Position numbers and translations under genes: made by a program | The notes under the pieces: model-generated | Databases searched by the model: none | Told to the model about the DNA's origin: nothing | The model's input: the letters and a program-made list of their open reading frames with translations, nothing else | Shown: in pieces, positions 1 through 64,000 of the stretch | Layout of the letters: each line of letters starts with the position of its first letter | How positions within the stretch are numbered: position 1 is the first letter of the stretch | Assembly: GCA_963844035.1 (NCBI GenBank) | Contig: CAWJMT010000001.1 | Span: 32,001 to 96,000 of the forward strand | Direction: 5' to 3' | Source: an uncultured Gemmatimonadales bacterium | Lineage (GTDB): Bacteria > Gemmatimonadota > Gemmatimonadetes > Gemmatimonadales > GWC2-71-9 | DNA: 64,000 nt

Positions 1-644
1 CCGACGGGACAGGTGCTGTCGGACGAAGCGCGCCGGCTGATCGTCGAGCGCTGCGCCCAGCGTGGGCGCCTGGCTCCTGGCGGACGAGGTGTATCAGGGC
101 GCCGAGCTGGACGGCCGGACGACGGCGTCGTTCTGGGGCAAGCTACGAACGGGTGATCGTGGTGAACGGTCTCTCCAAGGCCTATGGCCTGCCGGGGCTG
201 CGGATCGGGTGGATCGTCGCTCCGGCCCCGTTCGTGGCGGAGGCGTGGGCGCGCCACGACTACACCACGATCGGTCCCTCAGGAGTCTCGGACCACCTCG
301 CCGCCGTGGCGCTCGAGCCGCGCGTGCGGGACAAGCTGTTGGATCGCACGCGGCGCATCCTCAACGCGAACTATCCGGTGCTGGACGAGTGGTTGAAGCG
401 GTTCGGGGACACGTTCACCTGGCATCCGCCCCGCGCGGGCGCGATCTGCTGGGCGCGGTACCGGCAATCCGTCGGCGCGCTCCAGATCGTCGAGACGATG
501 CGGGTGGAGCACAGCGTGCTGCTCGTGCCGGGAGAGCACTTCGGCATGCCGAACTACCTGCGTATCGGCTACGGCGACGAGCTACAGCACCTGCAGGAGG
601 CCCTGGCGGAGACGGAGCGGGGCCTCAAGCGGATTCTGACCTAA
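1..644 (+). CDS. Aminotransferase class I/II, PLP-dependent (5' partial; frame change near 140-150)
   Basis: WLLADEVYQG followed by NGLSKAYGLPGLRIGW (PLP-lysine motif); C-terminal LLVPGEHFG...LRIGYG. Confidence 0.9.
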   Translation, partial: DGTGAVGRSAPADRRALRPAWAPGSWRTRCIRAPSWTAGRRRRSGASYERVIVVNGLSKAYGLPGLRIGWIVAPAPFVAEAWARHDYTTIGPSGVSDHLAAVALEPRVRDKLLDRTRRILNANYPVLDEWLKRFGDTFTWHPPRAGAICWARYRQSVGALQIVETMRVEHSVLLVPGEHFGMPNYLRIGYGDELQHLQEALAETERGLKRILT

Positions 645-659
645 GGAGATCGATCCGCT

Positions 660-1692
660 CTAGCCGAACACGGCGTGCAGGACCACGTAGCGTCAGTCCC
701 GCGATTCCCGCCGCGGCGGGAATCGTCAGGATCCACGCCCACACGATCTGCCTGGCAACGCCCCAGCGGACTGCCGAGACCCGGTTCGCCGCCCCGACGC
801 CCATGATCGCGCCGGTAATGGTGTGCGTGGTGCTGGCCGGGATGCCGGAGTATGTGGCGATGAACAGCAAGGCGGCCCCGCTCGTTTCGGCGCAGAAGCC
901 CCCGAACGGCACGAGCTTGGTGATGCGTTGCCCCATCGTCTTCACGATCCGCCACCCTCCCGCCATCGTACCGAGCGCGATCGCCGCGTGCGCGGCGAGG
1001 ATCACCCACAGCGGAACGTCGTGCGAGGTCAGGTGGAGCGCCCGGATCGGGAAGTCCACGAACAGGTCCTGCTCCGCGACCAGCAGCCCGACGATGATGC
1101 CCATCGTCTTCTGGGCGTCGTTGCCGCCATGGCCGAGCGAGAACGCCGCGGCCGAGAACAGCTGCAAGACCCGGAAGGCCCGGTCCACGGTGCGGGGCAG
1201 CGCGCGGCGCAGGGCCCAGGACAGGGCGACGGTGAGGCCCAGCGCGAACACAAGTCCGAGCAGTGGGGCCAGGACGATAAAGGCGAGCGTGGCGACCCAC
1301 TTACCCGGCCACACCAGTGCCGCGAACCCCGCCTTCGAGATGGCTGCCCCTGCCAGCCCGCCCATCAGCGCGTGTGATGACGATGACGGGATGCCGCCGT
1401 ACCAGGTGATCAGGTTCCACGCAATGGCGCCCACGAGTGCGCCGAGGATGACCATGGAATCAACAACGCTGGGGTCGACGACCCCCTTGCTGATCGTCTT
1501 GGCGACGGCCGTCGTGAACACGAATGCAGCGACGAAGTTGAAGAACGCCGCCCAGGCGACCGCGAAACGGGGCGAGAGGACGCGGGTTGAGACGACGGTG
1601 GCGATGGAGTTCGCGGCGTCGTGGAACCCGTTGATGAAATCGAACGCGAGCGCCACGAGGACGATCGCGAGAACAATCCACGCGCTATGCAT
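660..1692 (-). CDS. pit: Inorganic phosphate transporter, PiT family (indel near 690; restored end YVVLHAVFG*)
   Basis: Two PiT signatures NGFHDAANSIAT and GHGGNDAQKTMG, plus PSSSSH and PASTTH; ATG at 1692 overlaps the stop of the DUF47 gene. Confidence 0.93.
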
Positions 1693-2309
1693 CAGGCGTG
1701 CTTGAGCGTGATGGACTCGATCACGTTGGCGACGTCTTCCGCCTGGTCCAGCGTCAACTCGAGGGTGTCGTAGATCTCCTTCCATTTGATCACCTCGAGC
1801 GCATCCCGTTCGGTTTCGAACAACCGGCCGAGCGCTTCCTGGTAGATCGCGTCCCCCTCTTCTTCCAGCCGCTTCGCTTCGATGCAGTACTGCATCACGT
1901 CCTCGCCGCCCTTCTTGAGGCGGCCGACCGCTTCGCCCAGCACCGCGACCATGCGCTGGATCACCTCGGTGAGCTGCTTGACGCCCGCGGGAGAGACGCC
2001 GACGCGGAAGATCTGCGAGCGCCGGGCCGTACCGTCCATCGCGTCCATGACGTCGTCCAGATCGGACGCCAATTGATGGATGTCCTCCCGGTCGAGCGGC
2101 GTGATGAACGTGCGGTCGAGGCGGTTGACAACCTCGTGCGTGACCTGGTCCGCTTCGTGCTCGAGCTGCTTGATCGCGTCGACGATCGGCTTGCGGCGAT
2201 CGGGCGCGGCTTCGAACAGGTCATGCAGGTGCTTGGCAGCCTCCTTGTTACGCTCGGCGACGGCGACAAAGAGAGTGAAAAATTCCTCTGCACGGGGAAG
2301 CAGACGCAC
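1692..2309 (-). CDS. DUF47 / PhoU-like phosphate transport regulator
   Basis: LEHEADQ...LDRTFITPLDREDIHQLASDLDDV and IKWKEIYDTLE motifs; translationally coupled to pit. Confidence 0.9.
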   Translation of the reverse strand: MRLLPRAEEFFTLFVAVAERNKEAAKHLHDLFEAAPDRRKPIVDAIKQLEHEADQVTHEVVNRLDRTFITPLDREDIHQLASDLDDVMDAMDGTARRSQIFRVGVSPAGVKQLTEVIQRMVAVLGEAVGRLKKGGEDVMQYCIEAKRLEEEGDAIYQEALGRLFETERDALEVIKWKEIYDTLELTLDQAEDVANVIESITLKHA

Positions 2310-2409
2310 GGGCGGCCTCGGGTCCGGGAAAGGTCGCCGAAAACATAGCGGCTGCCCGGTGGCAGCGACTAGGTTATCCCGCTCGCACAACGACGAGCGG
2401 GTGAAGCGC

Positions 2410-3852
2410 ATGGCTACGACGCAGCAGCCGCAGACGGAATTCGTCAGGGTGATCTCCCGGCTCGATGCCACGGCGCTCGTCGTGGGCTCGATGATCGGCT
2501 CGGGGATTTTCATCGTTTCGGCGCAGATCATCCGGGACGTGCACGCCCCTGGCTTACTGCTCCTCGTGTGGGCGATCGCCGGCGTCGTCACGTTGATGGG
2601 CGCACTGACGTACGGCGAGCTCGCGGCCATGTTCCCCAAGGCCGGCGGGCAGTACGTCTACCTGCGGGAAAGTATTTCCCCGCTGTTCGGCTACCTGTAC
2701 GGCTGGACTCTGTTCGTGGTGATCCAGACCGGGACCATCGCCGCGGTTGCGGTTGCGTTCGCCCGCTTCTCGGGGGTGCTCTTCCCTGCGCTCACGCCCG
2801 ACGTGTTCCTGGGCGGGACGATCAACTTTCCCCAGCCGATCGGCCCCATCACCGTGGGGCTGTCTCCCCAACGGGTGCTGGCGGTCGCATCGATCGTCGT
2901 ACTCACCTGGATCAACGTGCGCGGCGTGCGGACGGCGGCGGTCATTCAGACCTCGCTCACGGCCATCAAGACCGCCGCGCTCGCCGGGCTCATCCTGCTC
3001 GGCCTCACGATCGGGCGGAACGCCGCCGCGCTTGCGGAGAATTTCGGAACAGCGTTCTGGCCGGCGGGCGGCCTGACGCTCGCGTTGGTGCCGGTGATCG
3101 GCGCCGCCATGGTCGGCTCGCTGTTCTCGATGGACGCCTGGAACAACGTGGGGTTCGCCGGCTCCGAGCTGAAGGACCCGAAGCGGGATCTGCCGTTCGC
3201 CATGGGGGCCGGGGTCCTCACCGTCACCGTGCTCTACATGCTGGCGAACGTCGCCTACTTGAGTGTCCTCCCGGCCGAGGCGATCGCCGCTGCGCCACAG
3301 GACCGCGTGGCCACGGCGGCGCTCAAGGCGATTCTCGGCGACGCCGGGCTGTACGTCATGGCAGTGGCGATCATGATTTCGACGTTCGGGTGCAACAACG
3401 GCTTGATCCTGTCGGGCGCACGGGTGTTCTACGCGATGGCGCGCGACAATCTGTTCTTCAAGTCGGCCGGCGTGCTGCATCCGAAATACAAGACGCCGTC
3501 CGTGGCGCTCGTCGTGCAGGCCCTGTGGACCAGCGTGCTGTGCCTGTCGGGGACGTATGGCCAGCTGCTCGACTTCGTGATTTTTGCGGCCCTGGTGTTC
3601 TACATGCTCACAGCGACGGGGCTGTTCGCGTTGCGGGCCAAGCGACCGGATGCCGAGCGTCCGGTGCGCGTTCCAGGGTACCCGTGGCTCCCGGCGCTCT
3701 ACCTGCTGCTCACAGCCCTGATCGCGCTGGCGATGCTCGCGATGAAGACGACGTACAGCGCCTTGGGGTTGCTCTGCGTGTTGCTGGGGGTGCCGGTGTA
3801 CTTTCTATGGCGGGCGGCAACGGGAGATCGCCGCAGTCGCACGATCGCATGA
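2410..3852 (+). CDS. APC-family amino acid permease
   Basis: VGSMIGSGIF, YGELAAMFPKAGGQYVYL, about 12 hydrophobic segments. Confidence 0.93.
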   Translation: MATTQQPQTEFVRVISRLDATALVVGSMIGSGIFIVSAQIIRDVHAPGLLLLVWAIAGVVTLMGALTYGELAAMFPKAGGQYVYLRESISPLFGYLYGWTLFVVIQTGTIAAVAVAFARFSGVLFPALTPDVFLGGTINFPQPIGPITVGLSPQRVLAVASIVVLTWINVRGVRTAAVIQTSLTAIKTAALAGLILLGLTIGRNAAALAENFGTAFWPAGGLTLALVPVIGAAMVGSLFSMDAWNNVGFAGSELKDPKRDLPFAMGAGVLTVTVLYMLANVAYLSVLPAEAIAAAPQDRVATAALKAILGDAGLYVMAVAIMISTFGCNNGLILSGARVFYAMARDNLFFKSAGVLHPKYKTPSVALVVQALWTSVLCLSGTYGQLLDFVIFAALVFYMLTATGLFALRAKRPDAERPVRVPGYPWLPALYLLLTALIALAMLAMKTTYSALGLLCVLLGVPVYFLWRAATGDRRSRTIA

Positions 3853-4284
3853 GGAGTATCTCACAGCTGAAGCCACAGGTACACACGCACGCGCGACGCA
3901 CACTCGGAATTGCGGCCGTCGTCGTCACGGCGTCAGTCACGTTCCTGGAGTGCAATCCCGAATTCGCCGCACCGTACGCACCGGTAGTCAGAGACACGGT
4001 GGACTACTTCGAGTACACAGCGCCGGTCGACGGCGTCACCACGACGTCACGATACTCCTGGGAGACCACCGGGACCGTCGCGAAGGTCAACCTCATGAGC
4101 ACGGTGACGCGCAGGTGCGGCGATCGTGACCATCGCCGATGACGATTCGGCGCTGATCTTTACGCACGCACTGGACGGGAGCGGCGTCGTGGGCACGGGG
4201 ACTGGAACGGCGGGCTTCTGGAGCATCCACGTGGCGCTGACGAACGCCAGCGGGACGCTGCACTTCACTGTTGAGCCGCAGTAG
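3849..4284 (+). CDS. Hypothetical exported beta-rich protein (frame change near 4110)
   Basis: ATG overlaps permease stop (ATGA); hydrophobic N-terminus; C-terminal half ...GFWSIHVALTNASGTLHFTVEPQ* lies in another frame. Confidence 0.5.
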
Positions 4285-4290
4285 CCGGCG

Positions 4291-5127
4291 TCAGGGCGCG
4301 GCGCGAAACCGTGGGTACTCGCCGAGCACGGTGATCTCAGCACCCTGACCCTTGAGCGCGTCGAGCGCTCCCTGCATCGCCGGCTCGGCGATGCGGGTTT
4401 CCACGTCCAGATAGAAGAGATACTGCCACGGCGTCGTGCGGTCGGGGCGGCTTTCGAGCTTCGTGAGGTTGAGCTCTGCGTCGGCAAAGGGGGCGAGCGC
4501 GCGCGCCAGCGTCCCCGAGCGGTGCGGCAGGCGCAGCCGCAACGTCACCTTCGCCGGCACCCCCGCCTCAGGCGCAACCGGCTCACGGCCGACCAGCAGG
4601 AAGCGGGTCTGATTGTGCGGCTCGTCCTCGATGCGCTCGCCCAGAATCTCGAGGCCGTAGCGCCCCGCCGCGAGCTTCCCCGCCACGGCGCCGACCGCCC
4701 GGTCGTTGCGGCGGGCCACCTCGGCCGCCGCGCCCGCCGTGTCGTAGAATGCCACCACCTCGACGTTGGTGAGACTCCGCAGCAGCCGCTCGCACTGCGC
4801 CAACGCGACCGGATGGGACAGCACGCGGCGCAACGAGTCGCGCGCGGATCCGCGGACGCCCAGCAAGCAGTGATGCACCGGGCTCACGACCTCGCCCACG
4901 ATCGCCAGCCCCGACTCGGCGATCAGGTCGAAGTTCGTGGCGATCGACCCCACGAGCGAATTCTCGATCGGCAGCAGGCCGAACTCGGTGCGCGACTCGA
5001 GCACCGACGACGCCACGTCGCGAAATTCGCGGCAGGGCACTGAGGCGGCCTGAGGGTCGAGGAGATAGAGCGCTTCCTCGCTGTAGGCGCCGGGCTCGCC
5101 TTGAAAGGCTATCCGATTGTTCGGCAT
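4291..5127 (-). CDS. pheA: Prephenate dehydratase
   Basis: IAFQGEPGAYSEEA, PIENS, SHPVALAQC, NQTRF, ACT domain NLTKLESRP. Confidence 0.95.
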   Translation of the reverse strand: MPNNRIAFQGEPGAYSEEALYLLDPQAASVPCREFRDVASSVLESRTEFGLLPIENSLVGSIATNFDLIAESGLAIVGEVVSPVHHCLLGVRGSARDSLRRVLSHPVALAQCERLLRSLTNVEVVAFYDTAGAAAEVARRNDRAVGAVAGKLAAGRYGLEILGERIEDEPHNQTRFLLVGREPVAPEAGVPAKVTLRLRLPHRSGTLARALAPFADAELNLTKLESRPDRTTPWQYLFYLDVETRIAEPAMQGALDALKGQGAEITVLGEYPRFRAAP

Positions 5128-5153
5128 CGGGTTACAGTAACAGGCGGCGTCAC

Positions 5154-5187
5154 TTGCTGACAGTGGGCTTCGGGATATATTCGGGTC
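5154..5187 (+). promoter_or_regulatory. Putative sigma70 promoter (TTGCTG-16-TATATT) with overlapping 20-bp operator CTTCGGGATATATTCGGGTC (5168-5187)
   Basis: Motif is identical to 9055-9074 and abuts ATG 5188 (leaderless-type geometry). Confidence 0.75.
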
Positions 5188-6329
5188 ATGGTCCCGCCCC
5201 AAAGCTCCCCGACTCCCAGCCGCCGCCGCGTCCGGCCTGTCCCGAATGCGGAGCCGGACTGGTACGCCAGTCGGCGTGCGTGCTGTGCGTGACCTGTGGA
5301 TGGGCGCGGTGCGGCTAGGCCTACCCGTTCTCGACCAGCGCCTGCGCGGCACGACGTTCGTATCCCTCTCCGCCAAGTCGGTCCTCAACGCGCCGCAGCA
5401 AACGGGGATGGATTTCTGGTCGATCAACCCGTACGTCGGCTGCGAATTCGGATGCAGTTACTGCTACGCACGCTACGCGCACCGCTATGTGGTCGAGCGG
5501 GCGCACGACCGGGGCGCGCTCGACGACGAAGAGTTCCGGGATTTCCGCGGTGCCCACGGGTGGGAAGCGTTCGAGCGCCGCATCTTCGTGAAGGAGCATG
5601 TGCGCGGCGCGCTCGACGCCGATCTGCGGCGATACTTTCGCTCCGCGGCCGGTGGCCGGGCCGCCGCACCGATCGTGATCGGGACCGCCACCGATCCGTA
5701 CCAACCAGCCGAACGTCGCTTCCGGGTGACGCGCGCGATCCTCGAGCGGCTCGCGAGCTACGAAGGCTTGTCGATCGGCATCATCACGAAGAGCCCGCTC
5801 ATCACCCGCGACGCCGACGTGTTGCAGCGCCTCGCTGCCCGCTCCGACCTCGAAGTGTACGTGTCGCTGATCACGGTCGATGCCCCACTGATTCGGAAGG
5901 TCGAGGCCCGCTCGCCCAGCCCGGCGGTGCGGCTGCGAGCGTTGGGTCGCTTGAGGGCAGCCGGGATCAACGCAGGACTTATCATCGCGCCGATTCTTCC
6001 GGGCATCACGGATGATCGGCCGCACCTGGAGGCGCTGTTTCAGGCAGCGCGCGATGCCGATGCGCGATTCGTCCACGCGGGCCCGCTGCGGCTCTATGCG
6101 GCGGTACGAGACCGATTTCTTCCGGTGCTCGAGGCCGAGTTCCCCCATCTGGTCGAGCGCTACGTGCGCGCGTACGCGCGCTACAGCAGCGCGCCGCGCG
6201 AATACGCCGCCGCGCTCAAGCGGCGCATTCAGCGACTGCAGGTACGGTTCGGCTTGCCCGTGAATCGAGGAATGCAGGACCGATATCAGCGGCGGCGACC
6301 CCAGCCGCAGGTCGAGCTGGCGATTCTAG
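5188..6329 (+). CDS. Radical SAM protein, SplB / Rv2578c-like DNA-repair family (indels near 5250-5290 and 6323)
   Basis: INPYVGCEFGCSYCYARY (CxxxCxxC), IGTATDPYQPAE, ITKSPLITRD, APILPGITD. Track ORF 5246-6487 overruns the DUF72 gene; removing one base gives ...QVELAF* at 6329. Confidence 0.85.
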
Positions 6330-7294
6330 GGAGAGGAGTCAGCCCCGCTCAGCCACGCTTCCGCCACCGCGCGAATGGTGCCCGGCGCATTCCCCTCGGC
6401 CCGGTTGTTGGCCAGAATCAACGCCTCGAGGCGCCGCCGCGTCGCTTCGGCGATCAGCCGCAGCAGGTCCTGCCGCAGATCCGGTAGCGGCTCACGAACG
6501 CGGTCGTACGGTTCGAATAATTTCACGGCATCGGCGTAGGCCCGGCCGGGCCTGAGCAGTGCGCGCGCGACCGTGAACTCCGCCGGAAACACCCACGGCA
6601 ACTCGAGCTGCGCGCCGATCGGTGGCATCTCGGTCCAGGAGTTGAACACGTGCGCCACACCATGGCGGGCGAGCACGGCGCCGTGGCGGGGATCGAGTAG
6701 CTCAGGGTTGCGCAGCTCTACCGCGTAGCGCCAGTCGCGCGGCAGCGCTCCCAGGAATCGATCGAGCTGCTTCCGCCCACTCGCCCGCGTCGGGGAGATC
6801 CTTGCCCCGCATCGCCTGGAACTCGAACACGAAGCAGCCGGCGTGATCGCGGAACGCGCGCCCGTAGGGACCGAGCACCGCTTCTTTGAACAGGTCGGCG
6901 TTCAGGAAGTCCGGGTTTCGCAGCCCCGCCAGATTGCCCCAGCGACGATCCTGGTTGAAACGCTTGGCGGTAATGCGATCCCACACCTTGCTGACGCACG
7001 GGAAACCCGGCGGGAGGGCGCTGGCATAGGCCGCCAGCACGGCCTCGGAGGGCGGCTCGTAGAAGGCGCTGTCGATCCCGACGGTGCGGAACAGGGGATA
7101 GCGGGCGTACTCCTCCAGCCGCTTGGCGGGTTGCGGACCGCGATACGTCTCGATGGTAGACGTCACCCGTCCAGCCGTCGTAGGTCCAGGTCGAAGTGCC
7201 GAACTTGATGTTGGACGGGAGCCGGCGGGCCGAGGGCCACCACATCGTCTGCGGGCTGGGAGCGCGCGTCGCCGAAGAGATCGGTCTGTGCCAC
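6326..7294 (-). CDS. DUF72 (YecE-like) family protein (several indels)
   Basis: IKFGTSTWTYDGWTG, YARYPLFRTVGIDSAFY, CVSKVW, FVFEF, NNRAEGNAP spread over three frames; GTG start gives MAQTDLFG. Confidence 0.85.
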
Positions 7295-7325
7295 CTCGTA
7301 ACGTAGCGCGCCACGCCGGGCCGTG

Positions 7326-7371
7326 TTGACGTTGCTCCCGCGCCGTGTATTCTCCGCCGACACCTCGGAGG
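7326..7371 (+). promoter_or_regulatory. Putative sigma70 promoter (TTGACG-16-TATTCT) and SD GGAGG
   Basis: Near-consensus hexamers upstream of ATG 7378. Confidence 0.45.
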
Positions 7372-7377
7372 TAACCC

Positions 7378-8990
7378 ATGCTGCCGCTCCTGCGCGCGGT
7401 TTTCCTGGCCGTTCAGGCCCAGACCGCCGGCGCCCCTACGCCGCCCACCCCGCTGATCGAGAACCTCGGGAAGCTGCATCACGCGATCAGCACCACGGTC
7501 CCGCTGGCGCAGCGCTACTTCGACCAGGGCCTGCTGCTCACGTACGGCTTCAATCACGAGGAAGCCATCAACTCGTTCCGCGAAGCGGCACGGCTCGACT
7601 CGACGTGCGCGATGTGCTACTGGGGTGTCGCGTTCGCCTACGGCCCCAACATCAATATCCCGATGGACCCGTCCGTGATGCCGCAGGTGCTCGAGGCCGT
7701 GCGCGCAGCCTACGCCCGAATATCCCACGCAAGCCCGGTCGAGCGCGCGTTGATCGAAGCGATTGCGACCCGCTACTCCGCCGACACAACAAAGCGTCGC
7801 GGCGCGTTGGACACGGCCTACGCCGCCGCCGCCCGCGATCTGTGGCGTGACTTCCCCGCTGACGACGACGTGGGGACGCTGTACGCCGACGCGCTCATGA
7901 ACCTGGCGCCCTGGAACTACTGGCAGCCCAACGGCACGCCGCGACCGGGGACGCAGATGATCGTCTCGACGCTCGAGCGCATCCAGAAGCGCAATCCCGA
8001 ACCACATCGGCGCCTGCCATCTCTACATTCATGCCGTCGAGGCATCGTTCGAGCCCCAGCGAGCGCTCCCCTGCGCCGAGCGGCTCCCCGGGCTCGCCCC
8101 GGGCGCGGGCCACCTCGTGCACATGCCCGCCCACATCTACATGCGTGTGGGACGCTACGCCGACGCTGTCATCGCCAACTCCCACGCGGCGCACACCGAC
8201 GAGACGTTCATCGAGCGCCGTCATCCCACGGGGTTCTATCCGGTTTACTACTTCCACAACCTGCATTTCCTCTGGGCGGCGACGTATATGGAGGGCCGAA
8301 GCGCGGAGTCGCTGCGCGCCGCACGCGAACTGGTGAAGAGCGTTCCTCCCGAGCTGATCGGGCTGGTGCCGTCGCTCGAGTACCTCGTTCCCACGCCGTT
8401 GCTCGCGCTCGTGCAATTCGGCAAATGGGACGACGTGCTCGCTGAGCCTCAGCCATCAGAGTCGCTGCGATACACCCGCGCCATTTGGCACTACGCGCGC
8501 GGGCGCGCCCTGGCGGCCCGGAATCAGCCGGATCAAGCGGATGACGAGCTCGACAGCCTCACGACAATTCGCGTGGCGATCAAGGACCTGTCACTCGGGT
8601 TCCAGACCGCCGGCAGCCTGCTCGGCGTCGCCGCTCACACCCTGCGAGGACAGATCGCTGCGCAGCGCGGCGACACCGGCGATGGCGGTGCGCGAGCTCG
8701 AGGAAGCGGTGCGGCTCCAGGATGCGCTGATCTATGACGAGCCGCCGCCCTGGTACTATCCCGTGCGCCAAACGCTCGCGGCGACGTTGCTTGCGGCGGG
8801 ACGGGGGGCGGAGGCAGAGGCGGTCTATCGGGAAGACCTGAAGAGAAATCCCGAGAACGGCTGGTCGCTCTTCGGCCTGGCACGGGCGCTTACCGGGCAG
8901 GGCAAACCGGCCGACGCCGCTGCCGTGGATAAGCGGTTCCGCCGGGCGTGGGCGCGCGCGGACGTGGTGCTTACCGCGTCTGGGTTCTAG
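7378..8990 (+). CDS. Secreted TPR-repeat protein (indels near 8000 and 8680)
   Basis: Signal peptide; AQRYFDQGL...FNHEEA...CAMCYWG; HLVHMPAHIY; YDEPPPWYYPVRQ; PENGWSLFGL. Confidence 0.8.
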
Positions 8991-9038
8991 CTTCATAAAG
9001 CGAGGTATTACAATAGCTTAAGGTAAATCATTGGGATC

Positions 9039-9074
9039 TTGCGGCCGATGCGATCTTCGGGATATATTCGGGTC
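9039..9074 (+). promoter_or_regulatory. Putative sigma70 promoter (TTGCGG-18-TATATT) with overlapping 20-bp operator CTTCGGGATATATTCGGGTC (9055-9074)
   Basis: Exact copy of 5168-5187; ends 15 nt upstream of the imuB ATG. Confidence 0.75.
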
Positions 9075-9089
9075 CCTAATCGCCGGCTC

Positions 9090-10373
9090 ATGACTCGCAA
9101 ATCTCCACCGAGCAGCTCGTACGCCGCCTGCTGCTGGATCCCACTCTTCGCCCTCCGCTGCGAGGAGGCGCGGCACCCCGAGCTCGCGGCGCAGCCCTGC
9201 GCGCTGCTCGCCTGCGACGACCTGCGGCGGGTGTGGCAGGTCTCCCCGATCGCCAGGAAGGCGGGCGTCAGCGCCGGTCACACCATCAGCCAGGCGATCG
9301 GTCTCTGTCCCACGCTGCGGCTGTGCGAGCCTGACCCGGTTCACTACGACCAGCAATTCGCTCAGCTGCTGACCGCGCTCGGCACCGTGAGCCCGGTGAT
9401 CGAGCCCGCCGAGCTGGGGCGGGTGTTCGTGGGGATGGACGGGCTGGAGGGACTGTACGGTCCGCCGGAAAAACAGGTGGAAGCGATACGAGTGCGGATT
9501 GCGGAATTCGGAATGCGGAATCGAAGTGCAGGCATCGATTCCGCATTCGACATTCCGCACTCCGCACTCCGTGTAGGGCTGGGGAAAGGGAAAGTTCGTT
9601 TCCTGGGTCGCTGCCACTCGCGCGCGACCTGGACATGCCGTCATCGTCCGCCCGGGGGAAGAGGTAGACGTTTCTCGCCGCTCAACCCCTCGCCGTGCTG
9701 CCGCTCGATCCCGACACGCATCGCCGGCTGCGCCAGCTCGGTCTGAGAACGCTCGCCGACCTGAAGGCGTTGCCTGAGGCGGCGGTCATCGCGCAGTTCG
9801 GCCGCGCCGGCCGCAGGCTGTGGCAGCTGGCGGCGGGAGTGCTCGCCGAGCCGGTCGTGGGACGCGAGGTACCCGAGCCCATCGTCGCGGCCCTCACCTT
9901 CTTCTCTCCGGTCTCCGACCTGGAAATGCTGACGCAGTCGCTGGTGCAGCTGATCGAGCGCGCACTCAAGCATCCGCGTCGCTCAGGGTGGCGCGTGCGG
10001 CAGGTGCGCGTGCGCGCCGCGCTCGAGCACGGGACATCGTGGATGATCGATGCCGTGCTCAAGGACCCGTCAGCGGATCCGAGTCGCATCCTCGCACCGC
10101 TCGATACCCGGCTGGACGTCGGCGCCGCCCACGAAAGCCGTCGAGCGGCTCACGGTCGAGTTCTGCTCCTTCGCTCCGGGGACCACTGCGCTGCAGCTCT
10201 TCGCGCGCGATGCGAACGCGGCCGCGCGAGCCGGCAGGCAGCGCGCACTGCGGTACGCCGTTCAGGAGATCAAGCTCCGGCTGCGGCGGTCACCGCTCTA
10301 TCACATCATCGAGGTGCAGCCATGGTCGCGCATTCCCGAACGCCGCTACGCGTTGATCGACTACGAGCCCTGA
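9090..10373 (+). CDS. imuB: ImuB, catalytically inactive Y-family polymerase homolog (indels near 9590-9690 and 10120)
   Basis: Y-family layout (ARKAGVSAGHTISQAIGLCP, LRQLGLRTLADL) with catalytic acidic motifs lost (WIPLFAL, IEPAELGRVFV); lies upstream of dnaE2. Confidence 0.85.
9490..9569. repeat. Heptamer-repeat inverted repeat, (GAATGCG-like)x5 - 10 nt loop - (CGCATTC-like)x5, in frame inside imuB
   Basis: gagtgcg gattgcg gaattcg gaatgcg gaatcga / tcgattc cgcattc gacattc cgcactc cgcactc. Confidence 0.85.
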
Positions 10374-10615
10374 ATGCGCCGGAAACGGTGGAGGTCGACG
10401 TTGACGCATCGGGAGTACCACGGCGGTCAGGCGGTCAAAAAACAACAGCGGCGGTCAGGCGGTCGAGAACATTCTCGATGTGTGGCGAATCGACGATGAA
10501 TGGTGGCGGCTGCGGATCTCACGTCTCTACTACGACGTCATGCTGGAAGGCGGTGGGCACGTTGTCCTGTTCAAAGATCTTGTCGCGGGTGATTGGTTCG
10601 TCCAGAAAGCCTTAA
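10322..10615 (+). CDS. Small protein resembling the ImuB C-terminal (DUF6504-like) domain (apparently compensating indels)
   Basis: RLRALNAPETVEV...DVWRIDDEWWR...SRLYYDVMLEGG..VVLFKDL..GDWFVQ; sits between imuB and dnaE2. Confidence 0.7.
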   Translation: MVAHSRTPLRVDRLRALNAPETVEVDVDASGVPRRSGGQKTTAAVRRSRTFSMCGESTMNGGGCGSHVSTTTSCWKAVGTLSCSKILSRVIGSSRKP

Positions 10616-10628
10616 CTGACCGCCTACG

Positions 10629-13600
10629 CTGTACGCCGAACTCCACTGCCACTCGGCATTCTCGTTTCTCGATGGCGCCTCACTGCCCGAGCAGCTCGCG
10701 CTCACGGCCGCGAACCTAGGGGTTGCGAGCGTCGCCCTCACCGACCACAACGGCGTGTACGGCTCGATGGCGTTCGCTCAGGAAGCGAAGCAGCTCGGTA
10801 TCCAGGCGATCACCGGCGCCGAGGTGACGCTGCTCGACGGCTCGCACGTCACGTTGCTCGCGGAGACGCCACGCGGGTACGCGAATCTCTGCCGGCTGCT
10901 CACCGAAGCCCATCTTGGCCGGGCCGACCGCCTCGATCCGCGGCTCGACTTCGCGTCGCTCGAAGCCCGCCACGAGGGGTTGATCATTCTCTCCGGCTGC
11001 CGCAACGGCCTTCTCCCCCGCACGCTCGAGCGCGACGGAATAGCTGCCGCGCGCCGGCTCGCCGAGCGCTGCCGCGCGGTGTTCGGTCCCGAGCAATTTT
11101 TTGTCGAGCTGCAACGAAATCTGGTGCGTGGGGATCGCGCGTTGACCCGCGCGCTGAGTGATCTCGCTTCTGACTTACGACTTAGCGTCGTAGCGTCTGG
11201 CAACGTCCACTACCACCAGCGCGACCGACACCGGCTGCACGACGTGTTGGTCGCGATCCGTCATCGCACCACGCTCGACGGCTCGCACGCCGTGCGGCGT
11301 CCCAACAGCGAGTTCTTCCTGCATCCGCCTGAAGATGTCGCTACGATGTTTGCTGACTGTCCCGATGCTGTCGCTAATACTTTGACCATCGCCGAGCGCT
11401 GTAAGCGCCTTCGACCTGACACGCGATCTCGGCTATCACTTCCCTGACTTCCGCGGCGCGGTCGATCGCACCGCCCCCCGGGCGCTCGCCGAGCTGTGCC
11501 GCGCGCGGCTCGATGAGCGCTACCCGGCGGACTCCGGTCACCGCGACGAAGCGGAGCGGCGGCTCGCGGAAGAGCTGCGGCTGATCGCGCATCACGGGTT
11601 GTGTGGGTTCTTCCTGGTCTACCACGACCTCTTCGATCTGGCGCGGGAAGTCGCCGCCGACGTGCGGCGCGGCTCGCGCCGCGCGGCGGGAGGGTTGCTC
11701 CCGGGCCGGGGACGCGGCTCGTCGGTATCGTCGATCGTCTGCTACCTGCTCGGCCTCTCGCACGTCGATCCCGTCGCTACGCGCCTCTTCTTCGGCCGCT
11801 TCCTGAACGAGTCGCTCGCGTCGGTGCCGGACATCGACCTCGATTTCCCCCGCGAGATCCGCGAAGAGCTGATCCGGCGCGTGTACAAACGCTACGGAGA
11901 CGAGCACGTCGGACTCGTGTGCTCGTTCCCGACCTATCGCCTGCGCTCGGCGGTCCGGGAGATCGGCAAGGCGCTGGATCTGCCCCTGGGAGAGATCGAG
12001 CAGGTGGCAAAACTGGCGGACAGGCGGTCTGGCGGTCTGGCGGATGAACTGGATCAGCTCCCGGGGTTCGCCGGCAGGAAAAACGCTCCCTGTGGAAGGA
12101 GTTGTGCGAGCTCGCCGAGGAGATCGCCGGATTGCCCCGTCACGTGTCGCAGCACGTCGGCGGAATGGTGATCTCGAGCCGGCCGCTCGTGGAGCTCGTG
12201 CCGCTCGAGCGCGCCGCGATGGAAGACCGTGTCGTCTGCCAGTGGGACAAAGATTCCTGCGACGATGCGCGCTTCATCAAGATCGACTTCCTGGCGCTCG
12301 GGATGCTGTCGCTGGTGGAGGAGTGCGTCGAGCGGATCGCGGTGCGGGAGGGCACGCCGCCCGATCTCTCGCGCATCGACTTCAACGATCGAGCGGTCTA
12401 CGACCGTATCTGCAAGGGCGACACGGTCGGGCTGTTCCAGATCGAGAGCCGTGCACAGATCCAGATGCTCCGCCGCAGCCGCCCGCGCAATCTCGAGGAC
12501 CTCGCGGTCGAAGTCGCAATCGTGCGGCCCGGGCCAATCGTCGGCGGAGCGGTGAACCCGTACGTGCGGCGCCGCGAGGAGCAGCGCCGCGCCGTAGCGG
12601 AGGGCCGACCCTACGAGCCGCCGCTGGACCATCCGCTGCTGAAGGACGCGTTGACCGAGACGCTCGGCGTGATCCTCTATCAGGATCAGGTGCTCCAGGT
12701 CTGCCAGGCGCTCGCCGGGTTCAGCTCCGGGCAGGCCGAGGCGTTGCGTCGCGCGATGAGTCGCCGGCGCAGCCGCGAGCTGATGGCGGGCTTCTGGGTC
12801 GAGTTCAGGGATGGCGCCGCCGCTCGCGGCGTCCCGGAGCCGGTTGCCGAGCGCGTGTTCACGCACGTCATCGCTTTCTCCGAGTTCGGCTTTCCCAAGT
12901 CGCACGCGGCAGCGTTCGGTCTCCTCGCCTATCAATCGGCGTGGCTGCGGCACTACCACCCCGCGGAGTACTACACGGCGCTCTTCAACAATCAGCCGAT
13001 GGGGTTCTACTCGCTGGATGCGCTGGGACGGGATGCCAAGCGGAACGGGATCACGATCCGTCTCCCCGACGTGAACGTGAGCGACATCTGGTGCTCAGTG
13101 GAAGCCGATGCGGTGCGGATCGGGCTCGGCTTCATCCGCGATTGGAGCGAAGCCACGGCCACGGCGGTCACCGCCGAGCGCGAGCGGAATGGTCCGTTCC
13201 GGAGCCTGGGCGACTTCGTTCGACGCGCGCCCCCGGAGCTCAAGCGCACGGCGATCGAGAACCTCGTGTGGGTCGGCGGGTGTGACGGATTTGGCCTCAC
13301 GCGGCGCGAGCTGCTCTGGCAGGTGGGCCTGTTCCTCCCTCCCAAGGCCGAGCACGGCGACGAGGCGCGCGGGCGGCGCCAGCTCGAGCTGCCGCTCGAT
13401 CATCCGCACGAGCACCTGCGCTTCGGAGGGTTGGAAGCAAACGAGCGGATGCTCGCCGAGTACGCCGTGCTCGGGTTTGCCGCGAGTGGCCACCCGCTTG
13501 CCCTGATGCGCCAGGCCCTGCCGCCGGACGTGGTGCAAAGCGACCGGCTTGCCGGCCTCGCCCACCGGTCACGGGTCGAGGTGGCAGGCCTCGTGGTCGC

Positions 13601-13937
13601 CCGTCAGCGGCCGGAGACGGCGAAAGGGGTCGTCTTCGTGCTGCTCGAGGACGAGGCGGGAATGGTCAACGTCATCGTACGACCGGAGGTCTACGAGCGC
13701 GATCGCGTCGCCGTGCGCGGGGAGCCGTTTCTCTGGATCTCGGGCAGGTTGGCGAAGGATGACGGAGCGCTGAACGTGCTGGCGGAGGAGGTGACGGGGG
13801 CTGCAATGCGGAATGCGGAAGTGGGACGGGGAATGGGTAAGCCACCTCAGGATTCCGCACTCCGCACTCCGAATTCCCCATTCTCGTTTCTCAAGACCAT
13901 GCGCTCCGTCGCGCCGGAATCGAAGGACTGGGGGTGA
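10629..13937 (+). CDS. dnaE2: Error-prone DNA polymerase III alpha subunit DnaE2 (start uncertain; indels near 10720, 11405 and 12080)
   Basis: PHP domain YAELHCHSAFSFLDGAS, TDHNG; GRGSSVSS; PDIDLDF; HVGGMV; KIDFLALGML; FPKSHAAAF; NNQPMGFY; OB-fold RQRPETAKGVVF. Confidence 0.95.
13804..13883. repeat. Second copy of the heptamer-repeat hairpin family, in frame in the dnaE2 3' end
   Basis: caatgcg gaatgcg gaa... gaatggg ... gattc cgcactc cgcactc cgaattc cccattc. Confidence 0.75.
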
Positions 13938-13979
13938 TCGAGGCTGGCGCGCGCGGCGGCCGGTGACAATGTTAGCGCC

Positions 13980-14954
13980 ATGCCGCGCTCCCTCACGCCG
14001 TTGGTGCGATGGGCCATTTCGCTCTCCCTTGCCGTCGCGTGCGGTCACTCGAAAGCACCCGAGCCCGCCCCCGTGGCGCCCGCGCAGCCCGCGCCGCCCC
14101 CGCCCGCGAAGATCGAGCTGCACGCCATGCGGGTGAATGGCACCGTGCTGTCCTACCGGCTCGCCGGCGACCAGGGGACGCCCGTCGTCTTCGTGCATGG
14201 CAGCTACGGCGACATGAACGACTGGAACACGCAGATCAACGCCTTCGCCCGCACGCACCGGGTGCTCGCGTACAGCCGGCGCTACCACCCGCCCAACCCG
14301 CCGCAGAACGACGGCCAGGTGTACTCCCCGCAGTTGCACGCCGACGACCTCGCGGCCCTGCTCGCGGTGCTCGGGCACAGTCCCGCGCACATCGTCGGCG
14401 CGGGCTACGGAGCCTACGTCGCGCTCGCCCTGGCCATCGAGCATCCCGAGCTGGTCCGCACCCTCGTGCTCGGAGAGCCGCCGGCGCTTCCGTTTCTCCT
14501 GCGCTCGCCCGCGGGCGACTCGCTACGGCGCGCCCTCATCGCCACCACCCTCGACCCGGCGCGCGCCGCATTCGCCCGCGGCGACTCGGTGGGCGCGCTC
14601 CGCCTGTTCGTGGACGGCATGGCCGACCGCCGGGGCTACTTTCGACAACCTCCCCCCGGCGATCCGCGCACGGCTCATCGCCCACTGCGTTCGAAATGCG
14701 GCGCGAGCTGCTCGCCGACCGCCAGCAATACCTGCCCGCACTCGAGTGCCCCGACCTCGAGACAACTGGCGATGCCGGTGCTGTTGCTCCAGGGAGAACG
14801 CAGCCCGCGGATGTTCCACGTGATCACGGCCGAGTTGGACCGCTGTCTCCAAAGCGACACCGTCATCACGATTCCGGGGGCCGGCCACGCCATCAACGAG
14901 TCGAATCCGGTCGTGTTCAATCAGACGGTGCTGCAGTATCTGGCGACGCATTAG
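13980..14954 (+). CDS. Alpha/beta-hydrolase-fold lipoprotein (compensating indels 14640-14760)
   Basis: Lipobox LAVAC; VVFVHGS; nucleophile elbow reads VGAGYG; C-terminal IPGAGH. Confidence 0.85.
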   Translation: MPRSLTPLVRWAISLSLAVACGHSKAPEPAPVAPAQPAPPPPAKIELHAMRVNGTVLSYRLAGDQGTPVVFVHGSYGDMNDWNTQINAFARTHRVLAYSRRYHPPNPPQNDGQVYSPQLHADDLAALLAVLGHSPAHIVGAGYGAYVALALAIEHPELVRTLVLGEPPALPFLLRSPAGDSLRRALIATTLDPARAAFARGDSVGALRLFVDGMADRRGYFRQPPPGDPRTAHRPLRSKCGASCSPTASNTCPHSSAPTSRQLAMPVLLLQGERSPRMFHVITAELDRCLQSDTVITIPGAGHAINESNPVVFNQTVLQYLATH

Positions 14955-14962
14955 CCCCCGTG

Positions 14963-15035
14963 CGCGGCTGAAGCCGCGGCTCGGCACCTACCGCTAAAGC
15001 GGTCGTCGCCCGTTCACGGGCAGGGCCGAGCCGCG
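14963..15035. repeat. Palindromic REP-like element / three-way junction between convergent genes
   Basis: CGCGGCTCGGC (14975-85) pairs with GCCGAGCCGCG (15025-35); internal hairpins ACCGC-TAAA-GCGGT and GCCCG-TTCA-CGGGC; overlapping CGCGGC-TGAA-GCCGCG. Confidence 0.65.
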
Positions 15036-15038
15036 AGT

Positions 15039-15950
15039 TCACTCGCGCTCGGGGCCACCCATCCGATCCTCCCATTCGTCGATTGACCGCGGCCAGTCGT
15101 CCTTGAGCAGCCGTGACAGCGACCGGTCGGCGAACACCTTCCCGCCCGTCTGGCACGTGGCGCAGTAGTTCATTTCGTTCTCCGCATAGCGAACCCGCTG
15201 CACCGGCGAGCCGCACACGGGACATGGCTTGCGGTAGCGGCCGTGTACGGCCATCCCCTCGTGGAACGCGGTAACCTTGTCCGGAAATCCCTTCCCTGCT
15301 TCGGCGCGTAGCCTCTCGATCCACGCGGTGAGCGTGGCCCGCGTGGCCCCGTGCAGCCGATCGAGCTCCGCGTCGCTGGCGGTGGCCGTGAGGGTGAAGG
15401 GGGACAGTTTCGCGGCGTGGAGGATCTCGTCCGAATAGGCGTTGCCGATTCCGGAGACGAGGCGTGGGTCGGTGAGGGCGCGTTTCAGCGTGTGGTTTTC
15501 GCGGCGCAACGCCGCGCGAAACGTGGCCGCGTCGACCTCCAGGACCTCCAGCCCGCCCCGTTCGTGCTCGGCCAAACCAGCCTCGCCACGCGCCACATAC
15601 AGGGCTGCTCGCCGGCGCGTCCCCGCCTCAGTGAACAGCAGCGTGCCGGTCGGAAAATCGAATGCCGCGAGCCCGATCCGGCCGGGGATCGCCGCCCGGG
15701 GACGTTTCCAGCGCAGCCTGCCCGCGATCATGAGGTGGATGACCAGGTAGAGATCGGACTCGAGCCCGATCACGATCCGTTTCCCGAGACGGCGTAGTCC
15801 CGTCACCTTCCGTCCCGCGGCGTCGGCCACTGGCGGATCCACGCTGCGCAGCACGAAGGGACTCCCGATGCGCACGGCCTCGAGCCGCTGACCCAGGACG
15901 TGTGACCGCAATGCGTCCAGGTAGACAACGATGTCGGGCAGCTCGGGCAT
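15039..15950 (-). CDS. Fpg/Nei-family DNA glycosylase
   Basis: N-terminal MPELPD, LGKR, HLMIAG, H2TH motif GIGNAYSDEIL, zinc finger CPVC...CATC. Confidence 0.93.
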   Translation of the reverse strand: MPELPDIVVYLDALRSHVLGQRLEAVRIGSPFVLRSVDPPVADAAGRKVTGLRRLGKRIVIGLESDLYLVIHLMIAGRLRWKRPRAAIPGRIGLAAFDFPTGTLLFTEAGTRRRAALYVARGEAGLAEHERGGLEVLEVDAATFRAALRRENHTLKRALTDPRLVSGIGNAYSDEILHAAKLSPFTLTATASDAELDRLHGATRATLTAWIERLRAEAGKGFPDKVTAFHEGMAVHGRYRKPCPVCGSPVQRVRYAENEMNYCATCQTGGKVFADRSLSRLLKDDWPRSIDEWEDRMGGPERE

Positions 15951-16067
15951 TCCGGAAACCTACCCCTTCACTCGGGTGTTACGACCCGTCAGCTTATCTC
16001 GTCCCACTGCTGGAACCCGAACCGGGGCGCGCGCCTTTAGAGGTACCAACAGCCCGGAGTGACCCCC

Positions 16068-16616
16068 ATGACTCAACATGAAGTAGCGACCCTCGCCGGC
16101 GGATGCTTCTGGTGCCTCGAGGCTGCCTTCTCCGAGCTACGGGGCGTGGAACGCGTTCAGTCGGGCTATGCGGGGGGTTCCGTCGCGAACCCGTCGTACG
16201 AAGCGGTCTGCACCGGCAAGACCGGACATGCCGAGGTCGTGCAAATCACCTTCGATCCGCAGCTGATCTCTTTCAGCGACCTATTGCACGTGTTCTTCAC
16301 GATCCACGATCCCACCACGCTGAACCAGCAGGGGGGCGACGTGGGCACGCAGTACCGCTCAGCGGTCTACTACCATTCGCCGGCCCAGAAGGCCGAGACC
16401 GAGCGGGTGATTCGGGAGCTCACAGCCGAGAAGGTGTGGGACGATCCGATCGTCACCGAGATCAAGCCACTGGAAACGTTCTATCCCGCGGAGGAGTACC
16501 ACCGCGACTACTATCGCCGCAATCCCAATCAGGGGTATTGCCGCGCCGTCATCGCACCCAAGGTCGCTAAGGTGCGCAAGGCGTACTTCGACCGACTGAA
16601 GCAACCGACGCCATGA
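16068..16616 (+). CDS. msrA: Peptide-methionine (S)-S-oxide reductase
   Basis: [29 protein letters not shown]. Confidence 0.97.
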
Positions 16617-16620
16617 GCCC

Positions 16621-16799
16621 ATGGTCGAGCATGGACGAAACTCGACGCCGTGGTGTCCGGCCAATTCCGAATCACTCTGAATGGTCACGCGGTCGTGCTG
16701 GAAGCGGGAGACTGTATTGCGGTGCCGCGTGGTGCGCCCCACTCGGCCGCGGTCGTGGGTGACGAGGACGTCGTCAGCCTGGACGCGACTCGCGGCTGA
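16621..16799 (+). pseudogene. Truncated cupin-domain gene remnant
   Basis: KLDAVVSGQFRITLNGHAVVLEAGDCIAVPRGAPHSAAVVGDEDVVSLDATRG* (second cupin motif); first motif and an in-frame start are missing. Confidence 0.65.
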
Positions 16800-16838
16800 C
16801 CCGCGCGGGTTCCGAGGTAGGCTCCCGCCAGATCGGCA

Positions 16839-16906
16839 GTACCCCCTCTTTGGATGGATTGCGGCACCGCAGGGTGCCGCGGTTGCTTTCGCCAAAGGGG
16901 AGGTGT
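16839..16906 (+). promoter_or_regulatory. Long 5'-UTR hairpin that sequesters the desaturase SD
   Basis: CCCCCTCTTTGG (16842-53) pairs with CCAAAGGGGAGG (16892-903); apical stem GCGGCACC-GCAG-GGTGCCGC. Confidence 0.55.
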
Positions 16907-16908
16907 CG

Positions 16909-17916
16909 ATGGAAATGACTGTTCAGGAAATAGAGCGAAGAAACGCCGCCACGTGGCGGACCCGCCTGGCCCCGTACGTCGTACCAAATCTGAAGCGCAG
17001 CATCGTCGAGCTCGTGACCGGCACGGTTCTGTTCGCTGGCGCCTGGATCTTGATGTACGCCAGTCTTGCAGTGAGCTACTGGGTGACCCTGGCCCTGGCG
17101 GTGCCGACCGCGTTTCTGCTCATCCGGCTATTCATCATCCAGCACGACTGCGGGCACGGCTCGTTCTTCCGCTCGAGCCGCACGGCGGAGGTCGTTGGGT
17201 CGATCCTCGGGGTGTTTACCCTGACGCCGTATCACTTCTGGCGGAAATCCCACGCGATACATCACGCGACCAATGGGAACCTCGAGCGCCGCGGATTCGG
17301 CGACATCAAGACGCTGACCGTGGACGAGTACTCCGCGCTCTCACGCTGGCCGCGGTTCTGGTACCGCGTGTACCGCCACCCCGCCGTACTGTTCGGCATC
17401 GGGGCGGTGCTGCAGTTCTTCGTGATGTACCGTCTTCCCGGCACGGTCCCGAAGACCTGGACACGTGCGCGGCTCAGCATCCTGTGGACCGACGTCGGGC
17501 TGGCGGCTGTGATCGTACTCATGGGCAGTCTGATCGGCTTCCGGGCGCTCCTGCTCGTGCACCTGCCGGTGGCGCTCCTGTCCGCGACGATCGGCGTGTT
17601 CCTCTTTTACGTCCAGCACCAATTCGAGCCGACGTATTGGGAGAACAACGCAAACTGGGTGTACGACGACGCCGCGCTGCTCGGGAGCTCGTACTACCAA
17701 CTCCCGAAACTGTTGCAATGGGCCACCGGGAACATCGGCCTCCATCACATCCACCACCTCAACGCACTCATCCCGAACTACCGCCTGCAAGCCGCGATGG
17801 ACCGTTATCCTGAATTGCGACAGGTGGCAACGCTGACCATGAAAGAGAGCTTCCGGTGTGTGCGGCTGGTGTTGTGGGACGAGCGGGCGAAAAAGCTGGT
17901 GCCGTTTCCGCGTTAG
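16909..17916 (+). CDS. Membrane fatty acid desaturase
   Basis: Three His boxes HDCGH, HAIHH, HHIHH; YVQHQFE; SD GGGGAGG. Confidence 0.95.
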   Translation: MEMTVQEIERRNAATWRTRLAPYVVPNLKRSIVELVTGTVLFAGAWILMYASLAVSYWVTLALAVPTAFLLIRLFIIQHDCGHGSFFRSSRTAEVVGSILGVFTLTPYHFWRKSHAIHHATNGNLERRGFGDIKTLTVDEYSALSRWPRFWYRVYRHPAVLFGIGAVLQFFVMYRLPGTVPKTWTRARLSILWTDVGLAAVIVLMGSLIGFRALLLVHLPVALLSATIGVFLFYVQHQFEPTYWENNANWVYDDAALLGSSYYQLPKLLQWATGNIGLHHIHHLNALIPNYRLQAAMDRYPELRQVATLTMKESFRCVRLVLWDERAKKLVPFPR

Positions 17917-20900
17917 GCGCCTGCCCGGCTCTTTCCGAGATAGGTGCGAACGAGTGGGGCCGCCCGCCGGCGTATCAGCACCGCTTTGAGCTGCTCGGCT
18001 TCCTCGGGCGCTACTTCGATCAAGAATCTCTCGCGCTTCCCTTCCCCCTCCTTCACCGCAACCGGAATGCCGTCGCGATAGAGAATCCGGTTGGTCGCCA
18101 CGGCGGCCACGGTGTCGCCGGGCGTGATGATGCCGGCGAGATTGAGCGGGTCTGCCCCGCTCAATGCTACGACCTCACCACGGGCCTCGTCGCGGCGCAC
18201 CGCGCGCAGTAGCCCGACCGCTTCAGTGAGCGCGTACTGCTCGCCCGAGAATCCGCCCACGAAACGCCCACCCCGAATTTCGCCGCGCGCCTCGAGCCGG
18301 CGATACGCGCGCAGGATGTCACGCCAGGGTGCCAGCAGGGATTCACGCGCGACCAGCCGGCGGAACACGACGCCGTAGCGCCGCAGCAGCTGCCAGGCGA
18401 CCGCCTCGGCGAGCTGCTCGTCGGACAAGAGGGAGCCGCGCCGCACTCGGGACCAACGGCCGGCGGTCTCGATCCCGAACGGCGCTGACCGGCCGCGGCG
18501 CCCGAACCCGCCGATCGGACGCCGCCGTTGCGACGGCACCAGGAGCGCGCGCAATCCGGCGAAGCTGTCCGACGTCACGAGCCCCCACGCCACCAGCTCG
18601 CCGAGGCCCTTTTCGACTTCGGTCCGCAACAGCCCGGTGGCGTTCACGAGGTCGCCAAAGAACGACGCGCCGCGCTGGTCCAGCGTATCCAGCACCGCGC
18701 GCCCCGAATGCGACAGTGGCAGCGCCGTTGCGTCGGGCTGAGCCGAGAGGGCCCGCCAGATGTCGCCCCGCTCGCGCTTGAAGAGCGCCGTGGGCGTCGC
18801 GCGAATCGGCCCCGACTTGTGCCCCTGCGACGGCGGGGCGGCCGACAACCGACCCCAGGCGACCGCTCCCGACAGGCACAGACCGTCCAACCACAGGGGA
18901 TCGTAGTCCTCGAGGCGGGCCGGCAGCACGTCCGTTTCCCAGGCCCCCGCTGGTACTTCGTACCCATCGAGCAGCTCGAGCACCGCGGTCAGGCCGTCGG
19001 GTCCCTCCGCGCGGGCGCCCGGGGCCACGCGCTGCCAGCGGAACAAGAAACGCATGAAGTCTGCCGCCGAGACCGGCTCGATCTCCTGACGCAGACGATC
19101 GAGGGTGTAGCGATGCACGCGGGCGAGCAGCCGCCGCTCGCACCATTCCAACTCGCTGCGCCCGGGTGTGAACCGCCCGCGCAGCACGAACCCTTCGTGC
19201 TCCAATGCGCCGAGTGCGAAGTCGATGTCGCCGGTCGCCACGCCCAGCGAGGCGGCGAGCTCCGCGGCGGTGGTGGGTCCCACCGCTTCGAGGCGGCCGC
19301 GAACCAGCTCACGCAGCCCGTCTTCACGCGTCCACACCTTCGCCCGATCGTGCGCCGGCGCTACAAGGAGCGACTCGGTGCGGGTACTCGGGAACACGGC
19401 CTCGATCAACGGCAGCCGCTCGGCCGCGACCCACAGCCGCGGCTCGTGCGTCAGGACTCCCGCGCGGCCGGCGCGTGACGAGCGCTTGGAAGTACCCATC
19501 CCACTTCCCCCTTCCCCCTTCCCCCTCGGTCACCGCTCCCACGATCAGTAGTGCGTCGTGCAGCTCATCAGCGCTCCGAGGATCCGGCCACGCCTCGTCC
19601 TTGACCCGATCGATCGCCGCCTGGTCGAGTCTCCCGAATTCCTCCGCCGTCTTGGTATCGAGCCCGCGCCGCGTAATCACCGCCTGCGTGCGCCGCTCCT
19701 CGAGCGGCGCGTCATCCAGGAACGCATAGGGCTTGGCGTTCAACACTTCGTGAGCGAGGGGCGAGGGCTCGGGGGTGTCGCGCGCGATCAATTGGAAATC
19801 GCCGGCGGTCATCGCCTCGAGCACGCGCTTCAACCCGGGGAAGTCCATCGCCTCGAGGAGACAGTCCTCAATCGTCTGCTTCACCAATGGATGGTCCGGG
19901 ATCTCACGATCGCCGACGAGGTTCTCGGGGCACGCCAGCTGGTCGGGGAACACCGCCGCCACGAGATCTTCGGCGTCCATCCGCTGCAGCGGCGTGGGCA
20001 CTTTCTTCCCACCGCGCGAGCGAAGCACGGCGAGCGCCCGGGTCGCGTTCCAGCGCCAGCGGGTGCCGAACATGGGCGCGTCCAGCATCGCCTGCACGAG
20101 CAGGTGCTCTGCCGTCTCGGGCCTCAGATACTGGAACACGTCGGCCAGCGGGAAGCTGTGCTGGGCGCCGAGCGACAGCACGATCGCATCCTCGGTGGCC
20201 GCCGCCTGCAGCTCGAAGTTGAAGCTGCGGCAGAAGCGCTTGCGCAACGCCAGGCCCCACGCGCGGTTGATCCGGCTGCCGAACGGAGCGTGCAGGACGA
20301 GCTGCATGCCCCCCGCTTCATCGAAGAAGCGCTCCAACACCAGCGTCCGCTGGGTGGGGATGACGCCCAGAATCCGCTGCGACGCCGCGAGATATTCGAC
20401 GATCTGACGGGCCGCCTCTTCGGCCACGCCCACGTCGGTGACGAGCCAGGCGATCGCACCGGCGGGATCGCTCAGGCGGTCGGCGATGTCTTGCCGCAGG
20501 CGCGACACCTCTTCTGACAGCTCGGCGGTGCGCGACGGGGCCTCGCCGAGCCAGAAGGGGATCGACGGCGGCTGGCCCTGCGCGTCAGCGACCCGCACCT
20601 GGCCCGACTCCACCTTGCGAATGAGATACGAGCTGTTGCCGAGCTGGAAGATGTCGCCCGGTGTACTCTCGATCGCGAAGTCCTCGTTGAGGGTGCCCAC
20701 GAACGTCTCAGTGGGCTCGAGGATCACGCGGTAGTCGCCGATGTCGGGAATCGCGCCCCCGGATGTGAGCGCAGCCAGGCGCGCCCCCCGCCGGCCGCGC
20801 AGTCTCCCGTTGACGCCGTCGAAATGCACGTAGGCGCCGCGCCGACCCCGCCGGGTGGTGAACCCGTCGGACAGCATGCGCACCACGTCGTCGAAATCCT

Positions 20901-22227
20901 TGCGGGAGAGGTCGCGGTACGGGTACGCGCCCCGCACCAGGTCGAACAGCGCCTCCTCACTCCAATCGTCGCAGGCCGTGGCGGCCACCACCTGCTGCGC
21001 CAGGATGTCGAGCGGCCGGTCGGGGATGATCAACCGGTCGAGCAGCTGGCCGCGCGCGGCCCGCACCAGCGCGGCGCACTCGATCAGTTCGTCTCTCGAC
21101 AGAGGGAAGAGGCGGCCCTTGGGAATGGCACCCAAGTGATGGCCGGAACGCCCCACGCGCTGCAGCAGCGTCGATATCGACCGCGTCGAGCCGATCTGAC
21201 AGACTAAGTCGACGGTGCCGATGTCGATCCCCAGCTCGAGCGAGGCCGTGGCGACGAGCGCCTTGAGCTTGCCTTCCTTGAGCCGGGTCTCCGCATCGAG
21301 CCGCTTCTCTTTCGACAGGCTGCCGTGGTGCGACGTCACGTGCTCGGCCCCGATGCGCTCCGACAGGTGCATGGTCACCCGCTCGGCGAGCCGGCGCGTA
21401 TTCACGAACACGAGCGTGGTCCGGTGCTCGGCGATCAGCCGGGCCAGCCGTTCGTACAGCTCGTCCCACACCTCTCCCGCCATCACGGCTTCGAGCGGTG
21501 ACGAGGGGATCTCGATCGCCAAATCGCGCGCGCGCGCGTGTCCGGAATCGATGATCGCCGGTTCCGGACGGCGGGAACCAGCGAGGAAACGCCCGATCTC
21601 TTCGATCGGCCGCTGGGTGGCGGACAAACCGATCCGCTGCAGCGGATGCCCGGTGAGTGCGGCGAGCCGCTCCAGCGAGAGCGCGAGATGGCTCCCGCGC
21701 TTGTCCCGGGCCACGGCGTGAATCTCGTCCACGATCACCGTGCGCACGGTGCGCAGTATCTCGCGCGCGCGCTCGGATGTGAGAACCAGGAAGAGGGACT
21801 CGGGCGTCGTGACCAGGATGTGCGGCGGGCGCCGCACCATCGCCTGGCGCTCCGCCCCCGGCGTGTCGCCGGTACGCACCAAGGTGCGAAGGTCTACGTC
21901 GGGGAGGCACAGCTCCGCGAGGGTCGCTCGAATCCCGGCGAGCGGCTCGGCGAGGTTCTTCTGAACGTCGTTCGACAGGGCCTTGAGCGGTGAGACGTAC
22001 AGCACCTGCACTTCGTCACGCAGCGTGCCGTCCAACCCCTGGCGCAACAATGAATCGATGGCGGCGAGGAAGGCGGCGAAGGTCTTGCCGGACCCCGTGG
22101 GCGCCGCGATGAGCGCATCGCGGCCCGATTGGATGACGGGCCAGGCGCGGCGCTGCGGCTCGGTCGGGTCGGGGAATCGCGCCTGGAACCACTGCGCGAC
22201 GGCAGGGTGAAAACCGGACAGCGGCAT
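17913..22227 (-). CDS. lhr: Lhr-family SF2 helicase (indel near 19480)
   Basis: [52 protein letters not shown]-terminal winged helices and LLRRYGVVF...[13 protein letters not shown]. Confidence 0.93.
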
Positions 22228-22240
22228 CGCTCGAATACTA

Positions 22241-23452
22241 CTACACGCCCGTCTCCAGGGGCACGCCGCGGGTCGCGGCGATTCGCTCGATCGTCTCGCC
22301 GATCTTGTTGTTGGGGGTCGACGCGCCGGCCGTGACGCCAATCGTGATCTGCCCCGGGGGCAGCCAGGCAGCGAGCTCTGCCTCGTCATGCGTGCCCGCT
22401 GGGCGGTACCGGACTGTGCCGGCCTCGGAGTCAATGCAGGCGGCGTCTTCGATATGGTACGTGGGGACGCGCTGCGCGCAGATCGCGGCCAGGTGGGCGG
22501 TGTTGCTCGAATTGTAACCGCCGATCACCACCATCAGGTCCAACGGTTGGGCAATCAGCTTCAGGACGGCGTCCTGGCGGTCCTGCGTGGCCGAGCAGAT
22601 CGTGTCGAAGGTACGGAAATGCTCGGCGAGGGCGGCTTGGCCATACCGCGCGACCATACTCTTGCGCACCTCGCCGGCGATGGCGAGCGACTCACCGGAC
22701 AGCATCGTGGTCTGGTTCGCGACCCCCACGCGCACCAGATCCCGCTCGGGATCGAAACCCGGCGACAGCTTGTCCGCGAACCGCTCGAGAAGCTCCTTCG
22801 CGCCGCCCCGGCCCTCCACGTACGCACACACGACGTGCGCCTCGTCCATGTCACGCACGACGAGGTACCGTCCGGCCGGGTACTTGGTGACCTGGCTGGC
22901 GGTCGCCTTCGTCTCCTCGTGGTAGAACTTTCCGTGGATGAGGGCGGTGAAACCGTCACGTGCGTATGACTCGACCCGCTTCCAGACGTTCAGGACCGAC
23001 CCGCAGGTGGTGTCCACGAGCACGCAACCGATGGCGCGCAGCCGGTCCAAGTCCTGGACGGTGACCCCGAACGCGGGAAGAATCACAACGTCGCCCGGCG
23101 TCACCACTCCGAAATCGAAATCGGTGCCTTCCGGATGATGGAGGCATTCCACCCCCATGTCGTGGAGCTTCGCGTTCACGTGCGGGTTGTGGATGATCTC
23201 CCCGACCAGGAAGATGCGTTGCGTGGGGAACTTGGTGCGGGTCTCGTAGGCGTATTCTACGGCCCGGTCCACGCCGTAGCAGAAGCCGAATTCGCCGGCC
23301 AGTTTGAACGTCAGGTCGCCGGCGACGAGGGCATATCCGCGCCCGCGAATCTGGTCTACGAGGCGGCTGTGGTAGTCGGCCGCGAGCGCGCCTTCGATGA
23401 CGCCCTTGAGGCCAAATCCCCGGCGGAAATAGGTCTGTTCCACGGGTGGCAA
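22241..23452 (-). CDS. ispH: 4-hydroxy-3-methylbut-2-enyl diphosphate reductase
   Basis: [47 protein letters not shown]. Confidence 0.95.
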
Positions 23453-23481
23453 TCTAACCGCAAGCCCGGCCCTGCGGGCCC

Positions 23482-23998
23482 TTAGGACGCGAGCTGCACG
23501 TGGCAGGAGAGGGTATCGGGCGCCACCGGAACCGCGTCGAACGTGGCGTCGAGCAGCACGCGCTGGCCGACCACGGGGTCGAGCCCCGACCCTCGAACCC
23601 GTACGTCCTTCCGGCCGGTCCCCGCGGAGACGGTCACCTCACCGCTGTCGAGCGTCACGCCGCGCTCGGCATTCGTGCGGGTGACAAACCGCACCGCCGC
23701 CATGGCACCGCGCCGCGTCGTGGAGTCGCCGCGCGCCAGCATTCGATAGGTCCCCCCCACCACCGTGTCGCCGGAGCGTATCCAGAGCAGGACGCCGCTT
23801 CCGCGTATTGCGCCCTCCACGACGACGCCGCGCCCTTCGCCACAGGAGTGCGCCGATGCGTCGCTCGAGAATTGGAGCGTGTCGTGCGTCTGCAGGATGA
23901 CCTGGGCGCTGAGACGGCCGGGCGTTGGGGCCCGGCAGCTGCATGCGATCAGGAGAACAAAAGGGAGGAAGGCTCTCAGGTCAAAAAAGCTAGGTCAT
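23482..23998 (-). CDS. Hypothetical, probable lipoprotein (start uncertain)
   Basis: Open frame LRAFLPFVLLIACSC... continuous with track ORF 23482-23820. Confidence 0.45.
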
Positions 23999-24036
23999 GA
24001 CCTTGTGAGCCGCCAGGACGCGCTACGGAAACGGAG

Positions 24037-24508
24037 CTAGGAGTGCGAGCCGCCCGACCGCCCATTCCCGGGCCGGAGGCCATACGCCCTCAACCGACGC
24101 CACAGGGTCGTGCGACTGATTCCCAGACGACGCGCGGTTTCGGCGAGCCTGCCGTGCGTGCCCTGCAGGGTGTCGACGATCGCCTGACGTTCGCGGTCGG
24201 CCAACGTGCGGGGCTGGTCGGCGCCGGCAGGGAGGAAGACCACCTCTCCCAGACTCGACGTCCCGGCGCGGAGCGGAGAGACTCGTCCTCCGAGCGCCAC
24301 CAGACGAGGCCGGAGCGAGTCCGCCCGCTGCGTCGTCCAGTCTCCATCGAGGCCCACCGACTCGCCGTGCCAGCCCGTTGGCGTAAACGACGCGACCGTG
24401 GGTGTCGAACACGACGATCCCGCTCCCCAACGATTCCATCACCGCCTGGCCAAGAGGCGGTAGCGATGCCGGGGGGGGCAGCGTAGAGGTCTTTTCTCGT
24501 GAAGGCAT
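24037..24508 (-). CDS. Small PAS-like plus Fis-type HTH protein (indel near 24355)
   Basis: GIVVFDTHGRVVYAN (PAS start); LADRERQAIVDTLQGTHGRLAETARRLGISRTTLWRRL (HTH_8). Confidence 0.75.
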
Positions 24509-24620
24509 TTGTGCTGTTGAGATACTCTGATTGAGGTACAAGGTTTCACTCCCGGCCAGGGTAGCCTACACGCCTATACGTAGGAGACCCGGGAAACGCT
24601 GGTGGCGTCACGCCCCCAGG

Positions 24621-27177
24621 TCATCGGCGGCGGTGGCGACGGGCGCCCTGGACGAGGCGCTTCCTTTCCCCCTGAGACAACCCGCTCAGCTGGCGCTGGA
24701 GGTCCTCGAGGGTCTCGGCACGTATCGCCTCCCGCTTGCCCCGCAGCACCGTAAAGCGCAACGGCCGGTCGAACGCTGGGAGGTCACGGCTGCGCAGGCG
24801 GCGCGCCTGCCCCTCCTTGAGCCGTAGGCGGACCACTCCCCGCCCTTTTTCCACTTCGTACTCGACCGGAATGCGATCGCCCAGCAGGTGGAGCGACGAC
24901 GCCATCGCCTCGAGCTGGGCGCGCTCGGGGGCCGGGATATCCACCTCCACGTCCAGCGCGAAGCGCGCGTTGATGAACGCGTCCCAGGAGCCCACATGGC
25001 GGATTTGCTCGGCGAGCTTGGCGGCGAGCCCCTCGGGCGCCGCGGCGGCCAGCTGCCCGCCCGAGCGGCGCCAGTAGAACCCGTAGCGCTCGAGGGCGCG
25101 GCGTACGCGCCCCTGGTCGGGGTGCGGGGTGGTACCGGCGAGCAGCGCCTCGACCAAAGCCGCCCGGGCCGCCGAGGCGAGATCCGCCGGAAACGGGTCC
25201 GGCAACGGTTCCGCGTCGCGCTCGAGCAAAAAGCCGAAGTAGCTGAGGCGCCGCACCGCGACCAGACCGCTCCGCCGGCGGAGGCGCTCGAACGCGACTT
25301 CGGGCGCCCCACGTCGCGCGTACTTCCGGATCGCACGTTCGGGCACCTGCGTCCCCTCGATGCTGCCGCGCGGATTGCCGAACCGGTCGGCGAAGTAGCG
25401 CAGATTCCCGGCGACCGCGCCCCAGCTCCCACAGACCGAGCCTTTGCTGACCCGGGCTTCACGACCATCGGCCGTTTCCTCGTCGATCACGAGATCGAAG
25501 GGCATCACGCGGGCGAGGAGATCGGCAAACGCCGCGCGAACCCGCTCGTCGGCGTACGGCAGCTTCTCGGGCAGGGGCAGCTCCAGCTGCCGGTAGACCG
25601 ACGCCATGCCCAGCGCCACGTCCTCGATCACTTTCACCAGGACGCCGCGCGCCTCCGCCCACGCATCGATGGTGTCCCGGAACAGGTGGCGCGGCAGGCC
25701 GTAGACCTCCCCCAGATAGCCGTGTTTGTTGACAGCCTCTGCGTGGACGTTGTAGGCCGTGAGGTGATCACTGCCCGCGACAATCAGCCCTGCAAGGTCG
25801 CGCTCTTCCCGGGTCATGCGATGCAGCGAATCCACGTTGGCGGCAACGGCGACTACCGGGAGGAGCGACGCCTCGGCGTGATACAGCATTTCCCCCCACG
25901 GCCGCTCGACCGGCATGGCCTCAACGTCGCGTCCGTAGCGGGTGAGGCGCCCGTTCTCGATCAGGCCGCGGTCGCTGAGGAGCTGGACCGCTTCCCGATA
26001 CGCGCGCCGGTCGAGCGGGACGGGAAGATCGAGCGCCTGCGCATCCACCCCGATCGCGGCGCAGGTGATCGCCACGCGTTCGGCGTCGCCCGCAAGCTGA
26101 AATTCGGGAGGGGTCGGCTGGAGCTGCTGAAAATACCAGATCGCGATCGCTGAGGATGTGCACTTGCCCCGCTGCGACCCGGCCGTGCACCCGGCCCGCC
26201 ATCTGCAACAGCTCATTGGCGCCGAGATACAGCCGGGTGAGCACATTGCGCCCCCGCTCCACCACGTTCGTGTACCGGGCATCGTAGATCACGACCGTAT
26301 CCAGGCCATGGATGTTCAGCGCTGACTGGCCGGCGGCGGTCATGGCAAGCAGGAACGGGCGTCGCGTCGTGCCGTCGAGAAAGGGCCGGATCACCCGGAT
26401 CGGCTCCCCCCCGTGGTAGAAGGCGGTCGCGAGCGAGGGCCACCGGCTCCCGAGCTCACGCGCGATTTGCTCCACCTCCGCGCGGGTGGGAACGAACACC
26501 GCCACACCGCGGCGCTCCGCAATCATGCGCTTCACGAAGCGCTCATTCAGGAACTCGAGGGGCCGCTGCGCAACGACCTGCACGTCCGCCGCCTTCGCGG
26601 GATCGAACGCCTTGGTTTCCAGGACTTCGGCCGAATCGAGGTAGCGGGCGTAGAACGCCGGATCGACGGTGGCGGAGAGCCAGATGAAGCGACACCCGAC
26701 CCGCTTTCCGAGGGCCAGGCACAGCTCGAGCTCGGCGGAGGTTTGATGGATCTCGTCCACGACGAGGCTGTCGCGCGTGGTGATCAGGCCATCCTCGAAC
26801 CAGCGCCGCGCAATGCCGGTCGTAATGATGACAACATTCCACGTCGGGGTCTCGGGAGTCGCTTCGCGCTCGCGATTCACCACGCCCACCTTCAGCGGGG
26901 CGCGAAGGATCGTCTCGGCCATGACGCGGACGGCCAGGGTCTTCCCCGTTCCGGTCCCGGCGACGATCCCGAAACCGCGCCCGGACCCCGCGAGCCGCCG
27001 AATGTCGCCGCCGTGTTCACGCTCGAGCAGGGTCTCGATCCGGAGCCCCATCGCCAGCTCGATTGTCTCGCACGCGGCACGCGTGGGCGCAATGACGATC
27101 ACCCGACCGGTAGGGGGCTCGGCCGCGAGGAACGCCTGGGGATCGGGAGGGAGAAAATGATCGCGAATTACGTGCAC
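24621..27177 (-). CDS. DExH/HrpB-like helicase (indel near 26130)
   Basis: GTGTGKT, DEIH, LSAT, VFVPT, QMAGRVHGR, LTRYGRDV (HA2-like), GSDHL. Confidence 0.85.
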
Positions 27178-27254
27178 GGCAGAATAGAAGAGGGCCGCGC
27201 GGGAAAACGCAAACGCGGCCCGGTGAGCGGTGCTTCAGACGACCGATGGAGGAG

Positions 27255-27491
27255 TCAGCCCGGGGGCCGCGCCTGCGCGATGAGCTTCAACACTTCGCCG
27301 GGCTCGGCATGCCGCCCCAGCGCCTGCTTGGAAAACAGCTTCTTCCCGTCTACCTCGACGTCGAACACGCCCCCCGCCCCCTGGATGAGCCGCGCCTCGG
27401 CCTGTGGGTAGGCCTTGCGGATCTCGGCCGCCAGCGCGGCGGCTCGGGGTTCGTAGTTGCAAACGAGGCAGTACTCGATCATTACGCGCAT
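27255..27491 (-). CDS. Rdx (SelT/SelW/SelH) family redox protein, CxxC form
   Basis: [13 protein letters not shown]...[16 protein letters not shown]...EPGEV. Confidence 0.88.
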
Positions 27492-27570
27492 AGAATGTGT
27501 GCGGAAAATACTCGCGCTTGACACCCCGCGCCACACGCCCGAGCTTGCGCGTCATCCGCACCCGACCGGC

Positions 27571-29688
27571 ATGAGTCCTCTTCTCCGCCTGCGCCTCGAC
27601 CGGGCAGCCATCGTGCAGACGCTCGTCGCGCTGGGCGCCATCGCGGCCATCGTCGCCGCAGTGGTTGCGCTCGCCACGGGCCGCGGCGTCTTGGCCCCCG
27701 GCATGGAAGTGCTGGCCCTGGTCGGCGTCGGCGCACTCGTCCGCCGCTACGGCATCGGCCTCCCGGGCCACGGGTTCGCGTCCTACTTGCCGGGCGTAGC
27801 GGCGTACGCGGTTCTCGATCGTGGCTGGCACCTCGCGGTCATCGCCGCACCACTCGCGATGGTCGTCGGAGACGTGGTGCTGCGACGCCTGCCCCTTCAA
27901 GCTGCCCTCGGGGGCGCCGCGCACGTAGCCGCCGGAACCGCGATCGCCGGCCTCCTCTACCGCTGGCTCGGCGGGACGACGGGGAGTGACGCGTTGTCGG
28001 CGGCGAATCTCGGACACCTCGTTGCGTTCCTGGCGGCGCTCCCCCTGCTCGTGAACGGCACGTTCTATCTCGAGCTCGGTTTGCGGCGGGCGGTCGTGCG
28101 CGCGCACGCGGCCCTCACGGCACGTTGGGAGACCGCCGTGTGCGCGGTCGCGGGCGCGCTGGCCACGGGATGGGTCGCGCTCACACATGCGTCCGTGGGG
28201 CCGGGCATCGCCACGACGCTCGGCGCGCTGCTCACCGCCGCCACGGCGGCGTCGTTGTACGTGCTGCGGCGCGCGGTGCGTGCAGACGAGCTCTATCTGG
28301 TTCAAGAGCTGTCGCAGGCCGTCACCGGCGGTATCAGCCTCACCCGCAGTGTGAGCCGCATCCACCAGCTCACGCGCCGGCTGGTTCCGTGGGAGCAGAT
28401 GGGATTCGCTCGCTATGACCCTCGCACGAACGAGATGGAGACCCTGTCCGACACGGCCGCCACCGGAGACCGCGCAGGCCGTCGGATCGATGCTGGGGTG
28501 GGGCTGATCGGTGAAGCGATAAGCTCGGGACAGCCGCTGGTGGCCGAAGTGAGGCCGAATGATCCGCTCCTGGCCTCGAACCACGAAGTGCCCGGATGCG
28601 CGGTGCTGGTGCCGTTGCGGCACGCCGGCCACCTGGTGGGGCTTTGGAGCGTGCGCCATTCCGATCCAACCATGTACCGCGAGTCCGACAGAGACATGCT
28701 CGCCCTCCTGGGGCCACAGCTCGCGCTCATGCTCGCCGTCGAAGGCTCGATCCAGCCGGTCGTCGGTGCGTCGGAGCGGACGACCGCCTACATCAAGACA
28801 CTGACGGCAACCATGCAACAGATCCAAACCTCCAGCCAGGAGGTCACGGCCGCGGCGCAGCGCGCCAGCCACGGAGCTGCCCAGGCGACCCGGCTGGTCG
28901 GTGCCGCCGCCGGTGAATCCACCGCGCTGAAGCAGAGCGCCGCCGAGTTGGCGACCGCGGGCGAAGCCACCCGCAGCGCGGGCGCGCAGATGGAACAGAC
29001 CGCGAGTAAGGTGCGGCTCGAGACTCAGGGGGCCGTACGCCAGCTCACAGGGCTCGGCAGCACCGCCGAGGAAAGTGCCAGCGAGGTGCGCCGGCTGCAG
29101 CAAGTCGCCGAGGAGGTAGAGCGGTTCTCCGAGACCATCGGGTTCATCGCGAACCAGACCAACCTGCTGGCCCTCAACGCAACGATCGAGGCCGCTCGGG
29201 CCGGCGTGCACGGGCGCGGGTTCGCCGTGGTTGCCGACGAGGTGCACAAGCTGGCGGAACAGAGTGGGCGCGAGGCGCGCAACGTGGGGAAATCCGCTCA
29301 GGATACGCGCCGCGCCCTCGACCGCGCGGTCCAGCTGCTCGAGCGGATCCGCGGCGACCTCGCAGACGTCGTGCGCGGGTCCTCCGCCTGGGTGCTGGAC
29401 CTCGACCGCATCGCGGAGGGAGCCTCGGGTACGGCACGGGCGGGCAAGCGGGTGGCGGAGGTCGCGCGTGTCATCGCCGACCTGTCGGGCCGCATCTCTC
29501 AAACCCTCGAGCAAGCCAAGGAGGGCGCCGTCGCATCGACCCGCGAGACCGAACCTGTCGCCGCCGCCGCCGGTCACCAGGTCACGGCGATCGACAATCT
29601 CGCCCGCGGCGCCAATGAGCTCAGCATCCTCGCGGGCCACCTCGCCGAAGCGGTACGCCTGGTGCAGGGGGAGAACGGGCATCAGTAG
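27571..29688 (+). CDS. Methyl-accepting chemotaxis-like protein (multi-TM + GAF + MCP signalling domain)
   Basis: [41 protein letters not shown]-like GLIGEAI...LVPL...LVG. Confidence 0.9.
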
Positions 29689-29825
29689 GGTCGCCCCTGC
29701 CGCTTAGGCACGGGTTGGCATGTCGGTGATCAAGCGCACGGACTTCGGGGGCCCCCGGCGGCACTGTGTCGCCCCGGCCGGGGGCACGGGGTTTCTCCCC
29801 TCGCCTCGCGCCCGTTGGAGGATAG

Positions 29826-31401
29826 ATGCGCGCAACCCTCATGGTCGCACTGGCGACGCTCGCTGGAGCCGGGAGTCTTCGGGCACAGCACGGCTCTGCT
29901 TACGAGTTCGGGTTCTTCGGCTCTTATACGCACTACGATCCTGCCTTCGGCTTGCCGGAACGATTTGGGGGTGGCATTCGATTCGGATATCTGTTCGGCG
30001 ACGTCGTGCAAGTTGAAGCTGACGTCGTGTTCCCATCCGAGTATACGGTGGGGAGCAGCAAGGTTGACCCGCTCATCGGCGGCGCCAGCCTCATCGTGAA
30101 TGTGCTCCACAGCCAGCGCAATATCCTCTACGTGTCGGCAGGTTACTCGCGGCTCGAGTTCGGCAACACCAATCCATATGAGTTCTCCGACAACGGAGCG
30201 CATGCCGCCGTGGGCGACCGCATTTTCTTCAGTCGCAACATGGCGCTGCGCCTGGAGGCACGCGGGATCTACACGCCGAACACGCAATCGAACTTCGGCA
30301 AGGAGTCGGTGACGCACTTCGTGGGCACGGTCGGCCTTTCGATCTTCGCGCCCAGCCGTAAGGCTGCTAAGGCGCCGCCGCCTGCGCCCGCACCCGCACC
30401 CGCTGCCGCACCGCTGCCGACGCCACCGCTGCTCATGATGGACTCCGATCAGGACGGCGTCCTGGAGAAGGACGACAGTCTGTCCCAACACGCCGCTCGG
30501 GGCCAAGGTGGACACGCGGGGCTGCTCGCTCGACGCCGATCGCGACGGGGTCCCCGACGGGATCGACCGCTGTCCCGACACGCCCAGCGGCGCGATCGTC
30601 GATGTCACCGGGTGCGCGGGCGATGCGGACCACGACGGCGTGGTGGAAGGCATCGACCGGTGCCCCAACACACCGGCGGGCGCCACGGTCGACGCCACGG
30701 GGTGTTCGGGCGATGCGGACCACGATGGCGTCTCGGATGGACTCGACAAATGCCCCGACACGCCGCCGGGGGCGCTGGTCGATGCAACGGGTTGCTCGAC
30801 GGATTCGGACGCGGACGGCGTGGGCGACGGCACCGATAAGTGCCCCAACACGCCCAAGGGCACGCCGGTGGACGGCGTGGGATGCCCCCACGGGCCTGAC
30901 TCCGACGGGGACGGCGTGTCCGACACCGCCGACAAGTGCCCGGGAACGCCGAAGGGCGTGCCGGTCGATGAGACCGGGTGCATGATCTTGTTCGAGCGGG
31001 CAGCGCCCGCTGTGGTCGTGCCGGGGGCGGCGGCGGTGGTCGCCGCTCGTCCCGCGCCGCGTGCGACCCTTGTCCTGAAGGGAGTGAATTTCCAGAGCGG
31101 CAAGTCGATCCTTACGCCGAGCTCGTACACGGTGCTCGATCAGGTTGCGGCGTCTTTGCGCGCGAATCCTGACATTCGAATCGAGATCGCCGGGTATACC
31201 GACAACACCGGCTCGGCCGCGATCAATGTGCGGTTGTCGCAGGAGCGTGCCGCCGCGGTACGCAGCTATCTCGCGCGCAAGGGTGTGCCCCCGACCCGCA
31301 CCATCGCGCGCGGGTACGGCCCGAGGAACCCGATCGCCGCAAACTCCACTTCGGCGGGTCGCGCGCAGAACCGGCGCGTCGAGCTCCACAAACTCCCGTA
31401 G
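29826..31401 (+). CDS. OmpA-family protein: beta-barrel + thrombospondin type 3 repeats + OmpA C-terminal domain (indel near 30478)
   Basis: Signal peptide; alternating beta strands; VNFQSGKS, IAGYTDNTG, NVRLSQERA, NRRVE. Confidence 0.92.
30441..30981 (+). repeat. Six coding tandem repeats of about 90 bp (DxDxDGV..D.CP.TP.G..VD..GC)
   Basis: Read directly in the translation; Ca-binding TSP3-type repeats. Confidence 0.9.
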
Positions 31402-31402
31402 C

Positions 31403-33792
31403 ATGCCTGCGTGGCGCCCTTGGCCCCGCTGCCTGCTCCTCCTGATCGCGGGGGGACTGTGCGGCGCACCCCTCGCCGCGCAGCGTCCCCCAAAGAAGGC
31501 GGCGCCCCCGAAACGGCGCCCCCGCGACGGCGACGCCTCCCGCTCCCCCTCCGATTCCCACGCCACGCTCAGTGCTCGGCTTCGAGCCGGGTGACGATCG
31601 CAAGCTCGCCGACTGGTCGCTCCTGGTGCGCTACTACCAGGCACTCGCGAAGGCGAGCGACCGGGTTGACTACCGCGAGCTGGGCAAGACCACTCTGGGG
31701 GCACCGTTCGTCGCGCTGGTGATCTCGAGCCCTCGAAACCTGCGGCAACTCGACACCTACCGGCGCCTGAACGCCGGGCTCGCCGACCCGCGGACCCTGC
31801 GCACCAGTGCGGACGGGACGCGTGCGTTGCGCGAGGGCAAGGCGGTCGTACTCATCACCTCCGGGATCCATTCCGACGAGGTGGGCGGCCACCTCACTCC
31901 GGCAGTGCTCGCCTACCGCCTCGCGACCGACACGAGCGCGGGGACACGCAGGATCCTCGACGATGTGATTCTCTTCTTGCTCCCGTCGCTCAATCCCGAC
32001 GGCGTGACGATCGTGTCGCGCTGGTATGAACGCACACTGGGCACGCCGGGCGAGGGGACCCGGCCGCCGGAGCTGTATCACCCCTACACGGGTCACGACA
32101 ACAATCGCGACTGGTACGCGTTCACCCAGGTCGAAACACAGTTGACGGTGGACTCGATCTACAACGTGTGGCATCCCCAGCTCGTGCTCGACCTGCACCA
32201 GCAGCTGAGTGACGGCTCACGGCTCTTCTTGCCGCCCTACCTGGATCCGATCGAGCCGAACGTCGATCCGCTGCTCGTGGACGGCGCCAACGCACTCGGC
32301 ACCGCAATCGCGTGGGAGCTCACCGGCCAGGGCAAAACCGGCATCGCGGTCAACGCCACCTTCGACGCGTGGACGCCCTCACGCGCCTTCGAACACTACC
32401 ACGGCGGCGTCCGCATCCTCGCCGAGGCAGCGGGGGCGAATCTGGCGACGCCGGTCGAGGTCCCCTTCGATGAGCTCGCCGCCCGCGCGCGCGGCTTCAA
32501 CCCGCGGGAGCGCTCCTGGAACTTCGCCGCGCCATGGCCCGGCGGCCGTTGGTCGCTGCGGGACATCGTCTCGTACCAGACCGACGCCGCGTATGCGCTG
32601 CTCGACAACGCCTCGCGCTACCGCGATCGCTGGCTCGCCAATTTTCTCGCGATAGGGTCGCGTGCCACGCGCGGGTGGAAGGGGTGGCCATATGCGTACG
32701 TGATCCCGCGACAGCGCCAGGACAGCATCGCGCTGGCGACAATGCTCGGCATCCTGCACCGCGGACAGGTCGATATCCGCACGACGCTGCAGCCGTTCAC
32801 GCTCGGCAGCCAGCGGTACGGTACCGGGACCTACGTGGTGGTCCTGCGACAGCCATACGCCGCGTTCGCGAAGGCGTTGCTCGAGCCTCAGCGCTACCCC
32901 GACCGCCGCGTCTATCCCGGTGGCCCACCGCAGCCGCCGTACGACGTCACGGCGCACACCCTGCCGATGCTCATGGGGGTCACCGTAGCGGTGGCCCAGG
33001 ACTCGTTGCGCAGCGCCGTTGTCGGGGCCGGTGGATCCGCCGCACGCGACTCCCGGATATCCCGGGTTCGGCGGGGCCGATGCGCCCCGAGTGGCCTTGT
33101 ACCGCTCGTACGTGGAATCAATGGACGAGGGCTGGACCCGTTGGGTGTTCGACACCTGGAAGATTCCTTACACGTCACTCGTGGACTCCGTCGTGCGAGC
33201 AGGCAAGCTGAAGGAAAAATTCGACGCGATCGTCCTTCCCGACCAGGCCGCGCGCGATCTGCTCGACGGCCTCCCGACCCACGTGTACCCCGCGCCGTAC
33301 GCCGGGGGGATCGGAAAGGACGGGGTTCGCGAGCTGCGCGAGTTCGTGGAGCAGGGCGGGACGCTCGTCGCGCTCAACAACGCCACCCGGTTCGCCGTCG
33401 AGCAGCTGCTCCTCCCGGTCCGCAACGTGCTCGAGGGCGTACCGGACGACGAGTTCTATGCCCCGGGCGGAATCTTCCGGCTCGAGCTCGACACCAGCCA
33501 TCCAGTGGCGCGCGGAATGCCTGAGCAGAGCGTGGCGTGGTTTGAAGACGGCCCGGCGTTCGACGTGCTGGACTCCACCGTGGTCAGGGTGATCGGCCGC
33601 TATCCGACGGACCCCGACAAGGTGCTCCGCTCAGGGTGGGTACTGAAACCCGCACGAGTGGCGGGACGGGCCGCCCTGCTCGAGGTGCACCTGGGCCAGG
33701 GGCGAGTGATCCTGTTCGGCTTCAGACCGCAGTATCGGGGTCAGAGCCTGGCCACATATCCGTTGTTGTTCAACAGCTTACAGCCGCATTGA
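31403..33792 (+). CDS. M14 zinc carboxypeptidase family protein with C-terminal GATase-like domain (indels near 31510-31570 and 33015)
   Basis: GIHSDE, LNPDG, GHDNNRD, LDLHQ, PYDVTAHTLP, MDEGWTRW, FGFRPQYR. Confidence 0.88.
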
Positions 33793-33862
33793 AGGCTCAC
33801 CGAAGGTTGGTGACGGGGGTCTCTTGCCCCTTTTCCGTCCGTCTCCTATCGTAGCCCCCCCT

Positions 33863-35134
33863 ATGCAGATGCTCCGGCAGGCGGGCGTCCTCTTGCTCTG
33901 GGCCGCGCTCTTCGTGAGTCGCGGCCTTTTTGCTCAGCGTGCCGACAGCGCGTTGCCCGTGGCCGCGCGCGCGGACGAAGCGCGCGTGATGTTGCGACCC
34001 ATGGAGTGGCGCTACGTCCAGCCGACGCTTCCGCTCCTCTTGCCGACGACGTCAGAGGTGAAGGCCCTGTACGTGAATGCGTGGGCGTTCAGCTCCCCCA
34101 AGCTGTGGCAGCTCGTTCGCCTCGCGGATCAGACCGAGGTCAACGCGTTCGTCATCGACGTCAAGGACGACACCGGGTGCCTGCTGTACGCGTCGGATGT
34201 ACCGGTCGCGACGGAGATCGGAGCAAGCCGCTGCGCCCACACACGGGACGCGCGGGCGCGGATCGACACCCTGCTCGCGCACGGCATCTACCCGATCGCC
34301 AGAATCGTCGTCGCGAAGGATCCACTGCTCGCGGAACGCAAGCCTGCGTGGTCCGTCCACCTCGCCGACGGCACGCTGTGGCGGGACCGGATCGGGAGCG
34401 CGTGGGTGGATGCGTACAACGCTGGCGTCTGGACCTACGCTGCTGACCTGGCGCGGGAAGCGCTCGGGATGGGGTTCGTGGAAGTGCAGTTTGACTACGT
34501 CCGGTTCCCCGACGAGCCGCGCGAACGCCTCGCAACCGCGATTTTCCCGGCGCGCCGTCGCGGTGATACGCCGCGGTCAGCGGTGCGGAGCCACATTCAG
34601 CTCGTCAAATCATTGGTCGGACCGCTCGGCGCACCGATCACGTTCGACATCTTCGGGCTCACGGCGTCAGCGACCGACGACATGGGGATCGGCCAGGTGT
34701 GGGAGGACTTCATCTCCGTGGCCGACGTCGTCCTACCCATGATCTACCCGAGTCACTACCAGCGGGGCGCGTATGGGTACGCCTGGCCGAACGGTCAGCC
34801 GTACAAGATCGTTCGGAAGGCACTCGAGGAAGCGATTGGGCGCACGCGCGGACCGCAGGCCGCCGAGATCCGGCCCTATCTCCAGGCGTTCACGCTCGGC
34901 CGGCGCCTGCCGCGTTATACGCCGTTCGAGATTCGTGAGCAGATTCGCGCAACCGAAGAGCTTGGCATCATGTCGTGGGTGCTGTGGAACCCGCGCAGTG
35001 TGTACCAACGGCAATCGCTGCGGCCGTACGAGACCGGCAGCCGAGGGGTCGGCGGAGATGGCAACCGGGACGGAGTGAGCGGCGCGGCGGTCAGGCGGGA
35101 ACGGCGTCGATCCTGCCGCTGTCCCACACGGTGA
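33863..35134 (+). CDS. Putative glycoside hydrolase (DUF4015-like); true end may be near 35078
   Basis: VKALY, NAFVIDVKDDTG, IARIVVAKD, EVQFDYVRFP, PMIYPSHY, RPYLQAF, LWNP. Confidence 0.8.
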   Translation: MQMLRQAGVLLLWAALFVSRGLFAQRADSALPVAARADEARVMLRPMEWRYVQPTLPLLLPTTSEVKALYVNAWAFSSPKLWQLVRLADQTEVNAFVIDVKDDTGCLLYASDVPVATEIGASRCAHTRDARARIDTLLAHGIYPIARIVVAKDPLLAERKPAWSVHLADGTLWRDRIGSAWVDAYNAGVWTYAADLAREALGMGFVEVQFDYVRFPDEPRERLATAIFPARRRGDTPRSAVRSHIQLVKSLVGPLGAPITFDIFGLTASATDDMGIGQVWEDFISVADVVLPMIYPSHYQRGAYGYAWPNGQPYKIVRKALEEAIGRTRGPQAAEIRPYLQAFTLGRRLPRYTPFEIREQIRATEELGIMSWVLWNPRSVYQRQSLRPYETGSRGVGGDGNRDGVSGAAVRRERRRSCRCPTR

Positions 35135-37115
35135 CGTAGCCGGCGATCGCAGATGCAGCGACGGTGTAGGGATTGCCGAGATAGAGTTGACCGGGTCCAG
35201 AGCGTCCGGGGAAGTTGCGATTGATCGCGCTGATCGTCACTTCCTCCCGAGTCGTAGAGACGCCGGGACCCGCGTTGATGCAGGCACCGCAGGATGGCTC
35301 GAGAAACGTCGCGCCCACCTCCCGAAACAGATCCAGGTATCCCCGCTCCTCGCAGTAGCGCTTCACGTCTTGAGACCCGCACTGGATGTAGAACCGCACC
35401 CAGGGCGCCACACGCGCGCCCCGCGCCGCCGCCTCGCGCAGCACCTCGGCGTACATGTCCATGTCCTCTCGTTTGCCGGCGGTGCACGAGCCGGCGTACG
35501 CGATGTCCACACGGATCGGCCCGGCGGCGTCCTCGACCGCGATCCCGTTTCCGGGATCTCCCGGGAGAGCGAGCATCGGGCGAACGCTCGCGGCGTCGAT
35601 TTCGATGACCGTGCTGTACTGCGCGTCGGGGTCACTCGTCCAGCCTGCGCAGGATGCTTCAGCTAACTCACGGGGCATACCTCGGGCGGCGACCAGATAC
35701 TCCACCGTCCGCTGGTCGGGTGCGACGTACCCGCTGAACCCCCCAACTTCAGCGGTCATGTTGGTCATCGTGGCTCGCTCATCGACGGACAGCATTGCGA
35801 CAGCATCGCCACAGTATTCGATCAGCTTGCCGATGGCGCGGCCACTTTTCACGTACGGATGGCGCAGGATCTCGAGCATGAAGTCCTTGGCCGTGACGTT
35901 GGCGGGCTTGGATCCGCGAATCACCACCTTCACCGTTTCCGGAACGGTGAGGCGCACGTCTTTTGTGATCCAGGAGTTGAAGATCGCGGTCGTCCCGACG
36001 CCGAACGCCACGCAGCCTAGCGCCCCGGCGTGGGGTGTATGCGAGTCGCTGCCGATGATCACCTGACCCGGCTGGGCATGCGCCTCGAGAATTTTGGAAT
36101 GACAGATCGCCTCGGCGCCGTGCCGCCGGGAGCGCAGCTCGCCGTACAGCTTGATCCCCTGCCGCTCGGCAAAGGTCCGCTGCTTCTTTTCGAGCTCGAG
36201 CGCGATGTCCAGCAAGCCCTCCTTCACGCGCTCCGGCGTCATCGCCTCCGGGAGGAAGGTGAGGTGATCGCGGAACATGAGGATCGAGTCCGGGTCGGCC
36301 ACACGCGCGTCCGGCCCCACGAGCTGCTCGAAGAAGATCGCCGCCATCGGCGTCACGTACTCGTGACTGAATCGGATGTCGGTCAGGACAAAGCCTTCGT
36401 CCCCGGGCCGCACTGCGGGGACACCGAACGCCCCTGCCGCCGGATCCGCCACCCAGTGCCGCGCCAGAATCTTCTCCCCCAGGGTCATCGGTCGCGGCGG
36501 TGTGCCAGGGAGCGACACGGTGGTCAGACCCTGAAGTCGGGCCACGTTGTAGTTGAACAGGCCGCCGTACTCGACGATGCCGCGCGTGATCTCGCCCTCG
36601 CCCCGCGTGAACACCGCCAGCGGAATTTCCTCGTGACGCCGTACACGCTCGAGGATGGAGAAATCCGTCGTGGTGAGGATGCCGAGGTTCTGACAGTTTT
36701 CGCGATAGATGCGCTCGAGGTTTTCGGCGATGACGAGCCGGATGCCGGCGCACTGCTCCGCGTAGGGGGATTGCTCGCGGGACGACCCCTTGCCGCGTCG
36801 CTTCCCGCTGACCGAAACAGCGAAACCGCCGCGACGCACGCTGCCGCGGCCGATCGGGAACTGATCGCGACACTTGAGGCCGATGTAGGGAAACTCGCCC
36901 AGCGTCTCGTCGTAGTAGTAGCAGACGTAGGCGGGCGTGATCTCGTCGGTGGAGATGTCGTCGCGCAGCTTGGCGGCGGCCGTCCACTCGAGGTCTTGGC
37001 CGTCGAGTTGGCGCCGCACCAGGTCGGGATCTTCGGTCAGGAACAGGACTCGGCCGGCGAAGCGCACACGATCCGGCCGCTTGTGCACCGCTCGGGAGCG
37101 CAACACGTCGAGCAT
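35091..37115 (-). CDS. Aconitase/isopropylmalate-dehydratase family enzyme, N-terminal swivel (LeuD-like) domain fused to LeuC-like domains
   Basis: DDISTDEITP and GKGSSRE (swivel); GSDSHT, NMTAEVG, GSCTAG, SCGAC (Fe-S cysteines), NRNFPGR. Confidence 0.88.
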   Translation of the reverse strand: MLDVLRSRAVHKRPDRVRFAGRVLFLTEDPDLVRRQLDGQDLEWTAAAKLRDDISTDEITPAYVCYYYDETLGEFPYIGLKCRDQFPIGRGSVRRGGFAVSVSGKRRGKGSSREQSPYAEQCAGIRLVIAENLERIYRENCQNLGILTTTDFSILERVRRHEEIPLAVFTRGEGEITRGIVEYGGLFNYNVARLQGLTTVSLPGTPPRPMTLGEKILARHWVADPAAGAFGVPAVRPGDEGFVLTDIRFSHEYVTPMAAIFFEQLVGPDARVADPDSILMFRDHLTFLPEAMTPERVKEGLLDIALELEKKQRTFAERQGIKLYGELRSRRHGAEAICHSKILEAHAQPGQVIIGSDSHTPHAGALGCVAFGVGTTAIFNSWITKDVRLTVPETVKVVIRGSKPANVTAKDFMLEILRHPYVKSGRAIGKLIEYCGDAVAMLSVDERATMTNMTAEVGGFSGYVAPDQRTVEYLVAARGMPRELAEASCAGWTSDPDAQYSTVIEIDAASVRPMLALPGDPGNGIAVEDAAGPIRVDIAYAGSCTAGKREDMDMYAEVLREAAARGARVAPWVRFYIQCGSQDVKRYCEERGYLDLFREVGATFLEPSCGACINAGPGVSTTREEVTISAINRNFPGRSGPGQLYLGNPYTVAASAIAGYVTVWDSGRIDAVPA

Positions 37116-37170
37116 GGGCGAAAGATGACCCCTTGCTGAAGCGCGAGCAAGCCGATTTTCTTGTGGGGCA

Positions 37171-38841
37171 ATGACGAGACTGCGCGCAACGAATGAACGA
37201 CGCTGGATGCCGATCGCGTCCTGGCTGCTCGCGGCGACGCTCGTGGTCGCGTGCGCGCCACACCCGCCGTCACCCGCTCCGACCGCGCCGGCCCCCGCGG
37301 CGATGCTGCCCGCAGTGAACACGGGCGCGATGGACGCGCACCTCAAGTATCTCGCCGACGACTTGCTCGAAGGACGCGCGCCGGCCACCCGCGGCGGCGA
37401 GCTCGCGGCCCGCTACATCGCGGCGCAGTTCGAGGCCAGCGGGTTGCGTCCGGCCGGACCGGACGGCTCGTACTACCAGCCCGTCACGTTGATCGGGATG
37501 ATGGCGCAACCGACGTTCGCCTGGGGCGTGGGTAAGGCGAGCGAGACGCTGCGATACCGCGACGACTTCGTCGCGTGGGCGGGGCGTGCCGATCCGCACG
37601 TCGCCGCGGACGGCGACGTCGTGTTCGTCGGGTACGGCGTGCGCGCCCCCGAGTGGAACTGGGATGACTACAAGGGCACCGACGTCCGCGGGAAGGTGCT
37701 GCTCATGCTCGTGAACGACCCGGGACTGGAGGACACGAGTGTGTTCCACGGCCGGGGGCTCACGTACTACGGCCGCTGGACCTACAAGCTGGAAGAGGCC
37801 GCGCGACGTGGCGCTGTGGGCGTGGTGCTCATCCACACGACCCGCAGCGCGACCTACCCGTGGGAGGTCGTGCGGGGCTCGTGGTCGGTTGAGCAGTTTA
37901 CGCTGGACGGTCCCACCACTCCGCAGCTCGCATTCGCGTCGTGGGTCACGAGCGCCGCGGCTGCACGCGCCCTGGGTACGGCAGGGTGGAACCTCGATTC
38001 GCTTACACGCGCCGCAGCACGCCGCGATTTCACGCCGCTCGCTACGCGTCTGCACATCGCGGTGACGGTCACGAGTGCGGTGCGGCGCGTTCATTCCGCC
38101 AACGTGGTCGCGAAGGTCGAGGGCAGCGACTCGGGCGTGGCCGGCGACGTCGTCCTGGTCACCGCCCACTACGACCACAAGGGCATCGGACCCGCGAGCG
38201 AGGGAGATTCGATCTACAACGGCGCCGAAGACAACGCCTCGGGCGTCGCAGCGATGCTGGCCGCGGCACAGGCGATCGCGCACCTGAGCCCCCCTCCCAA
38301 GCGCAGCGTGTTGTTCATCGCCACCACGGCTGAGGAGTCGGGCCTGTTGGGGAGCGAATCGTACGTGCGCGCTCCGATCGTGCCGCTCGCCCGAACAGCC
38401 GCCGTGGTGAACATCGACGGCGCAAACGTGCGCGGATTGACGCGCGATATCGCCGCGCTGGGCGCGGACCGCTCTGATTTGGGCAGCGTGTTCGCCGCTG
38501 CCGCCGCGGCGGAGGCGCTCAAGGCCACCGGCGACCCCGATCCATCCAAAGGCTCATTTTTTCGCTCCGACCACTTTCCTTTTGCTCGCGCCGGCGTGCC
38601 CTCCATCTCGATCGAGTCGGGAGTCGATTTCGTGGGACGCCCGGCGGGTTGGGGAGAGCAGCAGGCGCGCCGCTTCAACGAAGAGCGCTATCACCGGCCA
38701 AGTGATCAATACGATCCGACGTTCACGTACGAGGGGATGGCACAGCAGGTCCGTGTGCTGATGCGAATCGCGCTCGCGGTAGCGAACGCCGCGGACACTC
38801 CACGCTGGCTGCCCACGGCCGAGTTTCAACGGTCTCGCTAG
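37171..38841 (+). CDS. M28 family peptidase lipoprotein with PA domain
   Basis: LVVAC lipobox; LEGRAP; AHYDH; GAEDNASG; AEESGL; RSDH; YH. Confidence 0.92.
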   Translation: MTRLRATNERRWMPIASWLLAATLVVACAPHPPSPAPTAPAPAAMLPAVNTGAMDAHLKYLADDLLEGRAPATRGGELAARYIAAQFEASGLRPAGPDGSYYQPVTLIGMMAQPTFAWGVGKASETLRYRDDFVAWAGRADPHVAADGDVVFVGYGVRAPEWNWDDYKGTDVRGKVLLMLVNDPGLEDTSVFHGRGLTYYGRWTYKLEEAARRGAVGVVLIHTTRSATYPWEVVRGSWSVEQFTLDGPTTPQLAFASWVTSAAAARALGTAGWNLDSLTRAAARRDFTPLATRLHIAVTVTSAVRRVHSANVVAKVEGSDSGVAGDVVLVTAHYDHKGIGPASEGDSIYNGAEDNASGVAAMLAAAQAIAHLSPPPKRSVLFIATTAEESGLLGSESYVRAPIVPLARTAAVVNIDGANVRGLTRDIAALGADRSDLGSVFAAAAAAEALKATGDPDPSKGSFFRSDHFPFARAGVPSISIESGVDFVGRPAGWGEQQARRFNEERYHRPSDQYDPTFTYEGMAQQVRVLMRIALAVANAADTPRWLPTAEFQRSR

Positions 38842-39058
38842 GCCATCGGCCACCTGCTGTGCAAATATCTGCAGTCAGCGCCCACGTCCTAACTCGCTGT
38901 CGGGAAATGTGATAGGCGCCTCCGTCTTTGTAGCGATTGCCTCGCCGGGCTGTCAAAGGTAACTTAGCGCCCGTTTTCCCCTGCCAGTTTGCAGTGCCCC
39001 CGATAGCGGAGCTTGGCACCTGGAACTCCCGACATCGCACCGGCTGCCTTGGGCCTGG

Positions 39059-40129
39059 TTGCAAGAGGCCGCAAGCCCGCCGATCCAGTACCGAGCGTAT
39101 GCGGAAGTTGTCCCGGAGGGCCAGAGGGACCCCGCCCAGCTCGAGGCGCTCCGTGCCGCCGTGATCAGCTACAAGCCCAGCCTTGCTGTGGCGCGACGGC
39201 AAAAGGACACGGGGCTGTGGGGGGGCAACCTGCTTGCCCCCGGTCCGATCAAGGCGCTGGGGATCGCCGAGGCAGGAACGGTTTTTCAATACCTCAGGCT
39301 GATCGAGCACGGGTTGCCCGCCGATCAGCGTCCGTTCCGTCTTGCCGACCGCCTGCTGTTTCGGCTGCTGTCGCGCGACGAGGATCCGAGCTTGCTGGTG
39401 GAATATCATCGGGCCGCCAAGGGCGATCCCGGACTCGCGTTGTGGGCCCGTTCCATGAGTCGTCAGGCGGCGACCGCGGCGTTGGCTCGTGCCGGAAGCC
39501 ACGCCGAGGATCCCAGGCTGCGTGGAGCGGGACATAAGATCGCGAGCGACATCTCCCAGTACTTACGCAGCGAAATCGCCACCAAGCCGTTCAAGAAGGC
39601 CCAGGGGAAGACGGTGCTCGAGCCCGCCGCGTATCCGCCAACCATTTTTGCGGTGGAGATGCTTGCCTTTCTGCCGGCCGTGCAACGGGAGCGCTCAGGC
39701 TTCATCGAGCGCCTGGGGCAATACTTTGCGACGCCGGCGCCCCGTCGGGCGTTCTTCATTCAAGCAGGCACCAAGCTGCTCAAGCCGATGTTCGAGCTGC
39801 TCGGCGACCCGCTGCGCGCCGACGCGCAGGGCCGGGTGACCGACGTGCCGTTCGCGCTGTATTGGCTCGAGTTGCTGGCCCGCCTCGGGCTCGTCCGGCA
39901 GCTGCCGAGCGCGAACCGGACTCTCGCCCGCCTGTTCCATGAGTGTGACGACCAAGGGGTGTGGTCTCCCCGAAACCTTCGGACGATGCCCAAATCGTCG
40001 AATCCGCTGACGACGCACTTTTTCCCGCTCGAGGGCCCCGGAAAGAGCCCAGCGCAACGGCAGACGGACGCTACGTTCCGGCTCGGGCTGATCGCCCGGA
40101 TCATGGGCATCCCGATCGAGGTGGTTTAG
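39059..40129 (+). CDS. Conserved hypothetical alpha-helical protein (start probably near 38994 across an indel)
   Basis: 356-aa open frame with natural composition; QKDTGLW and DDQGVW repeats are weakly reminiscent of alpha-alpha toroids. Confidence 0.6.
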   Translation: MQEAASPPIQYRAYAEVVPEGQRDPAQLEALRAAVISYKPSLAVARRQKDTGLWGGNLLAPGPIKALGIAEAGTVFQYLRLIEHGLPADQRPFRLADRLLFRLLSRDEDPSLLVEYHRAAKGDPGLALWARSMSRQAATAALARAGSHAEDPRLRGAGHKIASDISQYLRSEIATKPFKKAQGKTVLEPAAYPPTIFAVEMLAFLPAVQRERSGFIERLGQYFATPAPRRAFFIQAGTKLLKPMFELLGDPLRADAQGRVTDVPFALYWLELLARLGLVRQLPSANRTLARLFHECDDQGVWSPRNLRTMPKSSNPLTTHFFPLEGPGKSPAQRQTDATFRLGLIARIMGIPIEVV

Positions 40130-40147
40130 CTAGCATCGGCATTCCAA

Positions 40148-40171
40148 GAGTAGTAGTATTAGCTACTACTC
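40148..40171 (+). promoter_or_regulatory. Perfect inverted repeat GAGTAGTAG-tattag-CTACTACTC abutting the TrmB ATG (putative operator)
   Basis: 9-bp arms, 6-nt spacer, AT-rich island in a GC-rich background. Confidence 0.7.
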
Positions 40172-40837
40172 ATGATCACACCTGATCTCACCCCGTTCGG
40201 CTTCACGCAAACCGAGTCGCGGCTGTACGCAACCCTGCTTCATCTTGGGCCTGCCACCGGCTATGCGGTGGCCCGCACGGCGCAGCTCGCTCGTGCAAAC
40301 GCGTACGGCGCTCTCGAGGGACTGGTTGCCCGCGGCGGAGCGACCAAGACCCCCGGCCGTCCGGCCCGCTATCGCCCCGCCGACCCGGCGTCCCTCCTGG
40401 CCCGGCTTGCAGCGGAGCAGGGCGAGGCCATTGAGCGCTTGAGCCGCGCGCTCCAGGACGTGCGGCGTCCGAGCGAGCCGGAAACCCGGTCCGTGGATGG
40501 TGGGAGGCCGCTCGCCAACGTGGTGCTGCAGGCGGTCGCCCGGGCGGAGCGTCGCGTAGAGGGCGTGGTCGCAGCGGCGCTGTTTCGCGCCACCTTGCCG
40601 GCTTGGCGTCGCGCCGTAGAGCGGACGACACTGGAGCTTAGGATCGCCGGTGCCGTGCCACCTGAGGCCGCAACCTTTCCAGTCGCGACGGCTCCGGAGG
40701 GCTTCCCAACCCTGCTCCTGATCGACGACCAGCAGACGATCGCCGCAACCGGCGACGACGCCGAGCACCTCGGCATATGGAGCTCGCATCCCGCCGTCGC
40801 AGCCATCGCCCGCGCCGCACTCAGCAGCCTTTCATGA
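40172..40837 (+). CDS. TrmB-family transcriptional regulator
   Basis: FGFTQTESRLYATLLHLGPATGYAVAR...RANAYGALEGLV..G...PARY. Confidence 0.88.
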   Translation: MITPDLTPFGFTQTESRLYATLLHLGPATGYAVARTAQLARANAYGALEGLVARGGATKTPGRPARYRPADPASLLARLAAEQGEAIERLSRALQDVRRPSEPETRSVDGGRPLANVVLQAVARAERRVEGVVAAALFRATLPAWRRAVERTTLELRIAGAVPPEAATFPVATAPEGFPTLLLIDDQQTIAATGDDAEHLGIWSSHPAVAAIARAALSSLS

Positions 40838-41790
40838 CCGCACGGCCTGTACTTGTTCTTTTGCTGCTTTGCGCGTGCAGGGCAATGCCCGTGCCTACGG
40901 CCGCTCGTTACCCGGCAGGCACACCCTTCGTGGCGCGCTACATCCGAGTCGACGGGACCAACATCCGCTACATCGACTCGGGCCGTGGCACCCCCGTGAT
41001 TTTCCTCCACGGCCTCGGCGCGTCGATATACGCGTGGCGCAGCACTGCCCCAGCCGTCGAGGCTGCGGGTTTCCGCGTGCTGGCGTTCGACAATCGTGGC
41101 GCGGGGTTCTCGGAGAAACCGGCGCACGGCTATGGCAACGCGGACTACGTGCGCCTGCTGATCGCCTTCATGGATTCCCTGCACCTGCCCGACGCGGTCC
41201 TGGTCGGGCATTCGATGGGCGGCGCGATCGCCGCTGAGTGCGCCATTCTGCATCCGGGCCGAGTGCGCGGCATGGTCCTCCTCGACGCGGCAGGGTTTGG
41301 CGTGCGGCAGCCATTGGGGCTGCGCATCGTCCGCTGGCCCGTCGTGGGGGCGATCGCCTCGGGGCTCAGGAGCCGATGGATCACCGAGCGCCTGCTCCGG
41401 TCCACGTTCGCCGATCCACGCCGCGTGCAACGCGAGGACGTGGACCAGTACTACGCTCCAGTGGCGGAACCAGACTTCGGCCGTGCGCTCCGCGGGATGT
41501 TGCGCGAGTTCCGGTTCGACGCGCTGCCGGGACGGCTGGCAAGCGTCCAGGTCCCGACGCTCGTCCTGTGGGGGGAGCGAGACGAATGGATCCCCCCGAT
41601 TGTGGGGCGTGCATTGGCTGCAGAGCTGCCCCGGGTTGCCTACCTGGCAGTGCCCAACGCCGGCCACGCCTTACCCGAGGAAGCCCCACACGAGGTGAAT
41701 CGTCTTCTTGTCGGTTTCCTGAAGAATGGGGTCCCTGCCCCCCCACCCGACCTGGCCGCTCGACGTTCTAGTCCGAACGGCAGATACTAG
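40834..41790 (+). CDS. Alpha/beta hydrolase (probable lipoprotein)
   Basis: FLHGLG, DNRGAGFS, GHSMGG, WGERD, AGH; ATGA overlap with trmB. Confidence 0.92.
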   Translation: MTARPVLVLLLLCACRAMPVPTAARYPAGTPFVARYIRVDGTNIRYIDSGRGTPVIFLHGLGASIYAWRSTAPAVEAAGFRVLAFDNRGAGFSEKPAHGYGNADYVRLLIAFMDSLHLPDAVLVGHSMGGAIAAECAILHPGRVRGMVLLDAAGFGVRQPLGLRIVRWPVVGAIASGLRSRWITERLLRSTFADPRRVQREDVDQYYAPVAEPDFGRALRGMLREFRFDALPGRLASVQVPTLVLWGERDEWIPPIVGRALAAELPRVAYLAVPNAGHALPEEAPHEVNRLLVGFLKNGVPAPPPDLAARRSSPNGRY

Positions 41791-41819
41791 CCGCGAGATT
41801 GCTTTCGGAGTACGTTTCT

Positions 41820-41835
41820 TCAACCAGACGGTTGA
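41820..41835 (+). promoter_or_regulatory. Palindrome TCAACC-agac-GGTTGA upstream of tetR (putative auto-operator)
   Basis: 6-bp arms that overlap the SD GAGGA before GTG 41847. Confidence 0.6.
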
Positions 41836-41846
41836 GGAAACTACCA

Positions 41847-42440
41847 GTGCCGCCCAAGTTGAACAACACCAGAGCATTAGCGATCGTGGCCGCGGCTCGC
41901 GAGGAGTTTTCTAAGCGGGGATTCGATGGTGCGCGGGTGGAGCGGATCGCCCGCCGGGCGCGGGTCAACAAGCAGCTCGTATTCTACTACTACCACTCCA
42001 AACGGGGGCTATTTCAGGCGGTCGTGTCCAATGCGGCCCGCAGCTTGGAGGAGGCGCTGGCGCGGGTCAGCGTCGGGGAGGGTCGGCCCGTGGTACGGCT
42101 GCGGGCGGCACTCGACGCCCAATTCGAGTTTCTCGTACGCAATCCTGACACGGTCACGCTCCTGATGCAGGCGGGACGATCCGAATCCCGGCCGTTCGCG
42201 CCTGCGATCGGCCGTCTGGTGGTCCTCCTGGCAGAGGGGCAGGGCCTGGGCGAGGTGCGGGATGATCTCGATCCGCACCTCGCAGCTGCTCAGGCGTTGG
42301 TGCTCATGATTGCATACCTGGGGCTCGAAGCCCTCATCGCGACGAGCGCCCGCCCGTTGGGAAGCGACGAGCCGGCGCTCGCTCAGCGCTGGAAGGACGC
42401 CGCGCTGCGGCTCGTGCTTGAGGGAGTGACAGTGCGCTAG
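41847..42440 (+). CDS. TetR/AcrR family regulator
   Basis: [44 protein letters not shown]. Confidence 0.92.
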
Positions 42441-44868
42441 TTCTTCGAGACCATCCGGGGCTCGACTGGAGCCAGGGGGTCGTCGAACAGGAGTTGCCCG
42501 GCTTCAAAGCGGGCACCACGCAGCGCGAGTGAGAATACCTCGCCCAGCTCCTCCACCAGATGGATGGTGAGCGCCTTCCGGACATCCTCGGGCAGGTCCT
42601 CGAGGTCGGCGGCGTTCTCCTTGGGCAGAATGATTTCGTGGAGCCCCGCCCGCACCGCGCCCAGAACCTTTTCTTTGACGCCGCCGATCGGCAGCACGCG
42701 GCCGCGGAGCGTCGTCTCACCGGTCATGGCGACGTCGTGCCGCGCCGGGCGCTTGGAGAGCGCCGAGACGAGAGCCGTGGCCATCGTCACACCTGCGGAG
42801 GGTCCATCCTTCGGAATTGCGCCTGCCGGCACGTGGATGTGCACGTCGGTGCCGTTCAGCACGTCCTGCGCGATGCCGAGCTGCTCGGCGTGAGACTTCG
42901 CGTAGGTGAGCGCCGCACGAGCGGACTCCTTCATGACGTCGCCCGAGCTGGCCCGTGAGCACCAGGTCGCCTTTGCCACGCATGACGCTGGCCTCGACGA
43001 ACATGATGTCGCCGCCGACCGGTGTGTAGTACATGCCGGTGGCGACGCCGATCTGGTCCTCGTGCGCCATGCGCTCGGGGTGCACCTTGGGCCGACCGAT
43101 CAGGTCGTGCACGTGTCTCCGCCTCGACGACCACGCGCTCGACCTCGCCCGCGGCGATCTGCCGGGCGACTTTGCGACCGAGCTTGCCGATTTCCCGCTC
43201 CAGCTGGCGCACGCCCGCCTCGCGAGTGTAGCTCGTGATCAACTCGCTCAGCGCCTCGTCGGGCAACGTGAGCTGCTCGGAGGTGAGGCCGTTCTCCCGC
43301 ACCTGGCGCGGTACGAGGTACCGCTTGGCGATCTCGAGCTTCTCGCGCTCCGTGTAGCCCGCGAAGCTCACCGTCTCCAGCCGGTCGAGCAGCGGGGCCG
43401 GGATGGCCTGCAGGAAGTTCGACGTCGCGACGAACAGCACTTCGGACAGGTCGAACGGCACGCCGATGTAGTGGTCGGTGAATGAGTCGTTCTGCGCCGG
43501 ATCGAGCACTTCGAGCAGTGCCGCGGCCGGATCGCCCTGGAACGAGACGCCGAGCTTGTCCAGCTCATCCAGCAGGAACACGGGGTTCTTCGCGCCCGCC
43601 TGTTTCATTCCCTGGATGATCCGGCCCGGCATCGCGCCCACATAGGTGCGCCGATGGCCACGGATGTCCGCCTCGTCGCGCGCTCCGCCGAGGGAGATCC
43701 GGACGTATGGCCGGCCCATGGCGCGCGCGATCGACTTGGCGATTGACGTCTTACCGACGCCCGGCGGGCCGACGAAGAGCAGGATGTGCCCTTTGGGCTG
43801 TTTGTCGTCCTCATTGCCCGGGGCCGCGCTGGCGACTTCCTTCTGGCGCAACTGGCGGACCGCGAGGAATTCGAGGACCTGGTCCTTGACCTCCGACAGT
43901 CCGAAGTGGTCCTGCTCGAGAATCTCCGCGGCGCGCTTCAGGTCGAGCGATTCCTCCACCCGTTTGTCCCACGGCAACTCCGCCATGGTCTCGAGGTAGG
44001 TCCGAATGACCTGTGCCTCCATGGAATCCCGGCTCGCCCGCTCCAGCCGGGAGAGCTCGCGATCCACTTCCTTGCGAGCGGCCTCAGGGAGCTGAATGGC
44101 GAGGAAGCGCTTGCGCAAATCCTCTACCTCGGTCGCCTCGTCTTCTTCGCCCAGCTCCTTGCGGATCGCCTTCATTTGCTCGCGCAGCAACATCTCACGC
44201 TGCCGCTCGCCCAGCTCCTCCTGCACCTGAGACTTGATCTCCTCCTGCGCGTCGGCCACGCCGATCTGGCGTTGCACGTGCACCAGCACGCGCCGCAACC
44301 GGTCTTCCACCGAGAGTGTCTCGAGCAACGCCTGCCGGTCGACCGGCTTGACGTCGAGATATCCCGCCACGAGGTCGGCAAAGCGGCCGGCGTCGGTCAC
44401 GCCGTCGAGCACCTGCTTCACCACGTCTTCGGGAAGACCCGACTTCTGCCCCAGCTCCGCGGCCCGTTGCCGCGTCTCGCGGTACAGCGCCACAAACGCC
44501 GCGTCCTCCGCGTTCAGCGGCGGAAGCTCCTCTGATTCGCGGATGTCGGCTTCGAGATGCCCCTCGACTTCGCGATATTGGATGACCGCACCCCGCACGT
44601 CGCCGTGCAGCGACAGCTGCACGCCGTTCGAGCCACGTTGCACCTGGCCGATACGCGCCACCGTTCCGATACGGTGCAGCCCCGCGGGGGACACAGCGTC
44701 AACGTTCTCCCGCTGCATCACTGCGAAGATGCGACGGGACGGGCTCTTCAGGGCGGTTTCAATGGCGTGCAGGGTGGCAGGACGCCCCGCCCCGATCGGG
44801 GCGGTGACTCCGGGGAACAGCACGATGTCCCGGAGGGGCAGCACGGGTAAGGTCATTTTCTCGCTCAT
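42437..44868 (-). CDS. lon: ATP-dependent protease La (indels near 42945 and 43115)
   Basis: [56 protein letters not shown]. Confidence 0.97.
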
Positions 44869-44918
44869 CAGCGCGCTCGCAGATCTGAGGAATGGATGCA
44901 CGTGCGTGTGCCCGGAAC

Positions 44919-44935
44919 AGCATCACCCGTGCCAA
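44919..44935 (-). promoter_or_regulatory. Putative sigma54 promoter of lon (TTGGCACGGGTGATGCT)
   Basis: GG-N10-GC spacing; perfect TGGCACG -24 box; ATGC in place of TTGC at -12. Confidence 0.6.
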
Positions 44936-45097
44936 GAGAAACCCCAGTATAGAAGGTGTCGTTCCCATCGTCATCACCGCCAATTGGGCAGCGGCTGCCG
45001 TTCGGGCCGGGGAGGCGGGCGACGTCCGGTACAACTGGCAGTTGCCGCCAACCTGGTCGACGACTACATCTATGCGTCGAAGTCCCTCTGGAGCGCC

Positions 45098-46936
45098 ATG
45101 CACGAGGCTGACAAAGCGCTCGCCGCCCGTTTGACCGAGGCGCTTGGCGGCTCCTACACGATCGAAGGAGAGATCGGTCGTGGGGGCATGGGCGTGGTGT
45201 ACGGCGCCCGTGACGAGCGATTGAAGCGCAAGGTTGCGATCAAGGTGCTTCCCCCCGAGCTGGGCTTCCGCGAGGAGATCCGCACGCGCTTCCTCCGGGA
45301 GGCGGAGACCGCGGCCCGCCTGAATCATCCGCACATCGTGCCGATCCACTCGGTGGGCGAGAGTCCCGATCGCCTCGTGTACTTCGTGATGGCGTTCATC
45401 GATGGCGAACCGCTCTCAGCCAAGCTCAAGCGCAGGGGTCGGCTCCCGCCCGAGGAGGCGCGGCGCATTCTGATCGAGACGGCCGATGCGCTGGGGGCTG
45501 CACACGCGCTCGGAATCATTCATCGAGACGTGAAACCCGACAACATCCTGCTCGAAGGAAGTCGCGGGCGGGTTGTCGTCACTGATTTCGGCATCGCGAA
45601 GGCCCTGTCGTCCACGACGGGCGGGGCCACTCTGACGGCGACCGGCGTCGCAATCGGCACGCCGCACTTCATGAGCCCCGAACAGGCCGCGGGCGACCGC
45701 GAGATCGATGGTCGCTCGGATCTGTACAGCCTCGGCGTCGTCGCGTATCAGATGCTGGCCGGCGAGCTCCCGTTTCACGCACCAACGGTGCCCGGGATAT
45801 TGATGAAGCAGATAACTGAGCGCGCACCGCTGCTCACGGATAAGCGTCCCGACTGCCCGGAAGATCTTACCGCCGCAGTGATGCGATGCCTGGAGAAGGA
45901 CCCGGAGGAGCGCTGGCCGACGGCCGACGCGTTGCGTCGGGCGCTTGAGTCCCGGAGCGCGACGTTGTCGCGGCCCCCTGCTGTTGCGGCTGCCTCCTCC
46001 CGGGCCCAGCGAGCCCCGGCAGCCGCGGCGCCGTTGAGCCGCCACGACGCACGACAGGCCAGGCGACTGGAGCGCCTGGAGCGACGGCAGCGGCGTCATC
46101 AGGTCCCTGCCACCGGTGAGCCCGTCATCGTGCAAGACGCGCGTGCCAGTTTCGTGCGGTGGGCGTCGGCCAGCGGTTCGTTGCTCGTGTTGGATATCGT
46201 CACGGGCAGTCACTTCCCAACCTGGTCGCCGATCGTTGCAGGCGTCACAGCGGCGGTTTCCCTGGTGCCGAAATCCGTGCAGCTCTGGCAGGCCGGATAC
46301 TCCTGGCGCGATGTGCTCAATCGGCCACCCGCAGCGGACGCAGTCGAAGCGCGGGTCAGACCGGGCAGCAACCAACGGCGGGAGCTGCCCGCTCCAACCG
46401 CCGACGAGTTCGGAAGCCAGCAAGCGGTGGTGCAGCAGGCGCGCAGCGACCGGCTGGCGATTCTCAAGGCGCTCGAGAAGCTCCCTGCCTCGGAGCGGAA
46501 CCTGCTCCCCGACGTTCAGGCCACCGCTGATGCCCTGCTCAAACGCACGGAGGAGCTCGCGCGCGTGCTGCACGCGATGAGCGCCGACGTGGAGGAAGGG
46601 GCCGTCACGCGACTCGACGCGAAAATCGCGGTCGCCGAAGCCGGGGCCCCGGCGCCGGAGCGCGATCGCCAGCTCGGTCTACTCCAGCGGCAGCGGCAGG
46701 CGCTGATGAGCCTGCGATCTCAGCGGCGCGAGGTGGTACAGCAGCTCGAGTCGTGCGGGCTAGCGATGCAAAACGTGCGGTTCGACCTGTTGCGGCTGAA
46801 GGCGGCGGGCGTGGCCGCGGTGCTCGGTGATCTCACGCAGGCCACGCAGCAGGCCCGGGCGCTTTCGCGCGACGTGGACCACGTGATCGCTGCGGCCGAG
46901 GAGATTCGCGAGGCGCTCGGCGGGACGCCGCCCTAG
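45098..46936 (+). CDS. Hanks-type Ser/Thr kinase with TM segments and helical C-terminal domain
   Basis: [38 protein letters not shown]. Confidence 0.93.
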
Positions 46937-49054
46937 TACTGCGTGCAGCTCGCGCAGGGCCTGCGCGAGATCATCCACCTGGGGCAGAATAAAGTCTTCC
47001 AGATCGGGCGCGTACGCCACGAAGGTGTCCGTCGAGGCGACGCGCCGGACAGGAGCGTCAAGCCACGGAAACGCCTCGTCGGCGATCCGCGCGGCGATCT
47101 CCGCCCCATATCCCCACGAGAGCGAATCTTCGTACGCCACCAGCACGCGACTGGTCTTGCGCACCGACGTCATGATCGTGTCCCAGTCGACGGGCGACAG
47201 CGTGCGGAGATCGATCACTTCGACGCTCACCCCGTCTTTTTGCTCCACCTCCCGCGCCGCCACCAGGGTCCGCTGGACCACCGCCCCGTAGGTGACAACG
47301 GTTATGGCGGTGCCAGGCTTCACGACCTTGGCCTTCCCGAACGGGATCATGAAGTTCGGGCCGGGATTGGCCGACTTGTTGTACGTCTGGCGGTAGAGGT
47401 GCTTGTGCTCGAGGAACAGGACCGGATCGTCGCAGCGAATCGCCGTGCGCAGCAATCCGTTCGCATCGAGTGCCGTGGACGGGCACACCACCCGGAGGCC
47501 GGGGATAGCGGTGAACAGCACCGCACCGGTCTGCGAATGATAGATCGATCCGCCCTTGAGATAGCCGCCGTAGGTGCTACGGACTACCACCGGACAGCTG
47601 AAGGTGTTGTTGGAACGCCAGCGCAGGGTGGCGAGCTCGCTGCGCATCTGGTGGTACCCAGGCCAGATGTAGTCGAAGAATTGGATCTCCACGACGGGCT
47701 TGAACCCACGGATCGACATGCCGATCGCCCGGCCGATGATGCTCGCCTCGGCGAGGGGGGTGTTGTACACCCGGTCGCCGCCGAACTCGCGCTGCAATCC
47801 CCATGTGACCTTGAAGACGCCGCCCTTCCCCTTCACCTCGTCGAGGTTCCGCTCCCGGCTGAGATCGGCCACGTCCTCACCGAACACGACGATGCGCGGA
47901 TCGCGGGCCATCTCGTCCCGAAGGCACCCATTCAACAGGTCAACCATGGTCGTCGGGTCGCCACTGAGCTCGGGCGCGTCCTCGGTGTCGAATGCGCGTG
48001 AGGTCGGATCGACGGTGGGAGAATAGACATAGTGGAGCGCGGTCTCGGGCTTGGGCTGAGGAGACGCAAGCGCCAGGTCGACCGCGACGAGGATTTCGTC
48101 TTCTACCTCGCGTTTGATGGCATCGAGCTCGGCCTCGGTGGCAAGCCCCTCCGCCAAAAGCAGAGCCGGGAAGGTGACCACGCAATCGCGCTTGGCCTCG
48201 TGCTCCCGCTCACGGGGGGGCTTGTACAGCACCTCGTCGTCCGAGAGGGAGTGTGAGTAGGGGCGGGTGACATGGGCGTGGACCAGGGCCGGACCCTTGC
48301 GCTGCCGGCAATGCGCCGCCGCCCGCACCAGGACGTCGTAGGAGGCCAAGGGATCACACCCATCTACCTCCTCCAGGAAAAGGTCCGGGAAACCGCTCAC
48401 GAGCTTGGAGATCGACCCACCGGCGGTCTGCACTTCGACGGGGACGGAGATCGCGTAGCCGTTGTCCTCGATCAGGAACAGGAGCGGCAACCGACCGTTG
48501 CTCGCGGCATTGAGCGCCTCCCAGAATTCACCTTCGCTGGTCGATCCCTCGCCGCCGGAGCAATAGACGATCTCGTCGCCGTGGATCGGCTTGTCAGTGA
48601 TCGCCTCGATGCGCCCGTAGGCCAGAGACGCCTCCGCACTTCCCACGGCGTGGAGAAACTGGGAGCCCGTGGGACTCGACTGATTGACGATGTGCAGGGC
48701 CTGATTGCCCCAATGCGACGGCATCTGCCGGCCGCCCCCGCTGGGATCGTCGGCCGCCCCGACGGCGGCCAGCAGCATCTCGGTCGGGGTCACGCCGAGT
48801 GCCAGGCAGAGGGCGCGGTCCCGATAGTAGGGATAGAACCAGTCATACGAGGGGCGCAGGACCTTCGCGGCGGCCGCCGACACAGCTTCGTGGCCGGCGC
48901 CCGAGATTTGGAAGAACGTCTTGTTCTGGCGCTTGAGCTGGATTTCCCGGTCATCCATGCGGCGTGAGAGCAGGATGATCCGGTACATCGCCAGGAGTTC
49001 GGGCTTCGAAAGGGCTTTGGCCGCTTTGGGCTGGGGTCGGGTGCGGGTGACCAT
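46933..49054 (-). CDS. 2-oxoacid dehydrogenase E1, fused alpha and beta subunits (indel just before the stop)
   Basis: [18 protein letters not shown]...DN (TPP motif), HSLSDD, GEDV, NTPLAE, EIQFFDY, HSQ, EHK. Confidence 0.93.
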
Positions 49055-49159
49055 CGCGACGGGAAAGATAGCTTACTTCGCCGCACCTGACGCGCGTGGC
49101 CGCGCGACGGCGCGCCGTCCATATTCCGGGCCGACCCCACACCACGCGGGAGACCGCTC

Positions 49160-49642
49160 GTGAACGACGCAGCGAAACAAACAGTACTCCGTTCCTTCCC
49201 CTACGGCCTGCACGCCGTCACCGTGGCGCACGGCGGCGAGGAACACGGCATGACCGCCAACTGGGTGACACAGGCCTCGTTTACGCCGCCGATGGTGGCC
49301 GTGGCAGTCGAGAATTCGTCGCGCACCATGGGCCTGATACGCGATGCCCGGCACTTCGTCCTCAACGTCCTCCAGGAGGGCCAGCGTGAATCAGCCGGCA
49401 AGCTGGCGCGCTCCTCGGTGAGCGCGCCGCACAAGCTGAAGGGGATCAAGACAAAGCCCGCTCCCCGGTGGGGCGGGCCGGTTCTCGCGGATGCGCTGGG
49501 GTGGCTCGAGTGCCGTCTGGTCGCAACGCTGCCCGCGGGAGACCACACCCTGGTGCTCGGCGAAGTGGTCGAGGCAGGGGTCGAGCGCGAGGGCGCTCAC
49601 GTCCTCACCCCGGAGCAAGCCGGGTTGTCCTACGGCGGCTAG
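49160..49642 (+). CDS. Flavin reductase family protein
   Basis: FPYGL...GMTANWVTQASFTPP; LECR...AGDHTLVLGEV. Confidence 0.9.
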   Translation: MNDAAKQTVLRSFPYGLHAVTVAHGGEEHGMTANWVTQASFTPPMVAVAVENSSRTMGLIRDARHFVLNVLQEGQRESAGKLARSSVSAPHKLKGIKTKPAPRWGGPVLADALGWLECRLVATLPAGDHTLVLGEVVEAGVEREGAHVLTPEQAGLSYGG

Positions 49643-49646
49643 GTCC

Positions 49647-49916
49647 TCAGCGCAGCCTGGTGATGCGGCGCAGACTCTCGAGGGTGGCGAGAGGATCGGG
49701 CGCCGGATGCTCGCCGGGCCGCCCGGCGGGCGCGGGGAGTGCAGTGAGGGTATCGCGGATGTCGAGCAGGACTTCGAGCAGGAGCTGTTCGCGCTGGTAA
49801 GCCGCATCGAGATCCAACATCCGCTTGTCGTCGCCCGCCTGCTTGGCACGCTCGTAGGCCTCCCGATAGATCGACTCCAGGTTGGCGAAGATGCGCTCGC
49901 GGGGGCGGACGGTCAT
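49647..49916 (-). CDS. Hypothetical 89-aa helical protein
   Basis: Coupled (ATGA) to the DUF1015 gene; natural composition. Confidence 0.65.
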
Positions 49917-51162
49917 GGGGCGGACGCAGGACCAAGTCCGCTCGGCACCTTGGGCACAAAGTACGTGGACTTGGGCGGCATGACCCCTCCCGAGTCGGCG
50001 ACGGCGAACACCTGCTCAACGCGGGTCGGGTTGACGAATACTGCCGCCGCGGCTCCACCGTGCGGACGGCGGCGAACGCCGCGTGGGCGTCCGCGGAATA
50101 GCCGAGGGCGGGCGTCGTCGTGCCCGCACCGAGAATCGCCCGCACCACGAGCGCCTCCACGCGCGCAATGTCGAGCGCGCGCACGGCGGGGGTCTTACCG
50201 AGCTCGGGCACAGCATCGAGGTCGGCATCGGGCTTCAAGACGAGGCTCAGGTCCTGTTCCCCCGGGAACGTCACCAGGCAGGCGGTGCGCTCCCGACCTA
50301 GCTCCGCCAACCGTTCGATCCTGTCGGCGCACGGGGCCACGCGACCGACATCGAAGAACTGACGCCATGCGACGATCAACTTCGCCGGGTCCGGACTGGC
50401 TCCGAAGATGATGCGGTGCGTCGGCAGGATCGTGAGCCCGGGGTCGGTGGCGGGAACGACCAGCGCCAGGACGCGATCTGCCGTCGGATGCGCCCGGGCG
50501 TAGGCGACAGCCGTCTCATAGCGGTGGTGACCGTCCGCGATGTACAGCGGCCCGCGGCTCGCTAGGCCCGCGAGCTGCTGGGCGGCGGCACCGGCCACTA
50601 CCCATAGCTGGATGTCGACTCCATCCAGCTCGGCGCGCACCTCCGGTGGGCCCGCCGCCACCCGGTGGAGCGCCTGCTCGAGGGCCCGGTCGGCGTCGGG
50701 CGCAAGCAGAAAGATCGATTCCAGGCTCGTGCGCGTCGCTTCGAGCAGCGCCAGGCGATCGGCCTTGGGAGCGGCGTGGGTCCGCTCGTGGGGACGCACC
50801 CGGCCGGCCGTGAATGGCTCGGCCGCGACGCCTGCGAACATCCCCAGGCGCGTGCGCCGTTCGCCGGTGGGAAGGGCGTACCCCTGCGCGACGACGTACA
50901 CGCTGTCTGCGGCGTCCCGCCGAAGCACGCCCTCGCGTCGCCAGGCGTCCAGCAACAGGGCGGCGCGCGCGTAGCGGTCCTCCCCTTCAGGCGCTTCCGG
51001 CAGAATCAGGTGCACGATATTGTGGGGGTCCCGCGTCGCGTAACGACGGCGGTCCTCCGAAGCGATCACGTCGTAGGGTGGCGCGAGGACAGGGCCGACA
51101 TTCGTAGCGGCGTAGCGCTCGCCGCGAAACGGCAGGACGAGAGGCGGCGACTCGGCGTTCAC
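49913..51162 (-). CDS. DUF1015 family protein (indels near the 3' end)
   Basis: [44 protein letters not shown]. Confidence 0.9.
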
Positions 51163-51179
51163 GCTGAAGGAGGCTCCTG

Positions 51180-51500
51180 GTGTCTTTTCGCGACGCGCAG
51201 CAGACGGTCGATCAGTGGATCGGCCAATATAAGGAGGGATACTTCCCTCCGCTCACCAATCTGGCACGTCTCACGGAGGAGGTGGGTGAGCTCGCCCGCG
51301 AGATCAACCATCGTTTCGGCGAGAAGACCAAGAGGAAGGACGAGCCTGAAGGGTCGCTGGCCATGGAGCTCGCCGACATCCTGTTCGTCGTGATCTGTCT
51401 CGCCAACTCCCAGCGCATCGACCTCGATCAGGCGTTCGGAGCAATGATGGCGAAAATCAATGCCCGCGACGCGGACCGCTGGACCAAGAAGGAACGGTGA
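51180..51500 (+). CDS. MazG-like nucleotide pyrophosphohydrolase (YpjD-like)
   Basis: YFPPLTNLARLTEEVGELAR...ELADILFV; SD AGGAGG. Confidence 0.92.
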   Translation: MSFRDAQQTVDQWIGQYKEGYFPPLTNLARLTEEVGELAREINHRFGEKTKRKDEPEGSLAMELADILFVVICLANSQRIDLDQAFGAMMAKINARDADRWTKKER

Positions 51501-52407
51501 CCTCTTCATAGATTCGCTGGTAAGACGCCAGGCGATCCGGATCGAAGGCACCATCCTCCGCGGCCTTGCGCACCGCACACCCCGGCTCAGTGAGATGGCG
51601 GCAGTTGTCGAACCGGCAGCCGTCGAGGAACGGGCGAAACTCCGGGAAACACGCGCCCAGGCTTTCCGGGTCGAGTCCCCACGTCCCCACCTCACGCAGC
51701 CCCGGCGTATCCACCACGTATCCGCCCCCAGCCCCCGGGGCCCCGATCACACCCGCGAGCGGTACCAATAGCGCGGCGCGGGTGGTGTGCTTGCCCTTGC
51801 CCCACTTCTCATTGACCTCGCCAATCCGGAGGTCCAGTCCTGGGTGGAACGCGTTGATCAAGCTCGACTTACCGACGCCGGACGGTCCGGTGAGCACGGA
51901 AGCCCGCCCGCGCAGCAGGTCCCGGAGAGCTGCCAGGCCCGTCAGTGCCTTCACGGACGTGGGAAGCACCTGATAGCCCGCCGGACCGAACCGCCGTTCG
52001 CAGACGCCGAGGGCCCCCTCGTCCAATTCGACCTTATTGAGGACGACAACGGCGGGAATCCCATTCGTCTCCGCGATCACGAGGAAGCGATCGAGCATCC
52101 GCAGGTTCGGCTCCGGATCCTTGGCCGCCGCCACGACGATGACCTGATCCACGTTCGCAGCGATCGGTTGCGCGCGACGCCCGACCCGTCCGCCGGCCGA
52201 CGCACGGCGCGCGAGCACCGACTTGCGGGGACGAACGGCGGTGATGACGACGTCGTCGTTCGACGGCTCAAATTCGACCACATCGCCTGCGACGACGCGG
52301 CCGTCATCCTTGTGCTTGAGCTTGCCGCCCAGGACCGCGGTGACTTCGCCGGTATCGGTCTGAACGCGGAACGTCGAACCCGTGCGGGCCAAGATCACGC
52401 CGGTCAT
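51457..52407 (-). CDS. rsgA: Ribosome small subunit-dependent GTPase A
   Basis: ANVDQ, NKVEL, GPSGVGKSS, GKHTT, DTPG, CRFDNCRH.EPGC. Confidence 0.95.
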   Translation of the reverse strand: MTGVILARTGSTFRVQTDTGEVTAVLGGKLKHKDDGRVVAGDVVEFEPSNDDVVITAVRPRKSVLARRASAGGRVGRRAQPIAANVDQVIVVAAAKDPEPNLRMLDRFLVIAETNGIPAVVVLNKVELDEGALGVCERRFGPAGYQVLPTSVKALTGLAALRDLLRGRASVLTGPSGVGKSSLINAFHPGLDLRIGEVNEKWGKGKHTTRAALLVPLAGVIGAPGAGGGYVVDTPGLREVGTWGLDPESLGACFPEFRPFLDGCRFDNCRHLTEPGCAVRKAAEDGAFDPDRLASYQRIYEEVTVPSWSSGPRRGH

Positions 52408-53336
52408 CACCGCCGCAACGATTCCTTCACAAGGCTGCTGAGCAGGAACGCGATGTTCGCGGGCCGCTCCGCCAGGCGGCGCATCAGATACGGATACCAT
52501 TGGTCCCCAAACGGGACGTAGACGCGGAGCCGGTACCCTTCGCGGCGCAGCGCCCGCTGGAGGTCACGCCGTACGCCGAACAGCATCTGGAACTCGAACC
52601 GAGTTGTTGGAATGCGCCGGCTGGTGACGAAGGCCTTTGCCCGAGCAATGATCCGTTCGTCGTGGGTAGCGATCGCGGGATAGTTCCCCCGCTCCAGCAG
52701 CTGTTCCATGCAGGTGATGTAGTTGGCGTCCACATCCTTCTTGTCCGGGAACGCGATGTCCGCCGATTCCTGGTAGGCGCCCTTGCACAACCGGACCCGC
52801 GCGCCGAGTGCGATCATGTCCGTGACATCCCGCTCGGTGCGGCGCAGGTACGACTGGAGCACGACGCCGACGGTATCGCCAAACTCCGGGTGGAATCGGT
52901 GTTTGAAAAGTTGGAGCGTGCGCTCGGTGTAGGCCGACCCTTCCATATCAATGCGGACAAACGACCTCTGCGCCCCGGCGCGGGACACGATCGCGCACAC
53001 GTGCTCGACGCATTCCTGCTCGCCGATGTCGAGGCCCATCTGCGTGAGCTTGAGCGACACGTTGGAGTCCGCACCAACGGCTCGGATCCGTTCGAGCGCC
53101 TGGATGTAGGTGTCGCGGGCCGTGCGGGCGTCCGCCACGTTCCGTACTGCCTCGCCAAGCAGGTCAAGGGTCGCCGAGATACCCGCGGCGTTGAGCTCGC
53201 GCAGCGCGGTCACCGCACTGTCCACCGTGTCTCCGGCGACAAAGCGCGAGGCGAGGTGTCGCGCGATGCCGTTGGCGCGGACGAACCGGAACACGCTCGG
53301 TTGTTCGCTGAGCCACAGGAGGCCGGCGCGCAGCAC
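52407..53336 (-). CDS. Proline dehydrogenase (monofunctional)
   Basis: RFVAG, DLLGE, SLKLTQ, RIDME, RLCKGAY, ATHD, EFQML, YLMRRLAERP. Confidence 0.95.
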   Translation of the reverse strand: MLRAGLLWLSEQPSVFRFVRANGIARHLASRFVAGDTVDSAVTALRELNAAGISATLDLLGEAVRNVADARTARDTYIQALERIRAVGADSNVSLKLTQMGLDIGEQECVEHVCAIVSRAGAQRSFVRIDMEGSAYTERTLQLFKHRFHPEFGDTVGVVLQSYLRRTERDVTDMIALGARVRLCKGAYQESADIAFPDKKDVDANYITCMEQLLERGNYPAIATHDERIIARAKAFVTSRRIPTTRFEFQMLFGVRRDLQRALRREGYRLRVYVPFGDQWYPYLMRRLAERPANIAFLLSSLVKESLRR

Positions 53337-53352
53337 TAGGGGCGGTGGTCGA

Positions 53353-55486
53353 TCACGGATAGAACTTGGCGCCGCGGCGCGCCAGGTCCTGCAGGACTTC
53401 CGAGGGCTCAAACCGGGCACCGTGGCGCTCCTGTAGACGTTCCAACTCGCCGACGAGGCGTGCTGCCCCGAGGTCATCGGCGTGTCGCAGGGGACCACCC
53501 CGGAATGGCGGGAACCCGAAGCCGAACAACGCCGCGATATCGCCGTCCCGGGGCGAGCGCACGACGCCCTCGCCGAACGCCCGGGACGCCTCGTTGAGCA
53601 TGATCAGGACCAGTCGCTGGATCACCTCGGCGGCGCGGGAGCCGCCGTTGGGGTGGACGCCGAGCAGGTCGTATACGCTGGTATCCACGCCCTTCTTGGT
53701 TCCCCCGGCGTAGCGGTAGAACCCGCGGGCCGCCTTACGGCCGAGGCGGGCGTCCTGGACGAGTTTTCCAAACGCCGGCGCCGCCGCGAGCCGATCGCCG
53801 AACGCCGCGTGCAACACGCCCGAGGCCTTCTCGGCAACGTCCAACCCGACCTCGTCGAGCAGCGTGATCGGACCCACGGGGAAGCCCCACGCCACCATGA
53901 GCCGGTCCAGCTCATCGATCGCCACGCCCTCGCCGAGCAGGTGGCCCGCTTCGTTCATGTACGGCGCGAGGATGCGGTTGACCCAGAAGCCCGGGCTGTC
54001 GCGCACCACGATGGCGGTCTTCCCCATCCGGCGACCGAACGCGACGGCCGTGCTGATGACCTCGGGCGCGGTGCGATCGGCGGGGATGACCTCGAGCAGC
54101 GGCATGCGCGCAACCGGCGAGAAGAAATGCATCCCGATCACGCGCTCGGGCCGCTGGGCTGCTTCGGCGATCCGGCCGATCGGGATCGTGGACGTATTGG
54201 ACGCGAAGATTGTGGTCGCCGGCGTCACGCCCTCGACCTCGCGCAACACCTGCTGCTTCACGCCCAAGTCCTCGAACACCGCCTCGATCACGAGCTCGGC
54301 GCGGCCAAATGCCGCGTACCCATCGCCACCCGACAGCAGGGCGACGAGACGGGTGTGCTCGTACTTGGTGATACGCCGCCGTCGCAGCCGCTCGTCGAGA
54401 ATCTCCCGCGCGGCGTGCAGGCCCCTGGCGACCTGCGGGAGGGCGGCGTCCTTCATGCGTACATCCACGCCGGCCTGCCCGGCCGCGGTGCCCGCGATCC
54501 CCGCGCCCATGAACCCGGCGCCCACCACCGCGAGCCGGCGGATGTCGAGCGGGCGGCGGCGCATTCTCCACCCCGAGATCCTTTTTGAGCTGGGTGGTGG
54601 CGAAGAAGATCTGCACGAGCTTGCGCGACACATCGGTGGCCGCGAGCTGGCCGAATAGCTCGGCCTCACGTTTCAGGCCCTCTGCCATGCCGTGGCGGAA
54701 CCCGTGCTCTACGGCGTCCAGCGCCGCGAGCGGTGCGGGATAGTTGCCACGTGTGGTCGCGAGCACCTGACGGCGGGCCTGGCGGAACACGACTTTGCGG
54801 CCGAGCGGATTGCCGTCGAGCAACCAGCCGACGATCCCTCCCCGCCCCGCTCGTCTGGGCTGCCAACCGCCCGCCAGGCGCCGGGCAGCACCGAGCGCGA
54901 TCTCACGCAGGATCGCGGGCGGCACGAGCTCGTCCACGAGCCCGAGTCGGAACACCTTGGCGGCGCGCTCGACCTTGCCGGCGAGGATGATGTCCAGTGC
55001 CGCCCGCGCGCCGATCAGGCGGGGGAGGCGCTGGCAGCCGCCGGCGGCGGGCAGGATCCCGAGCTGCACCTCGGGGAGGCCCAGCTGGGTCTTGGGGTGA
55101 TCGGTGGCGATGCGGTAGGCGCACGCCAGCGCGAACTCGAGTCCTCCGCCCAGGCACGCGCCATGGATCGCGGCGACGACCGGCTTCGGGAAGCGCGCGA
55201 CGCGCTCGAGCATGTCCTGGCCACCTGCGGCGAGGCGCTCCGCCTCGGCGGCGCTCTTGAGCGCGACAAACTCCTCGACATCGGCGCCGGCGATGAAGAT
55301 GTCGGCTTTACCGGACATGAAGACGACCGCCTTCACTTCCGGGTCGCGCGCGAGCATCTCGAACGTCGCGAGGAATTCGTCCTTGACCGACTGCGTGATC
55401 TTGTTGACGGATTCCCCGGGCAGGTCGAATGTGACCACCGCAACGCCGTCGACGTTGTCCCAGGTGAGGGCGGCACCGGCGGTCAT
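53353..55486 (-). CDS. fadJ: Fatty acid oxidation complex alpha subunit (enoyl-CoA hydratase / 3-hydroxyacyl-CoA dehydrogenase; indel near 54555)
   Basis: FIAGAD, CLGGGLE, LGLPEVQLG, GAGFMG, ASNTS, GMHFFSP, GFPPFRGG. Confidence 0.92.
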
Positions 55487-56748
55487 CAACGGCGCTCCAG
55501 CACCATTGCGAACGCCATTCCCCCCTGAGCGCAGATCGAAACGAGACCGAGCTCGACGTCGCGGCGCTTCATCTCGTGGGCGAGACTGGTGACCAGACGA
55601 CCGCCCGTCGCCCCGAACGGGTGACCGATCGCGACCGATCCACCCATCACGTTGATGATTCCCTCGTCGATCTTCCATCCCTTCGCCGCGAACCCTTGAA
55701 GGTTCGAAAGGACCTGAGCCGCGAAGGCTTCGTGGATCTCGATCAGCCCCAGGTCGCTCCACTTGATTTTCGCCCGCTCGAGCGCCTTCGGCACGGCCCA
55801 GACCGGCCCCTGCAGCAGCTGCCACCCAGGGTCCACCGCAGCCACGGCATAGGACCGGATGAAGGCGAGGGGCGCGTACCCGAGCGTCGTGGCGGTGTCC
55901 TCCCCCATCAGCAGCACCGCCGAGGCTCCGTCGGTGAGCGGCGAGGCGTTCGCGGCGGTGACCGAGCCGTAGCGGCGATCGAACACGGGCTTGAGCTTCG
56001 CCATCTGCTCGAGCGAGCTGTCCCGCCGAATGCCGTTGTCCTGGGTGATCACGGGCTCGCCCAGCCGGGCCGAAAACCACGGCGCGATTTCGGCGGTGAG
56101 TCGGCCGTCGTCGGTGGCCTGGGCGGCGAGCTGGTGGCTGCGAAGCGCCCAACGGTCCTGCGCGTCCCGGCTGATGTGGTTTTCCTTGGCCATCTTCTCA
56201 GCCGATTGCCCCATCGATTCACCGGTCGACGGCTCCGCGATGGCGGGGGAGACGGGAATGAGATCGCGCGGGCGAATCTTGCTGAAGGTCCGGATCCGGG
56301 CGCCCAGGGTTTTTGCCTTGCTGGCTTCGACGAGGACGTCGGCCAACCGCCGGGACGCCAGTATGGGAACATCGGACAGCGATTCCACGCCGCCCGCGAT
56401 CGCCACGTTGGCGTGTCCGAGGACGATCTGGTCGTGCGCGGCAGAGATGGCCTGGCCGGCGGACGCGCAGGCGCGGTTGAGCGTGTAGGCGGGGATTTCC
56501 TTGGGAAACTGCGGAAGCAGGCTGACTTCGCGCGCCACGTTGGGCACGAGCGGAGACGGGACGACCTGGCCGAAGACGATCTCGTCAACGGCCCGCCCAT
56601 CCAGGTTGGTGCGCTCCACCAGCTCGCGCGCCGCGTGCCGGGCCAGATCCACGCCGCGGACGTCCTTCAGGAGCGTCCCGGCCTTGCAAAACGGCGTGCG
56701 ATACCCGGCGATCACGGCGACGCTCCGCCGCCCGTTCGTGCGTCGCAT
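55486..56748 (-). CDS. fadI: Acetyl-CoA C-acyltransferase (thiolase)
   Basis: NRACAS, HEAFA, GHPFGATG, CAQGG; coupled to fadJ. Confidence 0.92.
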   Translation of the reverse strand: MRRTNGRRSVAVIAGYRTPFCKAGTLLKDVRGVDLARHAARELVERTNLDGRAVDEIVFGQVVPSPLVPNVAREVSLLPQFPKEIPAYTLNRACASAGQAISAAHDQIVLGHANVAIAGGVESLSDVPILASRRLADVLVEASKAKTLGARIRTFSKIRPRDLIPVSPAIAEPSTGESMGQSAEKMAKENHISRDAQDRWALRSHQLAAQATDDGRLTAEIAPWFSARLGEPVITQDNGIRRDSSLEQMAKLKPVFDRRYGSVTAANASPLTDGASAVLLMGEDTATTLGYAPLAFIRSYAVAAVDPGWQLLQGPVWAVPKALERAKIKWSDLGLIEIHEAFAAQVLSNLQGFAAKGWKIDEGIINVMGGSVAIGHPFGATGGRLVTSLAHEMKRRDVELGLVSICAQGGMAFAMVLERR

Positions 56749-56825
56749 TACATTCTCCTTCCGTCGGGATGGAGCGAAACCTACCATCAGGCCCGCCGCC
56801 GGGCCAAGTCGAAGGGCGGTTGCGG

Positions 56826-58511
56826 ATGGAAGCGCCGTTTTCCCAGGCCTCACGCGCCGCGGCACTCGCGGCCATGTCCGCCGAACCGGTGGACCTGCTC
56901 GTGCTCGGCGGCGGCATCACCGGCGCCGGGATCGCGCGCGATGCGGCCCTGCGCGGCATCCGCACGGCGCTCGTCGACCAGGGCGACTACGGTAGCGCGA
57001 CGTCGTCGCACTCGTCGCGCCTGATCCACGGCGGTCTCCGGTACCTCGAGCAGTTCGACTTCGGACTCGTGTTCGAAGCGTTGCACGAGCGGCGGGTCCT
57101 GCTCCGCATCGCGCCCCACCTGGTGCGTCCGCTGCCGTTCTTGTTTCCGGTGTACCGCGGCGCCCGCGTCCCCGCGTGGAAACTGGAAGCGGGGATGTGG
57201 CTGTACGACGCGCTCGCCGGGTTCCACAACGAGCACCTGCACCGCTGGCTGGGCCGCAAGCGTGTCGCCCGCCTGGAGCCGCGGTTGCGCACCAAGGGCC
57301 TCCAGGGTGCGTCGCTGTACTACGACGCGCAGACGGACGATGCCCGCCTGGTGCTCGCCACCATGCGCAGCGCGGCCCAGGCGGGCGCGCTCGTCGCCAA
57401 CTACGCGGAGGCGACGAGCCTCCTCAAGTCGGACGGCCACGTGCGCGGTGCCAGCGTGCGGGACGCCCTCGGGGATCGGACGTACGCCGTGCGGGCGCTG
57501 GTGGTCGTGAACGCCACGGGTCCGTGGGTCGATGTCATTCGACAGCGCGACGATCCGCAGGCGCGGCCCCTGCTGCGGCTCACGAAAGGCGCCCACGTGG
57601 CCGTGCCGCGGGCACGCATCGGCCACACGCACGCAGTCACGCTGACATCTCCGATCGACGGCCGCGTGATGTTCGTGCTCCCCTGGGGGGACCTGAGCTA
57701 CATCGGCACGACCGACACCGACGAGGCGGTTGCACCGGACGAGGTTCGCACCAGCGGAGCCGACGTCGTCTATCTCCTGCGCTCCGTGAACGCGCTGTTC
57801 CCCGACGCCCGGCTCGGCCCCAAGGACGTGATCTCCACCTGGGCGGGATTGCGGCCGATGCTCGCCCCAGCGCATGAACGGTCGGCGTCGCAGGTGTCGC
57901 GCGAGCATCGCATCGTCGAGGCGCCGAGCGGACTGGTCACGATCGCCGGCGGGAAACTGACCACCTACCGCCGCATGGCGCGAGACATGGTCGATTTGGT
58001 GGCGAAGCGGCTTCGCGCGCTCGACGGACGGCCCCTCGCCCCGCGCGCGGCGACGGATCGGCTGCCGCTGCCGGGCGGCGAAGCTGCTGATCTCGAAGTG
58101 CTGGTGGAGTCGCTGCGCGCGCGCGATCTGCCCGAGGGGCATGCACGGCATCTGGTCCGTCGCTACGGCAGCGAAGCGGCCGCCATCTTGAACCTGGTGG
58201 AGCGCGACCGCTCGCTCGGTGAGCAGATCGTCGCCGGACGGCCGGAGGTCTGGGCAGAAGTCGTACACGCGGTCGAGCGCGAGATGGCCGCGCGTCTTTC
58301 GGATGTGCTCATCCGCCGGCTGCACCTGTTCTACGAGGATCCCGCGCACGGCAACAGCGTGTCCACCGTCGTGGCCGCTCGCATGGGCGACCTGTTGGGT
58401 TGGGACAAGACACGACGCGAGGAGGAAGTGACCGACTACACCGCCCAGGTGAAGCGGTCGCGAGCCTTCTTGAAGGAAACCCCGAGAGTGAGTTCACCGA
58501 CGACGGGCTAG
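56826..58511 (+). CDS. glpD: FAD-dependent glycerol-3-phosphate dehydrogenase
   Basis: GGGITG, TSSHSSRLIHGGLRYLE, NATGPW, IGTTD, GLRP, GGKLTTYR. Confidence 0.95.
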   Translation: MEAPFSQASRAAALAAMSAEPVDLLVLGGGITGAGIARDAALRGIRTALVDQGDYGSATSSHSSRLIHGGLRYLEQFDFGLVFEALHERRVLLRIAPHLVRPLPFLFPVYRGARVPAWKLEAGMWLYDALAGFHNEHLHRWLGRKRVARLEPRLRTKGLQGASLYYDAQTDDARLVLATMRSAAQAGALVANYAEATSLLKSDGHVRGASVRDALGDRTYAVRALVVVNATGPWVDVIRQRDDPQARPLLRLTKGAHVAVPRARIGHTHAVTLTSPIDGRVMFVLPWGDLSYIGTTDTDEAVAPDEVRTSGADVVYLLRSVNALFPDARLGPKDVISTWAGLRPMLAPAHERSASQVSREHRIVEAPSGLVTIAGGKLTTYRRMARDMVDLVAKRLRALDGRPLAPRAATDRLPLPGGEAADLEVLVESLRARDLPEGHARHLVRRYGSEAAAILNLVERDRSLGEQIVAGRPEVWAEVVHAVEREMAARLSDVLIRRLHLFYEDPAHGNSVSTVVAARMGDLLGWDKTRREEEVTDYTAQVKRSRAFLKETPRVSSPTTG

Positions 58512-58545
58512 ACGTGTGGCGTGAGCGCATCAGTGGCGCCCGCGG

Positions 58546-59544
58546 TCACGCCGACCCGCGCAGCGAGCGAACGTAGTCGTGCAGTACCAGGAATTTCTCG
58601 AACAGCACGACGCCTTTCCGCTTGCGGCCGAACTCGGCGAACAACTCCCGCAACCGGCCTCGACGGGTGACGTACACCCGGAAGGTCTCGGCGAAATCTT
58701 CCTGCGGATGGGTCGCCGCGTATGCCGTCACGTAGTCGGGGAGCGTCGTGGTGACGCCACGCCGCTCGAAATCCACCCACTTCGAGTCGGCTACGCGGTA
58801 GGCCTTCTGCACTTCGCCGAACGCCCGGCGAAACCGGCCGGTACGCGTGAGGGACCAGTGATGGAACAGAAACGAGTGCCCCAATTCATGGAGGATGAGG
58901 CCGGTGAGCATGTTCCACGAGATCTCGTTCCGGTGCGGCCGCCGGGTGACGTAGGTTCGCTCGATCTCGATGATCTTGGGGCTACGGTGCGTGACGCCCG
59001 ACACTCCCGGGCGTAACACCACGCGATAGTTCCAATCCTTCAGGCGGGAGACCGCGAGCAGGCGCCGCGCGCGCCGCAGCGCTCGCGGCACCAGATCCCG
59101 ACCCGTCGCGTCCTCCCCGCACCAGGGGCACGCATCCATCCAGTCATCGACCCCCTTGCTGCAGTGGGGACAGATGTTTTGGAAGGTGTCGTAGACCCAT
59201 TTTTGCGCCCGCCCGCACCAGGGACAGTGCCGCATCGGGTACATCACCCCGCCGCCACACCCCCAGCGGCACCGGCGCTCGTACTTGAACCCTTTGGGCG
59301 CTTTGAGCGGCTCGGGGCTCGAGTTCCGGTCGGCGATGTCGCGGCCGCACCAGGGACAAAATGAAAAGGTGTCCGACACCGCCCAGCGGCAGTAATAGCA
59401 CTCCGCGCCGGTCACTTGCGGCATATCGCGCCATTCGAGCCGCCGGGCGCAATCGGGGCAGAACGACCAGAAGCGCTCGAGCTCCGCCCGGCACGTCGGG
59501 CAGCGCAGCTCGGGGGTCGGCACTTCGCGCCTACGCCGCGCCAT
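58546..59544 (-). CDS. Multi-zinc-ribbon protein with C-terminal putative zinc metallopeptidase (Peptidase_Mx-like)
   Basis: Eight Cys knuckles (CPTC, CPDC, CYYC, CPWC, CRWGC, CPWC, CPHC, CPWC); HELGH; YAATHPQEDFAETF. Confidence 0.85.
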   Translation of the reverse strand: MARRRREVPTPELRCPTCRAELERFWSFCPDCARRLEWRDMPQVTGAECYYCRWAVSDTFSFCPWCGRDIADRNSSPEPLKAPKGFKYERRCRWGCGGGVMYPMRHCPWCGRAQKWVYDTFQNICPHCSKGVDDWMDACPWCGEDATGRDLVPRALRRARRLLAVSRLKDWNYRVVLRPGVSGVTHRSPKIIEIERTYVTRRPHRNEISWNMLTGLILHELGHSFLFHHWSLTRTGRFRRAFGEVQKAYRVADSKWVDFERRGVTTTLPDYVTAYAATHPQEDFAETFRVYVTRRGRLRELFAEFGRKRKGVVLFEKFLVLHDYVRSLRGSA

Positions 59545-60559
59545 GGTCCCGCTTGAGCGCTTCGTCCAGGATGCGCTGGATCAGGGCGTCGTAGGTCATC
59601 CCGGCCTTCTGAGCGGCGTCGGCCATCTCGTTCTCGCGCGCGAGAAACGGGTTCGGGTTCGCCTCCAGGACGTACACCTGGTTGTCGTGCGTCAACCGCA
59701 AGTCAATACGCGCGTAGTCGTGGAGCCAGAGGGCGCGAAACGCGCGCGTGCAGATGTCGCCGATCGCATCCGTGACGTCGTCCGGCAGACCTTTCGCGAA
59801 GACGTTCCGGATCCGCTTGCGCTTGCGGTAGTCCTCGTCCCACTTCGCCTTGTACGTCGCGATGTGATGGTCAGCCGTCTCCGGCTCGCCGAACGTCATT
59901 TCGACGATCGGGAGCACCTCGAGCTTGGTGTTTCCGATCAGGCCGACGTACAGCTCCCGGCCCTCGATCAGCTCCTCTACGATCGCACCCTGGGCAAACT
60001 TGTCGTGCACGAACTTCACGCGCTCGCTGAGGCTCTCGTCGTCCTCGACCACGGACGCCTGGGAAATCCCCACCGACGCGTCCTCGAGCAGCGGCTTCAC
60101 GATCAACGGGAAACGCAGCTCCGACGGCCGCACCGGCTTCTCGTCCGGCGGGAACTCGGCGAACGCCGGCACGCGGATATCGTGGTAGACGAGAACCTTC
60201 TTGCTCAACGCCTTGTTGCGGGCGACGAGCAGCCCGGTGGGCGATGAGCCGGTGTAGCGGTGGCCGTGCATTTCGAGCAAGGCGGCGATGGCATACTCAT
60301 GCTGGGCACTGCTGCGGAACGCCTCACACCCGTTGAACACGATCTTGGGCTGGAAGGCGGCCAGGCCGGCGAGCACCGGCCCGAGCTCCCGACCGACTCC
60401 GACCATCAGCACCTCGTGGCCCAGCGCCACCAGCGCACGCGCCACGTCGTACTCGGCCTCCGCGACCTTCTCGGCCATCTCGCGCTTGTAGTCGCCGTCA
60501 CCCCAATCAGGGTGCAGCGTGTCGAACACGACGGCGATCTTCAGCGGCGCGCTCGCCAA
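59531..60559 (-). CDS. ATP-grasp ligase, D-Ala-D-Ala ligase-like but non-canonical
   Basis: VFNGCE, YTGS, NKALSK, PLIVKP, EELIEGRE, YARIDLR, LEANPNP; lacks the Ddl N-terminal GGxSxE motif. Confidence 0.88.
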   Translation of the reverse strand: MASAPLKIAVVFDTLHPDWGDGDYKREMAEKVAEAEYDVARALVALGHEVLMVGVGRELGPVLAGLAAFQPKIVFNGCEAFRSSAQHEYAIAALLEMHGHRYTGSSPTGLLVARNKALSKKVLVYHDIRVPAFAEFPPDEKPVRPSELRFPLIVKPLLEDASVGISQASVVEDDESLSERVKFVHDKFAQGAIVEELIEGRELYVGLIGNTKLEVLPIVEMTFGEPETADHHIATYKAKWDEDYRKRKRIRNVFAKGLPDDVTDAIGDICTRAFRALWLHDYARIDLRLTHDNQVYVLEANPNPFLARENEMADAAQKAGMTYDALIQRILDEALKRDHGAA

Positions 60560-60583
60560 GCGGGGATCGGCAGGATGGAGGGC

Positions 60584-61723
60584 TTAGGTGGACCGTCCGC
60601 CGGTCGCCGCCACGGCGCGCGCGTCGCGGTCGGCTTTGGCTCGGCGATACTGCTCGGTGAGCTCCTGCATCATCGCCTCGCGGCGCTGGTACAGGCGCTT
60701 GAGCCGCCGCGGCTTGCGGCGCGCCAACGCGTAGGCGGTGAGGAGGGGGAAGGCCACCGTGTTGTCGAGGTAGCACACCACCGTGCCGGGGAGCTTGTCG
60801 GGATCCACTTTGCCCCAGCTCACCGCCTCGGCCGGCGTGGCACCCGAGAGGCCCCCGGTATCGGGCCGGGCATCGGTCATCTGGAGAAAGTAATCGTGCC
60901 CCGTTTCGCTGATGCCCAGCACTTCCTGAATCTGGGGCTCAGTCTGCAGGACGAAGTTCTTGGGGCTCCCGCCCCCGATGATCAAGATGCCGCTTTTCCC
61001 ACCGGACGCCTTCGCCTGATAGACGATGGCGGCGGTCTCGTTCACGTCGGCGCTGACGTCGAAGCGCAGCGCGCTGCCGGCCAGGGCCTGCTCCGCGACG
61101 TTCATCCCGATCGACGAGTCGCCCGGCGACGAGGTGTAGATCGGGACGCCGCATTGATGGGCGACGCCCAGCACCGACTTCCGGGTGATGCCGAGGGCCT
61201 GCTCGCGCTGCACGATGTACCCGCCGAGCAGGTAGTGGTACTCCGCTGTGCTCATCGAGCGCTGGAACTCCGGGCGCGCCGAGACTTCGCGGATGTACGC
61301 GTCGGTGGACAGCAACACCTCGTAATCGAAAAAGATGTCGTAGATCCGCACCACGCCGTGTTCACGCAGCTCAACGTCATCCACGAACGGGGTGCCCTTG
61401 TGCATCGACAGCCCGAGCCCGAAGTGTGCGTCGTGGTACAGGTTCGCCCCCGTCGACACCGCCCAATCGACGAACCCCGCTTCCATCAAAGGGATGATGG
61501 TCGACATTCCGAGCCCGGCCGGCGTCATTGCGCCCGTCAGGCTCATTCCAACGGTCACATCATCTTCGAGCATCCGGGCGGCGAACAGCCGGCATCCCTC
61601 GGCCAGGCGCCCGGCGTTGTAGGCCAGGAACGCGTTGTCCACGAGCTCCGCGATCGTCTCTTTGCCGGTGATCGGACGCGGATCGATCCGCGCGCCGCGG
61701 AGGAAGTCAGCCCGCGAGGTCAT
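60584..61723 (-). CDS. Deoxyhypusine synthase family protein (probable homospermidine synthase)
   Basis: [45 protein letters not shown] (catalytic Lys retained). Confidence 0.92.
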
Positions 61724-61727
61724 GGCG

Positions 61728-62471
61728 TCAGAGATCCCGTGGAGTGTCGAATGCCCTGCCCCGGCGGTCACGCGCCGCGCTGATGATCGCGACGGCTTCG
61801 GCGGGCGAGTCGGTGACGTGGAAGAGGTCGAGGTCCGTGGTCGAGATCTTGCCTTCACCGGCTACCCGGTCGCGCAACCAGTCGACCATCCCTGACCAAT
61901 AGTCCCGGCCAAACAAGACCACCGGGAACAGTTTCACTTTTCCCGTCTGGATCAGCGTCAGCGCCTCAAACATCTCATCGAGGGTGCCGTACCCGCCTGG
62001 GAAGACGACGAACGCCATGGCGTACTTCATGAACATCGTCTTGCGAACGAAGAAGTAGCGGAAGTTGATCGCCCGCTCGACGTAGGCGTTGAGGGCCTGC
62101 TCGAACGGCAGCTCGATGTTGCAGCCGATCGAAAGGCCGTTCCCCTCCTGCGCACCGCGGTTGGCGGCTTCCATGATGCCGGGGCCGCCCCCCGTGATGA
62201 TAGGGAAACCCTCTAGCGCAAGCAGGCGTCCTGTCTCGACAGCCTTCTCGTAATAGGCGTCCCCGGGCTCCGTGCGCGCCGATCCGAAGATCGTGACGGC
62301 GCTGTGGACGTCCGACAACGTGTCGAACCCTTCCACAAACTCCCCCATGATCCGCAGCACGCGCCAGGAGTCCGTCTTCGTGAATGCCCGCCGCTCACGG
62401 GGGACCTGTGTGAGGAGCCGTTCGTCTTCCGTTACCGGTCCGCGTTGCGAGCCGCTGGGGCGCTGGGGCAT
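61728..62471 (-). CDS. LOG family (TIGR00730) Rossmann-fold protein
   Basis: [41 protein letters not shown]. Confidence 0.93.
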
Positions 62472-62594
62472 GGTCGTCCCTACTGGAAGACCCGGGAGAT
62501 TCGGGCGTGGGGGCCGGCGAGGATCATAGGCGGTCAATATACAGAGGCGGGGCGCGCCGGACACAGCGTCGGGCCGCGTGTAGATTGCATCCCT

Positions 62595-62861
62595 ATGCGG
62601 GCTCGTGCAGGGTGGCCGTCGCTCTCGCTGCAGTTGGCGCTGCGCGCCCTCGTGAATCCACGGCTTGCCCTCGACCTGGTGCGGCTGGCGTGGAGCTTCC
62701 GGGCGCGCCACTGGTACCGTCAACCTCCCTTCCTTCCGTTCCCTCCCAGCGAGTACCTCCGGTGGCGCATGTTCACCGCCTACGGCGACGAGCATGCGGT
62801 GCCGCCGCTCGAGGATGTCATCCGTTTCGCCCGATGGCGGCGTGAGACGATGCGGGTATGA
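62595..62861 (+). CDS. Hypothetical 88-aa protein
   Basis: WYRQPPFLPFPPSEYLRWRMFTAYG motif; ATGA-coupled to queG. Confidence 0.65.
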   Translation: MRARAGWPSLSLQLALRALVNPRLALDLVRLAWSFRARHWYRQPPFLPFPPSEYLRWRMFTAYGDEHAVPPLEDVIRFARWRRETMRV

Positions 62862-63799
62862 CCCCCGAGGCACGGAGCCACGAGATCAAGCAGCGCGCCG
62901 CGGGGCTGGGGTTCGACGCCGCCGGGATCGCAACCTTGGAGCGCAACGCGCATGCGGCCGAGCTCGACCGCTGGCTCGCGGCGGGCTATGCCGGGACCAT
63001 GACGTACCTGCATCGCCAGGCCGCCAAGCGGAAGGAACCCCAGCGCATCATGCCGGAGGCGACCGCCGCCGTCGTGACGCTCACGAACTATTTTCATCCC
63101 GAGAACGTGTCCCCGGATGCCGGCAGAGTCGCGCAGTATGTCGGGTCGGAGGACTATCACGACGTGCTCGCCGGGCGTCTCGCGCGGCTTGCCGAGGCGA
63201 TCCGCGATTCGGGATCCGGCATCCGCACCCGCTGTTACGTGGACGCGGGGCCCGTGCCGGAGCGCGAGCTCGCGCAACGCGCCGGTCTCGGGTGGATCGG
63301 CAAGAACATGATGCTCATCCACCCGCGGCTTGGATCCTTCACCTTCATCGGCGTGGTCCTCACCGACGCGGCCGTCGCGCCGGACTTACCGTTCGAGGCC
63401 GATCGCTGCGGCTCGTGCCGCCGGTGCCTGGATGCCTGCCCTACGGGTGCGTTCCTCGAGCCGCACCTGATGGACGCCCGGCGCTGCATCTCCTATCTCA
63501 CGATCGAGCACCGGGGCGACTTCACGCCGCCCGAGCAGAGCATGGTCTCCGACTGGCTGTTCGGTTGCGACGACTGCCAGGACGTGTGCCCCTGGAACGT
63601 GACCTTCGCCCGCCCCGCCCACGACCCCGAGCTCACGCGCCGTCCCGACCTGGCGAGCCTCGAGCTCGGCGCCCTCGACGCGATGCCACCGCTCGAGTTC
63701 GAGCGCCGGTTTGGGACGACGCCGTTCGCGCGGGCCGGTCACTCGGGGATGCGGCGCAACGCAGCCGCGGTGCGCGCGAATCGGGCTGCCCATGAGTGA
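62858..63799 (+). CDS. queG: tRNA epoxyqueuosine reductase
   Basis: DYH, VDAGPVPER, GLGWIGKN, CGSCRRCLDACPT, CISYLTIE, FGCDDCQDVCPWN. Confidence 0.95.
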   Translation: MTPEARSHEIKQRAAGLGFDAAGIATLERNAHAAELDRWLAAGYAGTMTYLHRQAAKRKEPQRIMPEATAAVVTLTNYFHPENVSPDAGRVAQYVGSEDYHDVLAGRLARLAEAIRDSGSGIRTRCYVDAGPVPERELAQRAGLGWIGKNMMLIHPRLGSFTFIGVVLTDAAVAPDLPFEADRCGSCRRCLDACPTGAFLEPHLMDARRCISYLTIEHRGDFTPPEQSMVSDWLFGCDDCQDVCPWNVTFARPAHDPELTRRPDLASLELGALDAMPPLEFERRFGTTPFARAGHSGMRRNAAAVRANRAAHE

Positions 63800-64000
63800 G
63801 CCGCTGCCGCTGGCGAGCGACTTCCTCACGGAGCTGCAGCGGCACGTGGCCGAGGGGCTCGCGAAAATCGACCCGCACCATCGCCTGCTCGGCCGGCCGG
63901 TCGGATACCGCATCATCGCCGGTCAGGCGGTCGAGATCACGTTCCGTGACGTTCCGGGAATCGCCGAAGCGGAACTGCTCGGCCTCAAGCGACTCATCGG
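63792..64000 (+). CDS. Hypothetical protein (3' partial)
   Basis: ATG overlaps the queG end; frame stays open to the window edge (MSEPLPLASDFLTELQ...). Confidence 0.5.
   Translation, partial: MSEPLPLASDFLTELQRHVAEGLAKIDPHHRLLGRPVGYRIIAGQAVEITFRDVPGIAEAELLGLKRLI

Follow-up and report, generated by a model that had tools for sequence, protein, structure and literature searches.

Repression by LexA, and its release through RecA-stimulated self-cleavage of the repressor, is established SOS biology (PMC8565304). Several of the operators that LexA recognizes have been described. Those of the Firmicutes (CGAAC-N4-GTTCG) and of E. coli (CTGT-N8-ACAG) are palindromes, and the alphaproteobacterial box, for example that of Caulobacter, reads GTTC-N7-GTTC (PMC8565304; PMC9578287). 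In the Balneolaeota the LexA box TTACACATATTTTWTACATA was validated by EMSA, and the regulon takes in lexA, recA, translesion polymerases, a helicase and a radical-SAM gene (PMC7739468). The same paper cites work on Patescibacteria (Sanchez-Osuna, Barbe and Erill 2017) and on Acidobacterium for direct-repeat LexA motifs. Two types of damage-related transcription unit relevant here are documented SOS members, namely SplB-type radical-SAM genes (PMC8565304) and imuB-dnaE2 (PMC9578287).

How does the motif analysed here, TTCGG-N6-TTCGG, compare with these systems? With the alphaproteobacterial box it shares a direct repeat, an 11-bp period, a TTC core and the same type of regulon; it differs in that the base before TTC is free and GG follows TTC. 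The likeness in geometry had been pointed out in an earlier note on this DNA, and the spacing test described below agrees with it. The GTTC half-site is another matter: GTTC-N7-GTTC, also the box of Acidobacterium capsulatum, occurred in 1 of 109 upstream regions, so that the half-sites found here are not of the GTTC kind. The right half-site of the Firmicutes box, GTTCG, resembles our TTCG half-site, but that box is a palindrome. The E. coli box was present in 1 of the 109 regions and the GAAC-N4-GTTC core in none, in keeping with the original remark that neither palindrome is matched. What is shared with the Balneolaeota is a direct-repeat LexA operator together with a compact regulon; the half-site sequence is unrelated, and the evidence there comes from EMSA whereas ours comes from sequence. 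A literature search short on subscription journals and supplements turned up neither an SOS box for Gemmatimonadota nor the consensus TTCGG-N6-TTCGG, and the string "Gemmat" is absent from the main text of PMC7739468 and PMC8565304.

A repeated 20-mer and the operons behind it

The window is the whole stretch of 64,000 nt that was analysed. On its + strand, CTTCGGGATATATTCGGGTC occurs identically at 5168-5187 and 9055-9074, as had been reported. Just two distinct 20-mers are repeated on this strand, the other being a low-complexity heptamer tandem repeat, and a base-composition model predicts ~0.02 chance 20-mer pairs per window. The 60 nt on either side of the two copies bear no relation to each other and, as the earlier reading had it, the pair is therefore no segmental duplication. 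Inside the 20-mers lie operator 1 (5169-5184, + strand) and operator 2 (9056-9071, + strand), both TTCGG-GATATA-TTCGG. Of the repeat as first described, TTCGGG with an 11-bp period, the period stands and the hexamer does not: what is conserved is TTCGG-N6-TTCGG, with a third G that is kept in part only. The pattern TTCGGG-N5-TTCGGG with 2 mismatches allowed, at 11 matches against a chance expectation of 9.6, does not stand out from chance in the window.

Both copies coincide with predicted promoters, whose spacings are as given previously. Promoter 1, a predicted sigma-70-type promoter (5154-5181, + strand), combines the -35 element TTGCTG (5154-5159) with the -10 element TATATT (5176-5181) over a spacer of 16 nt; predicted promoter 2 (9039-9068, + strand) combines TTGCGG (9039-9044) with TATATT (9063-9068), the latter inside operator 2, over 18 nt. 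Both arrangements recur: of 16 radical-SAM promoters with the geometry of promoter 1, 13 have TTG at the 16-nt spacer, and an 18-nt spacer is seen in 8 of 9 predicted imuB promoters. The predicted -10 of promoter 1 lies inside operator 1 and 6 nt 5' of the ATG at 5188, which is likely to be a leaderless start, the promoter being a consensus prediction.

Which gene begins at ATG 5188? The earlier note had assigned it to the SplB-like radical-SAM gene, and this has to be corrected. The first gene of operon 1 is instead a conserved zinc-ribbon micro-ORF (5188-5318, + strand) with six cysteines in the arrangement CPxCG...CxxCxxCGWxRCG, which is frameshifted here: the frame from ATG 5188 ends after 34 codons and the ribbon is read in another, the two being 2 nt out of frame in the assembly. 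The ORF is unbroken in relatives, two of which (G001 and G004) share the GGGTCATG start. Related-strain contigs from 3 of the 4 sequencing runs compared, runs that contain at most 0.19 of the words and were used as assembled contigs, lack a net 2 nt at 5207-5215; by frame arithmetic, this deletion brings ATG 5188 and the ribbon into one frame. Because imuB and dnaE2 are also broken into pieces, an assembly error is the likely cause of the zinc-ribbon frameshift.

The radical-SAM frame probably begins at ATG 5300 (5300-6487, + strand, 3' end uncertain). This "SplB-like" gene matches Pfam Radical_SAM and is related to the Rv2578c and PA0069 families, with a score of 197.9 bits against NCBIfam rSAM_Rv2578c, below the cut-off of 430. 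On the other side, the divergent prephenate dehydratase gene (4291-5127, - strand) carries a TACTGT of its own, 6 nt ahead of the ATG, and is probably not a target of operator 1. Operator 2 precedes an imuB-like Y-family gene (9090-10373, + strand) that matches Pfam IMS, has weak Pol IV matches and is spread over several frames in the assembly. It is followed by a short Trp-rich ORF (10370-10615, + strand), split over two frames in the assembly, and by a dnaE2-type error-prone polymerase gene (10615-13937, + strand), again in several frames and with an approximate 5' boundary, whose C-terminal piece finds its best match in NCBIfam PRK05672.

Occurrence at lexA, recA and orthologous promoters

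The source genome (G000), that of a soil bacterium, comprises 3.47 Mb and is 84% complete. Genome-wide, one further copy within 4 mismatches of the 20-mer was found (C2:41246 or 41247), upstream of recA and ~105 nt before the RecA domain. Two weaker copies stand directly upstream of lexA (C12:98634 and 98608), so that lexA and recA, two of the genes named in the earlier note for such a scan, carry the motif. For a graded search we built a weight matrix from 89 lexA/recA sites of relatives, with G000 excluded. TTCG is invariant in its two halves, the fifth G is strong, the spacer is T-rich and the position ahead of TTC is not fixed (A/C/G/T at 0.15/0.45/0.20/0.20 and 0.30/0.21/0.26/0.23 in the two halves). 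The top four matches in G000 are lexA (28.4), operator 1 as the genome's second best (28.1), operator 2 (27.3) and recA (25.2), with the next at 21.3; 9 matches reach at least 19 bits, versus 0 in the reversed genome. Matches scoring 17-20 at C35:232544, C25:37615, C11:5161, C36:244617 and C31:125495, apparently within coding frames, were not accepted.

The sole S24 peptidase gene of G000 encodes LexA, with a DNA-binding domain, an Ala-Gly cleavage site and the catalytic Ser and Lys, the catalytic residues being assigned by alignment to solved LexA proteins. Its closest named relatives are from Gemmatimonadales, at 80-91% identity.

The motif recurs upstream of orthologous genes, in genomes that are kin and not independent samples. 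For lexA, the best 30 loci were taken from a set of 41 genomes that includes G000; every one has TTCGG-N6-TTCGG upstream, and 29 have it twice. For recA, 30 of 38 matches were taken together with G000, and all 31 loci have the site at no more than one mismatch (23 exactly); one family favours TTCGT in the first half. The radical-SAM gene, which was not used for matrix training, is represented by 30 loci of 35 matches. Each of these has a site within 400 nt in one orientation or the other: on the gene's strand only in 14, on the opposite strand only in 7 and on both in 9. Half of the imuB orthologues (9 of 18) have a site of their own, and a further 6 are placed 1.2-1.45 kb behind the site of the radical-SAM operon; 2 are siteless over 1.5 kb and 1 lies at a contig end. 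The spacing is strict: TTCG-N7-TTCG is present in 31/31 recA and 30/30 radical-SAM regions, and no other spacer length between 2 and 13 occurs in more than 3.

The expectation that the motif would also precede uvrA and dinB, as it does lexA and recA, largely failed. A site was found upstream of uvrA in only 1 of 30 loci and of dinB in none of 26 (four imuB-type loci left out), which indicates a small regulon. The recA genes of five non-Gemmatimonadota genomes that had been reached via lexA similarity have no site; one of these genomes (G171) has a lexA site.

A probable LexA operator and the rival readings

A LexA operator is recognized by a site at lexA, by sites at recA and translesion genes, and by a genome that encodes a cleavable LexA and RecA, and each of these was found here. 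We therefore consider it very probable that TTCGG-N6-TTCGG is the operator bound by the single LexA repressor of this genome. The earlier proposal of a site for a LexA-like repressor gains support from the copies at lexA, recA and orthologous promoters and from the intact LexA; its alternative, another damage regulator, is now unlikely. By analogy with SOS biology, LexA on the site would keep the zinc-ribbon/radical-SAM and imuB-dnaE2 operons off until DNA is damaged. Half-sites 11 bp apart would lie on one face of the helix, and bound LexA would cover the predicted -10 element, which in the window is built into the operator spacer, and so block RNA polymerase. RecA assembled into filaments along single-stranded DNA would then bring about LexA self-cleavage, so that the repair enzyme and the error-prone polymerase would be released at the same time as lexA and recA. 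Why should the two copies in the window agree over 20 bp? Probably because each has to satisfy the LexA consensus and the -10 consensus at once.

The position of the site was measured against promoters that are themselves consensus predictions. The 58 lexA sites divide equally into 29 between -35 and -10 and 29 just after -10, the -10 falls within the operator spacer in 20 of 23 radical-SAM sites and in 9 of 9 imuB sites, and 15 of 33 recA sites match no promoter geometry used. Two half-sites at a fixed spacing thus overlap a predicted core promoter, as is characteristic of a LexA operator, and the freedom of position and orientation points to a repressor site. The box might nonetheless belong to a promoter read by an alternative sigma factor, or be the target of a damage-activated activator of the WYL (PafBC/DriD) kind, given that both window copies hold a -10-like hexamer at a fixed place. 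We regard this as highly improbable, because across genes the position of the box varies from before the -10 to over or after it, with copies on the opposite strand in 16 of the 30 radical-SAM loci, an arrangement that is impossible for a sigma element, and because no WYL-domain regulator was found in this genome, which is 84% complete. Least probable of all is that the motif arose by chance, through a small duplication or as a generic repeat of the genome. A loose version of the pattern does occur 12 times in G000, several times within ORFs, but there are only 4 to 52 such matches per genome, and the unrelated flanks and the low expectation for a chance pair in the window speak against it as well. 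A reversed-pattern control (379 versus 87 matches in 21 genomes) ignores dinucleotide content and shows low copy number only. With the top matrix ranks falling at lexA, recA and the two window operons, the motif is not the scattered repeat that had been considered as a refutation, and its conservation at orthologous promoters across a class refutes a chance or repeat origin.

Could a different damage-responsive repressor bind the box and also control lexA? Such a protein might be a divergent second LexA-like paralogue, of which examples occur in three families (f2, f7 and f8), or a regulator missing from the assembly, since in a genome 84% complete another regulator could be absent, and binding by LexA itself is predicted from sequence. 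We think this improbable. The box is present in families that yielded no second paralogue, among them nearly the whole family of G000 itself, and the promoters of the divergent second lexA paralogues carry it in 0 of 14 cases. Moreover, the fifth base of the half-site changes with a helix residue of the primary LexA, and double sites at lexA fit autoregulation.

The outcome is a probable SOS box together with a first outline of its regulon, in a soil phylum that is abundant and little studied. The outline comprises lexA, recA, zinc-ribbon/radical-SAM, imuB-dnaE2 and sometimes a UvrD-like helicase, and excludes uvrA and dinB.

Range of the box and the recognition helix

LexA is present in 147 of 151 genomes of the phylum. 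Upstream regions were surveyed at 40 further lexA loci, picked for taxonomic spread or as second copies, and at the loci already in the set. In six other families of the class Gemmatimonadetes, the primary lexA has the site in 15 of 15 loci. The remaining classes of the phylum are represented by 13 LexAs, each with Lys in place of the Glu of G000 at the helix position that aligns with residue 45 of E. coli LexA. Upstream of these 13 genes, TTCG(C/T)-N6-TTCG(C/T) occurs in 10, the G form in none, and 3 have nothing within 200 nt. Conversely, every row of the survey with an AT..E helix has the G-type box (47 of 47, some rows coming from the same genome). In a quick LexA tree without bootstrap the Lys group occupies essentially a single branch, so the covariation of residue and base does not count as independent evidence. 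We treat the association of Glu or Lys with G or C at the fifth base as a lead suggested by these alignments, not as proof of co-evolution.

The box is found beyond the phylum as well. The Patescibacteria set comes from a phylum of small genomes, one of whose LexAs is labelled candidate division WWE3, and consists of 29 parsed regions of the best 30 lexA loci, with a match in 87 of 121 genomes. TTCG-N7-TTCG lies upstream of lexA in 5 of the 29 and has the full form TTCGG-N6-TTCGG in 3; no other spacing occurs in more than 1. All five sites adjoin LexAs with an AT..E helix, which in two is SLATVHEHL as in G000, and 7 of the 12 Patescibacteria rows with an AT..E LexA are without a site within 250 nt. 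Since the box precedes these five genes, it is probably not unique to the lineage, and the published Patescibacteria LexA box may be the same motif. Of the lineage specificity suggested at first, the class-wide occurrence in Gemmatimonadetes holds up; exclusiveness does not, given the TTCGC variant in other classes and the Patescibacteria lexA genes that share the box. Finding the LexA box of a new phylum is a familiar type of result, and with this possible identity the gain is useful rather than surprising.

A wider picture can be sketched, tentatively and with more doubt than confidence. One direct-repeat LexA family might span Gemmatimonadota and part of Patescibacteria, with the residue at position 45 reading the fifth base (Glu for G, Lys for C) and with sites arranged singly, in tandem or head-to-head; the regulon of Gemmatimonadetes, not yet in print, might reach past repair genes and take in an outer-membrane barrel and an RND pump. 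This names a concrete residue-base pair for the recognition of direct repeats by LexA and, if true, would allow the way in which a symmetric LexA dimer recognizes a direct repeat to be tested through a single residue.

Paired operators and the first gene of the radical-SAM operon

At the radical-SAM promoters of nine relatives (loci L087, L096-L099, L101, L102, L104 and L109), two operators are arranged head to head with 7-11 nt between them; one covers the predicted -10 box and the other, inverted, covers the start. In most relatives the operon is headed by a micro-gene encoding a six-cysteine zinc ribbon, which draws only weak Pfam matches. Its counterpart in the window (5188-5318) has a broken reading frame, a frameshift that is probably an assembly error.

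Genes around the two probable SOS operons

Which nearby genes carry the operator as well? Those for an Fpg/Nei-family glycosylase (window 15039-15950, minus strand) and an Lhr-type helicase (19324-22434, minus strand) lie near the SOS operons, and a matrix scan of the source genome found no operator at either. The divergent prephenate dehydratase gene (4291-5139, minus strand) has TACTGT 6 nt upstream of its ATG and, judged from its sequence, looks leaderless. Between imuB and dnaE2 lies a short Trp-rich ORF (10370-10615), and imuA is not adjacent to this group of three. A heptamer tandem repeat of the TTCCGCA/CTCCGCA type occurs within the coding frames of both imuB (~9480-9570) and dnaE2 (~13810-13880), with an exact 20-mer common to positions 9552 and 13852.

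Candidate further targets

A gene for an outer-membrane beta-barrel is preceded by one to three half-site repeats in the source genome (contig C27, 94953-94979; L313) and, at a matrix score of at least 18, in four of five genus relatives (further loci L308-L311 and L316); the genus relative below this threshold, G004, scores 13.4, and two other genera have none at this gene. The half-site repeats are followed by a conserved TTCAAG-N4-TTCAAG repeat, which suggests a second regulator as a candidate at this gene.

In three relatives (L288 in G004, L289 in G005, L290 in G001), a strong site covers the predicted -10 box of a UvrD-family helicase gene with a near-leaderless start; these loci were chosen by eye, as part of 20 among at least 150 matches listed, and a search of the source genome for a close orthologue found none. 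Strong upstream sites also recur in two genomes each at genes for an AcrB-family RND pump (L291 in G006, L293 in G009) and a GAF-PAS sensor (L294 in G002, L298 in G006), the source-genome homologues of both having no upstream site.

A second LexA-like paralogue

A divergent second LexA-like paralogue from families f2, f7 and f8 (loci L198, L201, L203, L206, L208, L210, L212, L214-L218 and L222) forms its own clade in a quick, non-bootstrapped LexA tree. No TTCGG site was found in its upstream regions, and its helix mostly reads K-S-T-K-T-V-S. In the source genome, lexA itself (contig C12) is divergent from a neighbouring gene whose translation appears trpC-like by eye.
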